From Thermoplasmata archaeon (GTDB lineage: Archaea > Thermoplasmatota > Thermoplasmata > Lutacidiplasmatales > UBA184): 64,000 nt of DNA. The notes beneath the pieces were generated by a model. That model saw only the letters and a program-made list of their open reading frames with translations, did not search any database and was not told the DNA's origin. The stretch is taken from the NCBI GenBank assembly GCA_030038655.1, contig JASHSP010000113.1, forward strand, positions 5,420 to 69,419, written 5' to 3'. The position numbers and the translations under genes were made by a program. This document shows positions 1 to 64,000 of this stretch, in pieces (the first letter of the stretch is position 1; each line of letters opens with the position of its first letter).

Positions 1-562
1 GCTCCCGCTTCGGGAGCCTCTTCACCTCCCCCACCTCGGTCGCGATCTGCCGGATGTGGCGTACCGCCTCGACCACGTTGCCGGTCCCCGCCTCACCCTT
101 GGTGCGGATCATCGCCGCACCCTCGTCGATGCGTCGGAGCGCCTCGCCGAGGTTGCGGGCCCCGCAGACGAACGGGACCTTGAACTGCTTCTTGTCGACG
201 TGCCCGAACGGGTCCGCGGGGGTCAGCACCTCCGACTCGTCGATCATGTCGACGCCGAGCGACTCGAGGATGCGCGCCTCGGCCGTATGGCCGATGCGGC
301 ATTTCGCCATCAGCGGAATGCTCACGCGCTCGCGGATCTCGCGGACTCGCTTCGGGTCGGCCATCCGGGCCACGCCGCCGGCGGCCCGAATGTCGGCCGG
401 GACCCGCTCGAGGGCCATCACGGCGACGGCGCCGGCGTCCTCGGCGAGCGCCGCCTGCTCCGGGGTGGTGACGTCCATGATGACGCCGCCCTGCTGCATG
501 CGGGCGAAGCCGCGCTTCAGGAGCTCGGTGCCGAAGCGGAGCTTCTCGATCGGGTCGGGCAC
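1..562 (-). CDS. pdxS: Pyridoxal 5'-phosphate synthase subunit PdxS (Pdx1/SNZ), 3'-partial: the C-terminus runs off the window start
   Basis: Reverse-strand translation from GTG at 560-562 gives [70 protein letters not shown]...[12 protein letters not shown]...VLTPAD...[43 protein letters not shown], which are diagnostic PdxS motifs. A GAGGAAGG sits just upstream of the GTG. The gene is absent from the ORF track because it is truncated by the window edge; the + ORFs at 54-730 are antisense artefacts. Confidence 0.85.
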
Positions 563-654
563 GGTCCTTCCTCGGGGTGCGATAGGCACGAAGCCAGTAT
601 AAGCCGGACGCCCCGCCGGGCCGCGCGATGTTTTATCACGGTCCCGCTTGACGT

Positions 655-752
655 AAGACGCAGGGGGAGCTCGGAACCGGCTGAGAGGACGAGGTTCGCC
701 TCGTCGACCCCAGGAACCTGCACGGGATAATGCCCGCGAAGGGAACGCAATG
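655..752 (+). promoter_or_regulatory. TPP (thiamine pyrophosphate) riboswitch / THI element in the 5' leader of the ABC transporter operon
   Basis: The sequence ..GCAGGGGGAGCUCGGAACCGG CUGAGA GGACGAGGUUCGCCUCGUCG ACCC CAGG AACCUG CAC GGG AUAAUGCC CGCGAAGGGAAC.. matches the THI-box consensus (GGGGxGC..CUGAGA..ACCC..AACCUGAUCxGGxUAAUxCCxGCGxAGGGA). It lies 40-135 nt upstream of the ThiB-like binding-protein gene. Boundaries are approximate. Confidence 0.75.
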
Positions 753-790
753 CGCGCGCTGAGGCAGCACTCCGCCGGCTCCGCGGGGGG

Positions 791-1957
791 ATGAGCGGGG
801 ACCCGCCGAAGCCGACGCGGGTCCGCCGTCTGCGACGGCCGGGCCGGTGGGGCCACGTCGTGGTCGCGGTGGCGATCGCCGTGGTGGTCGTGGTGGGGGG
901 TATCGGTGCCTACCAGTACTACCGCGCCCACACCGGACCCGCCCCGCTGGTCATCTACACCTACCCCGGGCTCTTGGGTTCGGTCAGCTGCGGAGGGCAG
1001 CCGCTCGAGGGGATCCTCGCCAACTTCTCGGCCGCTCACGGCATCCCGCCGATCCAGGTCGACTGCCCGAGCGGCACGCTCGTCCAGACGCTCGAGGCGC
1101 AGGCAAGCTCCCCGTCCGCCGACCTCGTGATCGGGCTCGACGAGCTGACCGCCCCGCAGGCCGAGCAGCTTGGGTTGCTCGTCCCGTACGTCTCCCCCCA
1201 GCTCGTGTCGATCAACCGATCGGTCGTGGACTACCTGTCGCCGGACCACTACGTCACCCCGTACGAGTACGGGTACCTGGGGATCGATTACACGCACGCC
1301 TTCGGGAACGCGACCGACGGTGCGATCGGGAACTCGTCTCTTGCGAACTTCACGACCAACGAAACCTGGGCCCGCGGGCTGGCGTACGAGGACCCGCTCA
1401 CGGACATCACCGGCGAGGAGTTCCTCGCCTGGACCGTGGAGTTCTACGAGCACGTGCTGGACGAGAACTGGACCGATTTCTGGAAGGCGATCCTTCCCCT
1501 CGCGACGGACGCCGGATCGTGGAGCACGGCGTTCAACACCGACTTCGTCGAGCTCGGGTCGACCCCGATGGTCGTCAGCTACACCACCGACCCCGCGTCC
1601 GCGGTCTACTACGGCGAGGGGGACTTCTTCAACACGACCGTGAGCCTGTGGAAGGACGCGCTCTACGGCTGGGAGACGATCTACGGGATCGGAATCGTCG
1701 CCGGGACGCACCACCTTGCGCTCGACGAGGCGTTCATCAACTACTTCCTGAACGGCTCGGTCCAGTCGGAGATCCCGCTCAACGAGTGGGAGTACCCCGC
1801 GAACGCGACCGTCCCGCTGCCGGCGGTATACGACCCCTTGATCCCGCCGGCCTCCATCACGCCGCTCAACCAGTACCTCGAGGGCGACTCCCCGGTCGAG
1901 GTCGCGGCTAGCCTGGCCGGGTGGCAGACGACATGGGAGAGCCTCGCGGAGTCCTAG
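791..1957 (+). CDS. ABC transporter substrate-binding protein, thiamine/Fe(3+) (ThiB/TbpA) type, N-terminally membrane-anchored
   Basis: 388-aa ORF with N-terminal TM/signal anchor ([22 protein letters not shown]) followed by a periplasmic-binding-protein-like domain. It is first in an SBP-permease-ATPase operon and is preceded by a TPP riboswitch. Several N-glycosylation sequons are present. Confidence 0.75.
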
Positions 1958-3585
1958 GCCGGGCGCGCGGGTGGGCGGAGACCGTCTACCTGTGGCCGAT
2001 CGTATCGTTTGTCCTGCTGTTCGCGCTCGTTCCCGTGGCGATCCTGTTCGCGACGGGCCTCGAGCACGGTGGCGGGGCCTCCGGGTTCCTCGCGACCGTG
2101 GCTCGCGGAGCCGACTTGGACGCCCTGCGGAACTCGACGGTGCAGGGCGGCCTCAGCGCCGCGTTTGCGTTCGCCCTCGGATATCCCTCCGGGATCTATC
2201 TCGCCCGGTACTCGTGGCCGGGACGGTCGCTCGTCCGGGCGCTCGTCCTCGTGCCGTTCCTCCTGCCGAGCCTGGTGGTCGTCCTCGCGGTCCTGGACCT
2301 GTTCGGGCCGGGCGGCCTCCTCTCGGCCGCCTGGCCGGCGCTCGGCTGGTTCGGGCGCGGGGTCCCGGCGATCGTCGCGGTCAACCTGGTCTTCAATGTC
2401 CCGCTCGTCGTCCTGTTCACCGCCCTCGGGTGCGAGAGCGCGCCCCGCGACCTCGAAGAGAGCGTCGCGACCCTGGGAGGGACCCGCGCCCGGGCGTTCC
2501 GGGATGTGTGGGGGGCCCCGTCACTCCGGGGGGCAGCGGCGGGGGCGCTGCTGACGTTCCTCTTTTCCGCGCTCGCATTCGCCGCGCCGATCATCCTCTG
2601 CGGTTCCCCCCGCTGCTACACGCTGGAGGCCCAGGTGTACATCCTCGACTTCACGCAGCTCGACCCGACCGGGGCCAGCCTGCTCGCGCTGGCGATGGTC
2701 CTCCTCCTCCTGCTTCCCACGCTCGCCTACATCGGGATCGCCCGACGGCTCTCGGGGTTCGGTTGGCCGGATCGACGCCCTCGGCCGACGACACGCGAGG
2801 GCGGGCCGGTCGCCTACGCTCTCGCGACCGTGAGCACGGCCGTTTGGGCCGGCGTGGCCGTCGTGCTGGGCGCGGTGCTGTACCGGTCGTTGGTCCCCGG
2901 GGGCCGCGAGGGGTTCGGCGGACCGTGGGCCGACCTCTTCGGTACCCGGACCGCGAACGCTCTCGGCCTCTCGATCGCGGGGGTGGTCGGTAACACCTTC
3001 GGGTTCGCCGTGCTCGCCGCGGCCATCGCCCTCGTTCTCGCGCTGGCCGCCGGCGTGGCTCTGAGGACGCACCCCGCCCTCGGCCGGCCGCTCACGGCCT
3101 ACCTCTTCTTGCCCCTCCTCATCTCGCCCGTCCTGCTCGCGTTCGCCCTCGCCCAGTTCTGGCGGCCGATCCTCGGCGGCGAGCCGATGGTCTGGATCCT
3201 GATCGCGGTGAGCCAGGCGACCCTGGCCCTGCCGTTCGTCATGCAGAGCCTCGAGATCCCGCTCTTCGGCCTCCCCCGCGCGGGGAACGACTCCGCGCGG
3301 GCGCTCGGTGCCTCGGGGTGGCAGGCGTTCTGGGACGCGGACATGCCGTACGCGGCCGGCGGACTCCTGGTCGCGGGCCTGTTCGCGTTCGCGCTCGGGT
3401 TCGGCGAGTTCACGGCGACGAACTTCCTCGTCACGACCCAGTACACCACCCTGAGCGTCGCCGCCTACGAGCTCGAGCAGCTGCGGTTCAGCGATGCGAG
3501 CGACGGGGCCGCCGCGCTGCTCCTGGTGGTGAGCCTGGCCGTCTTCCTCGCGATCGCCCTCCTCGGGAGGCTTCGTGACCGGTAG
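1921..3585 (+). CDS. ABC transporter permease, duplicated two-domain ThiP/FbpB-type
   Basis: 554-aa polytopic membrane protein with two repeated 6-TM permease modules of the thiamine/iron(III) importer family. It overlaps the upstream SBP gene (true start may be internal) and overlaps the downstream ATPase start. Confidence 0.75.
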
Positions 3586-4594
3586 CAACCCCCTCCTCGA
3601 GGTCCGGGGCCTGCGCGTCGACTTCGACGGCGAGCCCGTCGTGCGCGGCGTCGATCTCGCCGTGGCCGAGGGGGAGCTGCTCGCGCTCATGGGCCCGAAC
3701 GGCGCGGGCAAGTCCACGCTGCTGCGCGCGATCGCCGGCTTCGAGCGGGTGGCGGGAGGGTCGATCCGGTTGGACGGCGCGGACCTGCGGGACACCCCGC
3801 CCCACCGACGGAAGGTCGGGCTGCTCTTCCAGGACCCCGCTCTCTTTCCCAATCGGACCGTCTTCGAGAACGTCGCGTACGCTCCGCTCCTCCAGCGGCG
3901 TCCGGATCGAGAGGTCCGCGACGAGGTCGACCGGCTGGCAGCGCTGCTCGCGCTCGAGCCGCTCCTCGACCGCCGGCCGGCGGAGCTCTCCGGCGGCGAA
4001 CGGCAGCGCACGGCGCTCGCCCGGACGCTTGCCGCCCGCCCCCGCCTCGTTCTCCTCGACGAGCCGTTCGCTTCCGTCGATGTCGAGGTCAAGGCCACGC
4101 TGCGGACCGAGTTCCGCGCCGCGCTCCGGGCGTCCGGCACGGCCGCGGTCCACGTCACCCACGACCGCGACGAGGGGTTGTTCCTCGGCGATCGCGTCGC
4201 CCTGCTGTTCGAGGGCCGGCTGGAGTGGACGGGGACCCCGCAGGAGCGGTATGCGCATCCGACCACGACGCGGGCCGCTCGGTTCCTCGGCTACAACGTG
4301 CTGGTGGGCCCGGACGGACCGGTCGCGGTCCATCCGGAGGATCTCCGGTTCGCCCCGGGACCCAGCTCGGGGCCGCTCTACACGGTGGTCGCGACCGGCT
4401 CGATCGGTCGACGCGCGCTGGTCGTCCTGGAGGGTCCCGAACGTCAGCGCGTGGAGGCGTCTCCCACGGCCGCATGGCCGGTCGGGGCCGTCGGACGATT
4501 GACCTGGGAGCGGTCCGAGCCCGTGCGGGACGGAACGGCTCTCCTCCGTCCGGCCAAAGAGCCCAAGAAGCCCCCCAGGCTGGGCAACCCATGA
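3575..4594 (+). CDS. ABC transporter ATP-binding protein (ThiQ/FbpC-like) with C-terminal TOBE-like domain
   Basis: Walker A GPNGAGKST, ABC signature LSGGERQR, Walker B LVLLDEPFASVD and H-loop HVTHD are all present. The stop overlaps the aconitase start (ATGA). Confidence 0.85.
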   Translation: MTGSNPLLEVRGLRVDFDGEPVVRGVDLAVAEGELLALMGPNGAGKSTLLRAIAGFERVAGGSIRLDGADLRDTPPHRRKVGLLFQDPALFPNRTVFENVAYAPLLQRRPDREVRDEVDRLAALLALEPLLDRRPAELSGGERQRTALARTLAARPRLVLLDEPFASVDVEVKATLRTEFRAALRASGTAAVHVTHDRDEGLFLGDRVALLFEGRLEWTGTPQERYAHPTTTRAARFLGYNVLVGPDGPVAVHPEDLRFAPGPSSGPLYTVVATGSIGRRALVVLEGPERQRVEASPTAAWPVGAVGRLTWERSEPVRDGTALLRPAKEPKKPPRLGNP

Positions 4595-7353
4595 GCCTCC
4601 GCGACCCTCTGGACGTGACGGAGCCACTGCCCCTCGGGGGGAGAGACCCCGCGATGGTCTATCGGGTCAGCCGCCTCAAGGGCGTGGACTCCGCGCGGCT
4701 GGCCCGCGCCCCCCGGACCGTGCAGCTGATCCTCGAGAACGTCCTCCGGCACTATCGTCCCGGCTCGATTGACGTGGCCTCGCTCGTCGCGCTCGCCCAC
4801 CGCGAGCCCGCCGCCCGGTCGGTCGAGCTCCCGTTCTACCCGGAGCGCGTGCTACTGCAGGACTTTACCGGCATTCCGGTAATCGTGGACCTCGCCACGC
4901 TCCGGGACGCCGCGGCCCGCGGACGCGTTCCCCCCGAACGCATCAACCCGGTCGTCCCGGTCGACCTCGTGGTCGACCACTCCGTTCAGGTCGACAGTTA
5001 CAACTCGCCGCGGTCCGTCGTGCTCAATCTCGATCGGGAGTACGAGCGGAACTCGGAGCGGTACCGCCTCCTCCAGTGGGCCAAGGCGTCGTTCTCCAAC
5101 CTGCGGGTCGTCCCGCCGGGGAACGGGATCTGTCATCAGGTCAACCTCGAGTACCTCGCGTCCGTCGTCGCGCTCGGGGGCGACCCCTCGACTCCGGTCG
5201 CCTATCCTGACACCGTCATCGGGACGGACTCTCACACGACGATGGTCAACGGCCTCTCGGTGCTCGGCTGGGGCGTCGGCGGCATCGAGGCGGAGGCGGT
5301 CATGCTCGGGGAGCCGTACTTTCTCGCGCGCCCCGAGGTCGTGGGGATCGAGCTGACCGGCACGTTGCCGACCGGCACCACCGCCACCGACCTCGTACTC
5401 ACCGTCACGCGTCGCCTCCGAGAGAAGGGCGTCGTCGACAAGTTCGTGGAGTTCTTCGGACCGGGCGTCCGGTCGCTGTCGGTGCCCGACCGCGCCACCG
5501 TGTCCAACATGTGCCCCGAGTACGGGGCGACCTCCGCACTGTTCCCCGTCGACGAGGCGACGCTCGAGTACCTTCGGGCCAGCGGCCGCGACCGCGCGGT
5601 CGTGACGCGCGTTGAGGCGTACGCCCGAGCCCTCGGGCTATGGGGAGCGCCCCCGTCGGGCGCGATCGATTACGACGACCTCGTGACGGTCGACCTGTCG
5701 CGGATCGTGCCGACCGTTTCCGGCCCCCGGAACCCCGAGGAGAGCGTCCCGCTCGCCGAGGTGTCGCGGTCGTTCCGCGGCGCCCTCACGAAGTACCGCG
5801 AGGCCCACCCGCGTCCTTCCGATAGCGCCGCCGCGCGGACCTACCCTTCCGACGACCCGCTGAAGCCGTACAACGGGGAGCTCAACCGGGCGGGCGGGGG
5901 GTCCCCGTCCGGTAGGCCGCCGTCCGTCGATGACGGCGCCGTCGTGATCGCGGCGATCACGAGCTGCACGAACACCTCCAACCCCACGGTGATGATCGGG
6001 GCCGGATTGATCGCGAAGCGCGCCCGGGAACTGGGCCTGTCGGTGCCGGGGCACGTCAAGACGTCGCTCGCTCCGGGTTCGAAGGTCGTGACCGATTATC
6101 TCGAGAGGGCCGGACTGCTGCGGGAGCTGACCGCGCTCGGGTTCGGCGTCGTCGGCTACGGCTGCACCACCTGCATCGGGAACTCCGGGCCGCTGGCCCC
6201 CGGCGTAGGCGACTCCGTCCGGGAGCGCGACCTGTTTGTCGCCGCGGTCCTGAGCGGCAACCGGAACTTCGAGGCGCGGATCCACCAGCAGGTCCGAGCC
6301 AACTACCTCGCCTCCCCGATGCTCGTGGTCGCCTACGCGCTGGCGGGACGCATCGACGTCGACTTCGAGCAGGAACCGCTCGGGCACGGACCGGGCGGGG
6401 CGCCGGTCCGGTTGAGCGACCTGTGGCCCTCGCCCGCCGAGGTCGCCCGCCTCGTCGCCAGCAGCCTGGACCCCGCGATGTTTCGCGAGAAGTACCGGTC
6501 GATCGAGGTGGGCGACCCGCACTGGGAAGGACTCCACGCCCCCGCGGGGGTGCGGTATCCGTGGTCGGCGGAGTCGACCTACCTCGCGGAAGCCCCGTAC
6601 CTCGCGTTGCCGGCCCCCCTGCTGCCTCGCGGCGGCGACCTGGTCAGGGGTGCCCGGGCGCTGGTCGTGCTCGGCGACAAGGTATCGACCGACCACATCT
6701 CGCCGGCCGGGGAGATTCCCGAAGCGTCCCCCGCGGGCGAGTACCTCGTGGCGCGGGGGGTGGCGCCGCGCGACTTCAACACCTACGGCTCCCGTCGCGG
6801 GCACCACGAGGTGATGGTACGCGGAACGTTCGCGAACGTCCGACTCGCCAACGCGCTCGTCGCCCCGCGCGAGGGCGGGTACACCGCCCATGCACCGTCC
6901 GGCGAGACGATGACGATCTTCGCCGCCTCCGAGCGGTACCGCGTGGAACGGGTTCCCCTGCTCGCGCTGGCCGGCAAGAGCTACGGCCAGGGCAGCTCGC
7001 GCGACTGGGCCGCCAAGGGACCACGCCTCCTCGGGGTCGGCGCGGTGATCGCGGAGAGCTACGAGAGGATCCACCGGACCAACCTGATCGAGATGGGGGT
7101 CCTGCCGCTCGCGTTCTCGCGCGACGACGGGTGGCGCTCTCTCGGGCTCACGGGTCGCGAGTCGTACGACCTACGGATGGCATCGGGCGGCGCACTCGCC
7201 CCTCGGGCCTCGGTAGAGGTCACCGCGACGCCCCCGGGCGGAGTCGCGAAGAAGTTCGAGGCGGTGATCGAGGTCCATTCGGGCACGGAGCTCGGTTACT
7301 ACCGGGCCGGGGGCGTGCTCCCGTACGTCATGGAGCACCGGTTCGCCAAGTGA
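4591..7353 (+). CDS. acnA: Aconitate hydratase (aconitase A family)
   Basis: The start ATG at 4591 (MSLRDPLDV...) overlaps the ATPase stop; the ORF track's upstream extension from 4225 is artefact. Fe-S ligand motifs ITSCTNTSNP and GCTTCIGNSG are present, with the aconitase swivel domain at the C-terminus. About 920 aa. Confidence 0.85.
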   Translation: MSLRDPLDVTEPLPLGGRDPAMVYRVSRLKGVDSARLARAPRTVQLILENVLRHYRPGSIDVASLVALAHREPAARSVELPFYPERVLLQDFTGIPVIVDLATLRDAAARGRVPPERINPVVPVDLVVDHSVQVDSYNSPRSVVLNLDREYERNSERYRLLQWAKASFSNLRVVPPGNGICHQVNLEYLASVVALGGDPSTPVAYPDTVIGTDSHTTMVNGLSVLGWGVGGIEAEAVMLGEPYFLARPEVVGIELTGTLPTGTTATDLVLTVTRRLREKGVVDKFVEFFGPGVRSLSVPDRATVSNMCPEYGATSALFPVDEATLEYLRASGRDRAVVTRVEAYARALGLWGAPPSGAIDYDDLVTVDLSRIVPTVSGPRNPEESVPLAEVSRSFRGALTKYREAHPRPSDSAAARTYPSDDPLKPYNGELNRAGGGSPSGRPPSVDDGAVVIAAITSCTNTSNPTVMIGAGLIAKRARELGLSVPGHVKTSLAPGSKVVTDYLERAGLLRELTALGFGVVGYGCTTCIGNSGPLAPGVGDSVRERDLFVAAVLSGNRNFEARIHQQVRANYLASPMLVVAYALAGRIDVDFEQEPLGHGPGGAPVRLSDLWPSPAEVARLVASSLDPAMFREKYRSIEVGDPHWEGLHAPAGVRYPWSAESTYLAEAPYLALPAPLLPRGGDLVRGARALVVLGDKVSTDHISPAGEIPEASPAGEYLVARGVAPRDFNTYGSRRGHHEVMVRGTFANVRLANALVAPREGGYTAHAPSGETMTIFAASERYRVERVPLLALAGKSYGQGSSRDWAAKGPRLLGVGAVIAESYERIHRTNLIEMGVLPLAFSRDDGWRSLGLTGRESYDLRMASGGALAPRASVEVTATPPGGVAKKFEAVIEVHSGTELGYYRAGGVLPYVMEHRFAK

Positions 7354-7436
7354 ACCGGGGGACCCGCGAGCTGCATCGTATCCCCGCGGGCGCTCGCCCA
7401 AGCCTCGGTGGCCGGGGCCTCGAAAAACCGGGCAAC

Positions 7437-7447
7437 GTTCTTATACG
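7437..7447 (+). promoter_or_regulatory. Archaeal TATA box (TTCTTATAC) for the thermopsin-domain surface protein gene
   Basis: An AT-rich TTCTTATACGA sits ~27 nt upstream of the ATG at 7471, consistent with a leaderless mRNA. Confidence 0.4.
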
Positions 7448-7470
7448 AGGGCACATGGTCCCCGGCTCGT

Positions 7471-10400
7471 ATGACCGGTCTACGGTCTGTGCGGAATCGC
7501 GTGTGGCTGCTGCCGATCGTCCTCGTCGTTTGTGCCCTGATGCTCTCTCCCGCCGGGGGGCTCCTCGCGGCGCGGAGTGCCTCGTCAGCGACCCTCGCCG
7601 CCTCGCTGTCCGCGGCGGCGTCGACCGGTGGCACGGGTTCGATGCACCTGCCGAGCCTCCTGCATTCGTCGCTCCCGAGCTCGCCGGCGGGCCCGGCGAT
7701 CGCTCCGACGCTCCTCGCTGACGCCTCCGGTTTCAACGGCGGTCTTTCCGCCTCCCCGTCCCCCCCGCTCGGCGCCCGGTCGGGCGGCTCGAACGCGCCC
7801 TCCGGCGTCCCCGCTGTCGCGACCGACGTTGCGTCCTCGACGCCCGGCTGGGTCGCCAGCGTGGATCAGTCGATCGCGGACGGCCAGGTCCCGGCCTCCG
7901 CGGCCTACCTGCCCAGCCTCTCGCTCCTGAACGAGCATGTTTCGACCCCGAGCCAGGCCGTGAGCCCGATCGTCACGGTCTCCCCCGCGCCGATGGGGAT
8001 TGCGGACTTCGGACTCAGCGCCAACGGTCCCTACAGCGTCTACACTCAGGGCGTCGCGGGCGGCATCCAGCTCTCCGGCTACAACGCCACCGCGGGCACC
8101 ACCTACGAGACCACGGGAGCGTACTACTGGGACGGGCTCAGCCCGAACGCGGTGGTCACGCCCTGGCAATCGGGTGTACAGCTCAACACGGTCCTCAACA
8201 ATGTTTCCTATCCGGGGTCGGACATCGGCGCGTTCTGGACGCAGAACGTTCTCGATTTCTCCGGCAGCACGCTCCAGTTCATCGACAACGTCTGGAACCT
8301 TTCCTCGCCCGGGGCCGCCATGGAGTACGGGACCATCTACTCCGGGAACGGTGTCCTCGTTCCGGGCGAGCTCTACTACGACTACGGCCCGACCCTTCCG
8401 CTCTCTTTCCCCCTGACGATCAACCTGTACAACAACGCCTCGATCATTGACGGGCGATCCGCGCTCACCTTCGGCTACCGGGTGGTCGAAGGGGCGACGG
8501 TGTACACGGGCGTCTACGACACCGTGGTGTTCAACTCCCAGCCGACGGTCGTCGACCCCCTGCTGACCCCGGATTACCTCATCTCCGGATTCAACCTTGC
8601 GCCCGACAACTTCCTGCTGGACGATGCCGAGCTCGTCTTCGGAGGGCCCGGCGGCGGCTCGAACGCCGAGATCTCCTCGATGTCGGGGGACCTTTCCCTC
8701 GCGTTCCTGAACGGTTCCGCCTGGGAACCCGCTCCCTCGGCCTACGACTACGGAACCGATACCGGCGAGACCGCCATCGGAATGGCGGCCACGTGGTCGG
8801 GCACGAACGAGTCGGTGAGCCAGGGCCCCTCGATCCTCTACGGTCTGTGGAACACCACCTACAGCGTGCCGAGCGGCCAGGTGCCGTTCGTCGGGCACCT
8901 CGACCCGTCGTACGGCTTCGCGTTCATCGGCCTCTACGGGACAAACACGACGAACCTCAGCTACGCTCCGTCCGCGGCGAACGGCACGGTTCTCACCTGG
9001 CTTCCGCCGTCGATCGTCTTCAACCTGACCGTCTTCGCCGACGGTTTCTCGGAGCTCAACGCGACGTTCGAGGGCGCGGTCAACGCCGAGATCGACCTGG
9101 TCTCCTCGCCGGGGACCTGGAACGCGCCGCTCTACATGAACGGAGACGTACAGGCCGCGGCGCTGGCCCTGGATACCCTGGGCGAGAGCTCCGCGCCGTA
9201 CGAGTTCTACAACCTGAACGTCTCGGTCAACCAGACGTTCAACCACGTCAACGACTACTACTACCCGACCTTCGACCTGCTGTGGGCGTACGGCCTGACG
9301 ACCCCGCTGGCCGTCGACAACATCAGTCAGGGCGGTGACGCCCCCAACGGGGACACGTACTACGCCCCCGACTACAACGGCTCGGGCGAGAACCTGCCCT
9401 ACTTCGGGGACGAGATCGCCGTATGGTCCAGCCCCTCACCCTTCTTCGAGAATCTCTTCCTCCCCGGCTACCTCCTTCCGGCCGGCACGGACGGCGGCGG
9501 CGCCATCGCCCTGTGGAACGACAGCGACGCGTTCGGCTACAACCTCACGAGCGTCGACGACACGTTCGGCCTGTGGGCCTCCGACTCTCCGTTCACCGCG
9601 GAGGTCGACTCGGTCGCGTACCTCGGTGCGGTCGCGCTCACGCTGATGGCCTCGGCGTACGCGTTCACGTACAACCTCTCGGCCTTCGGATTTGCCGCGG
9701 ACGTACTCGACGAGGGAGGGCTCTACGGGGATCTGGACCAGCTCAACGCCACGGGCTTCTCGGACGGCGTGGTCACGTACGGGACGAACGACACCGGGAT
9801 CTACCAGCTGAACGCGACCGAGGAGTCGGTGGCAGCCGACCTGGAGTTCGGCTCGGGCCTCTACGTCTACGCCGTGAACGCGAGCTTCGAATCGGTCGGC
9901 GTCGAGGGCCTCGGCCTGAACCTCTCGAGCGTGTACGACGTCGCGATCGGGACGAGCGAGTTCGACCCCGGCGTCGTGCTTGAGGAGAGCAACAACTCGG
10001 TGGTCCAGAACGTCTACGGGAACTCGTCCGAGGGCTACGGGGTCCTGCTCCTCGGCGATGGCATATCGACCGTCACCAACGTCACGGCCGTGAACGACTC
10101 GGCGGGGGTCATCGTCGAGGACTCGTACGGACCGGTCGGCGTTGACCAGGTGGTCGCGAACGACAGCGTCGGCGTCGCGATCGGGTTCAACGCGGTGCTG
10201 GCCACCGTCACGGACGTGAACGCGACCAACGGGTCGATCGGGGTTGAGTCCTACGAATCGTTCGACGTCGAGGTCCGTGAGGTCAGCGCCTCGGGTTTCG
10301 CGGCGCAGTCGAACATCGGAGTGGACGTGCTGGTCTCCGAGGCCGTGGACGTCTCCTACGTCTCCGCGGAAGGCGGTTCGATCGGCGTGGACGTTTCCAG

Positions 10401-12747
10401 TTCGTACGACGTTTCCATCGCCAACGTGACGGCAACGTACGGCGCGCTCGGGGTCTGGATCGACCCGTCCGCGTTCGTCTACGTCACCGGGACCGTCGTC
10501 AGCCAGGAGGCCGCCGGAGTCATGGCGGAGGACTCGACGGACCTCTGGATCAACGATACCAACGTCTTCGCCGACTCGTTGGGCGTTCTCGAGGAGGACG
10601 GCAGCGAAGCCCGGATCTCCAACACGAGCGCCTCCGATTTCTCGCTGGGGGTCGGCGTGGTCGGGTCGAACGCCAGCTGGGTCAACTCAACCGACGTTTC
10701 CGGCCTCGCGATCGGGGTCGGCATCGAGTTCAGCACGGGGATCCACGTGGACGGCGTCACCGCGACGGGGTCGGGCAGCCCCCCGTCGCCTTGGCTCTAC
10801 CAGTACGTCTGGGGGGTGCCGACGTCCGCCGTCGTGACCTACGAGACGTTCCAGAGCACTGTCTCCGACGTCGTGGCGAGCGGCTACCCGGCCGCGCTCT
10901 ACGACAACTCCTCGAGCGTGCTCGGGGTCCAGTCGGTCAACGCGTCCGGGGGCGACTTCGGGATCGTGTTGAACGGCACCACCGGCAGTGTTTTCGCCGG
11001 AATTCAGGCGTATCAGGACCAGGTCGGCCTCCAGATGAACTGGGCCGTCTACTTCGACTACGAGTACGAGGAGTACGTCTACGCGAACGCCTCCGACGAC
11101 GTCGTCACCGGTAGTTCGTTCGTCGACTGCGTCGGATTCGGTGTCGACATCACTCACGGCGTCGACAACACCGTCTACCTCAACGATTTCGTCGGCGACA
11201 ACGGCGCCACCTCGACCTACAGCGCGGCCCACATCCAGGCGTTCAGCAACTCCGCCTCGAACGAGTTCAACAGTTCGAACGAGGTCGGCAACTACTGGGC
11301 CGACTGGCATTCCTACACGGACGGCGTCCTGAACCCGTACTACCTTTCGAACGGGACGTGGGACTACCACCCTCTCGGTGCGATGGAAGGGGCGTTCTTC
11401 GTCACGTTCTACGCGTCGGGGCTGGCGTCCGGGACCTCCTGGTCGGTCACGCTCGGGAACACGACTCAGAGCTCGGTCGGATCCTGGATCACCTTCGTCG
11501 AGTACCCGGGCACCTACGGGTTCACGGTCGGGGCGGTGCCGGACTACGAGATCACCCCCGCCGCGGGATCCGTCGTGGTGTCGACCGGCCCCGTCGCGCA
11601 GACGATCGAGTTCGCGGCCACCTACCACGTGACCGTCAAGGAGACGGGGCTCGCCGCCTCGACTTCCTGGAGCGCGTTCTTCGGCGGCGTCGAGAAGTCG
11701 ACCTCGGGAACTTCGATCGCCTTCACCGAGACCGCGGGCACCTACTCGTTCCAGATCCCGGGCGTGGGGGACTACACGCCCACCCCGGCCAACGGAACCG
11801 TGACGGTGACGGGCAATTACACGCTCTGGATCGCGTTCTCGTCCCCGACCGTCTACACGGTCTGGGTCAACGAGACCGGGCTATCGGGCGACGTCACGTG
11901 GTCCGCGATCTTCAACGGGGTCGAGGAATCGACCGGCGGCACGTCGCTCGCCTTCTCGGTGCCGGCGGGGACGTACTCCTACCAGATCGGTTCGGTGGCG
12001 GGGTACGCCGCGTCGCCTTCGGCCGGTTCGGTCGGCGTGAGCGGCAACTTCCTCCTGCTCGTGACCTTCTCGTCGACCACGGGGCCGACGTACTCGGTCA
12101 CGATCTCGGAGTCCGGGCTGCCGGGCGATACCGAGTGGTCCGCGATCTTCAACGGGATCGAGGAGTCGACCAGCGGCACGTCCCTCGTGTTCACGGTGGC
12201 CGCCGGAACGTACAACTACCAGATCGTCGGGATCGCGGGCTACACGGTCTCGCCGTCCGGCGGCTCGGTCACCGTCGGCGGGAACTACGCGCTCGCGGTC
12301 GCGTTCTCGACGGTCAAGTACGCGGTCACGGTCTCGGAGACCGGGCTCGCGAGTGGCACCGTCTGGTCGGCGACCGTGAACGGCGTAACGCAGACCTCGT
12401 CGGGGACCGAGATCACGTTCTACGAGCCGAACGGCACCTGGTCCTTCTCGGTCGCGAGCGTGAGCGGCTACTCGCTCACGGGCGGGTCGGGGTCGATCCC
12501 CGTGTCCGGGTCGTCCGCGGGAACGTCGGTCGCGTTCACCCCGTCGAGCTCGCCGTCGTACGTCGGAACGTCCACGTACAACACGGGCTTCGACATCGCT
12601 CTCGCCCTGGCGGTCGTCGCCCTGCTGGTCGCGCTGTTCGCGCTCCTGCGTCGCCCGCGCGCTCCGCCTCCGCCTCCGGCCGCCCAGTGGCAGGAGCCCG
12701 AGGCGGGCGCAGGCGAGGAAACGTCGTCTACGACGGGTACCCATTAG
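7471..12747 (+). CDS. Giant cell-surface glycoprotein: signal peptide, thermopsin-like (peptidase A5) domain, parallel beta-helix region, five ~85-aa Ig-like TGLxxGTxW repeats and a C-terminal TM anchor
   Basis: The ORF track starts at 7408; the ATG at 7471 (MTGLRSVRNRVWLLPIVLVVCALML) follows the TATA box. The N-terminal domain matches thermopsin as recalled (PAPMGIADFGLS, TLQFIDNVWNLSSPG, DDAELVFGGPGGGSN, DYGTDTGETAIGM). The middle shows a repetitive GVxV/NxS beta-helix pattern. The C-terminal repeats (YxVTVxETGLxSGTxWSAxFNGVExSTSGTSxxFTV.AGTYSYQI) are followed by FDIALALAVVALLVALFALL and a charged tail. More than 60 NxS/T sequons are present. Confidence 0.75.
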   Translation: MTGLRSVRNRVWLLPIVLVVCALMLSPAGGLLAARSASSATLAASLSAAASTGGTGSMHLPSLLHSSLPSSPAGPAIAPTLLADASGFNGGLSASPSPPLGARSGGSNAPSGVPAVATDVASSTPGWVASVDQSIADGQVPASAAYLPSLSLLNEHVSTPSQAVSPIVTVSPAPMGIADFGLSANGPYSVYTQGVAGGIQLSGYNATAGTTYETTGAYYWDGLSPNAVVTPWQSGVQLNTVLNNVSYPGSDIGAFWTQNVLDFSGSTLQFIDNVWNLSSPGAAMEYGTIYSGNGVLVPGELYYDYGPTLPLSFPLTINLYNNASIIDGRSALTFGYRVVEGATVYTGVYDTVVFNSQPTVVDPLLTPDYLISGFNLAPDNFLLDDAELVFGGPGGGSNAEISSMSGDLSLAFLNGSAWEPAPSAYDYGTDTGETAIGMAATWSGTNESVSQGPSILYGLWNTTYSVPSGQVPFVGHLDPSYGFAFIGLYGTNTTNLSYAPSAANGTVLTWLPPSIVFNLTVFADGFSELNATFEGAVNAEIDLVSSPGTWNAPLYMNGDVQAAALALDTLGESSAPYEFYNLNVSVNQTFNHVNDYYYPTFDLLWAYGLTTPLAVDNISQGGDAPNGDTYYAPDYNGSGENLPYFGDEIAVWSSPSPFFENLFLPGYLLPAGTDGGGAIALWNDSDAFGYNLTSVDDTFGLWASDSPFTAEVDSVAYLGAVALTLMASAYAFTYNLSAFGFAADVLDEGGLYGDLDQLNATGFSDGVVTYGTNDTGIYQLNATEESVAADLEFGSGLYVYAVNASFESVGVEGLGLNLSSVYDVAIGTSEFDPGVVLEESNNSVVQNVYGNSSEGYGVLLLGDGISTVTNVTAVNDSAGVIVEDSYGPVGVDQVVANDSVGVAIGFNAVLATVTDVNATNGSIGVESYESFDVEVREVSASGFAAQSNIGVDVLVSEAVDVSYVSAEGGSIGVDVSSSYDVSIANVTATYGALGVWIDPSAFVYVTGTVVSQEAAGVMAEDSTDLWINDTNVFADSLGVLEEDGSEARISNTSASDFSLGVGVVGSNASWVNSTDVSGLAIGVGIEFSTGIHVDGVTATGSGSPPSPWLYQYVWGVPTSAVVTYETFQSTVSDVVASGYPAALYDNSSSVLGVQSVNASGGDFGIVLNGTTGSVFAGIQAYQDQVGLQMNWAVYFDYEYEEYVYANASDDVVTGSSFVDCVGFGVDITHGVDNTVYLNDFVGDNGATSTYSAAHIQAFSNSASNEFNSSNEVGNYWADWHSYTDGVLNPYYLSNGTWDYHPLGAMEGAFFVTFYASGLASGTSWSVTLGNTTQSSVGSWITFVEYPGTYGFTVGAVPDYEITPAAGSVVVSTGPVAQTIEFAATYHVTVKETGLAASTSWSAFFGGVEKSTSGTSIAFTETAGTYSFQIPGVGDYTPTPANGTVTVTGNYTLWIAFSSPTVYTVWVNETGLSGDVTWSAIFNGVEESTGGTSLAFSVPAGTYSYQIGSVAGYAASPSAGSVGVSGNFLLLVTFSSTTGPTYSVTISESGLPGDTEWSAIFNGIEESTSGTSLVFTVAAGTYNYQIVGIAGYTVSPSGGSVTVGGNYALAVAFSTVKYAVTVSETGLASGTVWSATVNGVTQTSSGTEITFYEPNGTWSFSVASVSGYSLTGGSGSIPVSGSSAGTSVAFTPSSSPSYVGTSTYNTGFDIALALAVVALLVALFALLRRPRAPPPPPAAQWQEPEAGAGEETSSTTGTH
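11392..12560 (+). repeat. Five tandem in-frame ~255-bp coding repeats (Ig-like TGLxxGTxW module) inside the thermopsin-domain surface protein gene
   Basis: Nucleotide-level repetition is visible (..gagaccgggct..tggtccgcgatcttcaacggg.tcgaggaatcgacc.gcggcacgtc.ctcg..). It gives near-identical peptide repeats: ETGLSGDVTWSAIFNGVEESTGGTSLAF / ESGLPGDTEWSAIFNGIEESTSGTSLVF. Confidence 0.7.
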
Positions 12748-13008
12748 ATCCTCGACAGAACCCCTTCTCGCACCCCGGGTCCGCGAGGACCCGGGGGCGG
12801 TCGTTCTTCTGGCATCCTCGTACAGGTCGCGCCACAGTTCTCTCCGGCAGCGACCGACGCCTTAGGTCTCTCGGTCCCGCCCGGGAAGAACGCGGAGGCC
12901 CCCGGGGGCGGGTACGGCTCGCGTTGTTCCCTCCCTCCCAGCGCCTTCCCTTCCCCCCGTTACAAGTTATAGTGGGAAACCGTGCCGGCACCGACACCGT
13001 AAGCGAGG

Positions 13009-14202
13009 ATGGTCGCCCGAACCCGCCCCCCCACGTTTCGAGTCCTGGCCGCCTGGGAGCCTTCGTCGCCGCCGCATCGTCCCGCTCCCAGGCCGACCTC
13101 CGCGGCTCTCCCCCGAGTGGTCCTGTCGACCGGCCCCGTGACCCGTCTGACGCTGCGCATGGAACCGACCGCCCTCACTCTCTACCGGAAGGACGGATCC
13201 CTGTCGCTGCCCGGGCTCGAGTTCTCCGCCGCGATCGCGCTCCCTCCGATGGACCTCGCGCCACCTCCGGCGCCGCCTCCGGCCCCCGCGGAGACCTCTC
13301 GCGGGCCGATCGTACTCGAGCCACCCGACGCGCCGCCGCATCCTACTGAGTCCACTGGCTCTCGCGCCGAGGTGCCGGTCCTCGAGAGTGCCATCCCGGA
13401 CACAACGCCAGAGTATCTCGAACCGCTGACCGTCATGGCGGACGAGCCTCCGCCGGAAAGTCCGGCGCCGGAGAAGCAGGCGGGTTCGCCGCTCGTCGCG
13501 GCGGAGCTTCCGGCACCGCCCTCGGCGCCGCCCGACGCCGGGGGCCCTCCGACGATCCCGACGCCGGGACTTTACGACCTACCGGCCCTCCTTGCGCGAA
13601 TCCTCTCCGTCTCGGCCGGCCTGCGCGCCGCGGGCGAGATGCGACTCGGGGTGCGGGAGGCTCCGTCCGCAGCGCCTCCGTCACCTTCCGCGGCTCCCGG
13701 GCCGGAGCTCGCGACCTCGGTCGGGGCGTCGAATCCGGCGCCCGTTCCTCCCGAGGCACCGGCCACGGAAGAGTCGCCGGCCCCTCCCGCACCGATACTG
13801 GCCGCGCTTCCGGTCTTCCAGTGGCGGGACTGGCACCGTCCGGCGTCCCATGCCCACGACGAGTCCCGCGCCGAACCGGCTCCTCAGGCGGAGGTCGTGA
13901 GCTATTCCCGCTCGACGGCCCGCAGGGAACCTACCGTGCCGGCGACGACCCCGTATCCCCCGGCCGCGAGCACGTGTCGGTGCCCCCAATGCTATCGCGC
14001 GGATCCCCCTCCGCCGCTCCGGGGGGTCCTCGCCCGTCGACGGCACCTGCGATTCGAGTACTCGTCGGCGATCTCGAAACCCCATCCGCCGCCGGAGGAA
14101 TCCGACGAGCCCGGCGGCCTGGTCCCGCTGGCACGGCCGGCGCGGTACCGGTGGCGAATGTACCGGGACCGTCTGGAGGCCGATTCGAAAGACGACGGCT
14201 GA
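13009..14202 (+). CDS. Hypothetical Pro/Ala/Glu-rich low-complexity protein (possibly disordered, cell-envelope associated); gene status uncertain
   Basis: 397-aa ORF in the only sizeable gap of the island, with an AT-rich AAGTTATAG ~35 nt upstream of its GTG. Composition is PAPPPAPAETS/PEYLEP with a CxCPxC near the C-terminus. High GC could also generate this ORF by chance. Confidence 0.3.
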   Translation: MVARTRPPTFRVLAAWEPSSPPHRPAPRPTSAALPRVVLSTGPVTRLTLRMEPTALTLYRKDGSLSLPGLEFSAAIALPPMDLAPPPAPPPAPAETSRGPIVLEPPDAPPHPTESTGSRAEVPVLESAIPDTTPEYLEPLTVMADEPPPESPAPEKQAGSPLVAAELPAPPSAPPDAGGPPTIPTPGLYDLPALLARILSVSAGLRAAGEMRLGVREAPSAAPPSPSAAPGPELATSVGASNPAPVPPEAPATEESPAPPAPILAALPVFQWRDWHRPASHAHDESRAEPAPQAEVVSYSRSTARREPTVPATTPYPPAASTCRCPQCYRADPPPPLRGVLARRRHLRFEYSSAISKPHPPPEESDEPGGLVPLARPARYRWRMYRDRLEADSKDDG

Positions 14203-14477
14203 CGCTTCCTGCGGCCCATCACCGCGACGGTCCGCGGGAACCACATCCGCCGGCCGACGGATCCAGTGCGTATCTCATGGAGCGTGGCGGTCGCTCGGAC
14301 GTAGTCTCCCCCGCGGGGCCCCGACCACGTTCGCGGGCCGACGTCGGCGAGAAAGCGGTGGAGCGTCGCCGCTTCCCTTCGACTGCACCCGTCCGACGGT
14401 TCACGAAGGATCCCGGCGGCGACGTGTTCCCGACAGAGCGACCCGCCGTCGTCCGTCGCGCCGTTCGACCTCGTGGG

Positions 14478-14488
14478 GGTTAAATACC
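14478..14488 (+). promoter_or_regulatory. Archaeal TATA box (GTTAAATAC) upstream of the small secreted protein gene
   Basis: An AT island in GC-rich context lies ~40 nt upstream of the ATG at 14526. Confidence 0.35.
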
Positions 14489-14525
14489 CCCTCCGCGCTC
14501 GACCTTCCCCCCGGGGGTCCGATTG

Positions 14526-15092
14526 ATGAAGCGGAACACGACCGCGCGCGGGACGTTCTATCTCGTCTTGGCGATCGCCACGTTCGCCGTGGTCGCGGGG
14601 TTCGCCCTCGGTTCTTTCACGTTCGGGAGCTTCGGTTTCATTCCCAAGCAGACGGGCGCCTCCGGCGTCGCCCCGGGTGCGCCGGCGGGAGTCCAGTTCC
14701 CCCTCGCGGAGGCGACGTTCGTGACGCCGAGCTCGACTCCGGCGACGGGGGCTTGCACCACCACCAACCTCGGCACGAACCTCACGCCCAATCACCTCAC
14801 GAGCGGCGCGGCCGTCGGGATCTGCCTCAACGCGTTCTCGGGGGGCTACCTGACCGGCGACACGATGTGGATCCTGGAGGTGCTGTGGAACACGAGCGCG
14901 ACCGTCTCGACGCTGTTCAACGTGAGCATCTTCGAGTCGACCACCCCGGCCACGGACAGCATCCTCGCGACCGCCTGGGTCGAGACCTCGGCTACGATCA
15001 CGGCCAACGAGACCGCGATTTTCGCGGTCGACCTGAGCCAGAGCACGATCTCCTCGGTCAACACGTTCAACGTGCTCGTCACCGAGGTCTGA
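14526..15092 (+). CDS. Small secreted/anchored protein with an archaeal pilin-like or SipW-type N-terminal signal (MKRNTTARG|TFYLVLAIATFAVVAGFALG)
   Basis: 188 aa (the ORF track starts at a TTG at 14523). A basic n-region and RG are followed by a long hydrophobic segment. The body is a Thr/Ser-rich beta-rich domain with several NxS/T sequons. No homologue recognised. Confidence 0.55.
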   Translation: MKRNTTARGTFYLVLAIATFAVVAGFALGSFTFGSFGFIPKQTGASGVAPGAPAGVQFPLAEATFVTPSSTPATGACTTTNLGTNLTPNHLTSGAAVGICLNAFSGGYLTGDTMWILEVLWNTSATVSTLFNVSIFESTTPATDSILATAWVETSATITANETAIFAVDLSQSTISSVNTFNVLVTEV

Positions 15093-15145
15093 GCCCGTCG
15101 GGGGTGCCCGCCGCCGTGCGGGGGGGTGAAGCGCGAGCGTCCGGG

Positions 15146-15874
15146 TCAACCCGACTTGCGCTGTGGACGGCCCGCCGAGCCCTTCCGAGATCGTGTCTCG
15201 GCCGCCACCTGTTCGTTGGCCTTCACGATCCGCGTTAGCTTCTCCGCGAATCGGGCGAGGTGGTCGCCCCGGATTCCGACGACCATCGTGTCGGCCCCCA
15301 GGTCCGTGTAGATCCGGGAGCCCGTGCACCCGAGCGAGATCGCCACCGGGGCACCCTGGTTCATGATCGGCACGATCGCGCACATCGGCCGCCCGTTCAT
15401 CGGAACCGGCTTCGCGTCGGTGCCGGCGCCCGCGGCCTCGACCGCCAGCATCGCCCCCTTCGGCCTCGCGAACAAGAGGACCGCGGTCGGGGGCATGCTC
15501 AGCGAGCCAAGCGGTCCGTAGGCGACGAACTTCGGCGCGGCGGCGTTGTGCGGGACGCGGGCTTCCTCGCCGGGATTGAGGTACCCCTCCTTCTGCATCG
15601 TGCCGAGCGTCGACATCAGCCGGCCCCCCAGCTCGCCCTCGGGAGGTATTCCCAGAACGAACGCGCCGATCTCGCACGCCGCGTGCTCCGTCAGGGGGGC
15701 GTAGAACGGCTTCTCGGTGCCGAACGCAAAGAAGGTGCAGACGGAGGGTACCCCTCCGGGGTGCTGCGGGACGCCGCTCGGGGGCTGGTCCAGGTAGGAT
15801 AGCTGGACGGGGGGACGGTCAAGTTCGAGCTGTCGGGCGAGCTGGATCGCTATCGTCCGGGACTCCGTCGTCAT
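15146..15874 (-). CDS. DUF169-family protein (COG2043)
   Basis: The ATG at 15872-15874 (MTTESRTIAIQLARQL...) gives a 242-aa protein resembling the DUF169 family (..CTFFAFGTEKPFYAPLTEHAACEIGAFVLG..PMCAIVPIMNQGAPVAISLGCTGSRIYTDL..). The upstream part of the 418-aa track ORF is Arg-rich artefact. Confidence 0.6.
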   Translation of the reverse strand: MTTESRTIAIQLARQLELDRPPVQLSYLDQPPSGVPQHPGGVPSVCTFFAFGTEKPFYAPLTEHAACEIGAFVLGIPPEGELGGRLMSTLGTMQKEGYLNPGEEARVPHNAAAPKFVAYGPLGSLSMPPTAVLLFARPKGAMLAVEAAGAGTDAKPVPMNGRPMCAIVPIMNQGAPVAISLGCTGSRIYTDLGADTMVVGIRGDHLARFAEKLTRIVKANEQVAAETRSRKGSAGRPQRKSG

Positions 15875-15975
15875 GGTGCGGCCCCACGTGGCAGGGAGGG
15901 TGCGGTATAGAGGGTTTGCCGGTCGAGGACGGTGTACGCCCGGGCCGGGCCCGATGCCCGAGGGTTGCCGCCGGC

Positions 15976-16515
15976 TCAAGCCGAGGGCAGCAGCAGCGGG
16001 TCGCCGCAGCCGGACGACTGCTCGGTTCCCGTGATCGTGACGACGATCACCGTCGAAGCGCCCCGGCATGCGTTCCCGGCGGTCGGAGAGAGCCCGATCA
16101 CGCCCTGGTAGGAGAACGTTCCGCCGGAAGCGAGCTCGCGGGGGGGAGAATTGGGAAGGTTGTCGGTGTAGGTGAACAAGGGGCACGCGTGCGGCTGGCC
16201 GATGCTGATGGACTGGGAAAGGGTCACGGCCACGCTTCCGACGTTCGCCAGGACGGCGTTGATCGTGCACGAGGTCCCGGGAGCAAGGACGTCGGCCGTC
16301 GCGGTGAGCGTGGACGTCGTGAGGCTCAACTGGCAGTGCACGTACGCGGCGTTCCCGACCGTGCTCGAGGGGTTCTTCCACTCGATCTGAAGGGTCGGGC
16401 ACTTCGAGTCGTCATGCCCCTGGTTGCACCCGGACCCCCCACCCCCGCCGCAGGCGAACGCCACCCCACCGGAAGCGGCAATGACGACGACCACCAGGGC
16501 CAGCAACTGTTTCAC
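15976..16515 (-). CDS. Small secreted Cys-containing protein (signal peptide MKQLLALVVVVIAASGGVAFACGGG, possible lipobox), last gene of the SipW-like operon
   Basis: 179 aa with an N-terminal signal peptide, a Gly-rich linker and a beta-rich body with 8 Cys. It is co-directional with and immediately downstream of the TasA-like genes. Confidence 0.55.
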   Translation of the reverse strand: MKQLLALVVVVIAASGGVAFACGGGGGSGCNQGHDDSKCPTLQIEWKNPSSTVGNAAYVHCQLSLTTSTLTATADVLAPGTSCTINAVLANVGSVAVTLSQSISIGQPHACPLFTYTDNLPNSPPRELASGGTFSYQGVIGLSPTAGNACRGASTVIVVTITGTEQSSGCGDPLLLPSA

Positions 16516-16641
16516 ACGATCATCCTCTCACAGTCCGGAAGACGCTCCGTACGCGAACGAGCCCCACGCCGGGCGAATGGTGGGTCGGGGCCCCCGTACC
16601 GTCCGCGCCGGCCCCTCGGTGCTCGCTGCCTGCGGACAGGC

Positions 16642-17202
16642 CTACGTCCCGGCCGACCCGGTCAGCGTCACCACGAAGGTGCAGTTCTCGCCCGCGCCCA
16701 GGTTGCTCGCGCTCGGCAGCAAATGGATGAACCCGGCCCACTGAATCGATCCCGTCGCCGGCACGACGTGCGTCTCGGCGCTCGTTTGGCCGCCCTCGCC
16801 GATCGTGACCGCCGGAGAGAAGAAATTGTCCCCGAACACCAGCACGCCACAGAGAGCACCCGACACGCTCGTGACCTGTTCCGAGACGGTCGCCGGGATC
16901 GACCCGAGGTTCGTGAGGGTGTCCCCGTAGCTGCAAATGTCGCCGGGAAGCAGGGTGTCGGCGGTCAGATAGAGGGTGTCGTCCGGCAAGTGGGTCGCCG
17001 GCCCGAGCGATGCGAAACAGACGTCGTTCGGCTCGAATCCGCCGTAGGCCGGGTCCGGGCCCCATACAAGGGGTCCCAGGGTCCCGGCCCGGGCGCCGCC
17101 GTCGACGTACGCCGCAGTCGTGAAGGCGGCGAAGCCGGTGCCGACGGTGGCCAGCACGGCCACCACGACCAACCCGGTCGTCGCCGCCTTCGTTAGGCGC
17201 AT
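16642..17202 (-). CDS. TasA/camelysin-like secreted protein with SipW-cognate-type signal peptide (paralogue 1)
   Basis: The N-terminus MRLTKAATTGLVVVAVLATVGTGFAAFTTAAYVDGGARAGTLGPL resembles the B. subtilis TasA/camelysin N-terminus (..GGGTWAAFND..ATFASGTLDL) and the TIGR04088 SipW-cognate signal class. It is about 185 aa and ends TLTGSAGT like its paralogue. Confidence 0.65.
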   Translation of the reverse strand: MRLTKAATTGLVVVAVLATVGTGFAAFTTAAYVDGGARAGTLGPLVWGPDPAYGGFEPNDVCFASLGPATHLPDDTLYLTADTLLPGDICSYGDTLTNLGSIPATVSEQVTSVSGALCGVLVFGDNFFSPAVTIGEGGQTSAETHVVPATGSIQWAGFIHLLPSASNLGAGENCTFVVTLTGSAGT

Positions 17203-17259
17203 GGTACCCTCACCGGCCGTTGGGCTCGCTGGGTCCGATCCGGTTCCTAACCGATCCGT

Positions 17260-17811
17260 TCAGGTCCCCGCGGATGCGGAGAACGTCAGGACGATGTTGC
17301 AGAATACACCCTGGTCGGCGTTCCCGAGACCGCCGCCGAGGCTCTCGGTGACCGTGTACTGCTGGTACGAGTAGCCGCCGATGGTCACGTACCCGTGCGT
17401 GACGCCGTACGACTCGTAGCCGAACCAGCTGTCGTAGGTGTACGTCACGTAGCATCCGGCCCCGCTGTCCTTCGTCGACGTGATCTCGACCGCGGCCGGG
17501 ATGGACCCTCCGTTGTTGAGGTCCGCGCTGAACGTGCACGAGTCACCCGGGGCGAGGTTGCCCGCGGTGAAGTTCAGCGTGTCGCTCGTGTTCAACGTCG
17601 TCGTGATGAAGTTCGTGCAGACGTCGAAGCTCTCGGTGCCCACGGGTGTGGCCGTGTTGCTCCAATAGAGCGGCCCGAGCGTTCCCGCCTGCGCTTGGGC
17701 GTCGATGTACGCACTCGTCGTAAAGCTCGCAAACCCGATCCCGCCGACCGCGATCGCAGCGACCACGGCGACAAGACCCAACATCCACCGCTTTCCCATA
17801 CTGCCCAACAC
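17260..17811 (-). CDS. TasA/camelysin-like secreted protein with SipW-cognate-type signal peptide (paralogue 2)
   Basis: The N-terminus MLGSMGKRWMLGLVAVVAAIAVGGIGFASFTTSAYIDAQAQAGTLGPLYW carries the same GxGFAxFTTxAY..AGTLGPL motif as the neighbouring gene. It ends TFSASAGT. Confidence 0.65.
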   Translation of the reverse strand: MLGSMGKRWMLGLVAVVAAIAVGGIGFASFTTSAYIDAQAQAGTLGPLYWSNTATPVGTESFDVCTNFITTTLNTSDTLNFTAGNLAPGDSCTFSADLNNGGSIPAAVEITSTKDSGAGCYVTYTYDSWFGYESYGVTHGYVTIGGYSYQQYTVTESLGGGLGNADQGVFCNIVLTFSASAGT

Positions 17812-17945
17812 TCCGGGTACCAGTACCCGAGCAGGAAAGGGGTTGGGGAGTTATACGGCAACAGAAGATGTTTCGAATGTTCTCAGTACCATTCGCTGGA
17901 ATTGTACATACGAAACGCCTCGCGAGCGTCGCCGCGCCACTGCGG

Positions 17946-19481
17946 TCACCTCGATCTCGAAGCCGGCCCCGGCGCGGGTCCGCCGCGCCGGGCGCCCCGC
18001 GTCAAGAGCTGCGAGAGCTCGGTCACCTCGAGGTAGGCGGCTGCAAGATCGTTCTCCCGCACCAGCGCCATCGTTCGGCTGATCCGGGCCCGCGCCTCGA
18101 ATGAGGTCTGGCGGTCGAGTTGCAGGGTTTCCATCCGGGCGACCTCGCGCTTCAGAAGGCGCGTTACGGCCAGCGATCCCGGGGAGAGCCCGGCGAGGTC
18201 GTCGAATCCGGTCGGGCCCTCCGGCGGGGGGGCCGCGGTGGGCGGACGGGCCGGGGCGGATGTTCCCGACGCGGCCATCGAGGGTCGGCCCCCCGGCGCC
18301 CCGCCGGGCGTCGCGACCGGTCGCACGGCGTTCGAAGGGGCGCTGGAAGGGACCGTCCGAACCGGACCGGCGGGAGTGGCTCCCGGGGAAGAGTCCCCGG
18401 TGGCGGCGGGTGCCGGCAGCGGGGTCACCGGTGGATTGCTCACACCGGTCGGCCTCGGAGAACCCCCGCTCGGTCCCCCGGGATACCGGAACGTGTACGC
18501 CCACGTTCCGTCCAGCACCACGAAATCGAATCGGCTTGCGTCGCTGCCGCCCGGGCGAAGGATCGGCTTGCCGAGAGTGTCGGCGACCTTCACCAGGTCG
18601 GCGAATCGGTCGACCCGGATCAGCGACGCCGAGCCGACGACGGTCTCGGTCTCGGCGATCGCCTCCTCGTACGGCGCGATCATCTGCTCGAGCGGCGGGA
18701 CCGCCTCGTCCTCCGGCCGGCGGGTCGCGAACCAGAGGCTGCCTCCCAGTCCGCCGAGGGAGAGCGCGAGGGCCGTCGACGGCACGAGCGCGGTCGTCGC
18801 ACCGGTGCTGGTGCCGGCCGGGGGTGCGACGATCGCCCCGGAGCTCGAGTAGTTGAGCCCGGTCGGCGTGATGAGCGACCCCGCGAACGTCAGGTTCAGG
18901 ATCGGCGCCTCCGCGAACGGTTGGCGAATCCCCGCCACCGCGATCGAGCCGGTGATGTGCGGCTCGAGCGAGAGGACGAACTCCGTGCCCGCGAAGCCGA
19001 CCTGGCGGTTGATCGACTGGGCCAGGGCGACGACGGCGGAGACGTTCACGTCGTAGTGGCTGGGGAGGGCGAGGAAGGTCGCGTCGGTCAACGTCGTCTG
19101 GTTGGTCGACGCAAACAGCGGCTTCGACCAGACGGTCGTGGACAGGTCGACGCCGAGCGACTCGTTGACCGTGATGGACGCCGGACGATCGGCGACCAGG
19201 GCGTAGATCAGGCTGACGTTGATCCAGTTCGTGATCGGCGTGAACAGCGTGATGTTGCCGCCGTAGACCTCGGTGGAGTTGTTGTAGAGCACGCTCGCGT
19301 TGACGGCCGCGGCGAACGAGTTGGCGCCCGTCTGCGAGAACGTTGCGACCGTGGTGCCCGCCGCGTTCGAACCGGCCGGATGGACCTGGGCGTCCAAGTA
19401 GTAGGCCGCCCAGACGGTCGTGAGAACGAAGACGACCGCCAAGGCGGACGCGACGGTCCGAACCCGCGCCGAGACCCTCAC
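17946..19481 (-). CDS. Larger SipW-cognate-type substrate / TapA-like accessory protein: signal anchor, N-glycosylated domain, Pro/Thr/Ser-rich linker and C-terminal coiled coil
   Basis: The GTG start at 19479-19481 overlaps the peptidase gene stop (GTGA). The N-terminus VSARVRTVASALAVVFVLTTVWAAYYLDAQ has the TxWAAF/YxD motif of TasA/TapA N-termini. The body carries many NxS/T sequons. The tail is PTGVSNPPVTPLPAPAATGDSSPGATPAG followed by the helical LKREVARMETLQLDRQTSFEARARISRTMALVRENDLAAAYLEVTELSQLL. The ORF track's extension to 19727 overlaps the upstream gene and is rejected. Confidence 0.6.
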   Translation of the reverse strand: MRVSARVRTVASALAVVFVLTTVWAAYYLDAQVHPAGSNAAGTTVATFSQTGANSFAAAVNASVLYNNSTEVYGGNITLFTPITNWINVSLIYALVADRPASITVNESLGVDLSTTVWSKPLFASTNQTTLTDATFLALPSHYDVNVSAVVALAQSINRQVGFAGTEFVLSLEPHITGSIAVAGIRQPFAEAPILNLTFAGSLITPTGLNYSSSGAIVAPPAGTSTGATTALVPSTALALSLGGLGGSLWFATRRPEDEAVPPLEQMIAPYEEAIAETETVVGSASLIRVDRFADLVKVADTLGKPILRPGGSDASRFDFVVLDGTWAYTFRYPGGPSGGSPRPTGVSNPPVTPLPAPAATGDSSPGATPAGPVRTVPSSAPSNAVRPVATPGGAPGGRPSMAASGTSAPARPPTAAPPPEGPTGFDDLAGLSPGSLAVTRLLKREVARMETLQLDRQTSFEARARISRTMALVRENDLAAAYLEVTELSQLLTRGARRGGPAPGPASRSR

Positions 19482-20836
19482 TTGCGCTCTCCTCGCCAGA
19501 CGACCGGAACCAGGATCGCGAGGAACACCACCGACGCGGCGAACAAGCGGTCCAGGATCAGGTAGCCCACGTACGGCACGTAGAAGACGACCGCCCCCAA
19601 GACATTCGCGTACGCGACCGTGCACGGGTCTTCCACGGGGTTGGCGTCGCCCTTCGTCTGGTAGACCCAGTCCGGTCCGCCGGAGACGATCCGGATCACC
19701 CGATGGACGGTCGGCGACGGCAGGCAATGGACGTCGAACGCGATGATGGTGCCGACCTTGATGTCGGCCGGTGCGACGTGCTCCACGACCACGAGTTCGC
19801 CCCGATGGAACGTCGGAACCATGCTGCCCGTCGCGATCGCGAGCACCGGCGACGGGGTGCCGAGGACGACGGGCAGGCCGTAGACAAACGAGATCGCGAC
19901 GACTCCGACGACGGCCGCGCTGACGAACGTTCCCCGGAGAGCGGCGCGCTCGCGGGCGCGACTACGGAACCGGAATCGGCGCGGGCCGATGCGCTCGCCC
20001 AGGTAGCGGAGTTTCTGCAGCCGGGGTTCCTCGAGCCCGAGCCCGACGATGACCAGGACCACGGCGTAGGCGACCAGCGCCGCGGCGAACTCGGTCTCCC
20101 ACCCCGGGAACCGGGCGGCGTAGGGCAGGAGCGTCGTCAGCGCCGAAACTCCGGCGGCCAGCGTGATGGGGCCCACCAGGCTCCAGCGGGTCTTGTACAG
20201 GTAGAAGGCCAGCACGATCCCCGCGACGAACGAAAGGATCGTCGTGGAGAAGAGGAACTGCACGGCGGCCGTCGGCCCGAGGAGCGGGAGGGCTCGGAGA
20301 TCGGTCGCGTTGAGGGCGTACATCCCGGCAGCGGCCAGCATGGCCGCCCGGAGCGGAAGGACCCGCGTGAGGGTACGGAACACGTACCCGAAGAACAGCC
20401 CGACCTCGGCGAGCGCGAGAACGGGGGTGCTCAGCAGCAGCAGCCCGAACGGGATGGGGGGGGTCGGCACGAGCTTGCCGAACCCGAACAAAAATCCCGG
20501 GTCGATCGACACGGCGAGGTAGAGCAGGATGAGCAGGGCGGCGAACGTCATGCTCGCCGACAGCGGCTCGCGAAGCGCGAACCCAAAATCGCGAAGGGGG
20601 CGCCGCTCCAGCTTCGCGGCGAGGAGGAGGAGGCCGACGAGCGCGGCGCCCAGGGCGAACAGACCGAGGTAGCTGCCGTAGCCGGTGAGCCACCGGACGA
20701 GGAAGCCGTAGACCTGCGTCGTCAGGATCGCGGCGGCGGCGATCCCAAGCGCCATCGCGAGGCTCTGGCGGCGGGATAGTCCTCCCGCGGGTGGCGATGC
20801 GAGGGCCGTGCGGGGCACGGTGGCGGCCACGCTCAC
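19478..20836 (-). CDS. Signal peptidase I (S26, archaeal Sec11/SipW-type) fused to a ~300-aa N-terminal polytopic (about 8-TM) membrane domain
   Basis: The C-terminal ~130 aa hold the catalytic Ser box (IATGSMVPTFHRGELVVVEHV), a His box (VHRVIRI) and the GDN-type box (KGDANPVEDP), followed by a C-terminal TM helix. The N-terminal domain has repeated hydrophobic helices with a weak Abi/CPBP-like layout but no intact EExxxR/FxxxH motifs. Confidence 0.7.
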   Translation of the reverse strand: MSVAATVPRTALASPPAGGLSRRQSLAMALGIAAAAILTTQVYGFLVRWLTGYGSYLGLFALGAALVGLLLLAAKLERRPLRDFGFALREPLSASMTFAALLILLYLAVSIDPGFLFGFGKLVPTPPIPFGLLLLSTPVLALAEVGLFFGYVFRTLTRVLPLRAAMLAAAGMYALNATDLRALPLLGPTAAVQFLFSTTILSFVAGIVLAFYLYKTRWSLVGPITLAAGVSALTTLLPYAARFPGWETEFAAALVAYAVVLVIVGLGLEEPRLQKLRYLGERIGPRRFRFRSRARERAALRGTFVSAAVVGVVAISFVYGLPVVLGTPSPVLAIATGSMVPTFHRGELVVVEHVAPADIKVGTIIAFDVHCLPSPTVHRVIRIVSGGPDWVYQTKGDANPVEDPCTVAYANVLGAVVFYVPYVGYLILDRLFAASVVFLAILVPVVWRGERK

Positions 20837-20837
20837 C

Positions 20838-21539
20838 TCACTTTCGGGATCGGGCGCGGGCCGAGCGGCGGATGTTGACCGATGCCGGCATGACGGCGAG
20901 ATCCCCCCGGGCCCCCGAATCTAGGCGCGGCCCCACGACGGGGGCTTGCCCGTCACGCAACCACCAGCGCTCGATCGAGTCGATCGGAAGTCCCGGGTCG
21001 GGGAACCGCTCCCCCGGGGAGACGAGTCCCCCGGACCGTCCGATGTGCGGAAGGGCGATCTCCGCGAGGGCGATCCTCGAGACCGTGCGCCCATGCGAGG
21101 AACTTCGTGGGCCCTGTCCCAGGGGAGCACCCCCGAGCGAACGGTACAGCTCACCCAGGATCGATTCGAACTCGGCGGTCTTGGCCAGCAACCGCTCGAT
21201 GGAATCCAGCACTGCCTCGGCGCGAACGGTGAGGCGGAACCCGCCCGGCGTCGGTCGCACCAGGTCGAAGGCGATGCCGAAGTTGAGGTACCGCCGGAAG
21301 GAGGAGGGGTTCAGGTTGGCCAGCCCGATGATCCGGGTCTTTTTCGGCTCCTGCCGAACCGCCCGGAGGAAGTCACGGAGGACTTCGACCCTCGTGCGGT
21401 AGCCCGCCTCCTCGCGCTGCGTCGACAGCCCCCCCCTACGCCCCGGACCCGCGCCGAGGCGGCGCGGGCTGCTGCGTGCCCTGGGACCCCCCCCAAAGTA
21501 TATGAGGGCTTGGTCAAGCCAAGACCCGACTTCGCGCAC
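20838..21539 (-). CDS. Putative winged-helix transcriptional regulator, first gene of the SipW-like operon
   Basis: 233 aa with a candidate wHTH (TRIIGLANLNPSSFRRYLNFGIAFDLVRPTPGGFRLTV). Its stop lies 2 nt from the peptidase start. The true start may be internal; function is inferred only from fold-like pattern and position. Confidence 0.35.
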   Translation of the reverse strand: MREVGSWLDQALIYFGGGPRARSSPRRLGAGPGRRGGLSTQREEAGYRTRVEVLRDFLRAVRQEPKKTRIIGLANLNPSSFRRYLNFGIAFDLVRPTPGGFRLTVRAEAVLDSIERLLAKTAEFESILGELYRSLGGAPLGQGPRSSSHGRTVSRIALAEIALPHIGRSGGLVSPGERFPDPGLPIDSIERWWLRDGQAPVVGPRLDSGARGDLAVMPASVNIRRSARARSRK

Positions 21540-21631
21540 GACTCGCCGTTTCCCCGGGCACCCCTTTCGGTTCCCGGTCCGAGGGCGCTTGCGGGGCGGG
21601 GTCCCCGCGCGTGGTCGGAACCGCCACCCGT

Positions 21632-22372
21632 TCAGACCGGGATCGAGTAGCGGACGATCGGGCTGTCGATGTACTCGAGCACCCGGTCCTTGCCGAGCTC
21701 GCCGGCGGTCCGGAAGGCGAGGGGAAGCAACCGGTCCCGATCGGCCGCACTCAGTGCGGGGATCTCCGTCAGCACGGTAGCGACCGGCGCGACGTGCCGG
21801 TCGAAGGACGCGAGTACCGCGGCAAAGTTCGGGAAGGCAAGTTGGAACAGTTGCAGCTGCAGCTCCACGCCGGAAGGTATTGGTAAGGCGAGGTAGCTCT
21901 TCATCTCGTAGAACCGGTCGCGTCCGTTCCAGTAGTCGGGCTGGGCATAGAATCCGGCGCGCTCGTTGATCAGGACCAGGCGGCTCTTCGGTCGAAGCAG
22001 CCCCATCACCTCGCTCCGCCGGAACGCTTGCAGCACCCCCGCCACCTGGGCCAGCTGCTTATCCCGGTCCGCGGGGACAAGGGACAGGTCCGCGTCCGCC
22101 AGCTCGCCGTCGAGCGTTTCCGCGGCGAGCCGGTTCATCGCGGCGGCGGTCGGCCGGCGGGACGCGCGGAACTCGTGGCTGTACCGGGAGAGCACGCTGT
22201 CGATGGCCCGTCCGACGGCGAGACCGAGCTCGTCGCGCTCGGTCACCGGGCGGGGGTGCACGGCCTGGACGATCTCGTACGCCGCAAGCGTCCGGACGGT
22301 CGTCATCGTCGCGCCCCGCGAACGCCATCCTCCGGAAGCAAAGGCCGTGACGGCTCGACGCCGGGACAACAC
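21632..22372 (-). CDS. Hypothetical protein with PD-(D/E)xK nuclease-like motif
   Basis: ..RLVLINERAGFYAQPDYWNGRDRFYEMKSY.. fits the E..D..ExK core of restriction-endonuclease-fold proteins. A probable start is at MTTVRTLAAYEI (about 22306). No other recognisable domain. Confidence 0.4.
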   Translation of the reverse strand: MLSRRRAVTAFASGGWRSRGATMTTVRTLAAYEIVQAVHPRPVTERDELGLAVGRAIDSVLSRYSHEFRASRRPTAAAMNRLAAETLDGELADADLSLVPADRDKQLAQVAGVLQAFRRSEVMGLLRPKSRLVLINERAGFYAQPDYWNGRDRFYEMKSYLALPIPSGVELQLQLFQLAFPNFAAVLASFDRHVAPVATVLTEIPALSAADRDRLLPLAFRTAGELGKDRVLEYIDSPIVRYSIPV

Positions 22373-22490
22373 TCTTGGGCCCGCGCGGGCGTAGGGTGCG
22401 TGGGGGGCGGCACGATGGGTTCCGTCGATGCGCGAGGGGTACCGCTCCGGAGATCGCGCTCCTCACGGCCCGGGGGTTGGTGACGCGCCG

Positions 22491-22628
22491 ATGGAATCGG
22501 GACCGAGCTCCGTGCGGTGCCCGCAGTGCGGGAAGCTCGTCCCGGTGACCCCCGACTGGCGGCTGGTGCAATGCCCGGAGTGCGGGGCGGTCGTCAGCCG
22601 GATGGATACGGACGAGCGGTTCGACTGA
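22491..22628 (+). CDS. Small zinc-ribbon protein (CPQCG..CPECG)
   Basis: A 45-aa ORF from the ATG at 22491 has two CxxCG knuckles spaced for a zinc ribbon. The ORF track starts earlier at 22428. Confidence 0.4.
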   Translation: MESGPSSVRCPQCGKLVPVTPDWRLVQCPECGAVVSRMDTDERFD

Positions 22629-22658
22629 CCGTCGTCCCCCGGGGGCCGCCGACTCGCC

Positions 22659-23456
22659 TCAAGCGGGCGCCGACGACGCGGGATCCGCCCAACGTCGCGG
22701 GTTCCACGTCGCCAGCGCCTCGACCCGATGGTACGTGACCGTCCGGTCCCCGACCTGCTCGCGAGCAAGGGCCACCGCCTTCTGGAGCGCCTCGGGCGGG
22801 ACGGCGAGCAGGTTCCGGTGGCCGCGCTTGGCCAGGTGGTCGATCCGATCGCGAACGGACTCCGTGACGTCGCGTTCGCTGAGAACCGTGAGAGCGTCCG
22901 GGGGGAGTCGGGCGAGGAGGTCCCGCTCCTTGGCTCGCGGGCTGGCCCGCGGCGGGATCGGGTACCCCTGCTCGCGCAGGATCTTCCGGACGAGCTGGCG
23001 CGGGCCGTCCTCCCGACGGTCCTCCTCACGCCCGTCGTTCGCCCGCGGGTGCACGAGGGCGAACGTCCCGACGCGGCTCACCCGTGACGCCTCGCGGAGG
23101 GCGCGCTCCGGGTCCTCGAGCACGTGCAGCACGTGGACGAAGAGGGTCGCGTCGAAGGCGGACTCCCCGAACGGGAGCCGATAGCCGCTCCCCCGGACGA
23201 GCCGCACGAGGCCCTTCGCGCGCGCCTTCGCGAGCATCCCCCTCGATGCGTCCACGCCGGTGACGTCGATCCGTCGGTCCGTGAGAGGTCGGGCGACGCG
23301 CCCGGTACCGACACCGACCTCGAGGACCGAGGATGCGCCCGCGTGGCGGAGCGCCTCGGCGACCCCGTCGACGGTCGCGGGGTCGAGCGGGTCCCGGGTC
23401 TCGTCGTAGACGACGGAGATCTGGTCGAACTCCGCGGCGACGTCGCGGGTAGGCAT
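22659..23456 (-). CDS. Class I SAM-dependent methyltransferase (Methyltransf_11-like, small-molecule/protein type)
   Basis: Motif I LEVGVGTGRVARPL, post-I acidic DVTGVDAS and motif II/III are present. No DPPY/NPPY DNA-methylase motif. Confidence 0.75.
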   Translation of the reverse strand: MPTRDVAAEFDQISVVYDETRDPLDPATVDGVAEALRHAGASSVLEVGVGTGRVARPLTDRRIDVTGVDASRGMLAKARAKGLVRLVRGSGYRLPFGESAFDATLFVHVLHVLEDPERALREASRVSRVGTFALVHPRANDGREEDRREDGPRQLVRKILREQGYPIPPRASPRAKERDLLARLPPDALTVLSERDVTESVRDRIDHLAKRGHRNLLAVPPEALQKAVALAREQVGDRTVTYHRVEALATWNPRRWADPASSAPA

Positions 23457-23511
23457 CGGACTCCGGCGCGGCCGTCCTCAAGGGTGCGGGCCCGGCCGCA
23501 GCGGGGGGCCC

Positions 23512-26394
23512 TTACGCCGTGCCCGGCTCCCCGAGCGGGCGGGCGACCGCGGTACCGGCCCGGGCGCGCGAGACCGCGGCCACGTCGAGCGCGTTCAGGA
23601 GCGGCGCACCGGAGCTCTTCGCGACGAACGTCACCGGCTCGACGAGCGCGGCGCCCTTCACGGCCACGTGGTGCGGTGCTCCGGGCGACGTGTACCCCAC
23701 CACCGGGCCCACGAGGACCGGGTAGCTGCCGTTTCCGAGGTGGAAGACGATCGACGTGGACGTGGAGTTCTTGACCACGCCGGAGATCGTCACGTTCCAA
23801 ACCGTGCCCGACGGAAGACCGGTCTCGGTGAAGATCACCGCGTAGGTCCAGGCGTACGCCAGCGCCATCGCCAGGTTCTTCGTCTCCACGGCCAGCGAGC
23901 CCGTGAGCGGGACCGTCTTGCCGCCCAGCTTCGCCGTGATAAGGCGGGCTCCGTGCGCCGCGATGGAGTACGCGTAGTTGCCGGGCGTCAGGTTCAGGAC
24001 GACCAGCATGGTGGACGTGGAGCAGCGCTGCCAAGACTCGAGCGCGACGCACCAGGCGGACCCGGTCGGGAGCTGCGATTCCTTGAACGTCAGCGTATAG
24101 GTCTTGGCGGTGAGGAACGTGAAGCTCACGACCACCGACGTGCCGGTGACGTTGACGGTCCCAGCCGGCGGGACCCCCGAGACCCGCTGGCCCGACGGCC
24201 CCGCGAGCAGGTAGGAGTATGACCCGTTGGAGACGAAAAACGGAACGGCGGTGAGGTCCGAGACGACCGGGAGTCCATCCAGGACCACCGTCCAGGTCGT
24301 GTTGGCCGGCAGGCCGGTCTGCCGGAACGTCACGGAGAGGGTCTGCGTGTTGCGAAGCACCGAAACCGTGCCGGTGGCCATGTCGGCGACGTACGCGACG
24401 GAGTTCGCCGAATCGTAGTCCGCGGCCTCGGGATTGTTGCCGACGGGGATCGTCGACGCCACGGAGTTCGTGGCGTCCGCGATCACGGTGGTCGTGTTCG
24501 ACTCGAAGTTCGCGACCAGAATATCCGCGGCCAGCCGGCCCTGGTACGTCAGCGAGACCGGGTCGGACCCTACGTCGACGGTCGCGGTGACCTTGTCCGT
24601 GAGGTCGGAGATTACGCTCACGTTGTCCGAGCCCGAGTTCGCGACGAAGATCTCCCCCCGTCCGCTGTCGTAGGCCAGGGCGGCGGGCGCGGTGCCCGTG
24701 TGAACGGTGGCGACCACGACGTCCACCACGTCCAGGATCACGCTCAGGTTGTTCGAGCCGGCGTTCGCGACGAACGTCTCGTTGACCCCGCTGTCGTAGA
24801 CGATCGCGTCCGGGTCGACACCCACGGGTACCGAGGCGCCGATGGTGCCGGACGTGAGGTTGTACACGGTGACGTTGTTCGACTGCGAGTTCGCGACGAG
24901 CAGCGCGTTGCGCGTCGGGTCGAAGGCGAGACCCGCGGGACCGAAGCCCACGGGGATGCTCTGGATTACCTTGCCGGTCGTATCGGAGATGACACTGAGG
25001 TTGTTCGAGCCGAGGTTGGCGACGTACATCCGCCCGAGCTCGCTGTCGTAAACCATGCTGACGGGATCGGTGCCGACCCGGACAGTGGACACGATCGAGT
25101 TGCTCGCAGCGGAGAGGATGTCCACCGTGTCGGACAGGCTGTCCGCCACGAACTGCTGACCGGTCCCGCTGTCGTAGGCGACGGCGTCGGGGGTCGCCGC
25201 GAGTGCGACCGTCCCGACCACCGTGCTCGTAAGGCCGTCCAGGACGGAGACGTTGTCCGTTCCGGAGTTCGTCACGTACAGGCGGTCGGTGGTGGAGTCG
25301 AACACGACGCCCGCGGGGTCCCCCCCCACGTCCGCGTGCGCTACGACCGTGTTGTAGACGTCCGAGATGATGCTGAGGTTGTCGGTGAACGAGTTGGCGA
25401 CCACGACCTCCTTGTTCGCGGGGTCGTAGGCGAGAGCATCCGGCCCGGTCCCGACCGCCACGGAGGCGACGACCTTCCCGGACGTGTCCGAGACGATGCT
25501 CACGTTGCCCGAGAAGTAGTTCGCCACGAACACCTCCTTCTTCTGGGTGTCGTAAGCGAGCGCGACCGGTTCGATGCCCACCGGAACCGCGGCGACCACC
25601 TTGTCGGTCGTGACGGAGATCCCGAGGATGCTGTTCGACCCTTCGTCCGCGACCCACACCACGCGCTTGGCCGCGTCGTAGACGAGCGCCACCGGCTTCG
25701 AGCCCACCGCGATGGACTTCAGGACGCTGCTGTTGTTGCCGTCCCTCAGGACGCTCACGTTGTCGGAGCCCGAGTTGGCGACGAAGATCTCGCTCTTCCC
25801 AGGATCGTATGCCAGCGCAACCGGGGAGGCGCCGACCGTGACGTTCTTCAGGACCGTGTCGTTCACGTCGGCGATGACACTCACGTTGCCCGTGGGGGCG
25901 GTGCCGTTCTCGTTCGCCACGAACGTCTCCTTCTTTCCGCTGTCGTAGGCCACCGCGACGGTGCCGTTCCAGAGTGGGACGTCGGCGACGACCGCGTCGG
26001 ACGTTCCCGAGATCACCGTGACGTTGTTCGCCTTCGAGTCGGCAACGAAGATCTGCTTGAGCACGGGGTCATACGACACCCCCACCGGCCCGTAGGCGTT
26101 GACCGCCAGGAAGTTGCCCGGCTGGAGCGTGTCGTTCGGGAGAACAAGGGTCTCGCTGACCGTGGGCACCGAGACCAACGGGTGGACCTCCGCGGGAGCC
26201 CGGCCGCCCGTCGTCGTTCCCTGCGGCTCGGTCCCGGGGACCGGTGCCCCACGGAGCGACGTGGCCGAAGGGGCCAGGACTGCGCCGACGATGCCCCCGG
26301 TGGTCAGCATCAGGGCGGCCACGGCTGCGGCGAAGAGCAGCACCGGCCAGTTCGGAGAATGTCCCGCGCCCGCTGGCCTACTTTCCGTCTTCAT
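23512..26394 (-). CDS. Surface glycoprotein with N-terminal TM anchor, ~13 YVTN-family beta-propeller repeats and C-terminal Ig-like TGLPxGTxW repeats
   Basis: The N-terminus MKTESRPAGAGHSPNWPVLLFAAAVAALMLTTGGIVGAVL is a TM/signal anchor. Repeating ~40-aa units follow (VGxxPxALAYDxxKxExFVANxGSDNVSVIxD, TIGR02276-type). The tail has ~90-aa repeats (TFRQTGLPANTTWTVVLDG.., TFKESQLPTGSAWCVAL.., IFTETGLPSGTVWNVTISG..). Dense NxS/T sequons throughout. Confidence 0.75.
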   Translation of the reverse strand: MKTESRPAGAGHSPNWPVLLFAAAVAALMLTTGGIVGAVLAPSATSLRGAPVPGTEPQGTTTGGRAPAEVHPLVSVPTVSETLVLPNDTLQPGNFLAVNAYGPVGVSYDPVLKQIFVADSKANNVTVISGTSDAVVADVPLWNGTVAVAYDSGKKETFVANENGTAPTGNVSVIADVNDTVLKNVTVGASPVALAYDPGKSEIFVANSGSDNVSVLRDGNNSSVLKSIAVGSKPVALVYDAAKRVVWVADEGSNSILGISVTTDKVVAAVPVGIEPVALAYDTQKKEVFVANYFSGNVSIVSDTSGKVVASVAVGTGPDALAYDPANKEVVVANSFTDNLSIISDVYNTVVAHADVGGDPAGVVFDSTTDRLYVTNSGTDNVSVLDGLTSTVVGTVALAATPDAVAYDSGTGQQFVADSLSDTVDILSAASNSIVSTVRVGTDPVSMVYDSELGRMYVANLGSNNLSVISDTTGKVIQSIPVGFGPAGLAFDPTRNALLVANSQSNNVTVYNLTSGTIGASVPVGVDPDAIVYDSGVNETFVANAGSNNLSVILDVVDVVVATVHTGTAPAALAYDSGRGEIFVANSGSDNVSVISDLTDKVTATVDVGSDPVSLTYQGRLAADILVANFESNTTTVIADATNSVASTIPVGNNPEAADYDSANSVAYVADMATGTVSVLRNTQTLSVTFRQTGLPANTTWTVVLDGLPVVSDLTAVPFFVSNGSYSYLLAGPSGQRVSGVPPAGTVNVTGTSVVVSFTFLTAKTYTLTFKESQLPTGSAWCVALESWQRCSTSTMLVVLNLTPGNYAYSIAAHGARLITAKLGGKTVPLTGSLAVETKNLAMALAYAWTYAVIFTETGLPSGTVWNVTISGVVKNSTSTSIVFHLGNGSYPVLVGPVVGYTSPGAPHHVAVKGAALVEPVTFVAKSSGAPLLNALDVAAVSRARAGTAVARPLGEPGTA

Positions 26395-26580
26395 CCGCGG
26401 AGTCCCGCGCCGGCAGTTCGACCGATGGGCTTCGTTCGCTTAAACCTTGGCGGCGCTTGCCCCCGTCGGCAAAAGCGGTACGGGACCGGAAACGGTGCCG
26501 CGCTGGGCGGGTCCGAGCGCCCCTTGCCGGTCCAGGCCGGCGCGGCGGAATGCCGCACCGGCCCGTTGTGGACGCCGATC

Positions 26581-29273
26581 CTACAGATTCCCGGGCTTGC
26601 GGCCCCCGCGCAGGGCTCCGGCGAGGAGGCCCAGCGTCAGTATCGAGATCGCGCCGACTCCCGCCAGTCCGAGCGTCGGTGAGGCATCGAGGGTGCGCGC
26701 CGGCCCCGCGCCCGACGCCCCGCCGCCCACGGCCGAAGCGGGTGCCGACCCCTTCGCGGTGAACGTCACGGCCACGGACTCACCCGCGCCCACGATCTTC
26801 GCCGGACGGGGCGAACCGGCGCTCTTGTATCCGGTCTCGGCCCCGATCGTGTAGGCGTAGGTCCCGTTCGGTTCGTTGAACACGATCGTGGTCGAGGTCG
26901 ACGACTCCTTCGCGCCCCGGACCGTCACGGACCACGACGTGCTCGCGGGAAGCCCCCGTTCCGTGAAGGTGAGCGAGTAGTAGTACACATACTTCAACGA
27001 GACCGAGATCCCCTTCGACGCAAGGCCGAAGGTCCCGGAGAGCGGGATCGCGGCACCCGCCACCTTCGCGGTGATCGTCTGCCCGGCGAGCAGGCGGACC
27101 GAGTACGCGTAGGAGCCGGGCGTCAGGTTGAGATAGCTCAGTCCTGCCGTGGTCGAGCACTGTCCGTCCCCGCCCAGGGTCACGCACCACGACTGGCCCT
27201 TGGGTAGCCCCGACTCGCCAAAGTGGATGGTGTACGTGGGGCCCTTGACGAACGTGAACGAGACCGTCTTCGACGACCCGCTGATCACGATCGTTCCGCT
27301 CGGAGCCGTGCCCGAGACCTGGTGGCCGGCGGGGCCCGCGATGAGGTAGACGTACGACCCGTTGGAGACCCCGAAGCTCGTGGACGAGGAAGTGAGCGAC
27401 CGGACCGTGCCGTTCAGGACGACCGTCCAGGATTTGCCCGTGGGCAGACCGGTCTCGGTGAACGTTATCGACTGGGTCACCGGGCCGAACGTGACGGACT
27501 TGGCCGTGCCTGCCCCGTCGATGGTGAACGATCCCGGGGGAGCGTCGAACTTCTTCGCCGTGGTCCCGATCGAGTAGAAGTACGTCCCGTTGGGTTCGAC
27601 GAACGCGATCGCCGTCGTCAACGAGGAGAACGACTGGCCGTTCGTGAGGTTGACCCACCACGTCGCTCCGACGGGCATGCCGGTCTCGGTGAACAACACC
27701 GCGTACGTCACGAGCGTGAACGTCACGCTCTCGGAAACCGTAGCGCCGTTCACCGTGAACGAGCCTCCGGGAGCCTCGAAACTGGTGTTCGCGGACCCGA
27801 TCGAGTAATCGTACGTCCCGTTCGGTTCGTAGAAGACGATCGAGGCGCTGGTCGAGCTGAACGACCCGCCCCCCGTCAGGTTGACGAACCACTCGGTTCC
27901 GAGGGGCAATCCGGATTCCGTGAACGAGATCGAATAGACCACGAGGCCAAACGGAACGGCCACGACGATCGGCTCGCCGTTGATCCCGAACGACGAGGGC
28001 GTCGCTTCGTAGCTCTTGTTGGCGGTTTGGACGACGTACGAGAAGGTTCCGTTTGGAGAGACCGTTGCGATCGAGGTGCCGGTCGAGGTCAGGGGCGCCT
28101 CCCCCGAGATGTTGACCCACCACTGAGTCCCTGCCGGAAGGCCGGTCTCGTTGAACGTCACCGCGTACGTCACGAGGGAGAAGGGGATCGGCACCGACAT
28201 CGACGACCCGTCCACGACGAACTCGCCCGGCGCCGCCTCCCAGCTCTTGTTCTCCGAGCCGATCACGTACGGGTAGGTCCCGTTCGGCAGCGAGGTCGTG
28301 ATCGTGGTCCCGGTCGATCCGAACGGAGGCTCGTTCGTGATGTTCAGCCACCACTGGGAGCCGGCCGGAAGGCCGGTCTCCGTGATCTCGATGGTGTAGG
28401 TCACCAGCGAATACGAGACGGTCTTGGAAACGCCGGCGCCGTGGATCGAGAACGAGCCGCCCGTCGCCGCGTACTCCTTGTCGACAGTTGCCACCGTGTA
28501 GGTGTAGCTGCCGTTCGTTAGCATCTCGGAGATGGTCGTCGTCGTAGAACTCGCCGGCGGCGCACCGCTCACGTTGACGAACCACTGGGTGCCGGGGGGT
28601 AGGTGCTTCTCGGTGAAGGTTGCCGCGTAGGTCTGGAGAAGGAACACGACGGTCAGGTTGATCGCGGCGCCGTCGACCATGAACGAACCGCCCGGGGCGG
28701 CATACTCCTTGTTGGTCGTCCCGATGGTGTAGGTGTAGCTGCCGTTCGTCAGCTGAGCGGAGGTCACGTTAGCGGTCGTGCCCAGAGACGGGCCGCCGGA
28801 AATGTTGGCCCACCACTCAGTGGAAGCGGGCAGTCCGGATTCGTTGAACGTCACCGCGTAGGTCACTAGTGTAAAGGGGACCGGTATGGTAACGGCCGCG
28901 CCGCTCACCGTGAACGAGCCGCCGGACGCCTCGTACTCGTTGTTGGTCGAGGAGACGTTGTAGTAGTATAGCCCGTTCGGCAGCGCGGTCTGGATCGTGC
29001 TGCCCGACGAGCCGAACGGGGGTTCGTTCGATATGTTGACGAACCACGTGGTGCCGCTGGGAAGATTGCTCTCAACGAACTTGACCGTGTAGATCGGATT
29101 GCCCAGGGGATGCGGCCCGCCGACGGTGGTGGCGGGTGCTCCCGCGCTCGACGTGGTCGGGACGGACGGGGCGCGGCCGGGCGATGTGACCACGTTCCCG
29201 AAACCTCCCGAGACGGCCATCAGGGTCACGATCGCGATCGCCGCTACTGCGAGGCTCACTCTCATCGACATTG
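26581..29273 (-). CDS. Surface glycoprotein built almost entirely of nine tandem ~95-aa Ig-like repeats (YxVTFxESGLPxGTxWxVNxxG), with C-terminal TM anchor
   Basis: Start at the ATG at 29271-29273 (MSMRVSLAVAAIAIVTLMAVSGG signal); the ORF track starts at 29340. Repeats: VKFVESNLPSGTTWFVNIS / VTFNESGLPASTEWWANIS / ATFTEKHLPPGTQWFVNVS / IEITETGLPAGSQWWLNIT / VTFNETGLPAGTQWWVNIS / ISFTESGLPLGTEWFVNLT / VLFTETGMPVGATWWVNLT / ITFTETGLPTGKSWTVVLNG / IHFGESGLPKGQSWCVTLGG / LTFTERGLPASTSWSVTVRG. A Ser/Gly/Ala linker precedes the C-terminal GLAGVGAISILTLGLLAGAL-RGGRK. Confidence 0.75.
26770..29035 (-). repeat. Tandem ~285-bp coding repeats (9-10 copies) within the repeat-only surface protein gene
   Basis: Periodic peptide repeats with conserved LP.GT.W..N and PNGTY.Y.I motifs, kept at both nucleotide and protein level. 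This is the substrate for copy-number variation by slippage or recombination. Confidence 0.65.
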
Positions 29274-30299
29274 CTTGCTCGCTGGGGGAGGCTCTCGCCT
29301 CCGCCACTCTGCGATGGCGGGGTAATTCGACCTTGGCCATATGCCTTTAGGTTACCGACCCGATACCGCGGGAAAACCCGTTGCCGTATCACCCTCGACT
29401 GTCCCGTTGGAACGACCGATCGGTCCCGAAGGCGTCACGCCACGACGGCCGCAGGGCGGAGCTGCGCCGGAGTTGGGGACTCCGCCCCCGGCGGGGGAAG
29501 CGCCCGTGCTGGAACTCGCCTAAATGATTGCGCGGTCGGATTCGATCTATCGATAGTAGCGGTTCCAAACGGAACGAGTGCGAGCCAGATTCCGCCCTCG
29601 GCTGATTGGACATAGCGCGAGTGCAAGCCAAGTTTGACCGATCACCCCGGTCCGTCGGTTTCAAGTCTATCGCTCGGTGATCGTAAGCGAGCCGATCGAT
29701 TTGGGCCGAGCCCACCATTGCGCAGGGGTAGCACCAGTTCGCAGGTCGCTTCCCACTCTGTTTAAGGTGCGAATCAGTCCTGTTCCGATGCCGGCCCGAG
29801 GCTCTTCGAGAGTTCGGGTCGACGGTGAGTTTGCACAATCGCGGATTCCTGACGCCGACCTTGCACGAGACTCCAGTCGACCACCCCGAGCTCGATATCG
29901 GGCGTCATACTCCGGTGGAATTCGCTACTTCTTTCGCCACCGCGGAGACTGATCTTCGACAATCGATGGGCGACTGTCTGGGTCTGGCTTGGCCTTGTTC
30001 TGATCATACTGCCGGTGCCGGCCATCCCCTTTGGCTTGGCGGCTCACTACCCGTACGTCCGTTCGACCCCCGCTACAGTTACGGATCGGGCGACTCTGCT
30101 ACTCGCTTTCGGCACCTTCGCCCTCGCAAACGCGGCACTGATTCAAGCGGTGTCGGCAGAAAGGACGCGGCGATACCAACTGACGCTAGGCTTGGAACTT
30201 CGAGCCGCCGTCTCGGCGGGGCCCGCTCCATCTCACGCTGGCCAGAACCCTGTCGAGCGGGGGAAAGGGGTACGCGAAAGTTGTAAGGGGGATTAAGCC

Positions 30300-33200
30300 G
30301 TGCCTGGGGCGATGCGCGACCGCAACCTCGCGCCCTTGGCCGTTGCGGTCGCTGTGGTCTTCCTCCTTCTTGGTTCGGCGAGCCCCGTCGAGGAGCTGCG
30401 AAGTACCTCCGCGTCCGAGGCGGTCCTCAATGAGGCGAGTGCGGCGGTGGGGTCAACTTCCGAGGTTGCGGGCATGGTTCCTGCAGCCGCGCACGTGGGC
30501 GGCGGTGGATCAACCGGGGCGGCCGAGCGCTCTTTAGCGTCGGGGGTTGCGCAGTCGGGTGGCTTCCCGCACGCCGGGCCCGGGCCGTTCACAGTAACGT
30601 TCGTTGAGGGAGGGTTGCCCAGCGGGACCGACTGGTTCGTCGTACTGAACGGGTCGAACGGGTCGTCGTCCGGAACATCCGTGTCGTTTACGAATGTTAC
30701 GCCGGGCGTCGTCGCCTACGAAGTACTTCCGATACACGGGTACGGGGTCGTCCCTTCCAACGGTACGCTGACGATCGCGGCCAACCTTACTCAAGGGCTG
30801 ACGTTCGTCCCTGTTTCCCCTCACCCCGGCACTCTCGAAGTGTACGAGGACGCCCCCGGCGGGGCCCCCACCGTGGACCCGGCCATTTCCTACCAGACGA
30901 CGGGGCTTGAGCCGATCAGCAACGTGTACGAGACCCTGATCACCTACAACGGCAGCAGTGGAACGGATTTCGTGCCGACGCTCGCTACGTGCGTCCCCGG
31001 CACCGCCCAGTGTGTTACCGACTACCACTCCACCCTGATCCAAGACGGAACAGGGGCCTTCGCGGGCCAGCCCGAGTACTGGACGTTCGTTATCGATCCG
31101 AACGCCCGATTCTACGATCCCTCCACCCATTCGTCCTGGCCCGTGTACCCCTCCGATGTCGTGTTCTCGATCGCTCGGACGTGCGCGTTCGCCGACCTCC
31201 CCGTTGTCTACGACGACCCTGGCTGGATCCAATGCCAGTCCCTGCTATCGCGCGGCAACCCGAACTGGGACAGGTCCGGTGGAAATGGATCAGGAATCCA
31301 TTCCCCGTACAACAACACGCCCTCCAACATCCTCGGATCGATGCTCGTGAACGACAGTCGATACTGTCCGGCTGCCGCCCTCGTGTCCGCTCATGGCTGC
31401 ATCACGTTCCGGGCCGAAAGCAACAACCAGACGTGGCCTTACTTTCTCGAGCTCATCGCCGATCCGCTCGGCGCGAGCATCGTCCCGTGCGGCTGGTTCA
31501 CGTACGAGACCGGGGGAATCCCGGGGTGGACGGGGACATCCGCACCCAAGGGCGACGGATCGTGTCTCCTGCCCGACCGGGGAACGACGACGAACTCCTC
31601 CGCGTGGACCGCGTACCTTTCCGGACTCAGTCCGACCGGCTGGGATTCGTTCGAGAAGCTGGCGTACAACTACCCCGCGGTGCAGCCTCAGGTACAGTGG
31701 GACATGGTGGGGTCCGGTCCGTACTCGGCCAGTATCGATCCGGGGGTCTCGTATCAGCTGACGGCCAGCCCCGCCTACGAACAACCCGCCGCCTGCTCCG
31801 CTTCCAGCGGCGTGGCGGTGTATGGCGGGACGTGCGATCCTCCGCCCGGGAGTTTCCCCGGATCGGTCGAGGTCACGTGGGAGAACAACACCAGCCTGGG
31901 GCTATCCGCGGTGGCGGCGGGCCAGGCCGATTTCGCGGAGTATCAGGTGCCGCAGACTCCGGACGTGGTTTCCCTCGCGAGCGACGGTCTCGCCACGTTG
32001 ACCCGTGTGAACACGATCAGTTCCTTGTTCCTTCCGATGGATCTTAACTGGAGCGACTCTCAATACATGGCGGCCCACCTCCCCGGCACCCCGAACATCC
32101 CTGCGAACTTCTTGTCCGGCTTGGCCGCGAGGCAGCTCCTCGTCCACGCGTACCCCTATACCACGATCGAAAACACGGTCGCGACGGTGGACGGTATTCC
32201 GTACGCGAACGAGGAAGGAGGACCGATTCCGCCGGGGATGTCGGCGTACTACCCGACGAACGTTTCCTTCCCGGCGGGAGATCCCGATTACAATCCGACC
32301 GACGTTGGCGGTGCGGCGTGGTGGTGGTCGGTGGGGACCAATTCGAGCTCCCCCTACTACGATGCGGAGCTCGCCGCGTGCACCGTGGGGAGCCCGTGCC
32401 GCTTCCCCCTCGCTGAGGACATCGGTCAACTGATCGGTGGCGCAGCATACGCGGACTGGATCGACGCAATCGAGAACATCACTTCGGGTGCAGTCCAGCC
32501 CACCGCGATCAATCTGACCTACGCTCAAGTGTTCAACGTGAGCTACGGCCAGCCACCGGGAGAAAACGCGCTGCCGGTGTCGGCGCTGGGATGGGCCCCC
32601 GACTACTTTGATCCGACCGACTACGTAGGCCCCCTTGCAGCCCCGGGGGGACCCTTTGTCTCCTCCGATGCCGTGAGTGAGCAGCTTGCGCTCCCCGCCT
32701 ATGACGACACCAGCGGCTGCCATCATTCCTCCGGAAGCTTCGCTGACCTCGCCTACTGGGCGAAGCAGGGCACCCTCGCGGAGGTGTGCCAGGGGGTCGC
32801 GTATCAGACCGCCGTCGACTGGATGAACACGGCGGAGGTGGACGCCAACGAGTCGTCTCGTGCGGTCGACTACGATCTGGTCGAGAGCATCCTGAACGAG
32901 CTCGCTCTGTACGTATGGCAAGGTCAGCTGAACGACGAAGTGCTCGCCGCGCCCTGGATTGCGGGAGACTCGATCAACGAGAATCCCATGATCGGCGGAA
33001 GTGGTTCCGAGCTGTGGTACGACGTCCAGTACCGGACGTCGGCCCCGGCTCCCGCGACCGTCTCCGTCGGCAGCGGACCGGACGCTGTGGTCTACGACCC
33101 CGCGAACGGCGATGTCTACGCGGCCAACTTCTACTCGGGCACAGTGTCCGTAATCAACGCCACCACGCAGTCGGGGGTCGCGACCGTGGCGGTCGGGGCG

Positions 33201-35033
33201 GGACCCCGGTCGCTCCTGGTCGATCCTTCGAGCGGTTCGGTCTACGTCGCCGACCTGAACTCGAACTCGATCACGGTGATCAACGCGACTACGAATACGC
33301 CCGCGGCGACCGTACCCGTGGGGGACCTCCCGTACGCTCTCGCCCTTGACGGGTCCGGCTCCCATGCGTCCGTTTACGTCGCCAACTACGGATCCTCCAC
33401 CGTAACCCGGATCAACGCGAGCTCGAACGCCGTCCGGTCGACGATCTCGGTAGGAAGCTATCCCGAGGTCCTCGCCGTGGACACGACAAACGCGGACCTC
33501 TTCGTCGCGAATTTCGTTTCCGGCAATGTCAGCATCATCGCCGGTTCTACCGTTACCGCGACGGTCCCCGTCGGGCGATTTCCGGAGGCGATCGGATTCG
33601 ACCCCGCGACGAACGAGGTCTACGTTGCCAACTCGGGGTCCGACAACGTGAGCGTGATCTCGGGGTCGTCACTGACCACGAGCGCGACGGTGACGGTCGG
33701 CGGCGACCCCGGTTCGGTACTCTACGACCCCGTCGGCCAAGAGCTCTACGTGGCGAACTTTGGGTCCGACAGCATCAGCGTCATCAACGGGACGACCCAC
33801 GCGGTCGTCACGACAGTCGAAGTGGACCCGATCGCGATGGCGGTCAACCCCGTGAACGGGGACGTGTACGTCGTCGACTCGGGAAACAACACGCTCTCCA
33901 TCATCTCCGCCTCCACGAACACCGTCTCCAGCACGGTTTCGACGGGCAGCGAGCCGACCGCGTTGGCGGTCGATCCCACGTCCGGATCGGTGTACGTGGC
34001 CAACGAAGATTCGGGGAGCGTGTCGGTCGTGCCCCCGCTCGAATCGATTCGAGTCACCGAGGTCGGGCTGGCGTCCGGGATACCGTGGTGGTTCGCCCTG
34101 ACCGGTCTGTTCTCGCGCTCGACCGACCCGGTCCAGCCGTTCGACGAGCCGTCGGGGACGTACGCGTTCGAAGCGGGGGCGGCCTGCTACGACGCGAGCC
34201 CTAACCACGGCACGGTCCTGGTCGGCGCGACGGGGGCGACGGTGACGATTGACTTTACGCCGGTCAGCTGCTACCCGATCACCCTGCACGAAGCGGGGTT
34301 GCCGAAGGGGAGTTCGTGGTCCGTGGCGAACAACGACTCGACCGTCATCGGGACCGAGAAGCTCGTGCTCTCCGAGCCGGAAGGCCCGTTCAGTTACACG
34401 ATCGTTCCCCCCGTCGGGTACGGCGTCGCGAAGGTGGCGGGTCCGGGCGAGCCGAACCAAACCTCCGGAACCGAGGCGGGCGCACCGGTAACTTGGACCG
34501 TGACGTTCGGTGCGCTCGAGTCCCTCTACTTCAACGAGACCGGCTTGCCGTCCGGCACGCCGTGGGCCATCGAGCTGACTCCTGCGCTCGCTCACGGGGG
34601 CCCCGCCGCTCAGGCCGCGAGCTCGGTCGAACCGTCCGTCGACTTTGTGGCCCCTAAGGGCGCGAGCTTCCGATTCGTCGTAAGCGCGCCATCGATCTAC
34701 CTTCCGGGACACGCCCACGGCATGGTCGGTGTCGCGGGCCACGCGACCACGAAGAAGATCGCGTTCGTGCTGTTGACCTCGAAGATCGTATTCAAGGAGA
34801 GCGGTCTCCCCGAGCGCACGAGCTGGTCGATCACCGTCGTGGGCACCGATGCCGCCGGTGTGAAGTGGAACGAGACGCTGAGCGAGTCCACGCCGACGAT
34901 AACCTTCCGGCTTCCGAGCGGCGCCTACGCCTACACGGTCGCCATGATCACCGACCGAACGCCGTCCTCCGCCGGAGGTACGCTATCGGTGGCGTACCCG
35001 ACGCCGCAGACATTCCTGATCTCGTGGACGTGA
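30300..35033 (+). CDS. Giant secreted glycoprotein: signal peptide, family-5 solute-binding-protein (OppA/DppA-like) domain, YVTN beta-propeller repeats and TGLPxGTxW Ig-like repeats; no C-terminal TM
   Basis: The probable ATG is at 30312 (MRDRNLAPLAVAVAVVFLLLGSASP). An SBP_bac_5-like segment follows (LEVYEDAPGGAPTVDPAISYQTTGLEPISNVYETLITYNGSSGTDFVPTLATCVPGT). YVTN repeats come next (GSGPDAVVYDPANGDVYAANFYSGTVSVINATT..). The C-terminal repeats are VTEVGLASGIPWWFALTG, ITLHEAGLPKGSSWSVANND, YFNETGLPSGTPWAIELTP and VFKESGLPERTSWSITVVG. Confidence 0.7.
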   Translation: MPGAMRDRNLAPLAVAVAVVFLLLGSASPVEELRSTSASEAVLNEASAAVGSTSEVAGMVPAAAHVGGGGSTGAAERSLASGVAQSGGFPHAGPGPFTVTFVEGGLPSGTDWFVVLNGSNGSSSGTSVSFTNVTPGVVAYEVLPIHGYGVVPSNGTLTIAANLTQGLTFVPVSPHPGTLEVYEDAPGGAPTVDPAISYQTTGLEPISNVYETLITYNGSSGTDFVPTLATCVPGTAQCVTDYHSTLIQDGTGAFAGQPEYWTFVIDPNARFYDPSTHSSWPVYPSDVVFSIARTCAFADLPVVYDDPGWIQCQSLLSRGNPNWDRSGGNGSGIHSPYNNTPSNILGSMLVNDSRYCPAAALVSAHGCITFRAESNNQTWPYFLELIADPLGASIVPCGWFTYETGGIPGWTGTSAPKGDGSCLLPDRGTTTNSSAWTAYLSGLSPTGWDSFEKLAYNYPAVQPQVQWDMVGSGPYSASIDPGVSYQLTASPAYEQPAACSASSGVAVYGGTCDPPPGSFPGSVEVTWENNTSLGLSAVAAGQADFAEYQVPQTPDVVSLASDGLATLTRVNTISSLFLPMDLNWSDSQYMAAHLPGTPNIPANFLSGLAARQLLVHAYPYTTIENTVATVDGIPYANEEGGPIPPGMSAYYPTNVSFPAGDPDYNPTDVGGAAWWWSVGTNSSSPYYDAELAACTVGSPCRFPLAEDIGQLIGGAAYADWIDAIENITSGAVQPTAINLTYAQVFNVSYGQPPGENALPVSALGWAPDYFDPTDYVGPLAAPGGPFVSSDAVSEQLALPAYDDTSGCHHSSGSFADLAYWAKQGTLAEVCQGVAYQTAVDWMNTAEVDANESSRAVDYDLVESILNELALYVWQGQLNDEVLAAPWIAGDSINENPMIGGSGSELWYDVQYRTSAPAPATVSVGSGPDAVVYDPANGDVYAANFYSGTVSVINATTQSGVATVAVGAGPRSLLVDPSSGSVYVADLNSNSITVINATTNTPAATVPVGDLPYALALDGSGSHASVYVANYGSSTVTRINASSNAVRSTISVGSYPEVLAVDTTNADLFVANFVSGNVSIIAGSTVTATVPVGRFPEAIGFDPATNEVYVANSGSDNVSVISGSSLTTSATVTVGGDPGSVLYDPVGQELYVANFGSDSISVINGTTHAVVTTVEVDPIAMAVNPVNGDVYVVDSGNNTLSIISASTNTVSSTVSTGSEPTALAVDPTSGSVYVANEDSGSVSVVPPLESIRVTEVGLASGIPWWFALTGLFSRSTDPVQPFDEPSGTYAFEAGAACYDASPNHGTVLVGATGATVTIDFTPVSCYPITLHEAGLPKGSSWSVANNDSTVIGTEKLVLSEPEGPFSYTIVPPVGYGVAKVAGPGEPNQTSGTEAGAPVTWTVTFGALESLYFNETGLPSGTPWAIELTPALAHGGPAAQAASSVEPSVDFVAPKGASFRFVVSAPSIYLPGHAHGMVGVAGHATTKKIAFVLLTSKIVFKESGLPERTSWSITVVGTDAAGVKWNETLSESTPTITFRLPSGAYAYTVAMITDRTPSSAGGTLSVAYPTPQTFLISWT

Positions 35034-35082
35034 AAATCGCGCCGCGGCCCCCGCCCGGTCGGTATCGCACCACGACGCGTCG

Positions 35083-35191
35083 GACGGTGGCCACGCCCGT
35101 GCTGGGATTCGAACCCAGGTCTGAGGCTCCGCAGGCCTCTAGGATAATCCACTGCAGCGATGCGGGGAATTGGCCCCGACACCGTAGCTAC
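35083..35191 (-). tRNA. tRNA-Arg (anticodon GCG) with a ~35-nt non-canonical intron in the D-loop
   Basis: Reverse strand: GCCCGTG-TG-GGGT-AGC[TACGGTGTCGGGGCCAATTCCCCGCATCGCTGCAG]TGGATT-ATCC-TA-GAGGC-CTGCGGA-GCCTC-AGAC-CTGGG-TTCGAAT-CCCAG-CACGGGC-G. The 7-bp acceptor stem, 5-bp anticodon stem with 7-nt loop (U33, G37) and T-arm GGTTCGAATCC are all perfect. A TATAAAA box lies at 35248-35254 on the same strand. Exact intron borders are not resolved by eye. Confidence 0.6.
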
Positions 35192-35285
35192 CCCACACGG
35201 GCATCGACGCTCCTGCGAGCGCTCGTTCGGCGGCGAGATGGGCGCGCTATAAAAGCTCGGGCTCGAGAACGAACTCCCCCGCGCC

Positions 35286-35298
35286 ACACTTTATACCG
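35286..35298 (+). promoter_or_regulatory. TATA box (CTTTATACC) for gatDE
   Basis: An AT island ~32 nt upstream of the gatD GTG at 35328. The tRNA-Arg promoter is divergent in the same intergenic region. Confidence 0.4.
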
Positions 35299-35327
35299 GC
35301 CGGCGCGTCCGCTCCCGAGGCGAGGCC

Positions 35328-36653
35328 GTGGCGCGTACGGAATCCGGTGCGTCGTCCGATCCCCTCACCGTCCTCCGGGGCCTCCCGTCCGGACAGCGCG
35401 TGGAGATCCGGGACGCCTCCGGGCACGCGTGGAACGGCGCGATCGTCCCCTCGCACGAGCTCTCGGGAAGCCGTATCGTATCGTTGAAGCTCGAGAGCGG
35501 GTACAACGTCGGGGTGGCGATTGACGCCAGCACGGCCGTTCGCGTTGTCGGAGCGCCTCCGTCGGCGCGCTCCGAGCCGGTTCCGGCGGGCCGCGCGTCG
35601 GTCGAGGGAGATCCGGGGGGTTGGATCACGCTGCTCACGACCGGCGGAACGATCGCTTCTCGGGTCGACTACGAGACCGGCGGCGTCCGACCGGTGAGCG
35701 ACGAGCGCGACATCCTCGCGTTCTACCCGGAGTTGGAGGGTTCGGGGGCGGTCCGCGTCATCCCGGTCTTCGATCGCCTGAGCGAGGACATCGGCCCGGC
35801 CGACTGGCTCGTGCTCGCGCAGCGCGTCGTCGACGCGTTCCGGGCGGGGGCGCGGGGCGTGGTGATCGCCCACGGGACCGACACGCTCGGGTTCACGGCC
35901 GCCGGGCTTAGCTTCCTCCTCACCGACCTGCCCGGTCCCGTCGTGCTCGTGGGGGCGCAGCGGTCGCCCGACCGCCCGTCCTCCGACGGGCCGTCCAACA
36001 TCGAGGCCGCGGCAGCCGTGGCGCGGGATCGTCGGCTCGGCGAGGTCGTGGTGGTGATGCACGCGGGCCTCTCGGACGATCGGTTCGCCGTGCACCGCGG
36101 AACGTGGGTCCGTAAGATGCACTCGAGCCGACGGGACGCGTTCGAGAGCCGAAACGGCCCTCCGCTCGGATCGGTCCACGGAGGGACGGTGCACCTTCTC
36201 CCCCTGGTGCGGCCGCCGTCCGCCGGCCCTCCCCGCGTGGACGGACCGATCGACGAGAACGCCGGGCTGCTCTGGTTCTACCCCGGGCTCACCGTCGCGC
36301 GCGCGCGGGCCTTCGCGGCCGGAGTGCGCGGCGTGGTCGTCGCGGGAACGGGGCTCGGCCACGTTCGCTCGGAGTTGATCGACTGGGTCCGGTCCGTCAC
36401 CGCGGAGGGGGTCGTCGTGGCGATGACCACCCAGTGCCTGGAAGGCGGCGCGGACCCCTACGTCTACGCGACGGGGCGAGAGCTCCTTCGGGCGGGGGCG
36501 CTGTACCTCGACGACCTCCTGCCGGAAACGGCCTACGCGAAGCTCGTGTGGGCGCTGGGGCACGCGGACGACCCCGGCCGGATCAAGGCACTCCTCACCC
36601 AGGATCGCGCCGGGGAGTTCCTCCGGCGGCACCGGGCGGAGGGCGAGGCGTGA
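35328..36653 (+). CDS. gatD: Glutamyl-tRNA(Gln) amidotransferase subunit D (GatD)
   Basis: 441 aa with an asparaginase-like fold (LLTTGGTIAS..HGTDTLGFTAAGLSF..) and a GatD-specific N-terminal domain. The stop overlaps the gatE GTG. This is archaea-specific. Confidence 0.85.
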   Translation: MARTESGASSDPLTVLRGLPSGQRVEIRDASGHAWNGAIVPSHELSGSRIVSLKLESGYNVGVAIDASTAVRVVGAPPSARSEPVPAGRASVEGDPGGWITLLTTGGTIASRVDYETGGVRPVSDERDILAFYPELEGSGAVRVIPVFDRLSEDIGPADWLVLAQRVVDAFRAGARGVVIAHGTDTLGFTAAGLSFLLTDLPGPVVLVGAQRSPDRPSSDGPSNIEAAAAVARDRRLGEVVVVMHAGLSDDRFAVHRGTWVRKMHSSRRDAFESRNGPPLGSVHGGTVHLLPLVRPPSAGPPRVDGPIDENAGLLWFYPGLTVARARAFAAGVRGVVVAGTGLGHVRSELIDWVRSVTAEGVVVAMTTQCLEGGADPYVYATGRELLRAGALYLDDLLPETAYAKLVWALGHADDPGRIKALLTQDRAGEFLRRHRAEGEA

Positions 36654-38539
36654 AGGTCGGCCTCGAGGTCCACCAGCAGCTCCTCACCGGCAAGCTGTTC
36701 TGCCGCTGCCCCGCGGAGCTGTCGGACGAGACCGGGGGCTCGTTCGTCCGCCGCCTCCGACCGTCGAGCGGCGAGGACCGCCGGGTCGACGCGGCGGCCG
36801 CCTTCGAAGCGTCCCGGGGATACTCGTTCCGCTACGAGACCGGACCCGTCGACTGCCTCGTGGAGATGGACGAGGAGCCGCCCCGACCGCTCTCCGAGGA
36901 GGCGCTGGACGTCGCCCTCACCCTCGCACTGCTCCTCGACGCGCGGCCGGTCGACGAGGTCGAGGTGATGCGCAAGATCGTCGTGGACGGGTCGAACACC
37001 TCGGGGTTCCAACGGACGGCCCTGGTCGCGGTGGACGGGGCGATCGAGGTCCGGGGGAAGCGCCACGAGATACTGTCGATCTGCCTCGAGGAGGACGCCG
37101 CCCGAAAGGTCCGCGAAGGGAGGGACGAGGTCGTCTACCGACTCGACCGGCTGGGCATCCCGCTGGTCGAGATCGCCACCGGCCCGGACATCCAGTCCGG
37201 GCCCGAGGCCCGGGAGGTTGCCGAGGAGATCGGCGCGCTCGTCCGGGCGACCGGGCGGGCCCGTCGGGGGATCGGTGCCACGCGCGAGGACCTCAACGTC
37301 TCGATCGAGGGGGGGCACCGTATCGAGATCAAGGGAGTACAGGAACTCCGGAAGATCTCCGAGTACGTGGAGGGGGAGGGGGGTCGCCAGCGAGCCCTGC
37401 TCGCGGTGCGGGACGAACTGCGGGGGAGGGGCGCTGCCGTTCCGCCCGGCGCCCCGACCGATGTCGCCGCTCTGTTCGGATCTATCTCCTCCGGCCCGCT
37501 CTCGGCCGCCGCCCGGCACGGCGGTCCGGTGCTGGCGCTCCCGCTCCCCGGATTCGCCGGTCTCCTGGGGCCCCGGCCGGGGACCGAGGAACGCCTCGGT
37601 CGCGAGCTGGCCGAGCAGGCTCGCGCGGTGGGGCTCCGAGGGCTGGTCCACTCCGACGAGCTGCCCGGGTACGGCGTGACGTCCGAGCTTCTCGCGCGGG
37701 TTCGGTCGGAGCTGGGGCTCGCCGACCGGGACGGCTTCGTCCTCATCGCGGATGCGTCCCCCGAACGGGCCCGGACGGCGATCCGGCGGGTGGCGGAGCG
37801 AGCGGGCGCCGCGGTCGAAGGGATCCCCGGCGAGACCCGGGACCCGCTGCCGGACGGTCGAACTCGGTACTCGCGCCCGCTGCCCGGCCGCCACCGGATG
37901 TACCCCGAGACCGACATCCCCCCGATCCCGATCCCCGACGCCCGGCTCCGGCGGCTCCGAAGCGGGCTGCCCGAGCGGCCCGCGGCCCGGCTGGCCCGCC
38001 TCGAGTCCCAGCACGGGCTCAGCCGCGACCTCGTGCGGCAGCTCGTGTACGGGGGAGTGGCGGACTCCTTCGAGACCCTGACGGCCCGGGGACACGCCGC
38101 GGCGATGGTCGCGCGCCTGCTCGTGCAGGACGTTCCCGCGGTCCCCGCGCGGAGCGACGGCACGGCCTTCGAACCGTCGCTCGAGCAGCTCGGCCAGATC
38201 CTGTCGGCGGCAAGCCGGGGTCGGATCGGGAAGGAAGGCATTCCGAGCGTTCTCCGGGCCCTGGCGTCGGGTTCCCCCGACGTGGACTCCGCGATCGCGA
38301 CGACCGGCCTGGAAGGGCTCTCGCCGGACGGCCTCGCATCGCTCGTCGACCGGATCGTGCGGAACCAGGCTTCGATGGTCCGCGCTCGGGGCGGCGAGGC
38401 GTTCTCACCCCTGATGGGCGACGTGATGAAGGAGGTCCGGGGCCGCCGCGACGGGCGCGAGGTCGCCGACGAGCTGCGGAAGGCGATCGCCCGGGTCCTC
38501 GGCGAGACGTCCTCCGCGCCCCCGGGAGCGGGGACGTGA
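36650..38539 (+). CDS. gatE: Glutamyl-tRNA(Gln) amidotransferase subunit E (GatE)
   Basis: The GTG at 36650 gives VKVGLEVHQQLLTGKLFCRCPAELSD.., the canonical GatE N-terminus (GatB/E catalytic domain, GAD insertion, C-terminal YqeY-like tail). About 630 aa; the ORF track's upstream extension is rejected. Confidence 0.85.
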   Translation: MKVGLEVHQQLLTGKLFCRCPAELSDETGGSFVRRLRPSSGEDRRVDAAAAFEASRGYSFRYETGPVDCLVEMDEEPPRPLSEEALDVALTLALLLDARPVDEVEVMRKIVVDGSNTSGFQRTALVAVDGAIEVRGKRHEILSICLEEDAARKVREGRDEVVYRLDRLGIPLVEIATGPDIQSGPEAREVAEEIGALVRATGRARRGIGATREDLNVSIEGGHRIEIKGVQELRKISEYVEGEGGRQRALLAVRDELRGRGAAVPPGAPTDVAALFGSISSGPLSAAARHGGPVLALPLPGFAGLLGPRPGTEERLGRELAEQARAVGLRGLVHSDELPGYGVTSELLARVRSELGLADRDGFVLIADASPERARTAIRRVAERAGAAVEGIPGETRDPLPDGRTRYSRPLPGRHRMYPETDIPPIPIPDARLRRLRSGLPERPAARLARLESQHGLSRDLVRQLVYGGVADSFETLTARGHAAAMVARLLVQDVPAVPARSDGTAFEPSLEQLGQILSAASRGRIGKEGIPSVLRALASGSPDVDSAIATTGLEGLSPDGLASLVDRIVRNQASMVRARGGEAFSPLMGDVMKEVRGRRDGREVADELRKAIARVLGETSSAPPGAGT

Positions 38540-39276
38540 GCCCGCGGCGACGTTCGACGACGAGCTCGGCGGGCCCGTGGTCGCGGGCGCGACTCCGGGC
38601 CGTAGTGACCGACGTCGACGGGACCCTCACCGACGCGCGGCGTCGGCTCGACCCGCGGGCGCTGGACGCGGTGCGCCGGCTCGAGTCCGGAGGGATACCG
38701 GTCGTCCTCTCCACCGGCAACGTCCTCCCGATCTCCCTGGCCCTCCACCGATTCCTCGGGCTCTCGGGCCCGATCGTCGCGGAGAACGGCGGGATCGTGT
38801 ACCGTAGGGAGGGAGGCCGGGACGTCGTGGTGCACCGGGCCGACCCGCGGGTAGCCCGCGCCGCGTTCCGGGCGGTGCGGCGGGCGGGGATACCGGCGCG
38901 GCGGCTGTTCACCGACCGCTGGCGCGAGACGGAGGTCGCTCTCGAGCCGGGCGTATCGCTCGCCGCGGTCCGTCGCGCCGTGGCCGGCCGCCGCGTGACG
39001 GTGGAATCGACCGGTTACGCAATCCACCTGATGGAGCGTGGCGCCGGCAAGCTTCCGGCGCTCCGGTTCGCCCTCGGACCGCTCGGGCTGACGCCGGCCG
39101 ACTGCGTGGTGCTGGGCGACGGCGACAACGACGTCGCGATGCTGCGCGCGGCCGGGTTCGCGGTCAGCTTCCCGTCCGCGAGCCCCCGGGCCCGGGCGGC
39201 GGCCCGGTACCTCACCCGCTCGAGCTTTTCGGGCGGATTTGTCGAAGGCCTTAAGGCGGCTCACCTCCTCGGCTGA
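38536..39276 (+). CDS. HAD-superfamily subfamily IIB hydrolase, archaeal phosphoglycolate phosphatase-like
   Basis: HAD motif I VVTDVDGTLTD, motif II LSTGN, motif III K and motif IV VLGDGDNDVAML are present. The GTG overlaps the gatE stop. Confidence 0.65.
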   Translation: MSPRRRSTTSSAGPWSRARLRAVVTDVDGTLTDARRRLDPRALDAVRRLESGGIPVVLSTGNVLPISLALHRFLGLSGPIVAENGGIVYRREGGRDVVVHRADPRVARAAFRAVRRAGIPARRLFTDRWRETEVALEPGVSLAAVRRAVAGRRVTVESTGYAIHLMERGAGKLPALRFALGPLGLTPADCVVLGDGDNDVAMLRAAGFAVSFPSASPRARAAARYLTRSSFSGGFVEGLKAAHLLG

Positions 39277-39300
39277 ACGTCCCCGCCGGGAGGGAATCCG

Positions 39301-39516
39301 ATGCTCGTCGGCCAGTGCGCGCGATGCGGTGCACCGGCGACGCTGGGGTGCACGATCTGCGGCCGGACCTTCTGCCGCGAACACCTCGACTCGGACGAAC
39401 GGGTCTGCGCGGACTGCCTCGCGAACCAGAAGCGGGCGCGGAGCCCCATCGAGGTCCGATCCCCGCCGTCGCGGCGAATCGCGCGCCGTCCGCCCGCCCC
39501 CGGACGGACGCAGTAA
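39301..39516 (+). CDS. Small Cys-rich zinc-finger protein (CxxC..CxxC..C.EH..CxxC)
   Basis: 71 aa: MLVGQCARCGAPATLGCTICGRTFCREHLDSDERVCADCL, with HIT/AN1-like zinc-finger spacing and a basic tail. Confidence 0.45.
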   Translation: MLVGQCARCGAPATLGCTICGRTFCREHLDSDERVCADCLANQKRARSPIEVRSPPSRRIARRPPAPGRTQ

Positions 39517-39522
39517 CCCGGG

Positions 39523-39852
39523 TCAGTCCCCGCGCGGGTAGTCGTATCCGGGCAGGACGATCGCACCCTTCGGCGCGCTCCGGCCGACCAGGAGGAGCAC
39601 GATGCCCATCGCGCCGGTGCCGAGGCCGAAGGCGAGGGTCGCCCAGGCGTACGGCCCGAGCGAGGGCCCGAAGTAGACGCCGAGGAGCCGCATCCCTCCC
39701 TTCGGGGCAAGGTAGTGGAGGAGGGCGTTCGCGACGACCCCGAGCCCCCAGCCGAGGAAGAGCAGCAGGCCCCCCGCGATGAAGTATCCTCGACGCTCGT
39801 CGCCCTGGGGGTCGAACGGCGGGACCGCCGGGGTCTCCTGGATGTCCACCAC
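39523..39852 (-). CDS. Small hypothetical membrane protein (2-3 TM)
   Basis: 109 aa with hydrophobic helices GYFIAGGLLLFLGWGLGVVANALLHYL and WATLAFGLGTGAMGIVLLLVG. Confidence 0.4.
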   Translation of the reverse strand: MVDIQETPAVPPFDPQGDERRGYFIAGGLLLFLGWGLGVVANALLHYLAPKGGMRLLGVYFGPSLGPYAWATLAFGLGTGAMGIVLLLVGRSAPKGAIVLPGYDYPRGD

Positions 39853-39977
39853 GTCCGGCCGACCGTGCGGCCGTCTATAGTCTCTTCGCCGGGGGGCGGC
39901 CCCGCCCGCCGCGTTCCGCCGCGGCGCGGCCGCCCCCGCCCGGGCCGGGGCGACGGTTCCGAGAGGTGTTATGTGAT

Positions 39978-39992
39978 GTATTTATATACAAT
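39978..39992 (+). promoter_or_regulatory. Strong archaeal TATA box (TTTATATA) in an AT-rich island upstream of hsp20
   Basis: GTGATGTATTTATATACAATCGCAAACTTACTGATTCC is the most AT-rich stretch in the window. The TATA lies ~45 nt upstream of the ATG at 40032. Confidence 0.55.
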
Positions 39993-40031
39993 CGCAAACT
40001 TACTGATTCCGACAAACGTCGAGGTGCATCG

Positions 40032-40520
40032 ATGACGAAGGATATCCAGAAGACGCCCGGACCGACCGACCTCCCGACCGATTTCGACCGCGCGATCGAC
40101 CTTCTGCGCGAGCGGTTCCTCGACACTTTCGGTTTTGCGCCGTTCGGAGCCCCGTTCGGCGCGGTCGAGAGCGCGGGCGACGGATGCTTCCACCCGGCCC
40201 GGACCGACGTCTCCGATACGGGGAAGTCGTACCGTATCGTTGCCGAGGTCCCCGGGATCCCGAAGGAGAAGCTCGACATCCGCGTCCGCGGGACGAGCGT
40301 CGCGATCCGCGGCGAGAACGTGAAGGAGTCCGCGGCCACCGGCTCCGAGTGGGTCCACCGCGAGCGGACCTACGCCGGCTACCAGCGATCGTTCGAGCTG
40401 CCGGAGCCGGTCGTCGGCGCGCGGGCCACGGCGAAGGTCGAGAACGGCGTGCTGGAGCTCGAGCTCCCGAAGGAGCACCCCACGCCCTCGCCGGACGAGG
40501 TCAAGGTCCCGGTCCCGTAG
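40032..40520 (+). CDS. hsp20: Small heat-shock protein, Hsp20/alpha-crystallin family
   Basis: 162 aa with the alpha-crystallin domain: SYRIVAEVPGIPKEKLDIRVRGTSVAIRGE..YQRSFELPEPVV..AKVENGVLELELPK. Confidence 0.85.
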   Translation: MTKDIQKTPGPTDLPTDFDRAIDLLRERFLDTFGFAPFGAPFGAVESAGDGCFHPARTDVSDTGKSYRIVAEVPGIPKEKLDIRVRGTSVAIRGENVKESAATGSEWVHRERTYAGYQRSFELPEPVVGARATAKVENGVLELELPKEHPTPSPDEVKVPVP

Positions 40521-40543
40521 ACCGGAGCGACATCCCGACCCCC

Positions 40544-40590
40544 GGGGCCTGCCGCGCGCAGGCGGGCCCAGGGGGCCCACCTTTTTTCCC
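40544..40590 (+). terminator. Putative intrinsic terminator (GC hairpin plus oligo-T) after hsp20
   Basis: GGGCCTGCCGCGCGCAGGCGGGCCC contains the inverted repeat CCTGC/GCAGG and is followed by CACCTTTTTTCCC, a T6 tract rare in this GC-rich genome. Confidence 0.4.
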
Positions 40591-40598
40591 CCGCCGGC

Positions 40599-40898
40599 TC
40601 AGCCGAAGCCGGGGAGCGCCTTCGAGTCGCGCCCACCGCCCTGGCGGAGCGGCGCCTTCCGAAGCTCCTTGCCCGCTTCGACGAGTCGGATCAAGGGGGC
40701 GGACTGGACGACGTACGTCGGGAGCCCGGTCGCCGGGTCGTTCCCGGCGCGCAGCACGTTCATGATCTCGAGCCGGACCTCGACCACCGACCCGTCCTTC
40801 AGCTTCAGCCGAAGGCGGCCGTCCCCCTCGACGATCGTGTAGTCGACGATCTCGGCGTTCGAGAGGTCCGGGGCGGGCCCGCCCGTCGGCCCCATCAT
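40599..40898 (-). CDS. Conserved hypothetical 99-aa protein in the uL11-Spt5 cluster
   Basis: Beta-rich protein MMGPTGGPAPDLSNAEIVDYTIVEGDGRLRLKLKDGSVVEVRLEIMNVLRAGNDPATGLPTYVVQSAPLIRLVEAGKELRK. It overlaps the rpl11 stop by 4 nt and sits where rpl1 would be expected. Confidence 0.4.
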   Translation of the reverse strand: MMGPTGGPAPDLSNAEIVDYTIVEGDGRLRLKLKDGSVVEVRLEIMNVLRAGNDPATGLPTYVVQSAPLIRLVEAGKELRKAPLRQGGGRDSKALPGFG

Positions 40899-41371
40899 CG
40901 CGCGCCCCGGGCGGCGATGCGCGACTTCAGGAGCGCGCGGGGGTCCTCCCCTCCGACGGTGATCCCGAGCGAGACGCAGGTCCCGATGACCTGGTTCATC
41001 CTCTCCTCGACCGTCCGCCCGAACAGGTCCTCCCCCTTCGCGTCGGCGATCCGCCGGATCGCCTCCAACGGTACGTCCCCGACCGTCTCGGTCTTCGGTT
41101 TGCCGGAGCCCTTCTCCTTGCCGGCCTCCTTGAGGAGGAGCGCGGCGACGGGGGGCCGGCCGACACTGAGCGTGAACGCGCGCGTCGCGGCGTCGACGCG
41201 GACGACGACCGGAACGCGCATCCCGGCGAACTGCTTGGTCTCCTCGTTGATCTTCGCGACCACCTGGCCGACGTTGACCCCGAGCGGCCCGAGCGCGGGA
41301 CCGAGCGGCGGCCCGGCCGACGCCTTGCCGCCCTCGACCAGGAGGCTCACCTCATCCGCCAGACTTCCCAC
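40895..41371 (-). CDS. rpl11: 50S ribosomal protein L11 (uL11)
   Basis: 158 aa: ..VEGGKASAGPPLGPALGPLGVNVGQVVAKINEETKQFAGMRVPVVV.., with the uL11 N-terminal KOW-like and C-terminal RNA-binding domains. Confidence 0.85.
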   Translation of the reverse strand: MGSLADEVSLLVEGGKASAGPPLGPALGPLGVNVGQVVAKINEETKQFAGMRVPVVVRVDAATRAFTLSVGRPPVAALLLKEAGKEKGSGKPKTETVGDVPLEAIRRIADAKGEDLFGRTVEERMNQVIGTCVSLGITVGGEDPRALLKSRIAARGAR

Positions 41372-42344
41372 CTCCCTTCTCGAGCATGCGGACGTGGTCG
41401 CCCCGCACCGTGACCGGGATCGGGACGACCGCTTCGATCAGCTCCACCGTGATCTCCTCCTTGGCCTGGTCGATCTTCTTCACGCGCGCCTTCTCCCCCT
41501 TGAACGGTCCCGAGATGAGCTCGACGATCGCTCCCTCGACGAACCCTTCGACGGTGATCTTCGGGACGAGGAGGGGCTCGACCTCCTTGAGGGTCGTCTC
41601 CCCCTCGACGAGGCCGCGGGCCTTGCGGATCCCCTTCAGCATCTCGCGGACCCCCTCGAAGCTCATCCCCTCGGCGAAGACGTACCCGCGGATCGCGGAC
41701 GGGACGAGGAGCGAGAACACGACGTCCGGCTTCTCCTCGGTGCGGGCGAGGAGCGTGTCGGCGACCTCTCGCTCGTAGCCGCGGGAGGTCTTGATCGCAA
41801 GGACCGCCTGCCGGGCGACGCACGCGAGCGTGAGCTTCGGGTTCGCCCCGGCGTCCGGCGACTCGATCTCGAGCCGGACCTCGACGCGGTCCCCGTACCG
41901 CACCCCGACGGGCGCGGTGATCTCGAACGACAGCGGCAGCCCCGCGTTCGGGCCGACGTGGACGTTCTGGCGCTCCTTCCGCGGGAACAGCTCGGCGCGC
42001 CCCCGCTTCCCCGGAGGGGCCCAGCTGACCGGCCATTCTGCCCCCTCGCCGGGGTAGGTCGACTTGTACCCGACCTCGACGGAGAGGGTGGCGTCGATCG
42101 GCTCCGACGATCGGCTCGAGAGGACGGCGGAGAGGGTCGTGACCGTGCCCGCCGTCACCTCGCGCGTGGTGTCGTCCGCGGCCTGGATCGAGAGGAGCCG
42201 GGCCGGCGCGGGCTTCGCGACGGGGGGCGGCGCGGTCGCCACCGGCACCGACGCCGTCGGCACGGCGGGCGACGCCTTCGCGGCCGGTTCCGGGGGGGCC
42301 CCCGAGAGGAGTCCGTTCCCCTGGTCGTTCCCTTCCCCGTCCAT
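41352..42344 (-). CDS. spt5: Transcription elongation factor Spt5 (NusG homologue) with an in-frame ~180-aa N-terminal extension
   Basis: The C-terminal 150 aa are canonical NGN+KOW (VLAIKTSRGYEREVADTL..VPSAIRGYVFAEG..GPFKGEKARVKKIDQAKEEITVELIEAVVPIPVTVRGDHVRML). The upstream 180 aa are in-frame with no stop. They are protein-like and beta-rich (LSVEVGYKSTYPGEGAEWPVSW, PLSFEITAPVGVRYGDRVEVRLEIESPD) behind an Ala/Pro-rich leader. Confidence 0.7.
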   Translation of the reverse strand: MDGEGNDQGNGLLSGAPPEPAAKASPAVPTASVPVATAPPPVAKPAPARLLSIQAADDTTREVTAGTVTTLSAVLSSRSSEPIDATLSVEVGYKSTYPGEGAEWPVSWAPPGKRGRAELFPRKERQNVHVGPNAGLPLSFEITAPVGVRYGDRVEVRLEIESPDAGANPKLTLACVARQAVLAIKTSRGYEREVADTLLARTEEKPDVVFSLLVPSAIRGYVFAEGMSFEGVREMLKGIRKARGLVEGETTLKEVEPLLVPKITVEGFVEGAIVELISGPFKGEKARVKKIDQAKEEITVELIEAVVPIPVTVRGDHVRMLEKGGGKSGG

Positions 42345-42365
42345 CGATCCCCGCCCGCGTCGCCT

Positions 42366-42611
42366 TCAGAGCCGCGACAGGATGTTCGCCCAGAACCACG
42401 GCCCGGCCGACGTGAAGAAGATGTAGATCGCGAACCCGGTAAGGCCGATGAGCACCGCGCCCAGCCACGTGACCCCGAGGACCTTGACGTACTCCTCCGA
42501 GGTCGGGCGGCGGGCCATCCGGAGTATGCGCCCGTACTTGCCGTGGCCGACGCTTCGAAGTCGGGCGTCGACCTCGTCCTGGATGTGACGCGCGCGGTCT
42601 AGGAACGCCAT
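42366..42611 (-). CDS. secE: Protein translocase subunit SecE (Sec61 gamma)
   Basis: 81 aa with a single C-terminal TM (VLGVTWLGAVLIGLTGFAIYIFFT). It sits in the conserved ftsZ-secE-spt5-rpl11 order. Confidence 0.7.
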   Translation of the reverse strand: MAFLDRARHIQDEVDARLRSVGHGKYGRILRMARRPTSEEYVKVLGVTWLGAVLIGLTGFAIYIFFTSAGPWFWANILSRL

Positions 42612-42623
42612 GAGGATCGATCT

Positions 42624-43748
42624 CTAGTGAACGACGTCGAGCTCGGGGCCCGCCTTGCGGGCGACCGGGGCCCGACTCGCCCCGCCCGCGAAAATCTGGG
42701 GGGATTTAACGCCCGTCACGACCAGCATCACGCGTATCGTGCTCTGCATCGTCGGGTCGACCGCCGCCCCCCAGATGATGCGGGCGGTCGGACTTACGGT
42801 CTTCTGCACGACCTCGGCGGCCTTCTGGGCCTCGGCCACCGTCATGTCCGGCCCCCCGGTGACGTTGATCAGCGCCCCGGTCGCGCCCGCGATGTCGACG
42901 TGGAGGAGCGGGGAGTTGATCGCCTCCAGGACGGCGTCCTCCGCCCGGTTCTCGCTCTCGGACTCGCCGATGCCGATGAGGGCGACCCCGCCGCCCTTCA
43001 TGATCGTGCGCAGGTCGTTGAAGTCCAGGTTGACCAGGCCGGGCCGCGTGATGATCTCCGTGATCCCGCGGATGGCACGGGCCAGGACCGAGTCGGCGAC
43101 CTTGAACGCGGTCTGGATCGGGAGTCGCGGGACCAGCTCGAGAAGCCGGTCGTTCGGGATCGTGATCACGGTGTCGATGACCTCCCGCAACCGCTCCAGA
43201 CCCCAGCTCGCGTTCTCCTGGCGGACCAGGCCCTCGGACGCGAACGGCAACGTGCAGACCGCGATCGTGAGGGGCGGGGCGCCGCCGGAATCCTTCGCGC
43301 ACTGCGCGACGACCGGGGCCGAGCCGGTGCCGGTCCCGCCGCCGAGACCGAGCGTGATGAACACCATGTCCGAGTTCGCGAGCGTCTTCTTGAGCTCGTC
43401 CTCGGCCTCCTTCGCGGCCTGCTCGCCGACTTGGGGGAGCGCGCCCGCCCCGAGCCCGCGGGTGAGCCGTCGGCCCAGGAGGATCTTGCGCGGGGCATGG
43501 ATCGTGAGGAGATGCTGCGCGTCGGTGTTGCAGGCGACCATCTCGGCGCCCGCGAGGCCCTCCTCGGTGAGCCGGTTGATCGTGTTGCACCCGCCCCCCC
43601 CGCATCCGACGACCTTGATGTTCGTCTTCAGCGAGGCGAGCACCGCCTCGAGCTCGGCGTCGTCGTTCGTCGGCGGCGGAGGGGCGGGAGTCCCCTTCCT
43701 CCCCTCGCCCGGAAGGTGGGCCAGGATCTCCTGAGCGAGCGGTCGCAT
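42624..43748 (-). CDS. ftsZ: Cell division GTPase FtsZ
   Basis: Tubulin signature [13 protein letters not shown] and [17 protein letters not shown] are present. The ORF track starts at 43805, but the TATA box at 43794-43802 lies inside that extension. The Met of [12 protein letters not shown] (43746-43748) is the likely start. Confidence 0.8.
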
Positions 43749-43791
43749 CACGAGAGTATTCCTCGGGACGCGCAGCACCGGCGTCATTATA

Positions 43792-43806
43792 AAGGGTTGG
43801 CGCAAA
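43792..43806. promoter_or_regulatory. Bidirectional palindromic TATA element (CATTATAAAG / CTTTATAATG) between ftsZ and mptE
   Basis: The only AT island in the 84-bp divergent intergenic region. It is ~30 nt from the mptE GTG and ~48 nt from the proposed ftsZ ATG. Confidence 0.4.
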
Positions 43807-43831
43807 GTCGGCGACCTCGGCGGGGCGAGCC

Positions 43832-44572
43832 GTGCGGTACGACGTCTGGGCTCCCCGGTACGCTCGGATCCGGGACGAGTTCGGGTTCCCGTTCGAGCGG
43901 GAGGAGGCCGCGGCGGCGACCCTCGAACGCCTGCTCTCTCCCGCCGACCGTCTCGACCCCCTCGGCCGGATCCGGTCGCGGCTTGCCGGCCACGACGCGA
44001 TCGTGGTCGGGCTCGCGCCGGACGCCGGACCCCCGCCGGTCTGGCGTCTGCCCGCGACGCCGGACCGGCCGGTCCTGATCGCGGCGGACGGCGCCACCGA
44101 GCGGTGTCTCACCGGGGGCCTCGTCCCCGCGGTGGTCGTGACCGACCTCGACGGTCCGGTGCCGTCGGAGGTCACGGCGAACCAGCGCGGGAGCCTCGTC
44201 CTCGTCCACGCCCACGGCGACAACATACCGGCGCTCGAGCGGTGGGTCCCCGAGTTCCCGGGGGAGCTGGCCGGCTCCTGGGCGGGGCCGCCCCGCCCCG
44301 CGCTGCTCAACGTCGGCGGCTTCACGGACGGGGATCGCGCGGCGTACCTCGCGGAGGCCGTCGGGGCCCGGCGGATCCTCCTCTGGGGATTCGACTTCGA
44401 GTCGGTCGAGGAACCGGAAGAAGGGGCGCGGACCCGCAAGCTGGCCAAGTTGGCGTGCGCGCGACGGTTGCTGGAGGAGCTCGCCGCGGCGGGGAGCGTG
44501 CCGGTCCTGCGGTGGTCGCGCGACGGCTCGATCGGTCCCTACGGGACGAGCCGCGACGAGTCGACGAGGTAG
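43832..44572 (+). CDS. mptE: 6-hydroxymethyl-7,8-dihydropterin pyrophosphokinase, archaeal MptE type (DUF115)
   Basis: Family motifs VVTDLDG, HAHGDN and GFTDGDRA are present. About 246 aa. Confidence 0.65.
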
Positions 44573-46374
44573 ACGACCTCGAGGTCGTTCTCGTACACCG
44601 GGACGAACGGGAGCTTCGGGAGCCACCCGATCGCCGCCGAGCTCAGGGGAAGAGCGAGGGCGGACGGGTTCAGGGCCACGCCGGAGTACATCACCGAGTC
44701 GACGGCGACGTAGTCGATCGGTCGCGGCTCGGCCGGGTTCGGGACGCCCGAACTCACCAGCTCCGCATACGCCGCGGACCAGTTCGCGCCGTTGAACAGC
44801 GCGGGGGTCGTCACCCAGGTCGCGGGGTTGCCGTCGAAGCCGAAGATCATCGAGCTCAGTCGATGGTCCGTCGCGAACGTCGCGGTCGACGGGATCGCGA
44901 TCCCCACCCACATCCAGAGCGCCGCGTCGCCCCGCGTGAGGCCCTCCTCGAAGCCCCCGAAATCCGTCTGGGGGGGGTAGACGATCGCCGCGTTCGCCGC
45001 GACGACCACGACGATCGCGACCGCGGCCGCCACCATCGCCCGCCGGCCCCAACGATCGCCCGTTCGCGCGACGACGCGCGCCGACCCGACGGCCAACAGG
45101 AGCCCGAGCGGGAGGAACAGGTACTCCACGTGTCGCCCGGGGGAGAGCGTGTCGGCGAAGCCGACCGCGACCGAGTACTGCGGGAAGGAGGTCCCGAGCG
45201 ACGCCAGGCCGAGCATCGCCACGGTGGAGAGTCCCAGGGCGCCGAGCCAGGTCAGGCCAAACGGCCCCGCGCGCGCGGGCGAGAGGGTTCGCCGGCTGCC
45301 GGCCCCGAAGAGGGCGAGCCCCATGATCGGCGCGAACCAGAGCAGCGCCGCGGGGCTCGTCGTCTGGCTCGTCCCCGGGATCGGGATGACAAGGAGCAAC
45401 GAGACGCCCCCGCCCACGCCCAGCGCGATGGCGATCGCGTCGCGGAGCGTGCTCCGGTCGGTCGGCAGGCGGACCCACGGCCGGGGTCGGCGGGCCCGGG
45501 ATCGCCGCCACCGGACGAGGAGCGCCGTCGCGCCGACCGCGCCGAGCCCCACGGCCTCGAGGGCGCCGAAGCCCACGTACACGCTCCCTCCGAATCCGGG
45601 CAGGAGCACCTTCGAGACGAACTCGTAGGTGCCGTAGAACCAGAAGCCGAACGTCGCCGTGAGGAAACCCGCCAGGAAGGCGAGCTCGCGGAGCGGTAAC
45701 CGGCGGCTCCAGAGTCCGGGTCGCCAGAGCTCGAGGAAGAGGATGCCGCCGAGCGCGCTGAGGGCGAAGAAGTAGGAGGAAAGGTGATGGGTGAGGATCA
45801 GCGCACCCGCCGTGAGCGAGAGCGGCAGGTACCAACGGCGATCGGTGCGGCTCTCGACCAGCATCCACAAGCAGGCGACGCACAGGAAGTCGCCGAGCGC
45901 GAGCGGCGCGGGGTGCGCGATGGAGAACAGGCGGGGCATCGCCACGGACGAGATCGCCGCCGCGAGGAGGGCGATCGTGTCGTTCGGGTACAGCCGGCGG
46001 AACAGGAGAAAGAGCGGAACGACCGACAGCACCGCGACCACCGGGACGACCACGGTGAGGCCGGTGAACACGCTCGTGTGGAGCGCCTGGGCGGTCCCTC
46101 CGCCGAGGAGGAAGATCCCGGGGAAGTCCGGGTAGGCGGTCCCCCAGCCGGCGTACGCGGCGCCGTGCGGGATCGACCCGGACGCGACGAGGTCGGCGGT
46201 CAGGCGGTAGTACTCGCCGGTGTCGGAACCGAACAACGCGTAGGAGAGGAACGGCTCCAGGGCGACGAAGACGAGGAGCAGCACGAGGCCGGCGAGGAAC
46301 AGCAGGGTCTCGGGCCGCAGGGGTGTTCGGGCGGACGGCGCCGCCCGATTCCCGTCGGGATCGCGGCCGTCCAT
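44539..46374 (-). CDS. Large polytopic membrane protein, possible GT-C-fold glycosyltransferase or envelope-biogenesis protein
   Basis: 611 aa with about 12 TM helices plus a C-terminal extracytoplasmic domain carrying NxS/T sequons. GT-C-like topology only; no WWDYG motif. Family not recognised with certainty. Confidence 0.4.
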   Translation of the reverse strand: MDGRDPDGNRAAPSARTPLRPETLLFLAGLVLLLVFVALEPFLSYALFGSDTGEYYRLTADLVASGSIPHGAAYAGWGTAYPDFPGIFLLGGGTAQALHTSVFTGLTVVVPVVAVLSVVPLFLLFRRLYPNDTIALLAAAISSVAMPRLFSIAHPAPLALGDFLCVACLWMLVESRTDRRWYLPLSLTAGALILTHHLSSYFFALSALGGILFLELWRPGLWSRRLPLRELAFLAGFLTATFGFWFYGTYEFVSKVLLPGFGGSVYVGFGALEAVGLGAVGATALLVRWRRSRARRPRPWVRLPTDRSTLRDAIAIALGVGGGVSLLLVIPIPGTSQTTSPAALLWFAPIMGLALFGAGSRRTLSPARAGPFGLTWLGALGLSTVAMLGLASLGTSFPQYSVAVGFADTLSPGRHVEYLFLPLGLLLAVGSARVVARTGDRWGRRAMVAAAVAIVVVVAANAAIVYPPQTDFGGFEEGLTRGDAALWMWVGIAIPSTATFATDHRLSSMIFGFDGNPATWVTTPALFNGANWSAAYAELVSSGVPNPAEPRPIDYVAVDSVMYSGVALNPSALALPLSSAAIGWLPKLPFVPVYENDLEVVYLVDSSRLVP

Positions 46375-46502
46375 CCGGACGGCCGAGGGGCCGTTCTACG
46401 TAAATCGGTGCGCCCGGAGCGGTCGCCGCTCCCTCTCGAGGGGCCGGTTCACCATACGCATAAATAGGAGGGCTTGGTGCGCCCGACTCGAGGGCCCCCT
46501 AG

Positions 46503-46877
46503 ATGGTTACGTCCCGCCGACCGGCCCCGCGTTCGCGGCCGTCCGCGAAGAAGCGCCCGACCGCCCGGCGGCCCGCGCCCCGGAAGCCCGCGAAGGCGGC
46601 CTCGAAAAAGCCGGTCAAGCCGGCGGCGAAGACGGCCCGACGGACCCCTCCGCCGCCGAAGAAGCCGGTCGCCGCACCGGTCGTGAAGGTTCCCGAGCTC
46701 GAAGTACCGCTGCCCGGGGGACGTCGCCACATCCTGTCGCTGTCGTTCGTGCGGGACGGGGACGAGTTCCTGGCGCGGCTGGAGACGGACGCGGGCCACA
46801 TCACGGAACTCAAGAACCGGTCGCTGGACCAGCTGCTCACCCTCGTGGCGAGCGAGCTCGAAGACGTACTCGAGTGA
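46503..46877 (+). CDS. Hypothetical protein with Lys/Pro/Ala-rich basic N-terminus (histone H1-like tail) and a small C-terminal domain
   Basis: RRPAPRKPAKAASKKPVKPAAKTARRTPPPPKKPVAAPVVKVPELEV is followed by a structured ~50-aa domain. Confidence 0.35.
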   Translation: MVTSRRPAPRSRPSAKKRPTARRPAPRKPAKAASKKPVKPAAKTARRTPPPPKKPVAAPVVKVPELEVPLPGGRRHILSLSFVRDGDEFLARLETDAGHITELKNRSLDQLLTLVASELEDVLE

Positions 46878-46886
46878 ATCGGGCGG

Positions 46887-47465
46887 TCAGCCCTCCGCCC
46901 GGGGCCGGTCGTGGTAGGTGATCTCCAGGATGCCTTCCTCCAGCAGATAGGTCCCGCGTGCCCGGCCGCCCACGACCTCCACGGCGTCGACGGCCCCTTC
47001 GGAGAGGAAGCCGGAGGGGTAGCGTCGGACGAGGCGGACGGTGAGCTCCGAGACGCCGGGGAAGACGCGGCGGCGGCCGAACCGTCCGATGACCACCGTC
47101 CCCCGGGGCCGGAATTCGACCGCCCGGGGTGCCGAAGCGAGCGCGAGGACCGCGCCGCCGACGGCGATCGCGACGGCGAACGCCGCGAAGATCTCGAGGG
47201 CTTGCAGTGCCCCCGGGCTGTCGCCTCCGGGGACGGTCCGGGCGTAGAGCGCGAACGCGGTGAACAACGCCGCCACGCCCAGGACGAACAGCGAGCTCAG
47301 GCGGACCGCACGGCGCGTGCCCGCGCGGTTCGGCCGGCGATTGACCGGCGCGCTGTCCCCCGGCGCGATGGGTCCGGGCGCCGCGGTCGGCCGAACCCCC
47401 GGACCTTCTCGAGCCGCGGCGCGTGGGATCCGCACGGCGCGCGACGCGGAGGGGCCCGACACCAT
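46887..47465 (-). CDS. Hypothetical membrane protein (two TM helices plus a PH-like soluble domain)
   Basis: 192 aa with TM helices [20 protein letters not shown] and [19 protein letters not shown]. Confidence 0.35.
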
Positions 47466-47517
47466 CGGTCAACCGGGGCCTCACAGTCTTAAATCTACCC
47501 GCGCAACCTCGGCCGGC

Positions 47518-47928
47518 ATGACGACCCGGACCGAGTACCTGGTCATGAACACCGACTCCGCCCGGGCGCTGGTGAACATCACCGATCGGGTCCGCTCCAT
47601 CGTGCGCGGGAGCGGGGTCCGGGAGGGGCTGGTCCTCGTCTCGTCGATGCACATCACGTCCGCGGTGTTCGTCAACGACGACGAGCCGGGGCTGCACCGG
47701 GACATCCAGGCGTGGGCCGACCGGTTGGCGCCCCCCGGCCGCTACGAGCACCACCGGTCCGGCGAGACGAACGGGGACGCCCATCTCAAGAACCTGCTCC
47801 TGGGGCACCAGGTCGTGCTGCCGGTCACGAACGGGGACCTCGACCTCGGCCCGTGGGAGCGGGTCTTCTACGGCGAGTTCGACGGGCGTCGTCCGAAGCG
47901 GGTGGTCGTGAAGGTCGTCGGCGACTGA
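47518..47928 (+). CDS. yjbQ: YjbQ/UPF0047 family protein (secondary thiamine-phosphate synthase enzyme)
   Basis: 136 aa from the ATG at 47518 ([13 protein letters not shown]...). Family motifs ..[69 protein letters not shown] are present. Confidence 0.7.
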
Positions 47929-47933
47929 GGCGG

Positions 47934-49043
47934 TTACGCCTCGAGCTGGGGGTCGCCGGGAGCTCCGCCCGGGGCGGACGGACGCGGGAGCGGCGCCTCC
48001 AGGTCGACCTCGGGGACCTTGCGGGCGATCTCCTTCGCCATCGCCGAGCAGCTGGAGGGGGGGACGGGCCGCTGCGTGTACCCCGGCAACGCGAGGTCGT
48101 ACGTGACGACCTTCTTCTCGGCGATCGTCTCCCAGACCGCGCGGAACACCCGCTCCGCCGCCTCCTTCTCGCCCAGGTGGCGCATCAGGAGCTCGACGCA
48201 GAGGATCTCGGCGACCGGATCGGCGCGGTCCTGTCCCGCGTACTTGGGGGCCGAGCCATGCACCGGCTCGAACGCGGCGATGTTGTCTCCGAACAACGCC
48301 CCCGGTGCCACGCCCAACCCTCCCGCGAGCCCCGCGCACAGGTCGGATAGGATGTCGCCGAAGAGGTTGGTCGTGACGAGGACGTCGTACTCGGACGGTT
48401 TCTTGACGAGCTGCATGCACATGTTGTCGATCAGGCGCTCGTCCGAGGCGATCTCCGGGTACTTGGGGGCCATCTCCCGGAACGCCGTCTGGAACAACGC
48501 TCCCGTCGTCTTCATGATGTTCGCCTTGTGGACGGCCGTCACGTGGCGGCGGTGCTCCCGGCGGGCGAGCTCGAACGCAAACCGGACGATCCGGTCGGAC
48601 GCCTTGCGGGTGATGACGTTCACCGTCTCGGCCGCGGTGCGGTCGCGGTCCACCCAGTGCTCGACGCCCGAGTAGAGCCCCTCGGTCGCCTCGCGAACCA
48701 CGACGAGGTCGGTCTCGGGGAAGCGGGTGCCCTCGCCCGCGATCGCGCGGGCGGGCCGGACCGAGGCATACAGGTCGAGCTGCTGGCGCAACGCGACGTT
48801 CACCGACCGGAACCCCCCGCCGATGGGCGTCGTGATCGGACCCTTGAGGGCCACCCGGTTCTTGCGAATCGAGTCGAGGACCGAGTCCGGCAGGGGGGTA
48901 CCGTGCGACTTGATCGCCACCTCGCCCGCCTCCGCGACCTCCCAGTCGATCGAGACCCCGGTCGCGTCCGCAACCCGGCGGGCGGCGGCGGTCACCTCGG
49001 GCCCGATCCCGTCTCCCGGAATGAGGGTGACCCGATGCCCCAC
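47934..49043 (-). CDS. Isopropylmalate/isocitrate/homoisocitrate dehydrogenase family protein
   Basis: 369 aa: N-terminal IPGDGIGPEV, LR..LDLYA and the C-terminal metal/NAD-binding region of beta-decarboxylating dehydrogenases. Whether it is LeuB or ICDH cannot be decided by eye. Confidence 0.75.
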   Translation of the reverse strand: MGHRVTLIPGDGIGPEVTAAARRVADATGVSIDWEVAEAGEVAIKSHGTPLPDSVLDSIRKNRVALKGPITTPIGGGFRSVNVALRQQLDLYASVRPARAIAGEGTRFPETDLVVVREATEGLYSGVEHWVDRDRTAAETVNVITRKASDRIVRFAFELARREHRRHVTAVHKANIMKTTGALFQTAFREMAPKYPEIASDERLIDNMCMQLVKKPSEYDVLVTTNLFGDILSDLCAGLAGGLGVAPGALFGDNIAAFEPVHGSAPKYAGQDRADPVAEILCVELLMRHLGEKEAAERVFRAVWETIAEKKVVTYDLALPGYTQRPVPPSSCSAMAKEIARKVPEVDLEAPLPRPSAPGGAPGDPQLEA

Positions 49044-49304
49044 CGATGTCGCCTTCCGCTGGGGCCGAGCCCCCGCGGCATTTAAGCGGGCGGCCGGGGG
49101 CCGCGGCCACCGACAGGGAGCTTACCGAACCGACGTCCCTTTCGGCGGAGCGACGCCGCGGTGCGGCCGCTGGACGACCCCGCTACTCCGGAGAGGGGGC
49201 CATCGTCCGGACCGTCGCGAGCGTCCGCTGCGCTCGGCCCGGGCCGAAACGTCGGCGGTTCCGCCGGGCCGCGGCAGCGTTCACCGTCTCGGCCCACCTT
49301 CAAC

Positions 49305-49318
49305 AGTATTCTTATAAC
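49305..49318 (+). promoter_or_regulatory. TATA box (TATTCTTATAAC) upstream of orc1/cdc6-like gene
   Basis: An AT island ~28 nt upstream of the ATG at 49339, suggesting a leaderless transcript. Confidence 0.35.
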
Positions 49319-49338
49319 TCGCAGTTATTCGTGAAGCG

Positions 49339-50532
49339 ATGATGCCCACGTCCAATCCGGAGGTCCTCGCGAACGACTGGCTACCCCCGCTCGCGCTGGG
49401 GCGCGAACGCGAGCTGAACGAGGCGGTCCTGCGCCTCGACGCCCCGGCCCCGCGGGCCCCGGGGCCGTGGATCGTGGCGATCGCGGGACCTTCGGGCACG
49501 GGTACCTCCACCGTCGCGCGACGCGCGGCTCGCGAGGTCATCGAGCAGCTCCGGCAGCTGTCCGGCGACCCCGCCCCGAGGGTCCTCGCCGTGCGGACCT
49601 CCGGCCTGCGAGGGGCGCACGGCGTGGCGACCGCGCTGCTGCGACGATTCGATGAGGGGTTCGACGGACGTGGCTTTCCGGTCGCCGAGGTCATCGCCGG
49701 GGTCCTCCGGCGCGTCCGCCGGGACGGCCGCCCGACCGTCGTGGTCCTGGATGACGTCGGGGTCGGGGGGCCGGATCTCACCCCGCTGCTGCGGGCGTTC
49801 GGGAGCCCCGACCGGTTCCTGCCGGAAGGCGAGTCGGGCCTTCCTCCGCTCTGGACGATCCTCGCCGGTTCTCCGGAAGCCCTGTCCACGGCGGTCGCGG
49901 AGGTCGAGGACCGCATGGCGGTGCGCCCGTTCATCGAGCTGCGACCGTACCCGGAGTCCCACCTTCGAGCGATCGTGCGCGATCGGGCGGAGCGAGCGCT
50001 CGGCCGGCCGCCACCGTCCGCGCTCGTCGCGCGCGTCGTGGAGCAGGCGGTGGCCGAGGGGGGTGGCGCACGGCGCGCCGTGGACATCCTCCGGCGCGAG
50101 CTCCTCGGGAGGCCGCGGGAGCCGGGCCGACTCCCCGGCGGACCGATCCCCTCCGACGGCGTTGCGATCGAGGCCCGGGTCGTGCACGCGATCGACGCCG
50201 CGAGCGGCGGCGTCGCCGCGCCGCTCGGCGAGGTGAAGCGGCGGGAAGCCGAGCTCGCACGGGAAGAGGGCGTGCGACCTCTCCCGACGACGACGCTTTG
50301 GAGGCGGATCGTCCGCCTGGAACGCGCGGGGTACGTCCGCCGCGACATCCGGAGCGGGGGGGTCGGAGGAACTCGGTCGATCGTCCGCGTCCTGACCCCC
50401 GTGGACGAGTGGGTCACGGCACCGTATCGGTGTGGTACTCCTCGAGCCGGCGGCGGACCCTTCCGCGCTCCGGAACGGGCGCCGCCGCCGGCACGGGCGT
50501 CGCGCGCGGCGTCGTGGCGTCCCGTCGGCTGA
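49339..50532 (+). CDS. Orc1/Cdc6-family AAA+ protein with a degenerate Walker A (GPSGTGTST, Lys replaced)
   Basis: The N-terminus has the Orc1 pattern L..DWLPP.L.GRERELNEAVL..L and a Walker-A-like P-loop IAGPSGTGTSTVARR. Walker B is VVVLDDVG. A C-terminal winged helix is present (TTTLWRRIVRLERAGYVRRDIRSGGVGGTRSIVRVL). The 3' end overlaps the convergent hel308. Confidence 0.5.
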   Translation: MMPTSNPEVLANDWLPPLALGRERELNEAVLRLDAPAPRAPGPWIVAIAGPSGTGTSTVARRAAREVIEQLRQLSGDPAPRVLAVRTSGLRGAHGVATALLRRFDEGFDGRGFPVAEVIAGVLRRVRRDGRPTVVVLDDVGVGGPDLTPLLRAFGSPDRFLPEGESGLPPLWTILAGSPEALSTAVAEVEDRMAVRPFIELRPYPESHLRAIVRDRAERALGRPPPSALVARVVEQAVAEGGGARRAVDILRRELLGRPREPGRLPGGPIPSDGVAIEARVVHAIDAASGGVAAPLGEVKRREAELAREEGVRPLPTTTLWRRIVRLERAGYVRRDIRSGGVGGTRSIVRVLTPVDEWVTAPYRCGTPRAGGGPFRAPERAPPPARASRAASWRPVG

Positions 50533-52708
50533 GCTGGGCGATCACCATCTCCGCGAGCCGGGGGGAGCCGAGGGCCCGCTCGATGCGTTCCTTCGGCGCG
50601 GCCCGGAGGGACTCGCGGTCGGCGTACCCGGCGCGATACAGCTGTCGGGCCCGCACCCGCCCGATCCCCCGAAGCCGCACGAGGTCGAGCAGCTCCTCCT
50701 TCGCGCCGTAGCGAACGCGGAGGGCGAGGTCGTCGATCGCGCGCGCGAGCCGGCGCTGGAACGTGACCGCCAGTCGGCCGGCGGCGAAGAGGAGCCAGTC
50801 GGCGTCCTCGACCTTGGTGCGGAGGTCGCCGGCGCCGATTCCGAACCGCTCGGTGATCTCCACGATGGGCGTTTCGGCGACCCACGCCTCGAGGACCGAG
50901 GCGGTCTTCAGCGTCGCGAAGAACGCGTCCACGTCCAGGTCGAGCGGGGGCTCCTCGGGCTTCACGAGAAGTTCCTCGGCCTCCGACGTAAACCGCTCGC
51001 GCATGTCGGACTCCTCGCCGCGACGCAGGAAGAGGGGCGGTAGATCCGGCGTGGAGGCGACGGCGGCCAGCAGGGGGAACTCCGCCACGCCGATCGGGGC
51101 CCGCTCGAGGACGTTTCGCAGGACCAGGGCGCTCAACGGGTCGAGGTAGAGCTGGCTCGTGAGCTCGCCGAACCGGGTCGCGCGCAGCGCCGGGCCGGTC
51201 TCCAGGAAGCCGTACTCTTCGAGGAACCGGCGAACCTTGGCCACGTGCGCGTGCAGGTCCGGAAGGGGCAGGGTGTGGCCGTAGAACGTTGCCGCAAAGA
51301 ATCCCTCCAGGTCCGCGTCGGTCGCGACCGCGCCGCTGGCGACCAGCGCGAGCACGTGCATGCGCAGCGCCGGTTCCGCGGCGAGCCGGCTGACGATCGG
51401 CTCGGGGGGGGCGGCGAGGTACCCGTCGAGGAGCTTCTCCTCGTCCTCCGGGCCGCGGGCGAGGAGCAGCGCTTCCCCGACGGGGTCGAACCGGGGCCGA
51501 CCCGCGCGGCCGAGCATCTGGTGGACCTCGAGCGCCGGGATCGGCGCCTGCATGCCGAGCCGGTCGTCGTACCGTGTGGTGTCGCGCACGATGACCCGGC
51601 GCGCAGGCAGGTTGATGCCCGCCGCGAGCGTCGGCGTGGCCACGAGGACCTTCAGGGCGCGGTCGCGGAACGCCCGCTCCACGACCCGCCGCTCGGAGTT
51701 CGTCAGGGACGCGTTGTGGAACGCCACGCCGTACGGGAGGAGCGCGCTCAGCCGGCGGGCCCCTTCGGTGTCCTCTTCCGAGATTACCGAAAGTTCCTGC
51801 GCGGCGGCCCGCGCCCTCGCTCGCTCGACGTCCCCGAGCAGCGGGCTCACCGTGCCCGTCAGCGACCGGGCGACCTGCTCGCTCGCCTTGCGGGTGCTGA
51901 CGAAGACGAGTGCCTGTCCCCCCTCCTCCACGACCGTCCGCACGAGCCGGGGGACCGGGTCCCCCGGCGGCCGGATCTCCCGCGTGGAGAGGTCGGTGAA
52001 CGTGATCCGGCCGTCCAGGTACACCCCCAGTTTGAGCGGCACGGGGCGGAAGTCGCTCGCGATGTGCCGGGCGCGGAGCCAGTCGGCCAGCTCCTCGGAG
52101 TTGCCCACGGTCGCCGACAACGCAACGACCTGAAGGTCCGGGTACGACCGCCGAAGTCGGGTCAGGCTGACCTCGAGCGTCGGCCCGCGGTCGTGGTCCC
52201 GCATCAGGTGCACCTCGTCGGCGACCACGACGCCGAGTCGGTCGAGCCAGGGCGAGCGGCGTCGCAGGAGCCCGTCCGCCTTCTCGCTGGTCGCGACCAG
52301 GACGTCGAGCTTCTCGAGGCGGTCGGCCGGCAGGTCGAAATCGCCGATCGAGATCCCGACCTTCAGCCCCAGCTCGGCGAACTTCTCGAGTTCCTCGGAC
52401 TTCTCGGAGGCGAGCGCGCGCAGGGGCACGAGATAGAGCGCCGTCCGGTGGGCGCGCGCCGCCCGCAGCAGCGCGAAGTACGCCACGAGCGACTTGCCGC
52501 TGGCCGTCGGGCAGGCCAGGACGACGCTCTCCCCGGCGAGCACGGGGCCGAGGGCGCTCGCCTGGGGCGGATAGAGATGCGTGATGCCGTCCTCGACCAG
52601 CAGCCGGCGTACCTCCGGGTCGAGCGGGGTCGCCTCGAGCGGAACGGACTCGGCGGGTTCCGGTGGCGGCCGCCGTCGGGGCGTGCGGCCGGCACCGCGG
52701 GCGGGCAT
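50414..52708 (-). CDS. hel308: Ski2-like DNA helicase Hel308 (Hjm)
   Basis: The Q-motif region, motif I ACPTASGKSL, motif II VADEVH, SAT and the helicase C-domain are present. They are followed by the winged-helix/ratchet domain and a C-terminal HhH domain. 764 aa. Confidence 0.8.
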   Translation of the reverse strand: MPARGAGRTPRRRPPPEPAESVPLEATPLDPEVRRLLVEDGITHLYPPQASALGPVLAGESVVLACPTASGKSLVAYFALLRAARAHRTALYLVPLRALASEKSEELEKFAELGLKVGISIGDFDLPADRLEKLDVLVATSEKADGLLRRRSPWLDRLGVVVADEVHLMRDHDRGPTLEVSLTRLRRSYPDLQVVALSATVGNSEELADWLRARHIASDFRPVPLKLGVYLDGRITFTDLSTREIRPPGDPVPRLVRTVVEEGGQALVFVSTRKASEQVARSLTGTVSPLLGDVERARARAAAQELSVISEEDTEGARRLSALLPYGVAFHNASLTNSERRVVERAFRDRALKVLVATPTLAAGINLPARRVIVRDTTRYDDRLGMQAPIPALEVHQMLGRAGRPRFDPVGEALLLARGPEDEEKLLDGYLAAPPEPIVSRLAAEPALRMHVLALVASGAVATDADLEGFFAATFYGHTLPLPDLHAHVAKVRRFLEEYGFLETGPALRATRFGELTSQLYLDPLSALVLRNVLERAPIGVAEFPLLAAVASTPDLPPLFLRRGEESDMRERFTSEAEELLVKPEEPPLDLDVDAFFATLKTASVLEAWVAETPIVEITERFGIGAGDLRTKVEDADWLLFAAGRLAVTFQRRLARAIDDLALRVRYGAKEELLDLVRLRGIGRVRARQLYRAGYADRESLRAAPKERIERALGSPRLAEMVIAQLSRRDATTPRATPVPAAAPVPERGRVRRRLEEYHTDTVP

Positions 52709-52733
52709 CGGGGACTCGGAGAACCCGCGCGTA

Positions 52734-53882
52734 CTAGACGGTTGGTTCGGATTCGGGCGCGAGAAGGCTCCGGGCGAGAATCAGCTCCTGGATCTCGGTC
52801 GTGCCTTCGACGAGCGGGAAGACGCGCGCGTCCCGCAGCAAGCGCTCGGCGTTCGACCCCGAGAGAACGCCCGCCGGTCCCGCGACGTCCACCCCGGCGG
52901 AGGCAATCGAGACCGCGGCGCGGGAGGCCACGAGCTTGGCGACGGACGCGTCGGTCGCGTACGGCACCCCGGCGTCCTTCCGCTCCGCGGCGCGGTCGAC
53001 CAGGGCGCGCGAGGCGGCCACGGCCGCGTAGGCGCGGGCCAGCTGCGTGCGCTTCCACTCGGCGTCCTCGGCCCGCACGTTCGCCAGCATCTCCTCGAAC
53101 GCCGCGCGGGCAACCCCCAGGGCGCACGCCGCGATCCCGACCCTCCCTCCCGCCAGACCCCGGAAGGCGACCTTGAGCCCGTCCCCCTCGGGCCCGAGCA
53201 GCGCCTCGGCGGGCAGGCGGACGCCGTCGAGCACCAGCTCGGTCGTCTCGCTGCCCCGCAGCCCGAGCTTGTCCAGCCGCTGCGCGACCGAGAACCCTCC
53301 CGTCCCCGGGGGCACGATGAACGCAGAGACGCCGCGATGGCCCAGCGCCGGGTCGCGGGTCGCGAACACCAGGACGACGCCGGCGCTCACCGCGTTCGAA
53401 ATGAACATCTTCGAGCCGTGCATGACGAAGCCGTTCGCCTCCCGCGCGTAGCGGGTCCGCAGGCCGGCGGCGTCCGACCCGGCACCGGGCTCGGTCAGCC
53501 CGAACGCGCCGACGCCCTCCCCGCGAGCCAGCGGCCGCAGGTACCGCTCCTTCTGGGCCGGCGTTCCCCACTCGAGGATCGGCACGGCGCACACGGAGGT
53601 GTGTACCGCGACCATCACCGCGATCGCGGCGCTCCCGCGGGCGAGCTCCTCCAGCACGGCCACGGCGTCCCGCGCGGACCCGCCGCGACCCCCCCACTCT
53701 GCCGGGATCCCGAGGCCGAAGAACCCCTCCGAGGCGAGCCGGGCGACGATCTCGTCGGGCACCCGGTCGTCCCGGTCGATCCGGGATGCGGCGGGTGCGA
53801 CCACGCGGTCGACGAACTCGGACGCCTTGCGTCGCCATTCGGCCGGCGAGTCCGAGGGCTCCGGGGCCACGAGGGACCGCAC
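52734..53882 (-). CDS. Acyl-CoA dehydrogenase family protein
   Basis: 382 aa with the ACAD N-terminal, middle and C-terminal domains (..GFFGLGIPAEWGG.., ..FGLTEPGAGSDAAG.., C-terminal QLARAYAAVAASRAL). Confidence 0.8.
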   Translation of the reverse strand: MRSLVAPEPSDSPAEWRRKASEFVDRVVAPAASRIDRDDRVPDEIVARLASEGFFGLGIPAEWGGRGGSARDAVAVLEELARGSAAIAVMVAVHTSVCAVPILEWGTPAQKERYLRPLARGEGVGAFGLTEPGAGSDAAGLRTRYAREANGFVMHGSKMFISNAVSAGVVLVFATRDPALGHRGVSAFIVPPGTGGFSVAQRLDKLGLRGSETTELVLDGVRLPAEALLGPEGDGLKVAFRGLAGGRVGIAACALGVARAAFEEMLANVRAEDAEWKRTQLARAYAAVAASRALVDRAAERKDAGVPYATDASVAKLVASRAAVSIASAGVDVAGPAGVLSGSNAERLLRDARVFPLVEGTTEIQELILARSLLAPESEPTV

Positions 53883-53901
53883 CCCGCCGAAGGCTTAAGG
53901 C

Positions 53902-55836
53902 GTGGCCGCGGGATTCGACTGCCGGGCAGGGGGGGCAGGTGCTGTGCCGGTGGACCCGGGCCCCAAGGACCGATTCACTTCGCTCGACACGCTCGCGGTG
54001 GTCCGCGAGCTCCGCGCCCTGGGCGGCGCCCGCGTCGACAAGGCGTACGACCGGGCCGAAGGAGGTTGGTCTGTCCTCCTGCGGAGCGCCGGCACGGGTC
54101 GCCAGGCGCTCGTGCTCGTTCCGGGACGGTACGCCGCCGTGCTCCCGCACGGCGACACGCACACCGAGGAGCTGTCGCCGATCGTCCGCGAGATCCGCCG
54201 CGTCTTCACGGGCGCGGCGCTCCGGCGCGTCGCCGAACCCGGCGCCGAACGGTACCTCGAACTCACGTTCGGTCGTTCCACCGGTCCGGAGGAACTGACC
54301 CTCGCCCTCGAGCTGTTCGGAACGGGGAACCTGATCCTCGCGCAGGGCGGCCGCGTGCTCGCCGCGTCCCGGCCGCGGCGATGGGCGCACCGGGACGTGC
54401 GCGCGGGGGCCGCCTACGCTCGGCCCCCGGCACGGGCGGACCCGTGGAGGCTGACCCCGAACGAGATCGAGTCCGAGCTCGCCCGCTCGAGAACCGACCT
54501 CGCGAGCACGCTCGCGGCCCGGCTGGCCCTGGGCGGACCGGTCGCGGAAGAGCTGACCGCCCGCGGCGAGTGGCCGGCGACCGAACCCGCGGCCCCGGTC
54601 GCGTCGACGATCGCGCCGCGACTCCACGCGCTCCTTGCGGAGCTGGTCCGCGAGGTAGGCGATCGACCCCGGGGGTATCTCGTCCGCCGAGGCAACGTGA
54701 CTCTCGATGCCACTCCGTACCGATCCCGGCGATGGCGAGAGGCGGCGGACGTGGAGACGGTCGAGCGACCCACGTTCTCGGAGGCGGCGGCCGAATACTT
54801 CCGGACCGTGGTCCCGGCGGTCCGGACACCCGCCGAGACCGCGGCGACCGAGGAGCGCCGCCAGCTGGAACGCCTCGTCGAGCGGCAGCGCGCGGCGGTC
54901 GAGGAGCTCGAGTCGGCCGTCCGAGCCCGGCGCGCCGACGCCGAGGCGGTCCTCTCCGACTACGCGACGGTCGGGGCCGCCCTGGCCGCGGCGACGGCAA
55001 AGGACCCCCGCGCCCGGATCGCCACGGTCGAGCTCGGGGGCCGCCCCGTCACCCTCGCGATCGAGTCCACCCCGCGGAGGAGCGCGCAGCTCCTGTTCGA
55101 GGAATCGAAGCGCCTCGCCGAGAAGCGCGACGGGGCGATCGCCGCGTTGCGCGAGACCGAGGGTCGGCTCGCCCGACCGCCCGGTCCGCCCGCGGGCGAG
55201 CGCCCACCGGCGGCGAAGGTCGCGGAGAAACGGCGGTGGTTCGAGCGGCACCGTTGGTTCGTCAGCTCGGAGGGGGCGATCGTGATCGCCGGGCGGGACG
55301 CCCCGTCGAACGACGCCCTCGTCCGCCGGAACCTCAAGGACGGGGACTTCTACGTCCACGCGGACCTTCCCGGCGCCGCGAGCGTCATCGTGAAGCGGCC
55401 GACCCCGCCGGCTGCCGCGACGGAGGTCACGCTGCGCGAAGCGGCCCAGTGGGCCGTCGCGTTCTCGAAAGCGTGGCGGGCGGGCCTCGCGTCGGCGTCG
55501 GCGTTCTGGGCGACGCCGGACCAGGTCTCGAAGTCGGCCGTTTCCGGGGAGTTCGTCGCCCGCGGGGCGTTCGTCATCCGGGGGACGAAGCACTTCGTCC
55601 GAGACGTGTCGCTCGAGCTCGCCCTCGGAACGATCCGCTACGAGAGCGAAGAGCGGTGGGTCGCGGCCCCGCCCGCGGCGGTCGCGGCCCGCGGGACGGT
55701 GGCGGTCCTTCTCACCCCCGGCGAGGAGCGCGAACGCGCTGCGACGGAGGTCGAGCTCGCCCGAGACCTGGGCCTCTCGCGGTCGCTTCTCCAGTCCCTG
55801 CTGCCCGCGGGCGGGCTCAGCGTCCGCCGGCCGTAG
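53902..55836 (+). CDS. NFACT-family protein, archaeal Rqc2/NEMF (FbpA-like) homologue
   Basis: 644 aa with an N-terminal NFACT-N domain and a central coiled coil. The C-terminal DUF814/NFACT-R is present (FVSSEGAIVIAGRDAPSNDALVRRNLKDGDFYVHADLPGAASVIVK). Confidence 0.7.
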   Translation: MAAGFDCRAGGAGAVPVDPGPKDRFTSLDTLAVVRELRALGGARVDKAYDRAEGGWSVLLRSAGTGRQALVLVPGRYAAVLPHGDTHTEELSPIVREIRRVFTGAALRRVAEPGAERYLELTFGRSTGPEELTLALELFGTGNLILAQGGRVLAASRPRRWAHRDVRAGAAYARPPARADPWRLTPNEIESELARSRTDLASTLAARLALGGPVAEELTARGEWPATEPAAPVASTIAPRLHALLAELVREVGDRPRGYLVRRGNVTLDATPYRSRRWREAADVETVERPTFSEAAAEYFRTVVPAVRTPAETAATEERRQLERLVERQRAAVEELESAVRARRADAEAVLSDYATVGAALAAATAKDPRARIATVELGGRPVTLAIESTPRRSAQLLFEESKRLAEKRDGAIAALRETEGRLARPPGPPAGERPPAAKVAEKRRWFERHRWFVSSEGAIVIAGRDAPSNDALVRRNLKDGDFYVHADLPGAASVIVKRPTPPAAATEVTLREAAQWAVAFSKAWRAGLASASAFWATPDQVSKSAVSGEFVARGAFVIRGTKHFVRDVSLELALGTIRYESEERWVAAPPAAVAARGTVAVLLTPGEERERAATEVELARDLGLSRSLLQSLLPAGGLSVRRP

Positions 55837-56471
55837 ACGCGCTGCACCTCCGCCGCCTCGAACGCGTCGCCCTCCCGTCGCCACGTCCGCCCCCGCGCCC
55901 GGAGCCCGACGATCGCGACCCGGTCGTCCCCGACGTCCAGGGTTGCGCCGACCGCGAGCCGAGCCGACGGCGGCACGCGTACCGTGCGACTGACCGTTCG
56001 GGCTCCTTGGACGATCGAGACGGGTACCGCCGCCTCGTCCCCCCGGACCGCCCAGACCGTCGCGACCTCGCCGGCGCGAGCGGTTCCGACGGCCCGGCCG
56101 TCGCGCGCGTCGATCTTGGTCACGCGCAGGCTCTCCGAGACGTCGGGGATCGCCGACCCGACCTCGAGCACGCTCGTCGGCGGGAGCTCGATCCGACGGC
56201 GTTCCGACCGGTCCCGTTCCGAGACGATCAGAGCGACCGCGACCGGGGGAACCCGCTCCGACGTGAACGGATGGGTCCAGCGGCAAACCCGGCACCGCGC
56301 GATGCCGGCGACTCGCGCCCGCGTCGCCCCCACCGACGGCGTGACGCGCAGGAGGCGGTGCGGGGTGCTCTCCCCGCAGTTCTCGCAGTAGAGCACGCCG
56401 AACCCGAGAACGCTCCGGGCGGAGGACGGCCGCTCGCCGGCCGGTTCGGACGGCGTCTCGTCCCGCTCCAT
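55638..56471 (-). CDS. Hypothetical zinc-ribbon protein (CENCG..CRVCRW); C-terminal extent doubtful
   Basis: The ATG at 56469-56471 gives MERDETPSE..VLGFGVLYCENCGESTPHRLLRV..ARCRVCRWTHPF. The 452-aa track ORF upstream overlaps tRNA-Pro and is rejected. The last ~70 aa are low-complexity and overlap the convergent NFACT gene by ~200 nt, so the real stop is probably earlier, possibly via a frameshift. Confidence 0.3.
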   Translation of the reverse strand: MERDETPSEPAGERPSSARSVLGFGVLYCENCGESTPHRLLRVTPSVGATRARVAGIARCRVCRWTHPFTSERVPPVAVALIVSERDRSERRRIELPPTSVLEVGSAIPDVSESLRVTKIDARDGRAVGTARAGEVATVWAVRGDEAAVPVSIVQGARTVSRTVRVPPSARLAVGATLDVGDDRVAIVGLRARGRTWRREGDAFEAAEVQRVYGRRTLSPPAGSRDWRSDRERPRSRASSTSVAARSRSSPGVRRTATVPRAATAAGGAATHRSSLS

Positions 56472-56528
56472 CAGGTCCCGGCCCTCGGTCGAGGCCCGGC
56501 CCCGACTCGGTCGACCCGTCCGCCGATG

Positions 56529-56635
56529 GGGCTGCCTGAATTTGAATCGGGGTCCCGGGCTCCCAAAGCCCGAAGGATGGACCAGTAGAGCGGACCGAGG
56601 TGCGCCCTCGCGCCCGTAGCTACCCCACAGCCCCG
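56529..56635 (-). tRNA. tRNA-Pro (anticodon UGG) with a ~34-nt non-canonical intron in the D-loop
   Basis: Reverse strand: GGGGCTG-TG-GGGT-AGC[TACGGGCGCGAGGGCGCACCTCGGTCCGCTCTAC]TGGTCC-ATCC-TT-CGGGC-TTTGGGA-GCCCG-GGAC-CCCGA-TTCAAAT-TCAGG-CAGCCCC-A. The 7-bp acceptor stem and 5-bp anticodon stem (U33, G37) are perfect. The T-loop TTCAAAT sits on a stem with one C-A mismatch. The 5' exon and intron start are identical to tRNA-Arg for 17 nt. Confidence 0.55.
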
Positions 56636-56644
56636 CATCGGGAC

Positions 56645-57073
56645 CTAGATCGCGTCGACCCGCTTCAACGTTCGGCCGATCTTGCACTCCGCCGGCTCCG
56701 GGTCGACCCGCTCGATGCGGAACCGCTGTTTCGCTGGCACCTCGGGCCCGGCGCAGATCCACCAGTTCGAGCAGTCGAGGCGACGGCACGGGTACCGGCC
56801 GACCTCGACCTGGCTTCCCACGATCCCGCTGCGCGAGTCGACGACCAGCGGCCGCGGCACCGGCCTCACTTCGACCACGTGCGCGTCCGTCTCCTGGAGG
56901 GCGCACGGGTGCGTCACCGTCCGGACCTTCGTCACGGCGTACCGGCGCCCCGCGTCGAGCGTCAGGCACGCGTGTCGGTACGGGCAGGTCCGGCACACGG
57001 GGGCTCCGCCCTGGTACACGAATTCGAACCCCTCGCGCGCCTCGGCGACGCCGAGCAGCGTAATCTCCGGCAT
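56645..57073 (-). CDS. UPF0179-family protein
   Basis: 142 aa: MPEITLLGVAEAREGFEFVYQGGAPVCRTCPYRHACLTLDAGRRYAVTKV..HPCALQETDAHVVEV.., with the conserved Cys pattern and N-terminal ITLxG..A..GxEF of the archaeal UPF0179 family. Confidence 0.55.
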   Translation of the reverse strand: MPEITLLGVAEAREGFEFVYQGGAPVCRTCPYRHACLTLDAGRRYAVTKVRTVTHPCALQETDAHVVEVRPVPRPLVVDSRSGIVGSQVEVGRYPCRRLDCSNWWICAGPEVPAKQRFRIERVDPEPAECKIGRTLKRVDAI

Positions 57074-57074
57074 C

Positions 57075-58184
57075 TCAGTCGATCACCCCGGTCACGGTCG
57101 CGAGACGCTCGGCCGCGTCCCGGGGGAGCCCGCTGTCGCCCAGGATCGTGTACCGGTCGGGGCGGACGGAGTGCGCCATCACGAGCGCCCGCACGACCTC
57201 CTCCTTCGTCACGCCCAGCTCCCGCGCGGTCGTGGGGGCGCCGATCGTCAGGAGCGCGTTCTTGAGCCGCTTCCAGTCGCCTCCGTGAAGGTACATCATC
57301 ATCACGGCGCCGACGCCGCACTGCTCGCCGTGGAGGCTGGGGTGCTCCGCGGTCCGGTCGAGCGCATGGCTGAACAGGTGCTCGGAGCCCGAGCAGGGGC
57401 GGGACGATCCGGCGACGCTCATGGCGATCCCCGCCACGAGGATCGGCCGGATCGCGATCCATACCGATTCCTCGAGGTTCGGCTTGATCGCCCCGGCGTG
57501 GTCGATCACTTCCTGGGCAGCGTACTCGCTCAGGGTCGCGGCGGTACTCGAGTACTCCTCGCTCCGGAGCCGGACCGCGAGCCGCCAGTCGAGCACCGCG
57601 GTGACGTTGGAGATCACGTCCGCGCAGCCCGACGCAAGGAGCCGGAACGGTGCCTGGACGAGCACCGCGGTGTCGGCGATCACCCCGATCGGGACCGCCG
57701 CGGTCAGGCTGGTCACGCTCTCCGCGTCGTGCAGCGAGGCCCGGGGCGAGGAGATGCCGTCGTGCGCGGCCGACGTCGGCAGGCTGATGAACGGGATCCG
57801 GAGGCGTGCGGCGACGACCTTGGTGATGTCGATCTTGCTTCCGCCCCCGGCCCCGATCAGGAAGCGGGCGTCGGTCGACCGGACCTCGGCGGCGACGCGA
57901 TCGACCTCCGCGACCGTCGCTTCGCGCGCGATGATGGTGGCGACGGAGAACCCGTCGGCCGCGAGGATCTCGCTCGCGCGGTTGCCGGCGAGGAGCGCGG
58001 TCCGCGGACCGGTGACGACGGCGCCACGGGACGGGAAGTCGAACTGCCGGCAGGTCGCCGCGAGATCCTCGATCACGCCGTGTCCGACCAGCACGGTGCG
58101 CGGGAACACCATCCCCTTGGCCTTCCCGAACGGCGAATCGGCCGTACCTCGGGGGACTCGCCCCTCGGCCACGCTCTCCGCCAT
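57075..58184 (-). CDS. egsA: NAD(P)-dependent glycerol-1-phosphate dehydrogenase (archaeal lipid backbone synthesis)
   Basis: Has the G1PDH fold of the dehydroquinate-synthase/iron-ADH superfamily. Motifs GAGGGSKIDITKVVAARL and ..SGSEHLFSHALD..HGEQCG.. are present. The likely start is the Met at 58110-58112 (MVFPRTVLVGHGVIEDL), 24 codons inside the track ORF. Confidence 0.75.
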   Translation of the reverse strand: MAESVAEGRVPRGTADSPFGKAKGMVFPRTVLVGHGVIEDLAATCRQFDFPSRGAVVTGPRTALLAGNRASEILAADGFSVATIIAREATVAEVDRVAAEVRSTDARFLIGAGGGSKIDITKVVAARLRIPFISLPTSAAHDGISSPRASLHDAESVTSLTAAVPIGVIADTAVLVQAPFRLLASGCADVISNVTAVLDWRLAVRLRSEEYSSTAATLSEYAAQEVIDHAGAIKPNLEESVWIAIRPILVAGIAMSVAGSSRPCSGSEHLFSHALDRTAEHPSLHGEQCGVGAVMMMYLHGGDWKRLKNALLTIGAPTTARELGVTKEEVVRALVMAHSVRPDRYTILGDSGLPRDAAERLATVTGVID

Positions 58185-58336
58185 GGCTCAAGATGGCGAA
58201 CGAGGGGAGCGGCCTCATTACTCTATCTGCACGCCGAGGGAACGAGCGAGAGCGCGCGCGCTGCCCGGGTTCGTCGGCAGCCGCGGAATTCCCGCCGGTC
58301 TCCCGCACGGGCGCGGGGTCCGGCCACGGGGGCCGG

Positions 58337-58978
58337 TCAGCGACCCGGCACGTCGCCCCAGAGGACCTTGTGCTCCTGAAGCATGACGCGCACGTCCAGA
58401 CGGTCCCGAATGACCCACTCCGCGAGGCGACCCCCGTCGGTGCCCCACACGGGTTGGAAGACGACCGCGGCTCGCCCGCGGTACGTCCGGAGGACCCGCT
58501 TGGCGTACACGTAGTCGCGGCGGTCCGCGATGACGAACTTGACCACGTCCCGGGCGCGCAGCCGCGGCAGGTTCGCCCAGCGGTTACGAGTCTCCATGGC
58601 GGAGGAGGGGCACTTCACGTCCACGCTGAGGACGACGCGGGGCACGCCGAGGAACGGGGTCACGTCGAGCGAGCCCCCGGTCTCGACGACCGTGGTCAAG
58701 CCCCGGCTCGACAGGCGGCGGACGAGCGAGAGGGACTCCTTCTGGAGCAGCGGCTCGCCGCCCGTCAGGCAGACATACTTCGTGCCATGCCGGGCGACCT
58801 CGGCGAGCAGCGAGGGGATCGACCGCTCCCGTCCGGGGCCGAACGAGTAGGCGGTGTCGCACCACGAACAGCGAAGGTTGCATCGGGCCGTTCGAACGAA
58901 CGATGTACGGACCCCGGTGTACGGTCCCTCCCCCTGGACGGAGTGGAACACCTCGATGATCCGCACGGTCCCGTCCAC
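58337..58978 (-). CDS. queE: 7-carboxy-7-deazaguanine synthase QueE (radical SAM)
   Basis: GTG start. Radical-SAM cluster motif CNLRCSWCDT is present, with EVFHSVQGEG and the QueE-specific C-terminus. Confidence 0.8.
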   Translation of the reverse strand: MDGTVRIIEVFHSVQGEGPYTGVRTSFVRTARCNLRCSWCDTAYSFGPGRERSIPSLLAEVARHGTKYVCLTGGEPLLQKESLSLVRRLSSRGLTTVVETGGSLDVTPFLGVPRVVLSVDVKCPSSAMETRNRWANLPRLRARDVVKFVIADRRDYVYAKRVLRTYRGRAAVVFQPVWGTDGGRLAEWVIRDRLDVRVMLQEHKVLWGDVPGR

Positions 58979-59055
58979 CGGGTCGGCGGGCTATAGGGAC
59001 TTCGAGCCCTCGCCGCCCGCGCTGCCGCGATCCGGCCGCCGACCCCCCGGGGCCC

Positions 59056-60345
59056 TCAGGCGGGCCCCCTGGACGGGGGCGGGGGAGCGGCATGCCGGCC
59101 CCAGCCTCGCACGTCCCGGCGGGCGAGGACCGACAGACCCGCGACCAGCATCCCACCGCCCGCGACGAGGAACGCCGGGCCCACGCCGTAGGCGACGATC
59201 AGGGTTGCCCCGGCCACGAGGCCGACCGGGATCATCGCGTACGATAGCGCGCTGTCGGTGGCGAAGAACCGCCCCAGGAACTCCTTGGGCACGGTCCGCT
59301 GGACGGCGGCGTACAGGGTCACGTTGACGATCGACGCGAGGAATCCCTGGACTGCCAGGGCCCCGAGGGCGACCGAGACCTCCGGCACGAGGATCAGAAC
59401 GATCAGGGGCGCCCCGCTAAGCCCCCAGAGAAGAGGGATCCACAATCCGGGGGCGCGGTCCGATTTCAGACGATGCGTGAGAAGGGCTCCGAGAGCGGTG
59501 CCGACGGCCGCGGCGCCCAGAAGAAAGCCGAACACCGCAGATCCCGCGTGGAGCGCGTCGCGAGTGTACAGGACGATGTAGATGTTGTAGTACGAGAAGA
59601 AGTTCAGGACCGTTCCGACCAGCACGAGCGCCAGCAGCGCGGGTTGGGACCGGAGGAAACCGAGCCCGGCGCGAACGTCGGCCCACGTCGAGCGGTCCGA
59701 CGGCTCGCCGCCCCCGGCGGTCGCACGTCGCCCGAGCGGAAGCGCGATGATCGAGATCGCCGCCGCCGACAACGCGTAGAACAGCGAGTCCGTGAGGAAC
59801 CCGACCCCGGCGCCGAACAGGAGGACCAGCACCCCGCCCGCCGGCGTGCTCAGGAATCCCGCGACCGTGCCCGCGGACTGCAGAAGCCCGTTCGCCGGCG
59901 TGAGCAGGTCCTTATCGACCAGGTCGGGCAGCACGGCGCTGGCGGCCGGTCCGAAGGCCGACCCGAGCGCCGAGATCGCGAGCGCCGCGCCCAGCACCGC
60001 CACGGGGTCGAACCCGACCCGAATCAGGTAGACGGCGAGGCCGACGAAGGCGACCGCCCGACCCGCTTGCGTCGCGAGCATCAGTCGACGACGGTCGTGT
60101 CGGTCGGCCCACGCACCGGCCAGAAGACCGACGGTGTACGACGGGACAAACTCGACGATTCCCAGGATCGCCAGCAGCACGGCCGCTTCCCGGGTCGACG
60201 ACGACGCGGAGATGATCCAGTCGAACAGCAAGCTGCCCAGGTAGACCCCCGCCGTCGACGCGGTCGACCCGATCCAGAGAAATCGGAAGTTCCGGTGGCG
60301 CAGCAGGGGACGGAGGCCGCGCGAGGATCCCTCGCTTGCGTTCAA
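59056..60345 (-). CDS. MFS transporter
   Basis: 429 aa with 12 predicted TM helices and the MFS loop motif between TM2 and TM3. Confidence 0.75.
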   Translation of the reverse strand: MNASEGSSRGLRPLLRHRNFRFLWIGSTASTAGVYLGSLLFDWIISASSSTREAAVLLAILGIVEFVPSYTVGLLAGAWADRHDRRRLMLATQAGRAVAFVGLAVYLIRVGFDPVAVLGAALAISALGSAFGPAASAVLPDLVDKDLLTPANGLLQSAGTVAGFLSTPAGGVLVLLFGAGVGFLTDSLFYALSAAAISIIALPLGRRATAGGGEPSDRSTWADVRAGLGFLRSQPALLALVLVGTVLNFFSYYNIYIVLYTRDALHAGSAVFGFLLGAAAVGTALGALLTHRLKSDRAPGLWIPLLWGLSGAPLIVLILVPEVSVALGALAVQGFLASIVNVTLYAAVQRTVPKEFLGRFFATDSALSYAMIPVGLVAGATLIVAYGVGPAFLVAGGGMLVAGLSVLARRDVRGWGRHAAPPPPSRGPA

Positions 60346-60461
60346 CGAGTTCCCCCGGGGGCTCCTGTGCTTTAGGATTGTCGAGCGCGCCGCCCGGCGT
60401 CGACCGCGGTCCGCACCGCCGCGGTACCGCTCAAATAGAACGCCCTCCTCGAAGGCTCCCG

Positions 60462-63404
60462 ATGGACCGTGCGCGCGAGTCCCGCTGGCAGCAGGTCTGG
60501 TCCGCGGCGGCGATCGCGACGGCCCAACGCCGACCCGGTCGAGGCAAGTTCTACGCGCTGATCGCGTACCCGGGCACCAGCGGCTTCCTTCACCTGGGAC
60601 ACCTGCGCGGATTCGCGTACGCCGACGCCCTCCACCGGTACCACCGGATGCTGGGCGAGCAGGTTCTCTTCCCGTTCGGGGTTCATGCTTCGGGGCTCCC
60701 GGCGGTTGCGTGGGCCCAGAAGGTGAAGGACCGGGACCCTCTCACGATCCAGAGCCTCCGGGACGCGGGGGTCGCCGAGGGCGAGTGGGTTCGCCTCGAG
60801 TCGCCCGAGGAGGCGGCCCGGTTCCTGGGCGCGAGCTACCCCCCTCTCCTGCGATCGATCGGGGTCCTCGTCGACCCGACCACCTACCTCACCACCATCG
60901 ACGAGGACTACTCGGCGTTCGTTCGGTGGCAGTTCCGGACCCTGCGCCGGCACGGCGCGCTCGTACAGGGCACGCACTACGCCTCGGTGTGTCCCGTGTG
61001 CGGCCCGGTCGCCGTCGACCCGGCGGAGACGGACCTCGCCGCCGGCGGGGACGCGGAGGTCGTCACGTTCACGACCGTTCCGTTCGAGCTGGACGACGGC
61101 CGGACGCTCCTCGCGGCCACCCTCCGTCCGGAGACCGTGTACGGCGTGACGAACGTCTGGGTCGGCGGGGGAACCTCGCTGGTCGTCTGGCACCACGGCG
61201 GCCGCACCTTCCTGGTCGGACCGAGGGCCGCGGAGCGCCTCGTGGAGCAGCACGGCGGCCGCCTCGGTCACACCGTGGCCGCGGCGGAGGTCGTGGGGCA
61301 CGAGGCGACGGTGCCGCTCGGCGGCGGCCGGGTCCCGGTGCTCGAGAGCCCCCTCGTCGACCCGGAGGTCGGCACGGGGGTCGTGATGAGCGTCCCGGCG
61401 CACGCGCCCGCGGATGCCGCCGCGCTCGCCGAGCTCCCGGCGGCCTCGCGGGCGCGGGTCGGACCGGCCAAGGTCCTGCTCGAGATACCGGAGCAGTCCA
61501 GCCTCGCGCTCTCCGAAGCGGAGCTCGTCGTCGGCCACGGGACTCCCGCGGAGAAGGCGCTCCGGGCCGTGGGGGCGAAGGGGTTGGGCGACCGGCCGCG
61601 GGTGGACGCCGCGACCGAGCGACTCTACCGGCTCGAGTACGTCCGCGGCCGGATGACGGTGCCGGAGCTCGCGGGGGTCCTGGTCCGGGACGCGCGCGAG
61701 CGGGTCGCGGCGACGCTGGTGGGCGCGGGCGCGAGCTTCCCCTTGCGCGAGTTCTCGAAGCCCGTGATCTGCCGCAACGGGCATTCGGTGGTCATCCGGC
61801 GGGTTCCCGACCAGTGGTTCCTCCACTACGGAGACGCGACCTGGAAGTCGAAGACCCGCGACGCGGTCGACCGGCTGGCGACGTGGCCCGCGGAGTATGC
61901 GCGGGAACTGCCCTCCATCCTGGACTGGTTCGACGACCGGCCGTGCACGCGCCACGGTCGCTGGCTGGGGACTCCGTTCCCTCTCGACCCGGCCTGGACG
62001 ATCGAACCGATCGCCGATTCCACGTTCTACATGGCCTACTTCGTCGTGCGGCGGTTCGTCACGAGCGGCCGGCTCACGCCGGTACAGCTAACGGACGCGT
62101 TCTTCGACTTCGTGTTCCTGGGGCTGGGACCCGGCGAGCCGAGCGTGGACCGGTCGGTCCTCGAGGAGGTCCGCGCGGAGTTCCTGTACTGGTACCCGCT
62201 CGACATGAACATGGGCGGCAAGGAGCACAAGCGGGTCCACTTCCCGGTCTTCCTCTACGCGCACGCCCTCCTCCTGCCGGCCGAGCTGCAACCGCGGGGC
62301 GTCTTCGTGCACGGCTGGGTCACCGGCGCGTCCGGCGACAAGCTCTCGAAGAAGGAGATCGCCTCGAAGGGGGGCCGCATCCCGTCGGTGGGTGGCGCGC
62401 TCGACGAGTGGGGCGCGGACGCGCTTCGGCTGTACTACTACACCGCCTCCACGGTGTCGCAGGATGTCGAGTGGGACTCCGACCGGGTGCGCGCGGCCGC
62501 CGACCGGCTCGCGGAGGTCGAACGCCTCGTGCGCGGGGCGTGGGGGGACGGCGAAGGCCCCCCGGAGCTCGACCGGTGGCTCGACTCGGCCGTCCGCCGC
62601 ACGATCGAGCGCGTGCGCTCGGGATACGCGGCCGCGGACCTCCGCGCGGTCGCCCAGGCCGCGTGCGTCGAGGTCCCGGGGCTCCTCAAGCGGTACTATG
62701 CGCGCGGCGGGGGCGCCGGCCGGGCGACGAACCGGCTGGCGCTCGCCTGGGTGCGGATGCTCGCCCCGATCGCGCCGCATCTCGCCGAGGAGCTGGGCGA
62801 GGGCAAATTCCCGGGGCTGGTCGCCGTGGCGGAGTTCCCGACGGCCGACGAGTTCCCTTCCTCGCCCGAGGCCGAGGCCCGGGAGGAGTTCCTCGATCGG
62901 GTCGAGGAGGACCTGCGAGCCGTCCTGGCGCCGTCCGCGGACCGGGGGGAGACCCCCCCCGACGCGGTCGTCTTCTTCGTGGCCGCTCCCTGGAAGGCGA
63001 CGGTCGAGGGCTGGATGCGGGAGTCGGTGGACCGCGGCGAGGTCCCGTCCGTCCGAACGGTGATGGCGCGCGTTGCCCAGCATCCGGAGCTGGCGGCCAG
63101 CCGCTCGGAGGTGCCGAAGTACGTCGAACGGTTCGGGTCTCTCCTCCGGTCCGAACCGCCGGCCGCGCCGGTCGACGAGTTCGCGACGATCCGCTCCGCG
63201 GAAGGATACCTCGTCCGGCGGTTCGGGTTCCGTTCCATCGCGGTCCACCCCGAGGGCGAATCCGCCCCGCACGACCCGATGGGACGACGCGAGCGCGCCC
63301 GCCCGGGGCGACCCGCGTTCTACTTCGCCCGCGCCGGCGAGCGGGCGGCTCCACCGGAGGATCGACCCCGCGCGGGCGCCGGGTCCGACCGCACCCGGGC
63401 GTAA
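60462..63404 (+). CDS. leuS: Leucine--tRNA ligase, archaeal/eukaryal type
   Basis: The ATG at 60462 (MDRARESRWQQVW) is used; the ORF track's TTG at 60336 is rejected. HIGH motif FLHLGHLRGF, the CP1 editing domain and KMSKS-like GDKLSKKEIASKGG are present. About 980 aa. Confidence 0.85.
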   Translation: MDRARESRWQQVWSAAAIATAQRRPGRGKFYALIAYPGTSGFLHLGHLRGFAYADALHRYHRMLGEQVLFPFGVHASGLPAVAWAQKVKDRDPLTIQSLRDAGVAEGEWVRLESPEEAARFLGASYPPLLRSIGVLVDPTTYLTTIDEDYSAFVRWQFRTLRRHGALVQGTHYASVCPVCGPVAVDPAETDLAAGGDAEVVTFTTVPFELDDGRTLLAATLRPETVYGVTNVWVGGGTSLVVWHHGGRTFLVGPRAAERLVEQHGGRLGHTVAAAEVVGHEATVPLGGGRVPVLESPLVDPEVGTGVVMSVPAHAPADAAALAELPAASRARVGPAKVLLEIPEQSSLALSEAELVVGHGTPAEKALRAVGAKGLGDRPRVDAATERLYRLEYVRGRMTVPELAGVLVRDARERVAATLVGAGASFPLREFSKPVICRNGHSVVIRRVPDQWFLHYGDATWKSKTRDAVDRLATWPAEYARELPSILDWFDDRPCTRHGRWLGTPFPLDPAWTIEPIADSTFYMAYFVVRRFVTSGRLTPVQLTDAFFDFVFLGLGPGEPSVDRSVLEEVRAEFLYWYPLDMNMGGKEHKRVHFPVFLYAHALLLPAELQPRGVFVHGWVTGASGDKLSKKEIASKGGRIPSVGGALDEWGADALRLYYYTASTVSQDVEWDSDRVRAAADRLAEVERLVRGAWGDGEGPPELDRWLDSAVRRTIERVRSGYAAADLRAVAQAACVEVPGLLKRYYARGGGAGRATNRLALAWVRMLAPIAPHLAEELGEGKFPGLVAVAEFPTADEFPSSPEAEAREEFLDRVEEDLRAVLAPSADRGETPPDAVVFFVAAPWKATVEGWMRESVDRGEVPSVRTVMARVAQHPELAASRSEVPKYVERFGSLLRSEPPAAPVDEFATIRSAEGYLVRRFGFRSIAVHPEGESAPHDPMGRRERARPGRPAFYFARAGERAAPPEDRPRAGAGSDRTRA

Positions 63405-63973
63405 AGGATCACGTCGATCCACCGGCCGTCCTTTCGAACCGCCTCGCGCAGCCGCCCCTCCCGACGAAAGCCGGATCGCTCGAGGACCCGTTCCGACGGG
63501 CGGTTCCCGACGAAGACGTGCGCGATCAGCCGGTGGAAGCCCAGGGGCCCGAACGCGAGCCGCACCAGCCCCCCCACCGCCTCCGTCGCGTAGCCTTGCC
63601 CCCGGAACTCTCGGGCGAGTAGGTAGCCGACCTCGGCGGTGCCGGCGGGATTGTCCAGCCGGTGGAGGCCGAGCCCCCCGACGAGCCGGCCGTCGGTCCG
63701 TCGCACGATCTGGAACGCGAGGTTGGACGCGGCGCGGCGGTTGAGCCGGGCGCGCCGCACGAACTCGGCCGCGTCCGACCGGGAGTATGGTTCCGGGATG
63801 CGCAGGGTCCACCGATGCACGGCGCGGTCCTTCATGAGGGCGACCACCTGTTCGTTGAGGGCAGCTTCGGGCCAGCGGAGCTCCAGCCTCCGGGTCCGGA
63901 ACGGCGGCCGGAGCGCCCGGACCCGCTCGCGGATCGATCGCGGCCGGCGGCCCCGGGGACGACGCGGGCTCAT
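63320..63973 (-). CDS. GNAT-family N-acetyltransferase (RimJ/RimL-like)
   Basis: The acetyl-CoA-binding motif Q/RxxGxG/A is present in ..EVGYLLAREFRGQGYATEAVGGLVRLAF... The probable start is the Met at 63833-63835 (MKDRAVHRW), since the preceding 46 codons are Arg/Pro-rich. The 3' end overlaps leuS convergently. Confidence 0.65.
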   Translation of the reverse strand: MSPRRPRGRRPRSIRERVRALRPPFRTRRLELRWPEAALNEQVVALMKDRAVHRWTLRIPEPYSRSDAAEFVRRARLNRRAASNLAFQIVRRTDGRLVGGLGLHRLDNPAGTAEVGYLLAREFRGQGYATEAVGGLVRLAFGPLGFHRLIAHVFVGNRPSERVLERSGFRREGRLREAVRKDGRWIDVILYARVRSDPAPARGRSSGGAARSPARAK

Positions 63974-64000
63974 CGGGGCCGTTTCGTTCGGGAGAAGTTG

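Follow-up and report, generated by a model that had tools for sequence, protein, structure and literature searches.

Introns located in the D-loop of archaeal tRNAs, which fold into HBh' or BHB motifs and are spliced in vivo, have been described at position 20b/21 of tRNA-Glu of Methanopyrus kandleri (PMC5829648) and in tRNA-Thr2 of Aeropyrum pernix (PMC3241643). For the HBh' form in the D-loop, Crenarchaeota as well as M. kandleri provide precedents. The non-canonical intron positions covered in reviews include 20/21 and 22/23, and in the canonical geometry the first two bases of the anticodon are part of a 4-bp helix (PMC4090602). The α4 and α'2 classes of the splicing endonuclease need a strict hBHBh' motif (PMC3239211), whereas relaxed motifs are cut by those (αβ)2 and ε2 enzymes that carry a specific loop (PMC3239211; PMC5829648). 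The α'2 EndA of A. fulgidus barely cuts even a strict BHB in the D-loop except when equipped with the crenarchaeal loop (PMC3241643), and Cluster-II Euryarchaeota, Thermoplasmata included, contain α'2 enzymes only (PMC5829648). In the literature, introns that are non-canonical or relaxed are tied to (αβ)2 or ε2 enzymes bearing a loop, and Cluster-II Euryarchaeota are assigned no introns other than strict canonical ones. It is in a lineage of this group that we here describe a relaxed D-loop intron that has long been kept in about a hundred species.

The analysed stretch of DNA (the window, 64,000 nucleotides) contains two interrupted genes for tRNA-Arg(GCG) and tRNA-Pro(UGG). Both are real genes, for which the coordinates and boundaries of the first description had to be corrected. 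As had been noted in the first-pass annotation, they are located on the minus strand with perfect acceptor and anticodon arms (a mismatch in the Pro T-stem aside) and with uninterrupted anticodon loops of sequence CUGCGGA (Arg) and UUUGGGA (Pro). The span of 35083-35191 given for Arg is of correct length, but reading of the sequence reveals an offset of 11 nt, the span lacking the first 11 nt of the gene and including 11 nt of its 3' flank, and Pro, which had been placed at 56529-56635, instead covers 56527-56634. The block shared between both genes, TGTGGGGTAGCTACGG, comprises 16 nt and not 17, since the base preceding it is G in Arg and C in Pro. The genes are composed of the following parts:

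35094..35202, minus strand: tRNA-Arg(GCG) gene with intron, 109 nt, from GCCCGTG to CACGGGC-G (sequence reading).
35186..35202, minus strand: Arg exon 1, nt 1-17, GCCCGUGUGGGGUAGCU, identical in 59/60 distinct homologues.
35152..35185, minus strand: Arg intron, 34 nt, ACGGUGUCGGGGCCAAUUCCCCGCAUCGCUGCAG, position 17/17a, delimited by invariant versus variable columns and by intronless homologues.
35094..35151, minus strand: Arg exon 2, UGGAUUAUCCU... to the discriminator G, identical in 55/60 distinct homologues.
35247..35254, minus strand: TATA-box-like TTTTATAG, 45-52 nt upstream of tRNA-Arg, from the position of the AT-rich octamer in relatives.
56527..56634, minus strand: tRNA-Pro(UGG) gene with intron, 108 nt (sequence reading).
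56618..56634, minus strand: Pro exon 1, GGGGCUGUGGGGUAGCU, identical in 55/55 distinct homologues.
56585..56617, minus strand: Pro intron, 33 nt, ACGGGCGCGAGGGCGCACCUCGGUCCGCUCUAC, position 17/17a, with the same boundary logic as for Arg.
56527..56584, minus strand: Pro exon 2, UGGUCCAUCCU... to the discriminator A, 6 variants among 55 distinct homologues.

Divided into its structural elements, the Arg precursor (35202..35094, minus strand) reads GCCCGUG-UG-GGGU-AGCU[34 nt]UGGAUUA-UCCU-A-GAGGC-CUGCGGA-GCCUC-AGAC-CUGGG-UUCGAAU-CCCAG-CACGGGC-G and the Pro precursor (56634..56527, minus strand) GGGGCUG-UG-GGGU-AGCU[33 nt]UGGUCCA-UCCU-U-CGGGC-UUUGGGA-GCCCG-GGAC-CCCGA-UUCAAAU-UCAGG-CAGCCCC-A. In the T-stem of the latter, an A at position 63 (56537, minus strand) leads to a C51.A63 mismatch (CCCGA/UCAGG). 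This position is G (UCGGG) in 56/56 related Pro genes and the A, found in the window only, may have arisen by a private mutation or by an error of sequencing or assembly, or may slightly weaken the tRNA. The closing pair of the Pro T-stem is A53-U61 instead of the usual G53-C61, a feature shared by the whole clade and by many homologues that lack the intron (L132-L238).

Neither gene is detected by common tRNA finders in its interrupted form. ARAGORN reports no tRNAs in the raw window, and neither does Rfam at its gathering threshold. A permissive Rfam search produces a mis-aligned partial tRNA match on Arg (35094-35158, 26.8 bits at a gathering score of 29) and, at E<=10, nothing on Pro. If the inserts are deleted in silico, ARAGORN in its default mode calls a standard 75-nt tRNA-Arg(gcg) and a standard 75-nt tRNA-Pro(tgg), while no call is obtained for the unspliced sequences. 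These calls after insert removal and the existence of intronless homologues with the same exons define the hosts as bona fide tRNAs, as had been proposed, and the silence of both programs on the raw sequence is a property of the tools and no evidence against the genes. Mis-calling, which had also been anticipated, is found in relatives, where ARAGORN with its intron option forces false anticodon-loop introns into the genes of 119 related loci (L001-L119) and assigns many of them as tRNA-Thr(ggt), Ser(aga/gga), Pyl(cta), Gly(tcc) or Arg(ccg). Public annotations of the intron-bearing MAGs may carry errors of this type. Since the finders miss or mis-assign both tRNAs, the tRNA complements and MAG scores of a widespread archaeal order of soil and peat can err, as can codon-capacity estimates and quality scores of the kind 'all 20 tRNAs'. 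A scan of the window for T-loops in combination with acceptor complementarity revealed no hidden tRNAs beyond Arg and Pro. The inserts match no intron family in Rfam, and we have rejected their assignment as self-splicing group I or II introns, as they are simple hairpins of 28-36 nt that lack a catalytic core of hundreds of nucleotides.

To define the distribution of the interrupted genes, we scanned a genome set in which each species is represented once, using the pattern TGGGGTAGC-N20-45-TGGNNNATCCT-N25-30-TTCRAAT. The more than 119 loci retrieved compare to few expected by chance, as estimated by hand, and the combination of D-arm, insert and T-loop is thus far beyond chance. All of the matches listed except two originate from MAGs titled Thermoplasmata, Thermoplasmatota or Methanobacteriota archaeon, obtained from soils and peat and including UBA184, UBA61 and Candidatus Lutacidiplasma silvani. 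The two exceptions, titled 'bacterium', are both contigs of a single MAG. Among the matches listed, the intron is in this way lineage-informative, as had been suspected, and its 16-nt exon/intron junction provides a sharp lineage marker. From the listed loci, we extracted at least 118 homologues (62 Arg, 56 Pro) in at least 96 MAG assemblies, 23 of which contain both genes among the matches listed, and which correspond to 115 distinct sequences (60 Arg and 55 Pro). Both genes are carried, for example, by OY970259.1 and CAWEHV010000002.1. The comparison of these homologues reveals exons that are nearly invariant, introns that are almost all different and a hairpin that is kept with covariation. 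The single variant of Arg exon 1 concerns a compensated acceptor-stem pair, and Arg exon 2 shows 4 variants among the distinct homologues compared to 6 in Pro. Conversely, the intron differs in 60/63 Arg and 55/57 Pro sequences and ranges in length from 28 to 36 nt. With a GC content of 70%, the window resembles the approximately 69% reported for Lutacidiplasmatales, in a description that leaves introns unmentioned (PMC9287336), and the host clade has the appearance of a deep, order-level group of Lutacidiplasmatales/TMEG-like Thermoplasmata.

The position of the intron was assigned by a comparison with uninterrupted genes. Metagenomes were scanned for homologues in which TAGC and GG are separated by 0-6 nt, yielding 107 intronless sequences, all of which (107/107) contain a TT spacer (AGC-TT-GG, AGCUUGG in the RNA). 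One intronless Pro and one intronless Arg differ from the spliced tRNAs of the window by compensated stem pairs only. At the 5' boundary of the 115 distinct homologues, C16 and U17 never vary, and position 18 is occupied by either A or U (A in 54 and U in 6 of the 60 Arg sequences). At the 3' boundary, an unchanging U-G-G is preceded by any base in Arg and by C, U or A in Pro. Only the cut AGCU/.../UGG gives an identical product in every sequence, and this product has the D-loop AGCUUGG found in 107/107 intronless homologues. Column conservation, the constant product and the intronless sequence together place the intron between U17 and U17a. The conservation pattern and the intronless homologues thus support the initial proposal that both tRNAs are interrupted at one and the same D-loop site, with a shift of the intron start: the insert does not directly follow AGC but A14-G15-C16-U17, one nucleotide further 3', so that the introns begin with ACGG and not with UACGG, as is evident from the 115 distinct homologues and the AGCTTGG of 107/107 intronless genes. 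Their length is 34 nt in Arg and 33 nt in Pro. An alternative register in which the central helix would comprise U13-C16 with a cut after N18 was rejected, as it leaves variable nucleotides in a mature D-loop of 13 nt and is inconsistent with AGCUUGG in 107/107 intronless homologues. The latter also contradict the opposite bulge topology, which does not correspond to a BHB geometry.

The region around both junctions of tRNA-Arg can be described by a central helix H formed between exon and intron, the two splice sites and a hairpin h' within the intron:

35188..35191, minus strand: exon strand of helix H, G12 U13 A14 G15, with its partner at 35154-35157.
35154..35157, minus strand: intron strand of helix H, CUGC (CUAC in other species, from homologue counts).
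35185..35187, minus strand: 5' splice-site bulge C16 U17/A18, directly adjoining H and h'.
35151..35153, minus strand: 3' splice-site trinucleotide A G/U, followed by G18 G19, with no adjacent outer helix.
35158..35184, minus strand: intron hairpin h' with a 5-bp lower stem, a 1-nt bulge, a 5-bp upper stem and a 6-nt loop (from folding and covariation).

In the Arg precursor, H contains the pairs G12-C49, U13-G48 (U-A in other species), A14-U47 and G15-C46, and its intron strand is CUGC in 34, CUAC in 23, CUAU in 2 and CUAA in 1 of the sequences. All four pairs can form in 59/60 homologues. In an alignment of 20 Arg sequences of equal length, 98.8% of the cells of H are paired and variation is one-sided only, so that H appears conserved but shows no covariation. 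In 115/115 distinct sequences, the C16 U17/N18 bulge immediately adjoins H on one side and the C19-G pair of h' on the other (in Arg, h' begins with C19-G45 next to C16 U17/A18). Spacing is equally fixed in 115/115: the 5' bulge always measures 3 nt and the invariant UGG always follows H at a distance of 2 nt, whereas variation in length is limited to the distal hairpin. In the Arg 3' trinucleotide A50 G51/U52, the first position is A in 59/60 sequences, the second any base and the U is invariant. The hairpin itself is well supported: each of the five lower h' pairs shows 3-22 two-sided changes across all homologues, with 0-10 of 1000 shuffles reaching the observed pairing, and in 20 Arg sequences of equal length 6/10 pairs change on both sides. 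The structure imposed on these 20 sequences pairs 95.6% of the cells, which is reached in 0/500 shuffles and compares to 39-45% with slid partners. The mean z-score of the hairpin relative to shuffled sequences is -2.96 across homologues, and its mean dG about -15 kcal/mol.

What distinguishes this arrangement from a strict hBHBh' motif is the absence of an outer helix of at least 2 bp beside the 3-nt 3' bulge. Among the alternative pairings examined, none would permit a helix that abuts this bulge. In Arg, G11 faces G53, and pairing of G9-G11 with U59-C61, the closest helix that could form, would leave a loop of 9 nt, and in Pro, U8-G11 can pair with U54-A57 leaving a loop of 5 nt. Since no helix abuts the 3' trinucleotide, the motif is a relaxed HBh' and not a strict hBHBh', in agreement with the relaxed BHB that the first-pass annotation had postulated. 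Judged by the definition of HBh' in the nomenclature of Marck and Grosjean (PMC5829648; PMC3239211), the Arg motif is clean, while that of Pro is obtained only if a mismatch is allowed in H. The expectation that a BHB could form at the junctions thus holds in its relaxed form for Arg, but the motif is degenerate in Pro. In the calculated ensembles, the probability of H is 0.28 for Arg and 0.04 for Pro. RNAalifold prefers a helix between exon 1 and exon 2 over H in the Arg set, and folds of single sequences prefer other pairings for the invariant exon parts.

In Pro, the introns end with CUCUAN in 52/55 distinct sequences. In the register homologous to Arg, the intron strand CUCU of these 52/55 sequences provides a G-C and an A-U pair, a U.C mismatch and a G.U pair, and 2/55 are perfect. 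The latter are divergent tRNA-Pro genes with a shorter intron of 28 nt (L084:2405-2507 and L118, 405-507 on the reverse strand), which end with CUAC-AA-UGG and thus form a perfect Arg-like H, whereas the other 53 distinct Pro sequences end in the CUCUAC type. If the register slips by two nucleotides, GUAG and CUAC pair perfectly, and this arrangement is predicted to dominate with a probability of 0.71 compared to 0.04. The lower stem of the Pro hairpin covaries. The last intron nucleotide is C in 45, U in 7, A in 3 and G in none of the sequences, and C and U would pair with G12 in the slipped register. We have nevertheless rejected this register for the placement of the 3' cut, since a cut at UG/G would produce AGCU+GUCC and eliminate G18-G19, in conflict with 107/107 intronless homologues, although either conformer may be the one that is cut.

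These features bear on the question of whether the introns, although spliced, are removed in a way other than by a standard α'2 EndA that recognises an HBh' motif in a single step, be it by an altered EndA, with the aid of a helper, via alternative conformers or with the 3' cut in Pro being located elsewhere. The missing outer helix, the degenerate H of Pro with its dominant slipped pairing and the bias of the last Pro nucleotide towards bases that pair with G12 would all be accounted for, as would the poor cleavage of D-loop introns by published α'2 or loop-less enzymes (PMC3241643; PMC5829648). We still regard such a process as unlikely, since the slipped product disagrees with the sequence of all 107 intronless homologues, since Arg and the two divergent Pro genes form a clean motif and since the EndA of M. 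kandleri, although devoid of the loop, serves to mature a D-loop HBh' intron in vivo (PMC5829648).

A different possibility is that the insert is not removed at all and that the mature tRNAs carry an extra hairpin emanating from the variable part of the D-loop. The insertion point at 17/17a is within the length-variable α region of this loop and the hairpin is stable, both in favor of a retained arm. Such an arm would have no need for the pairing between G12-G15 of the exon and the 3' end of the intron, which competes with the D-stem, nor for the exact 3-nt and 2-nt spacings that correspond to the geometry of an EndA substrate, and homologues with identical exons exist that do without it. A natural tRNA with a hairpin in its D-loop is not known to us. 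We consider retention to be very improbable.

The genomic surroundings provide information on the age of the interruption. The tRNA-Arg gene is arranged head-to-head with gatD-gatE in the window, as assigned by Pfam, and in about 58 related loci, where the identity of GatD to the window protein decreases from 86% (L116) to 55%. The conservation of this synteny over such a range of identities marks the Arg intron as old and maintained. In 45/60 Arg relatives the most AT-rich octamer falls into the same position bin (-55 to -51) as the TTTTATAG box of the window, within a GC-rich background. The interrupted gene is thus old, vertically inherited and maintained. These properties are difficult to reconcile with decaying or disrupted genes, either pseudogenes or targets of a small mobile element, whose functional copies would be located elsewhere. 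The failure of Rfam and ARAGORN to call the genes and the C.A mismatch in the T-stem of the window Pro could be viewed as signs of decay, but exons are invariant across at least 96 assemblies with variations compensated in stems, the intron helix covaries, and gatD synteny and the TATA box are kept across 55-86% GatD identity. Moreover, the 119 related loci (~834 kb) contain no convincing intronless Arg(GCG) or Pro(UGG), the 95 ARAGORN calls in this sample being nearly all interrupted genes or implausible calls with long introns and few of them short. The cores of Arg and Pro introns are no more alike within genomes (identity 0.578) than between them (0.594), which makes a recent insertion of a mobile element unlikely and leaves no signal for concerted evolution or recent transposition between the two introns. 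Taken together, we attribute hardly any weight to an origin as decaying genes.

Further observations concern the neighborhood of both genes. The tRNA-Pro gene starts 10 nt past the stop codon of a UPF0179 gene (56645-57073, minus strand), which is preceded by an Fe-ADH_2 gene resembling glycerol-1-phosphate dehydrogenases (57075-58184, minus strand). No separate TATA box was found upstream of tRNA-Pro, and in relatives the same coding 3' end is located at this place, thus suggesting that tRNA-Pro is probably co-transcribed with the UPF0179 and Fe-ADH_2 genes. On the other side of tRNA-Arg, a convergent open reading frame of 1,577 residues (30300-35033, plus strand) approaches the 3' end of the tRNA to within about 60 nt. 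Its beta-propeller repeats belong to the YNCE, NHL and lactonase types, and it likely encodes a surface protein. At 653-762 (plus strand), the window matches the TPP riboswitch RF00059 with 52.6 bits (gathering 54.3, E = 1.9e-7), which is probably a real thiamine riboswitch.

Gene identity, boundaries, the conservation of the structure and its phylogenetic spread emerge directly from the comparison of homologues. On this basis, we consider it probable, at roughly 80%, that both are functional tRNA genes with protein-spliced archaeal introns of the relaxed HBh' type at U17/U17a, which would be removed by EndA, with the exons sealed by an RtcB-type ligase, and which are vertically inherited within a clade of Thermoplasmata. 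The absence of an outer helix, the loop-less α'2 type of the EndA homologues recovered from high-GC Thermoplasmata, the slipped pairing predicted for Pro and the exon 1-exon 2 helix favored by RNAalifold in Arg count against this reading. In the proposed precursor, G12-G15 of the exon, otherwise the last part of the D-stem and the first of the D-loop, would pair with the four intron nucleotides located two positions before its 3' end to form the 4-bp helix H, thereby bulging out C16-U17-N18 and exposing the 5' splice site after U17. The remaining intron would fold into the hairpin h' of 10-11 bp, and the 3' splice site A-N/U would follow H at a distance of two nucleotides, within a single strand that extends into G18-G19. 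EndA would then cut both sites and an RtcB-type ligase would join AGCU to UGG, restoring the AGCUUGG of intronless homologues with predicted ligated junctions GGGGUAGCU/UGGAUUAUCC and GGGGUAGCU/UGGUCCAUCC. The hosts are the two tRNAs that share the D-arm UGGGGUAGCU needed for H, and the intron has been passed on vertically across a deep Lutacidiplasmatales/TMEG-like clade.

Excision in vivo and the identity of the participating enzymes are features that we infer from sequence. No EndA was found in the window and the 119 related loci by use of an M. jannaschii EndA query and a motif regex. Profile searches retrieved more than 1,300 EndA homologues of the two-unit α'2 type with a length of about 350 residues, several of which are named Thermoplasmata, and one group resides on contigs of 67-68% GC. 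The best match of this high-GC Thermoplasmata group to a solved structure is the fused M. kandleri enzyme (5x89), and an alignment to A. pernix EndA reveals the absence of the 10-residue loop KPRGADFEGP in the Thermoplasmata proteins. On high-GC Thermoplasmata contigs (L120-L131, L239-L242), endA is part of a conserved block consisting of a PDDEXK_19/HTH gene, endA, DUF1028/PG_binding_2, Amidohydro_3 and an aminotransferase. The EndA homologues on the inspected contigs belong to other assemblies or bulk metagenomes and none to an intron-bearing assembly, so that the α'2 type is a presumed one for the intron-bearing clade. We propose only tentatively that an order-level clade of the Lutacidiplasmatales type might rely on a loop-less single-chain α'2 enzyme for D-loop HBh' splicing of its apparent Arg(GCG) and Pro(UGG) genes. 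If true, the clade would depart naturally from the rule by which relaxed or D-loop introns are left to (αβ)2 and ε2 enzymes that bear a loop. Its EndA subfamily would then either possess a determinant of specificity that has so far gone unnoticed or be assisted by the tRNA body or by a further factor. Interest in the system would rise if the EndA of the clade proves to be a loop-less α'2 enzyme, and its 115 introns in two tRNAs, with either a clean or a degenerate H, offer a natural comparative test set for cleavage by α'2 enzymes.

Among described systems, pre-tRNA-Glu(UUC) of M. kandleri is closely similar in being a euryarchaeal precursor with a non-canonical D-loop intron (PMC5829648) and a relaxed HBh' motif, of which one bulge and the helix within the intron are properly formed, and its EndA lacks the specificity loop, as do the Thermoplasmata homologues that we have retrieved. 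It differs in the position of the intron, which is 20b/21 in M. kandleri but 17/17a, 5' of G18-G19, in the present case, where it is found in two tRNAs, as the sole intron of each, and in at least 96 species-level MAGs. The enzyme is (αβ)2 in M. kandleri and likely a single-chain α'2 protein here. Pre-tRNA-Thr2(UGU) of A. pernix also contains a D-loop intron, for whose removal EndA suffices without other factors (PMC3241643), although cleavage in the D-loop is slower than in the anticodon loop. That intron forms a full BHB, which is processed by an (αβ)2 EndA with the Crenarchaea-specific loop in an organism rich in non-canonical introns, whereas the motif described here lacks the outer helix and belongs to a lineage of Thermoplasmata. 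With canonical introns at 37/38, the present ones share the geometry of four exon and two bulge nucleotides before the 5' cut and four intron and two bulge nucleotides before the 3' cut (PMC4090602), and a distal hairpin that is free to vary. They differ by their location in the D-loop, by the composition of H from nucleotides of the D-stem and D-loop and by the missing closure of the 3' bulge, which in canonical introns is provided by the anticodon stem. As far as the accounts in PMC3239211 and PMC4090602 go, one type of intron at the same position of different tRNAs that share a flanking exon is also found in Thermoproteales, whose non-canonical introns have been proposed, in work cited there, to spread by transposition. 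Here, the hosts are two tRNAs only, with no sign of recent copying and a vertical pattern. The introns thus represent a known kind of archaeal tRNA intron, and what is new is their unusual site at 17/17a and their occurrence in a lineage where they were not expected.
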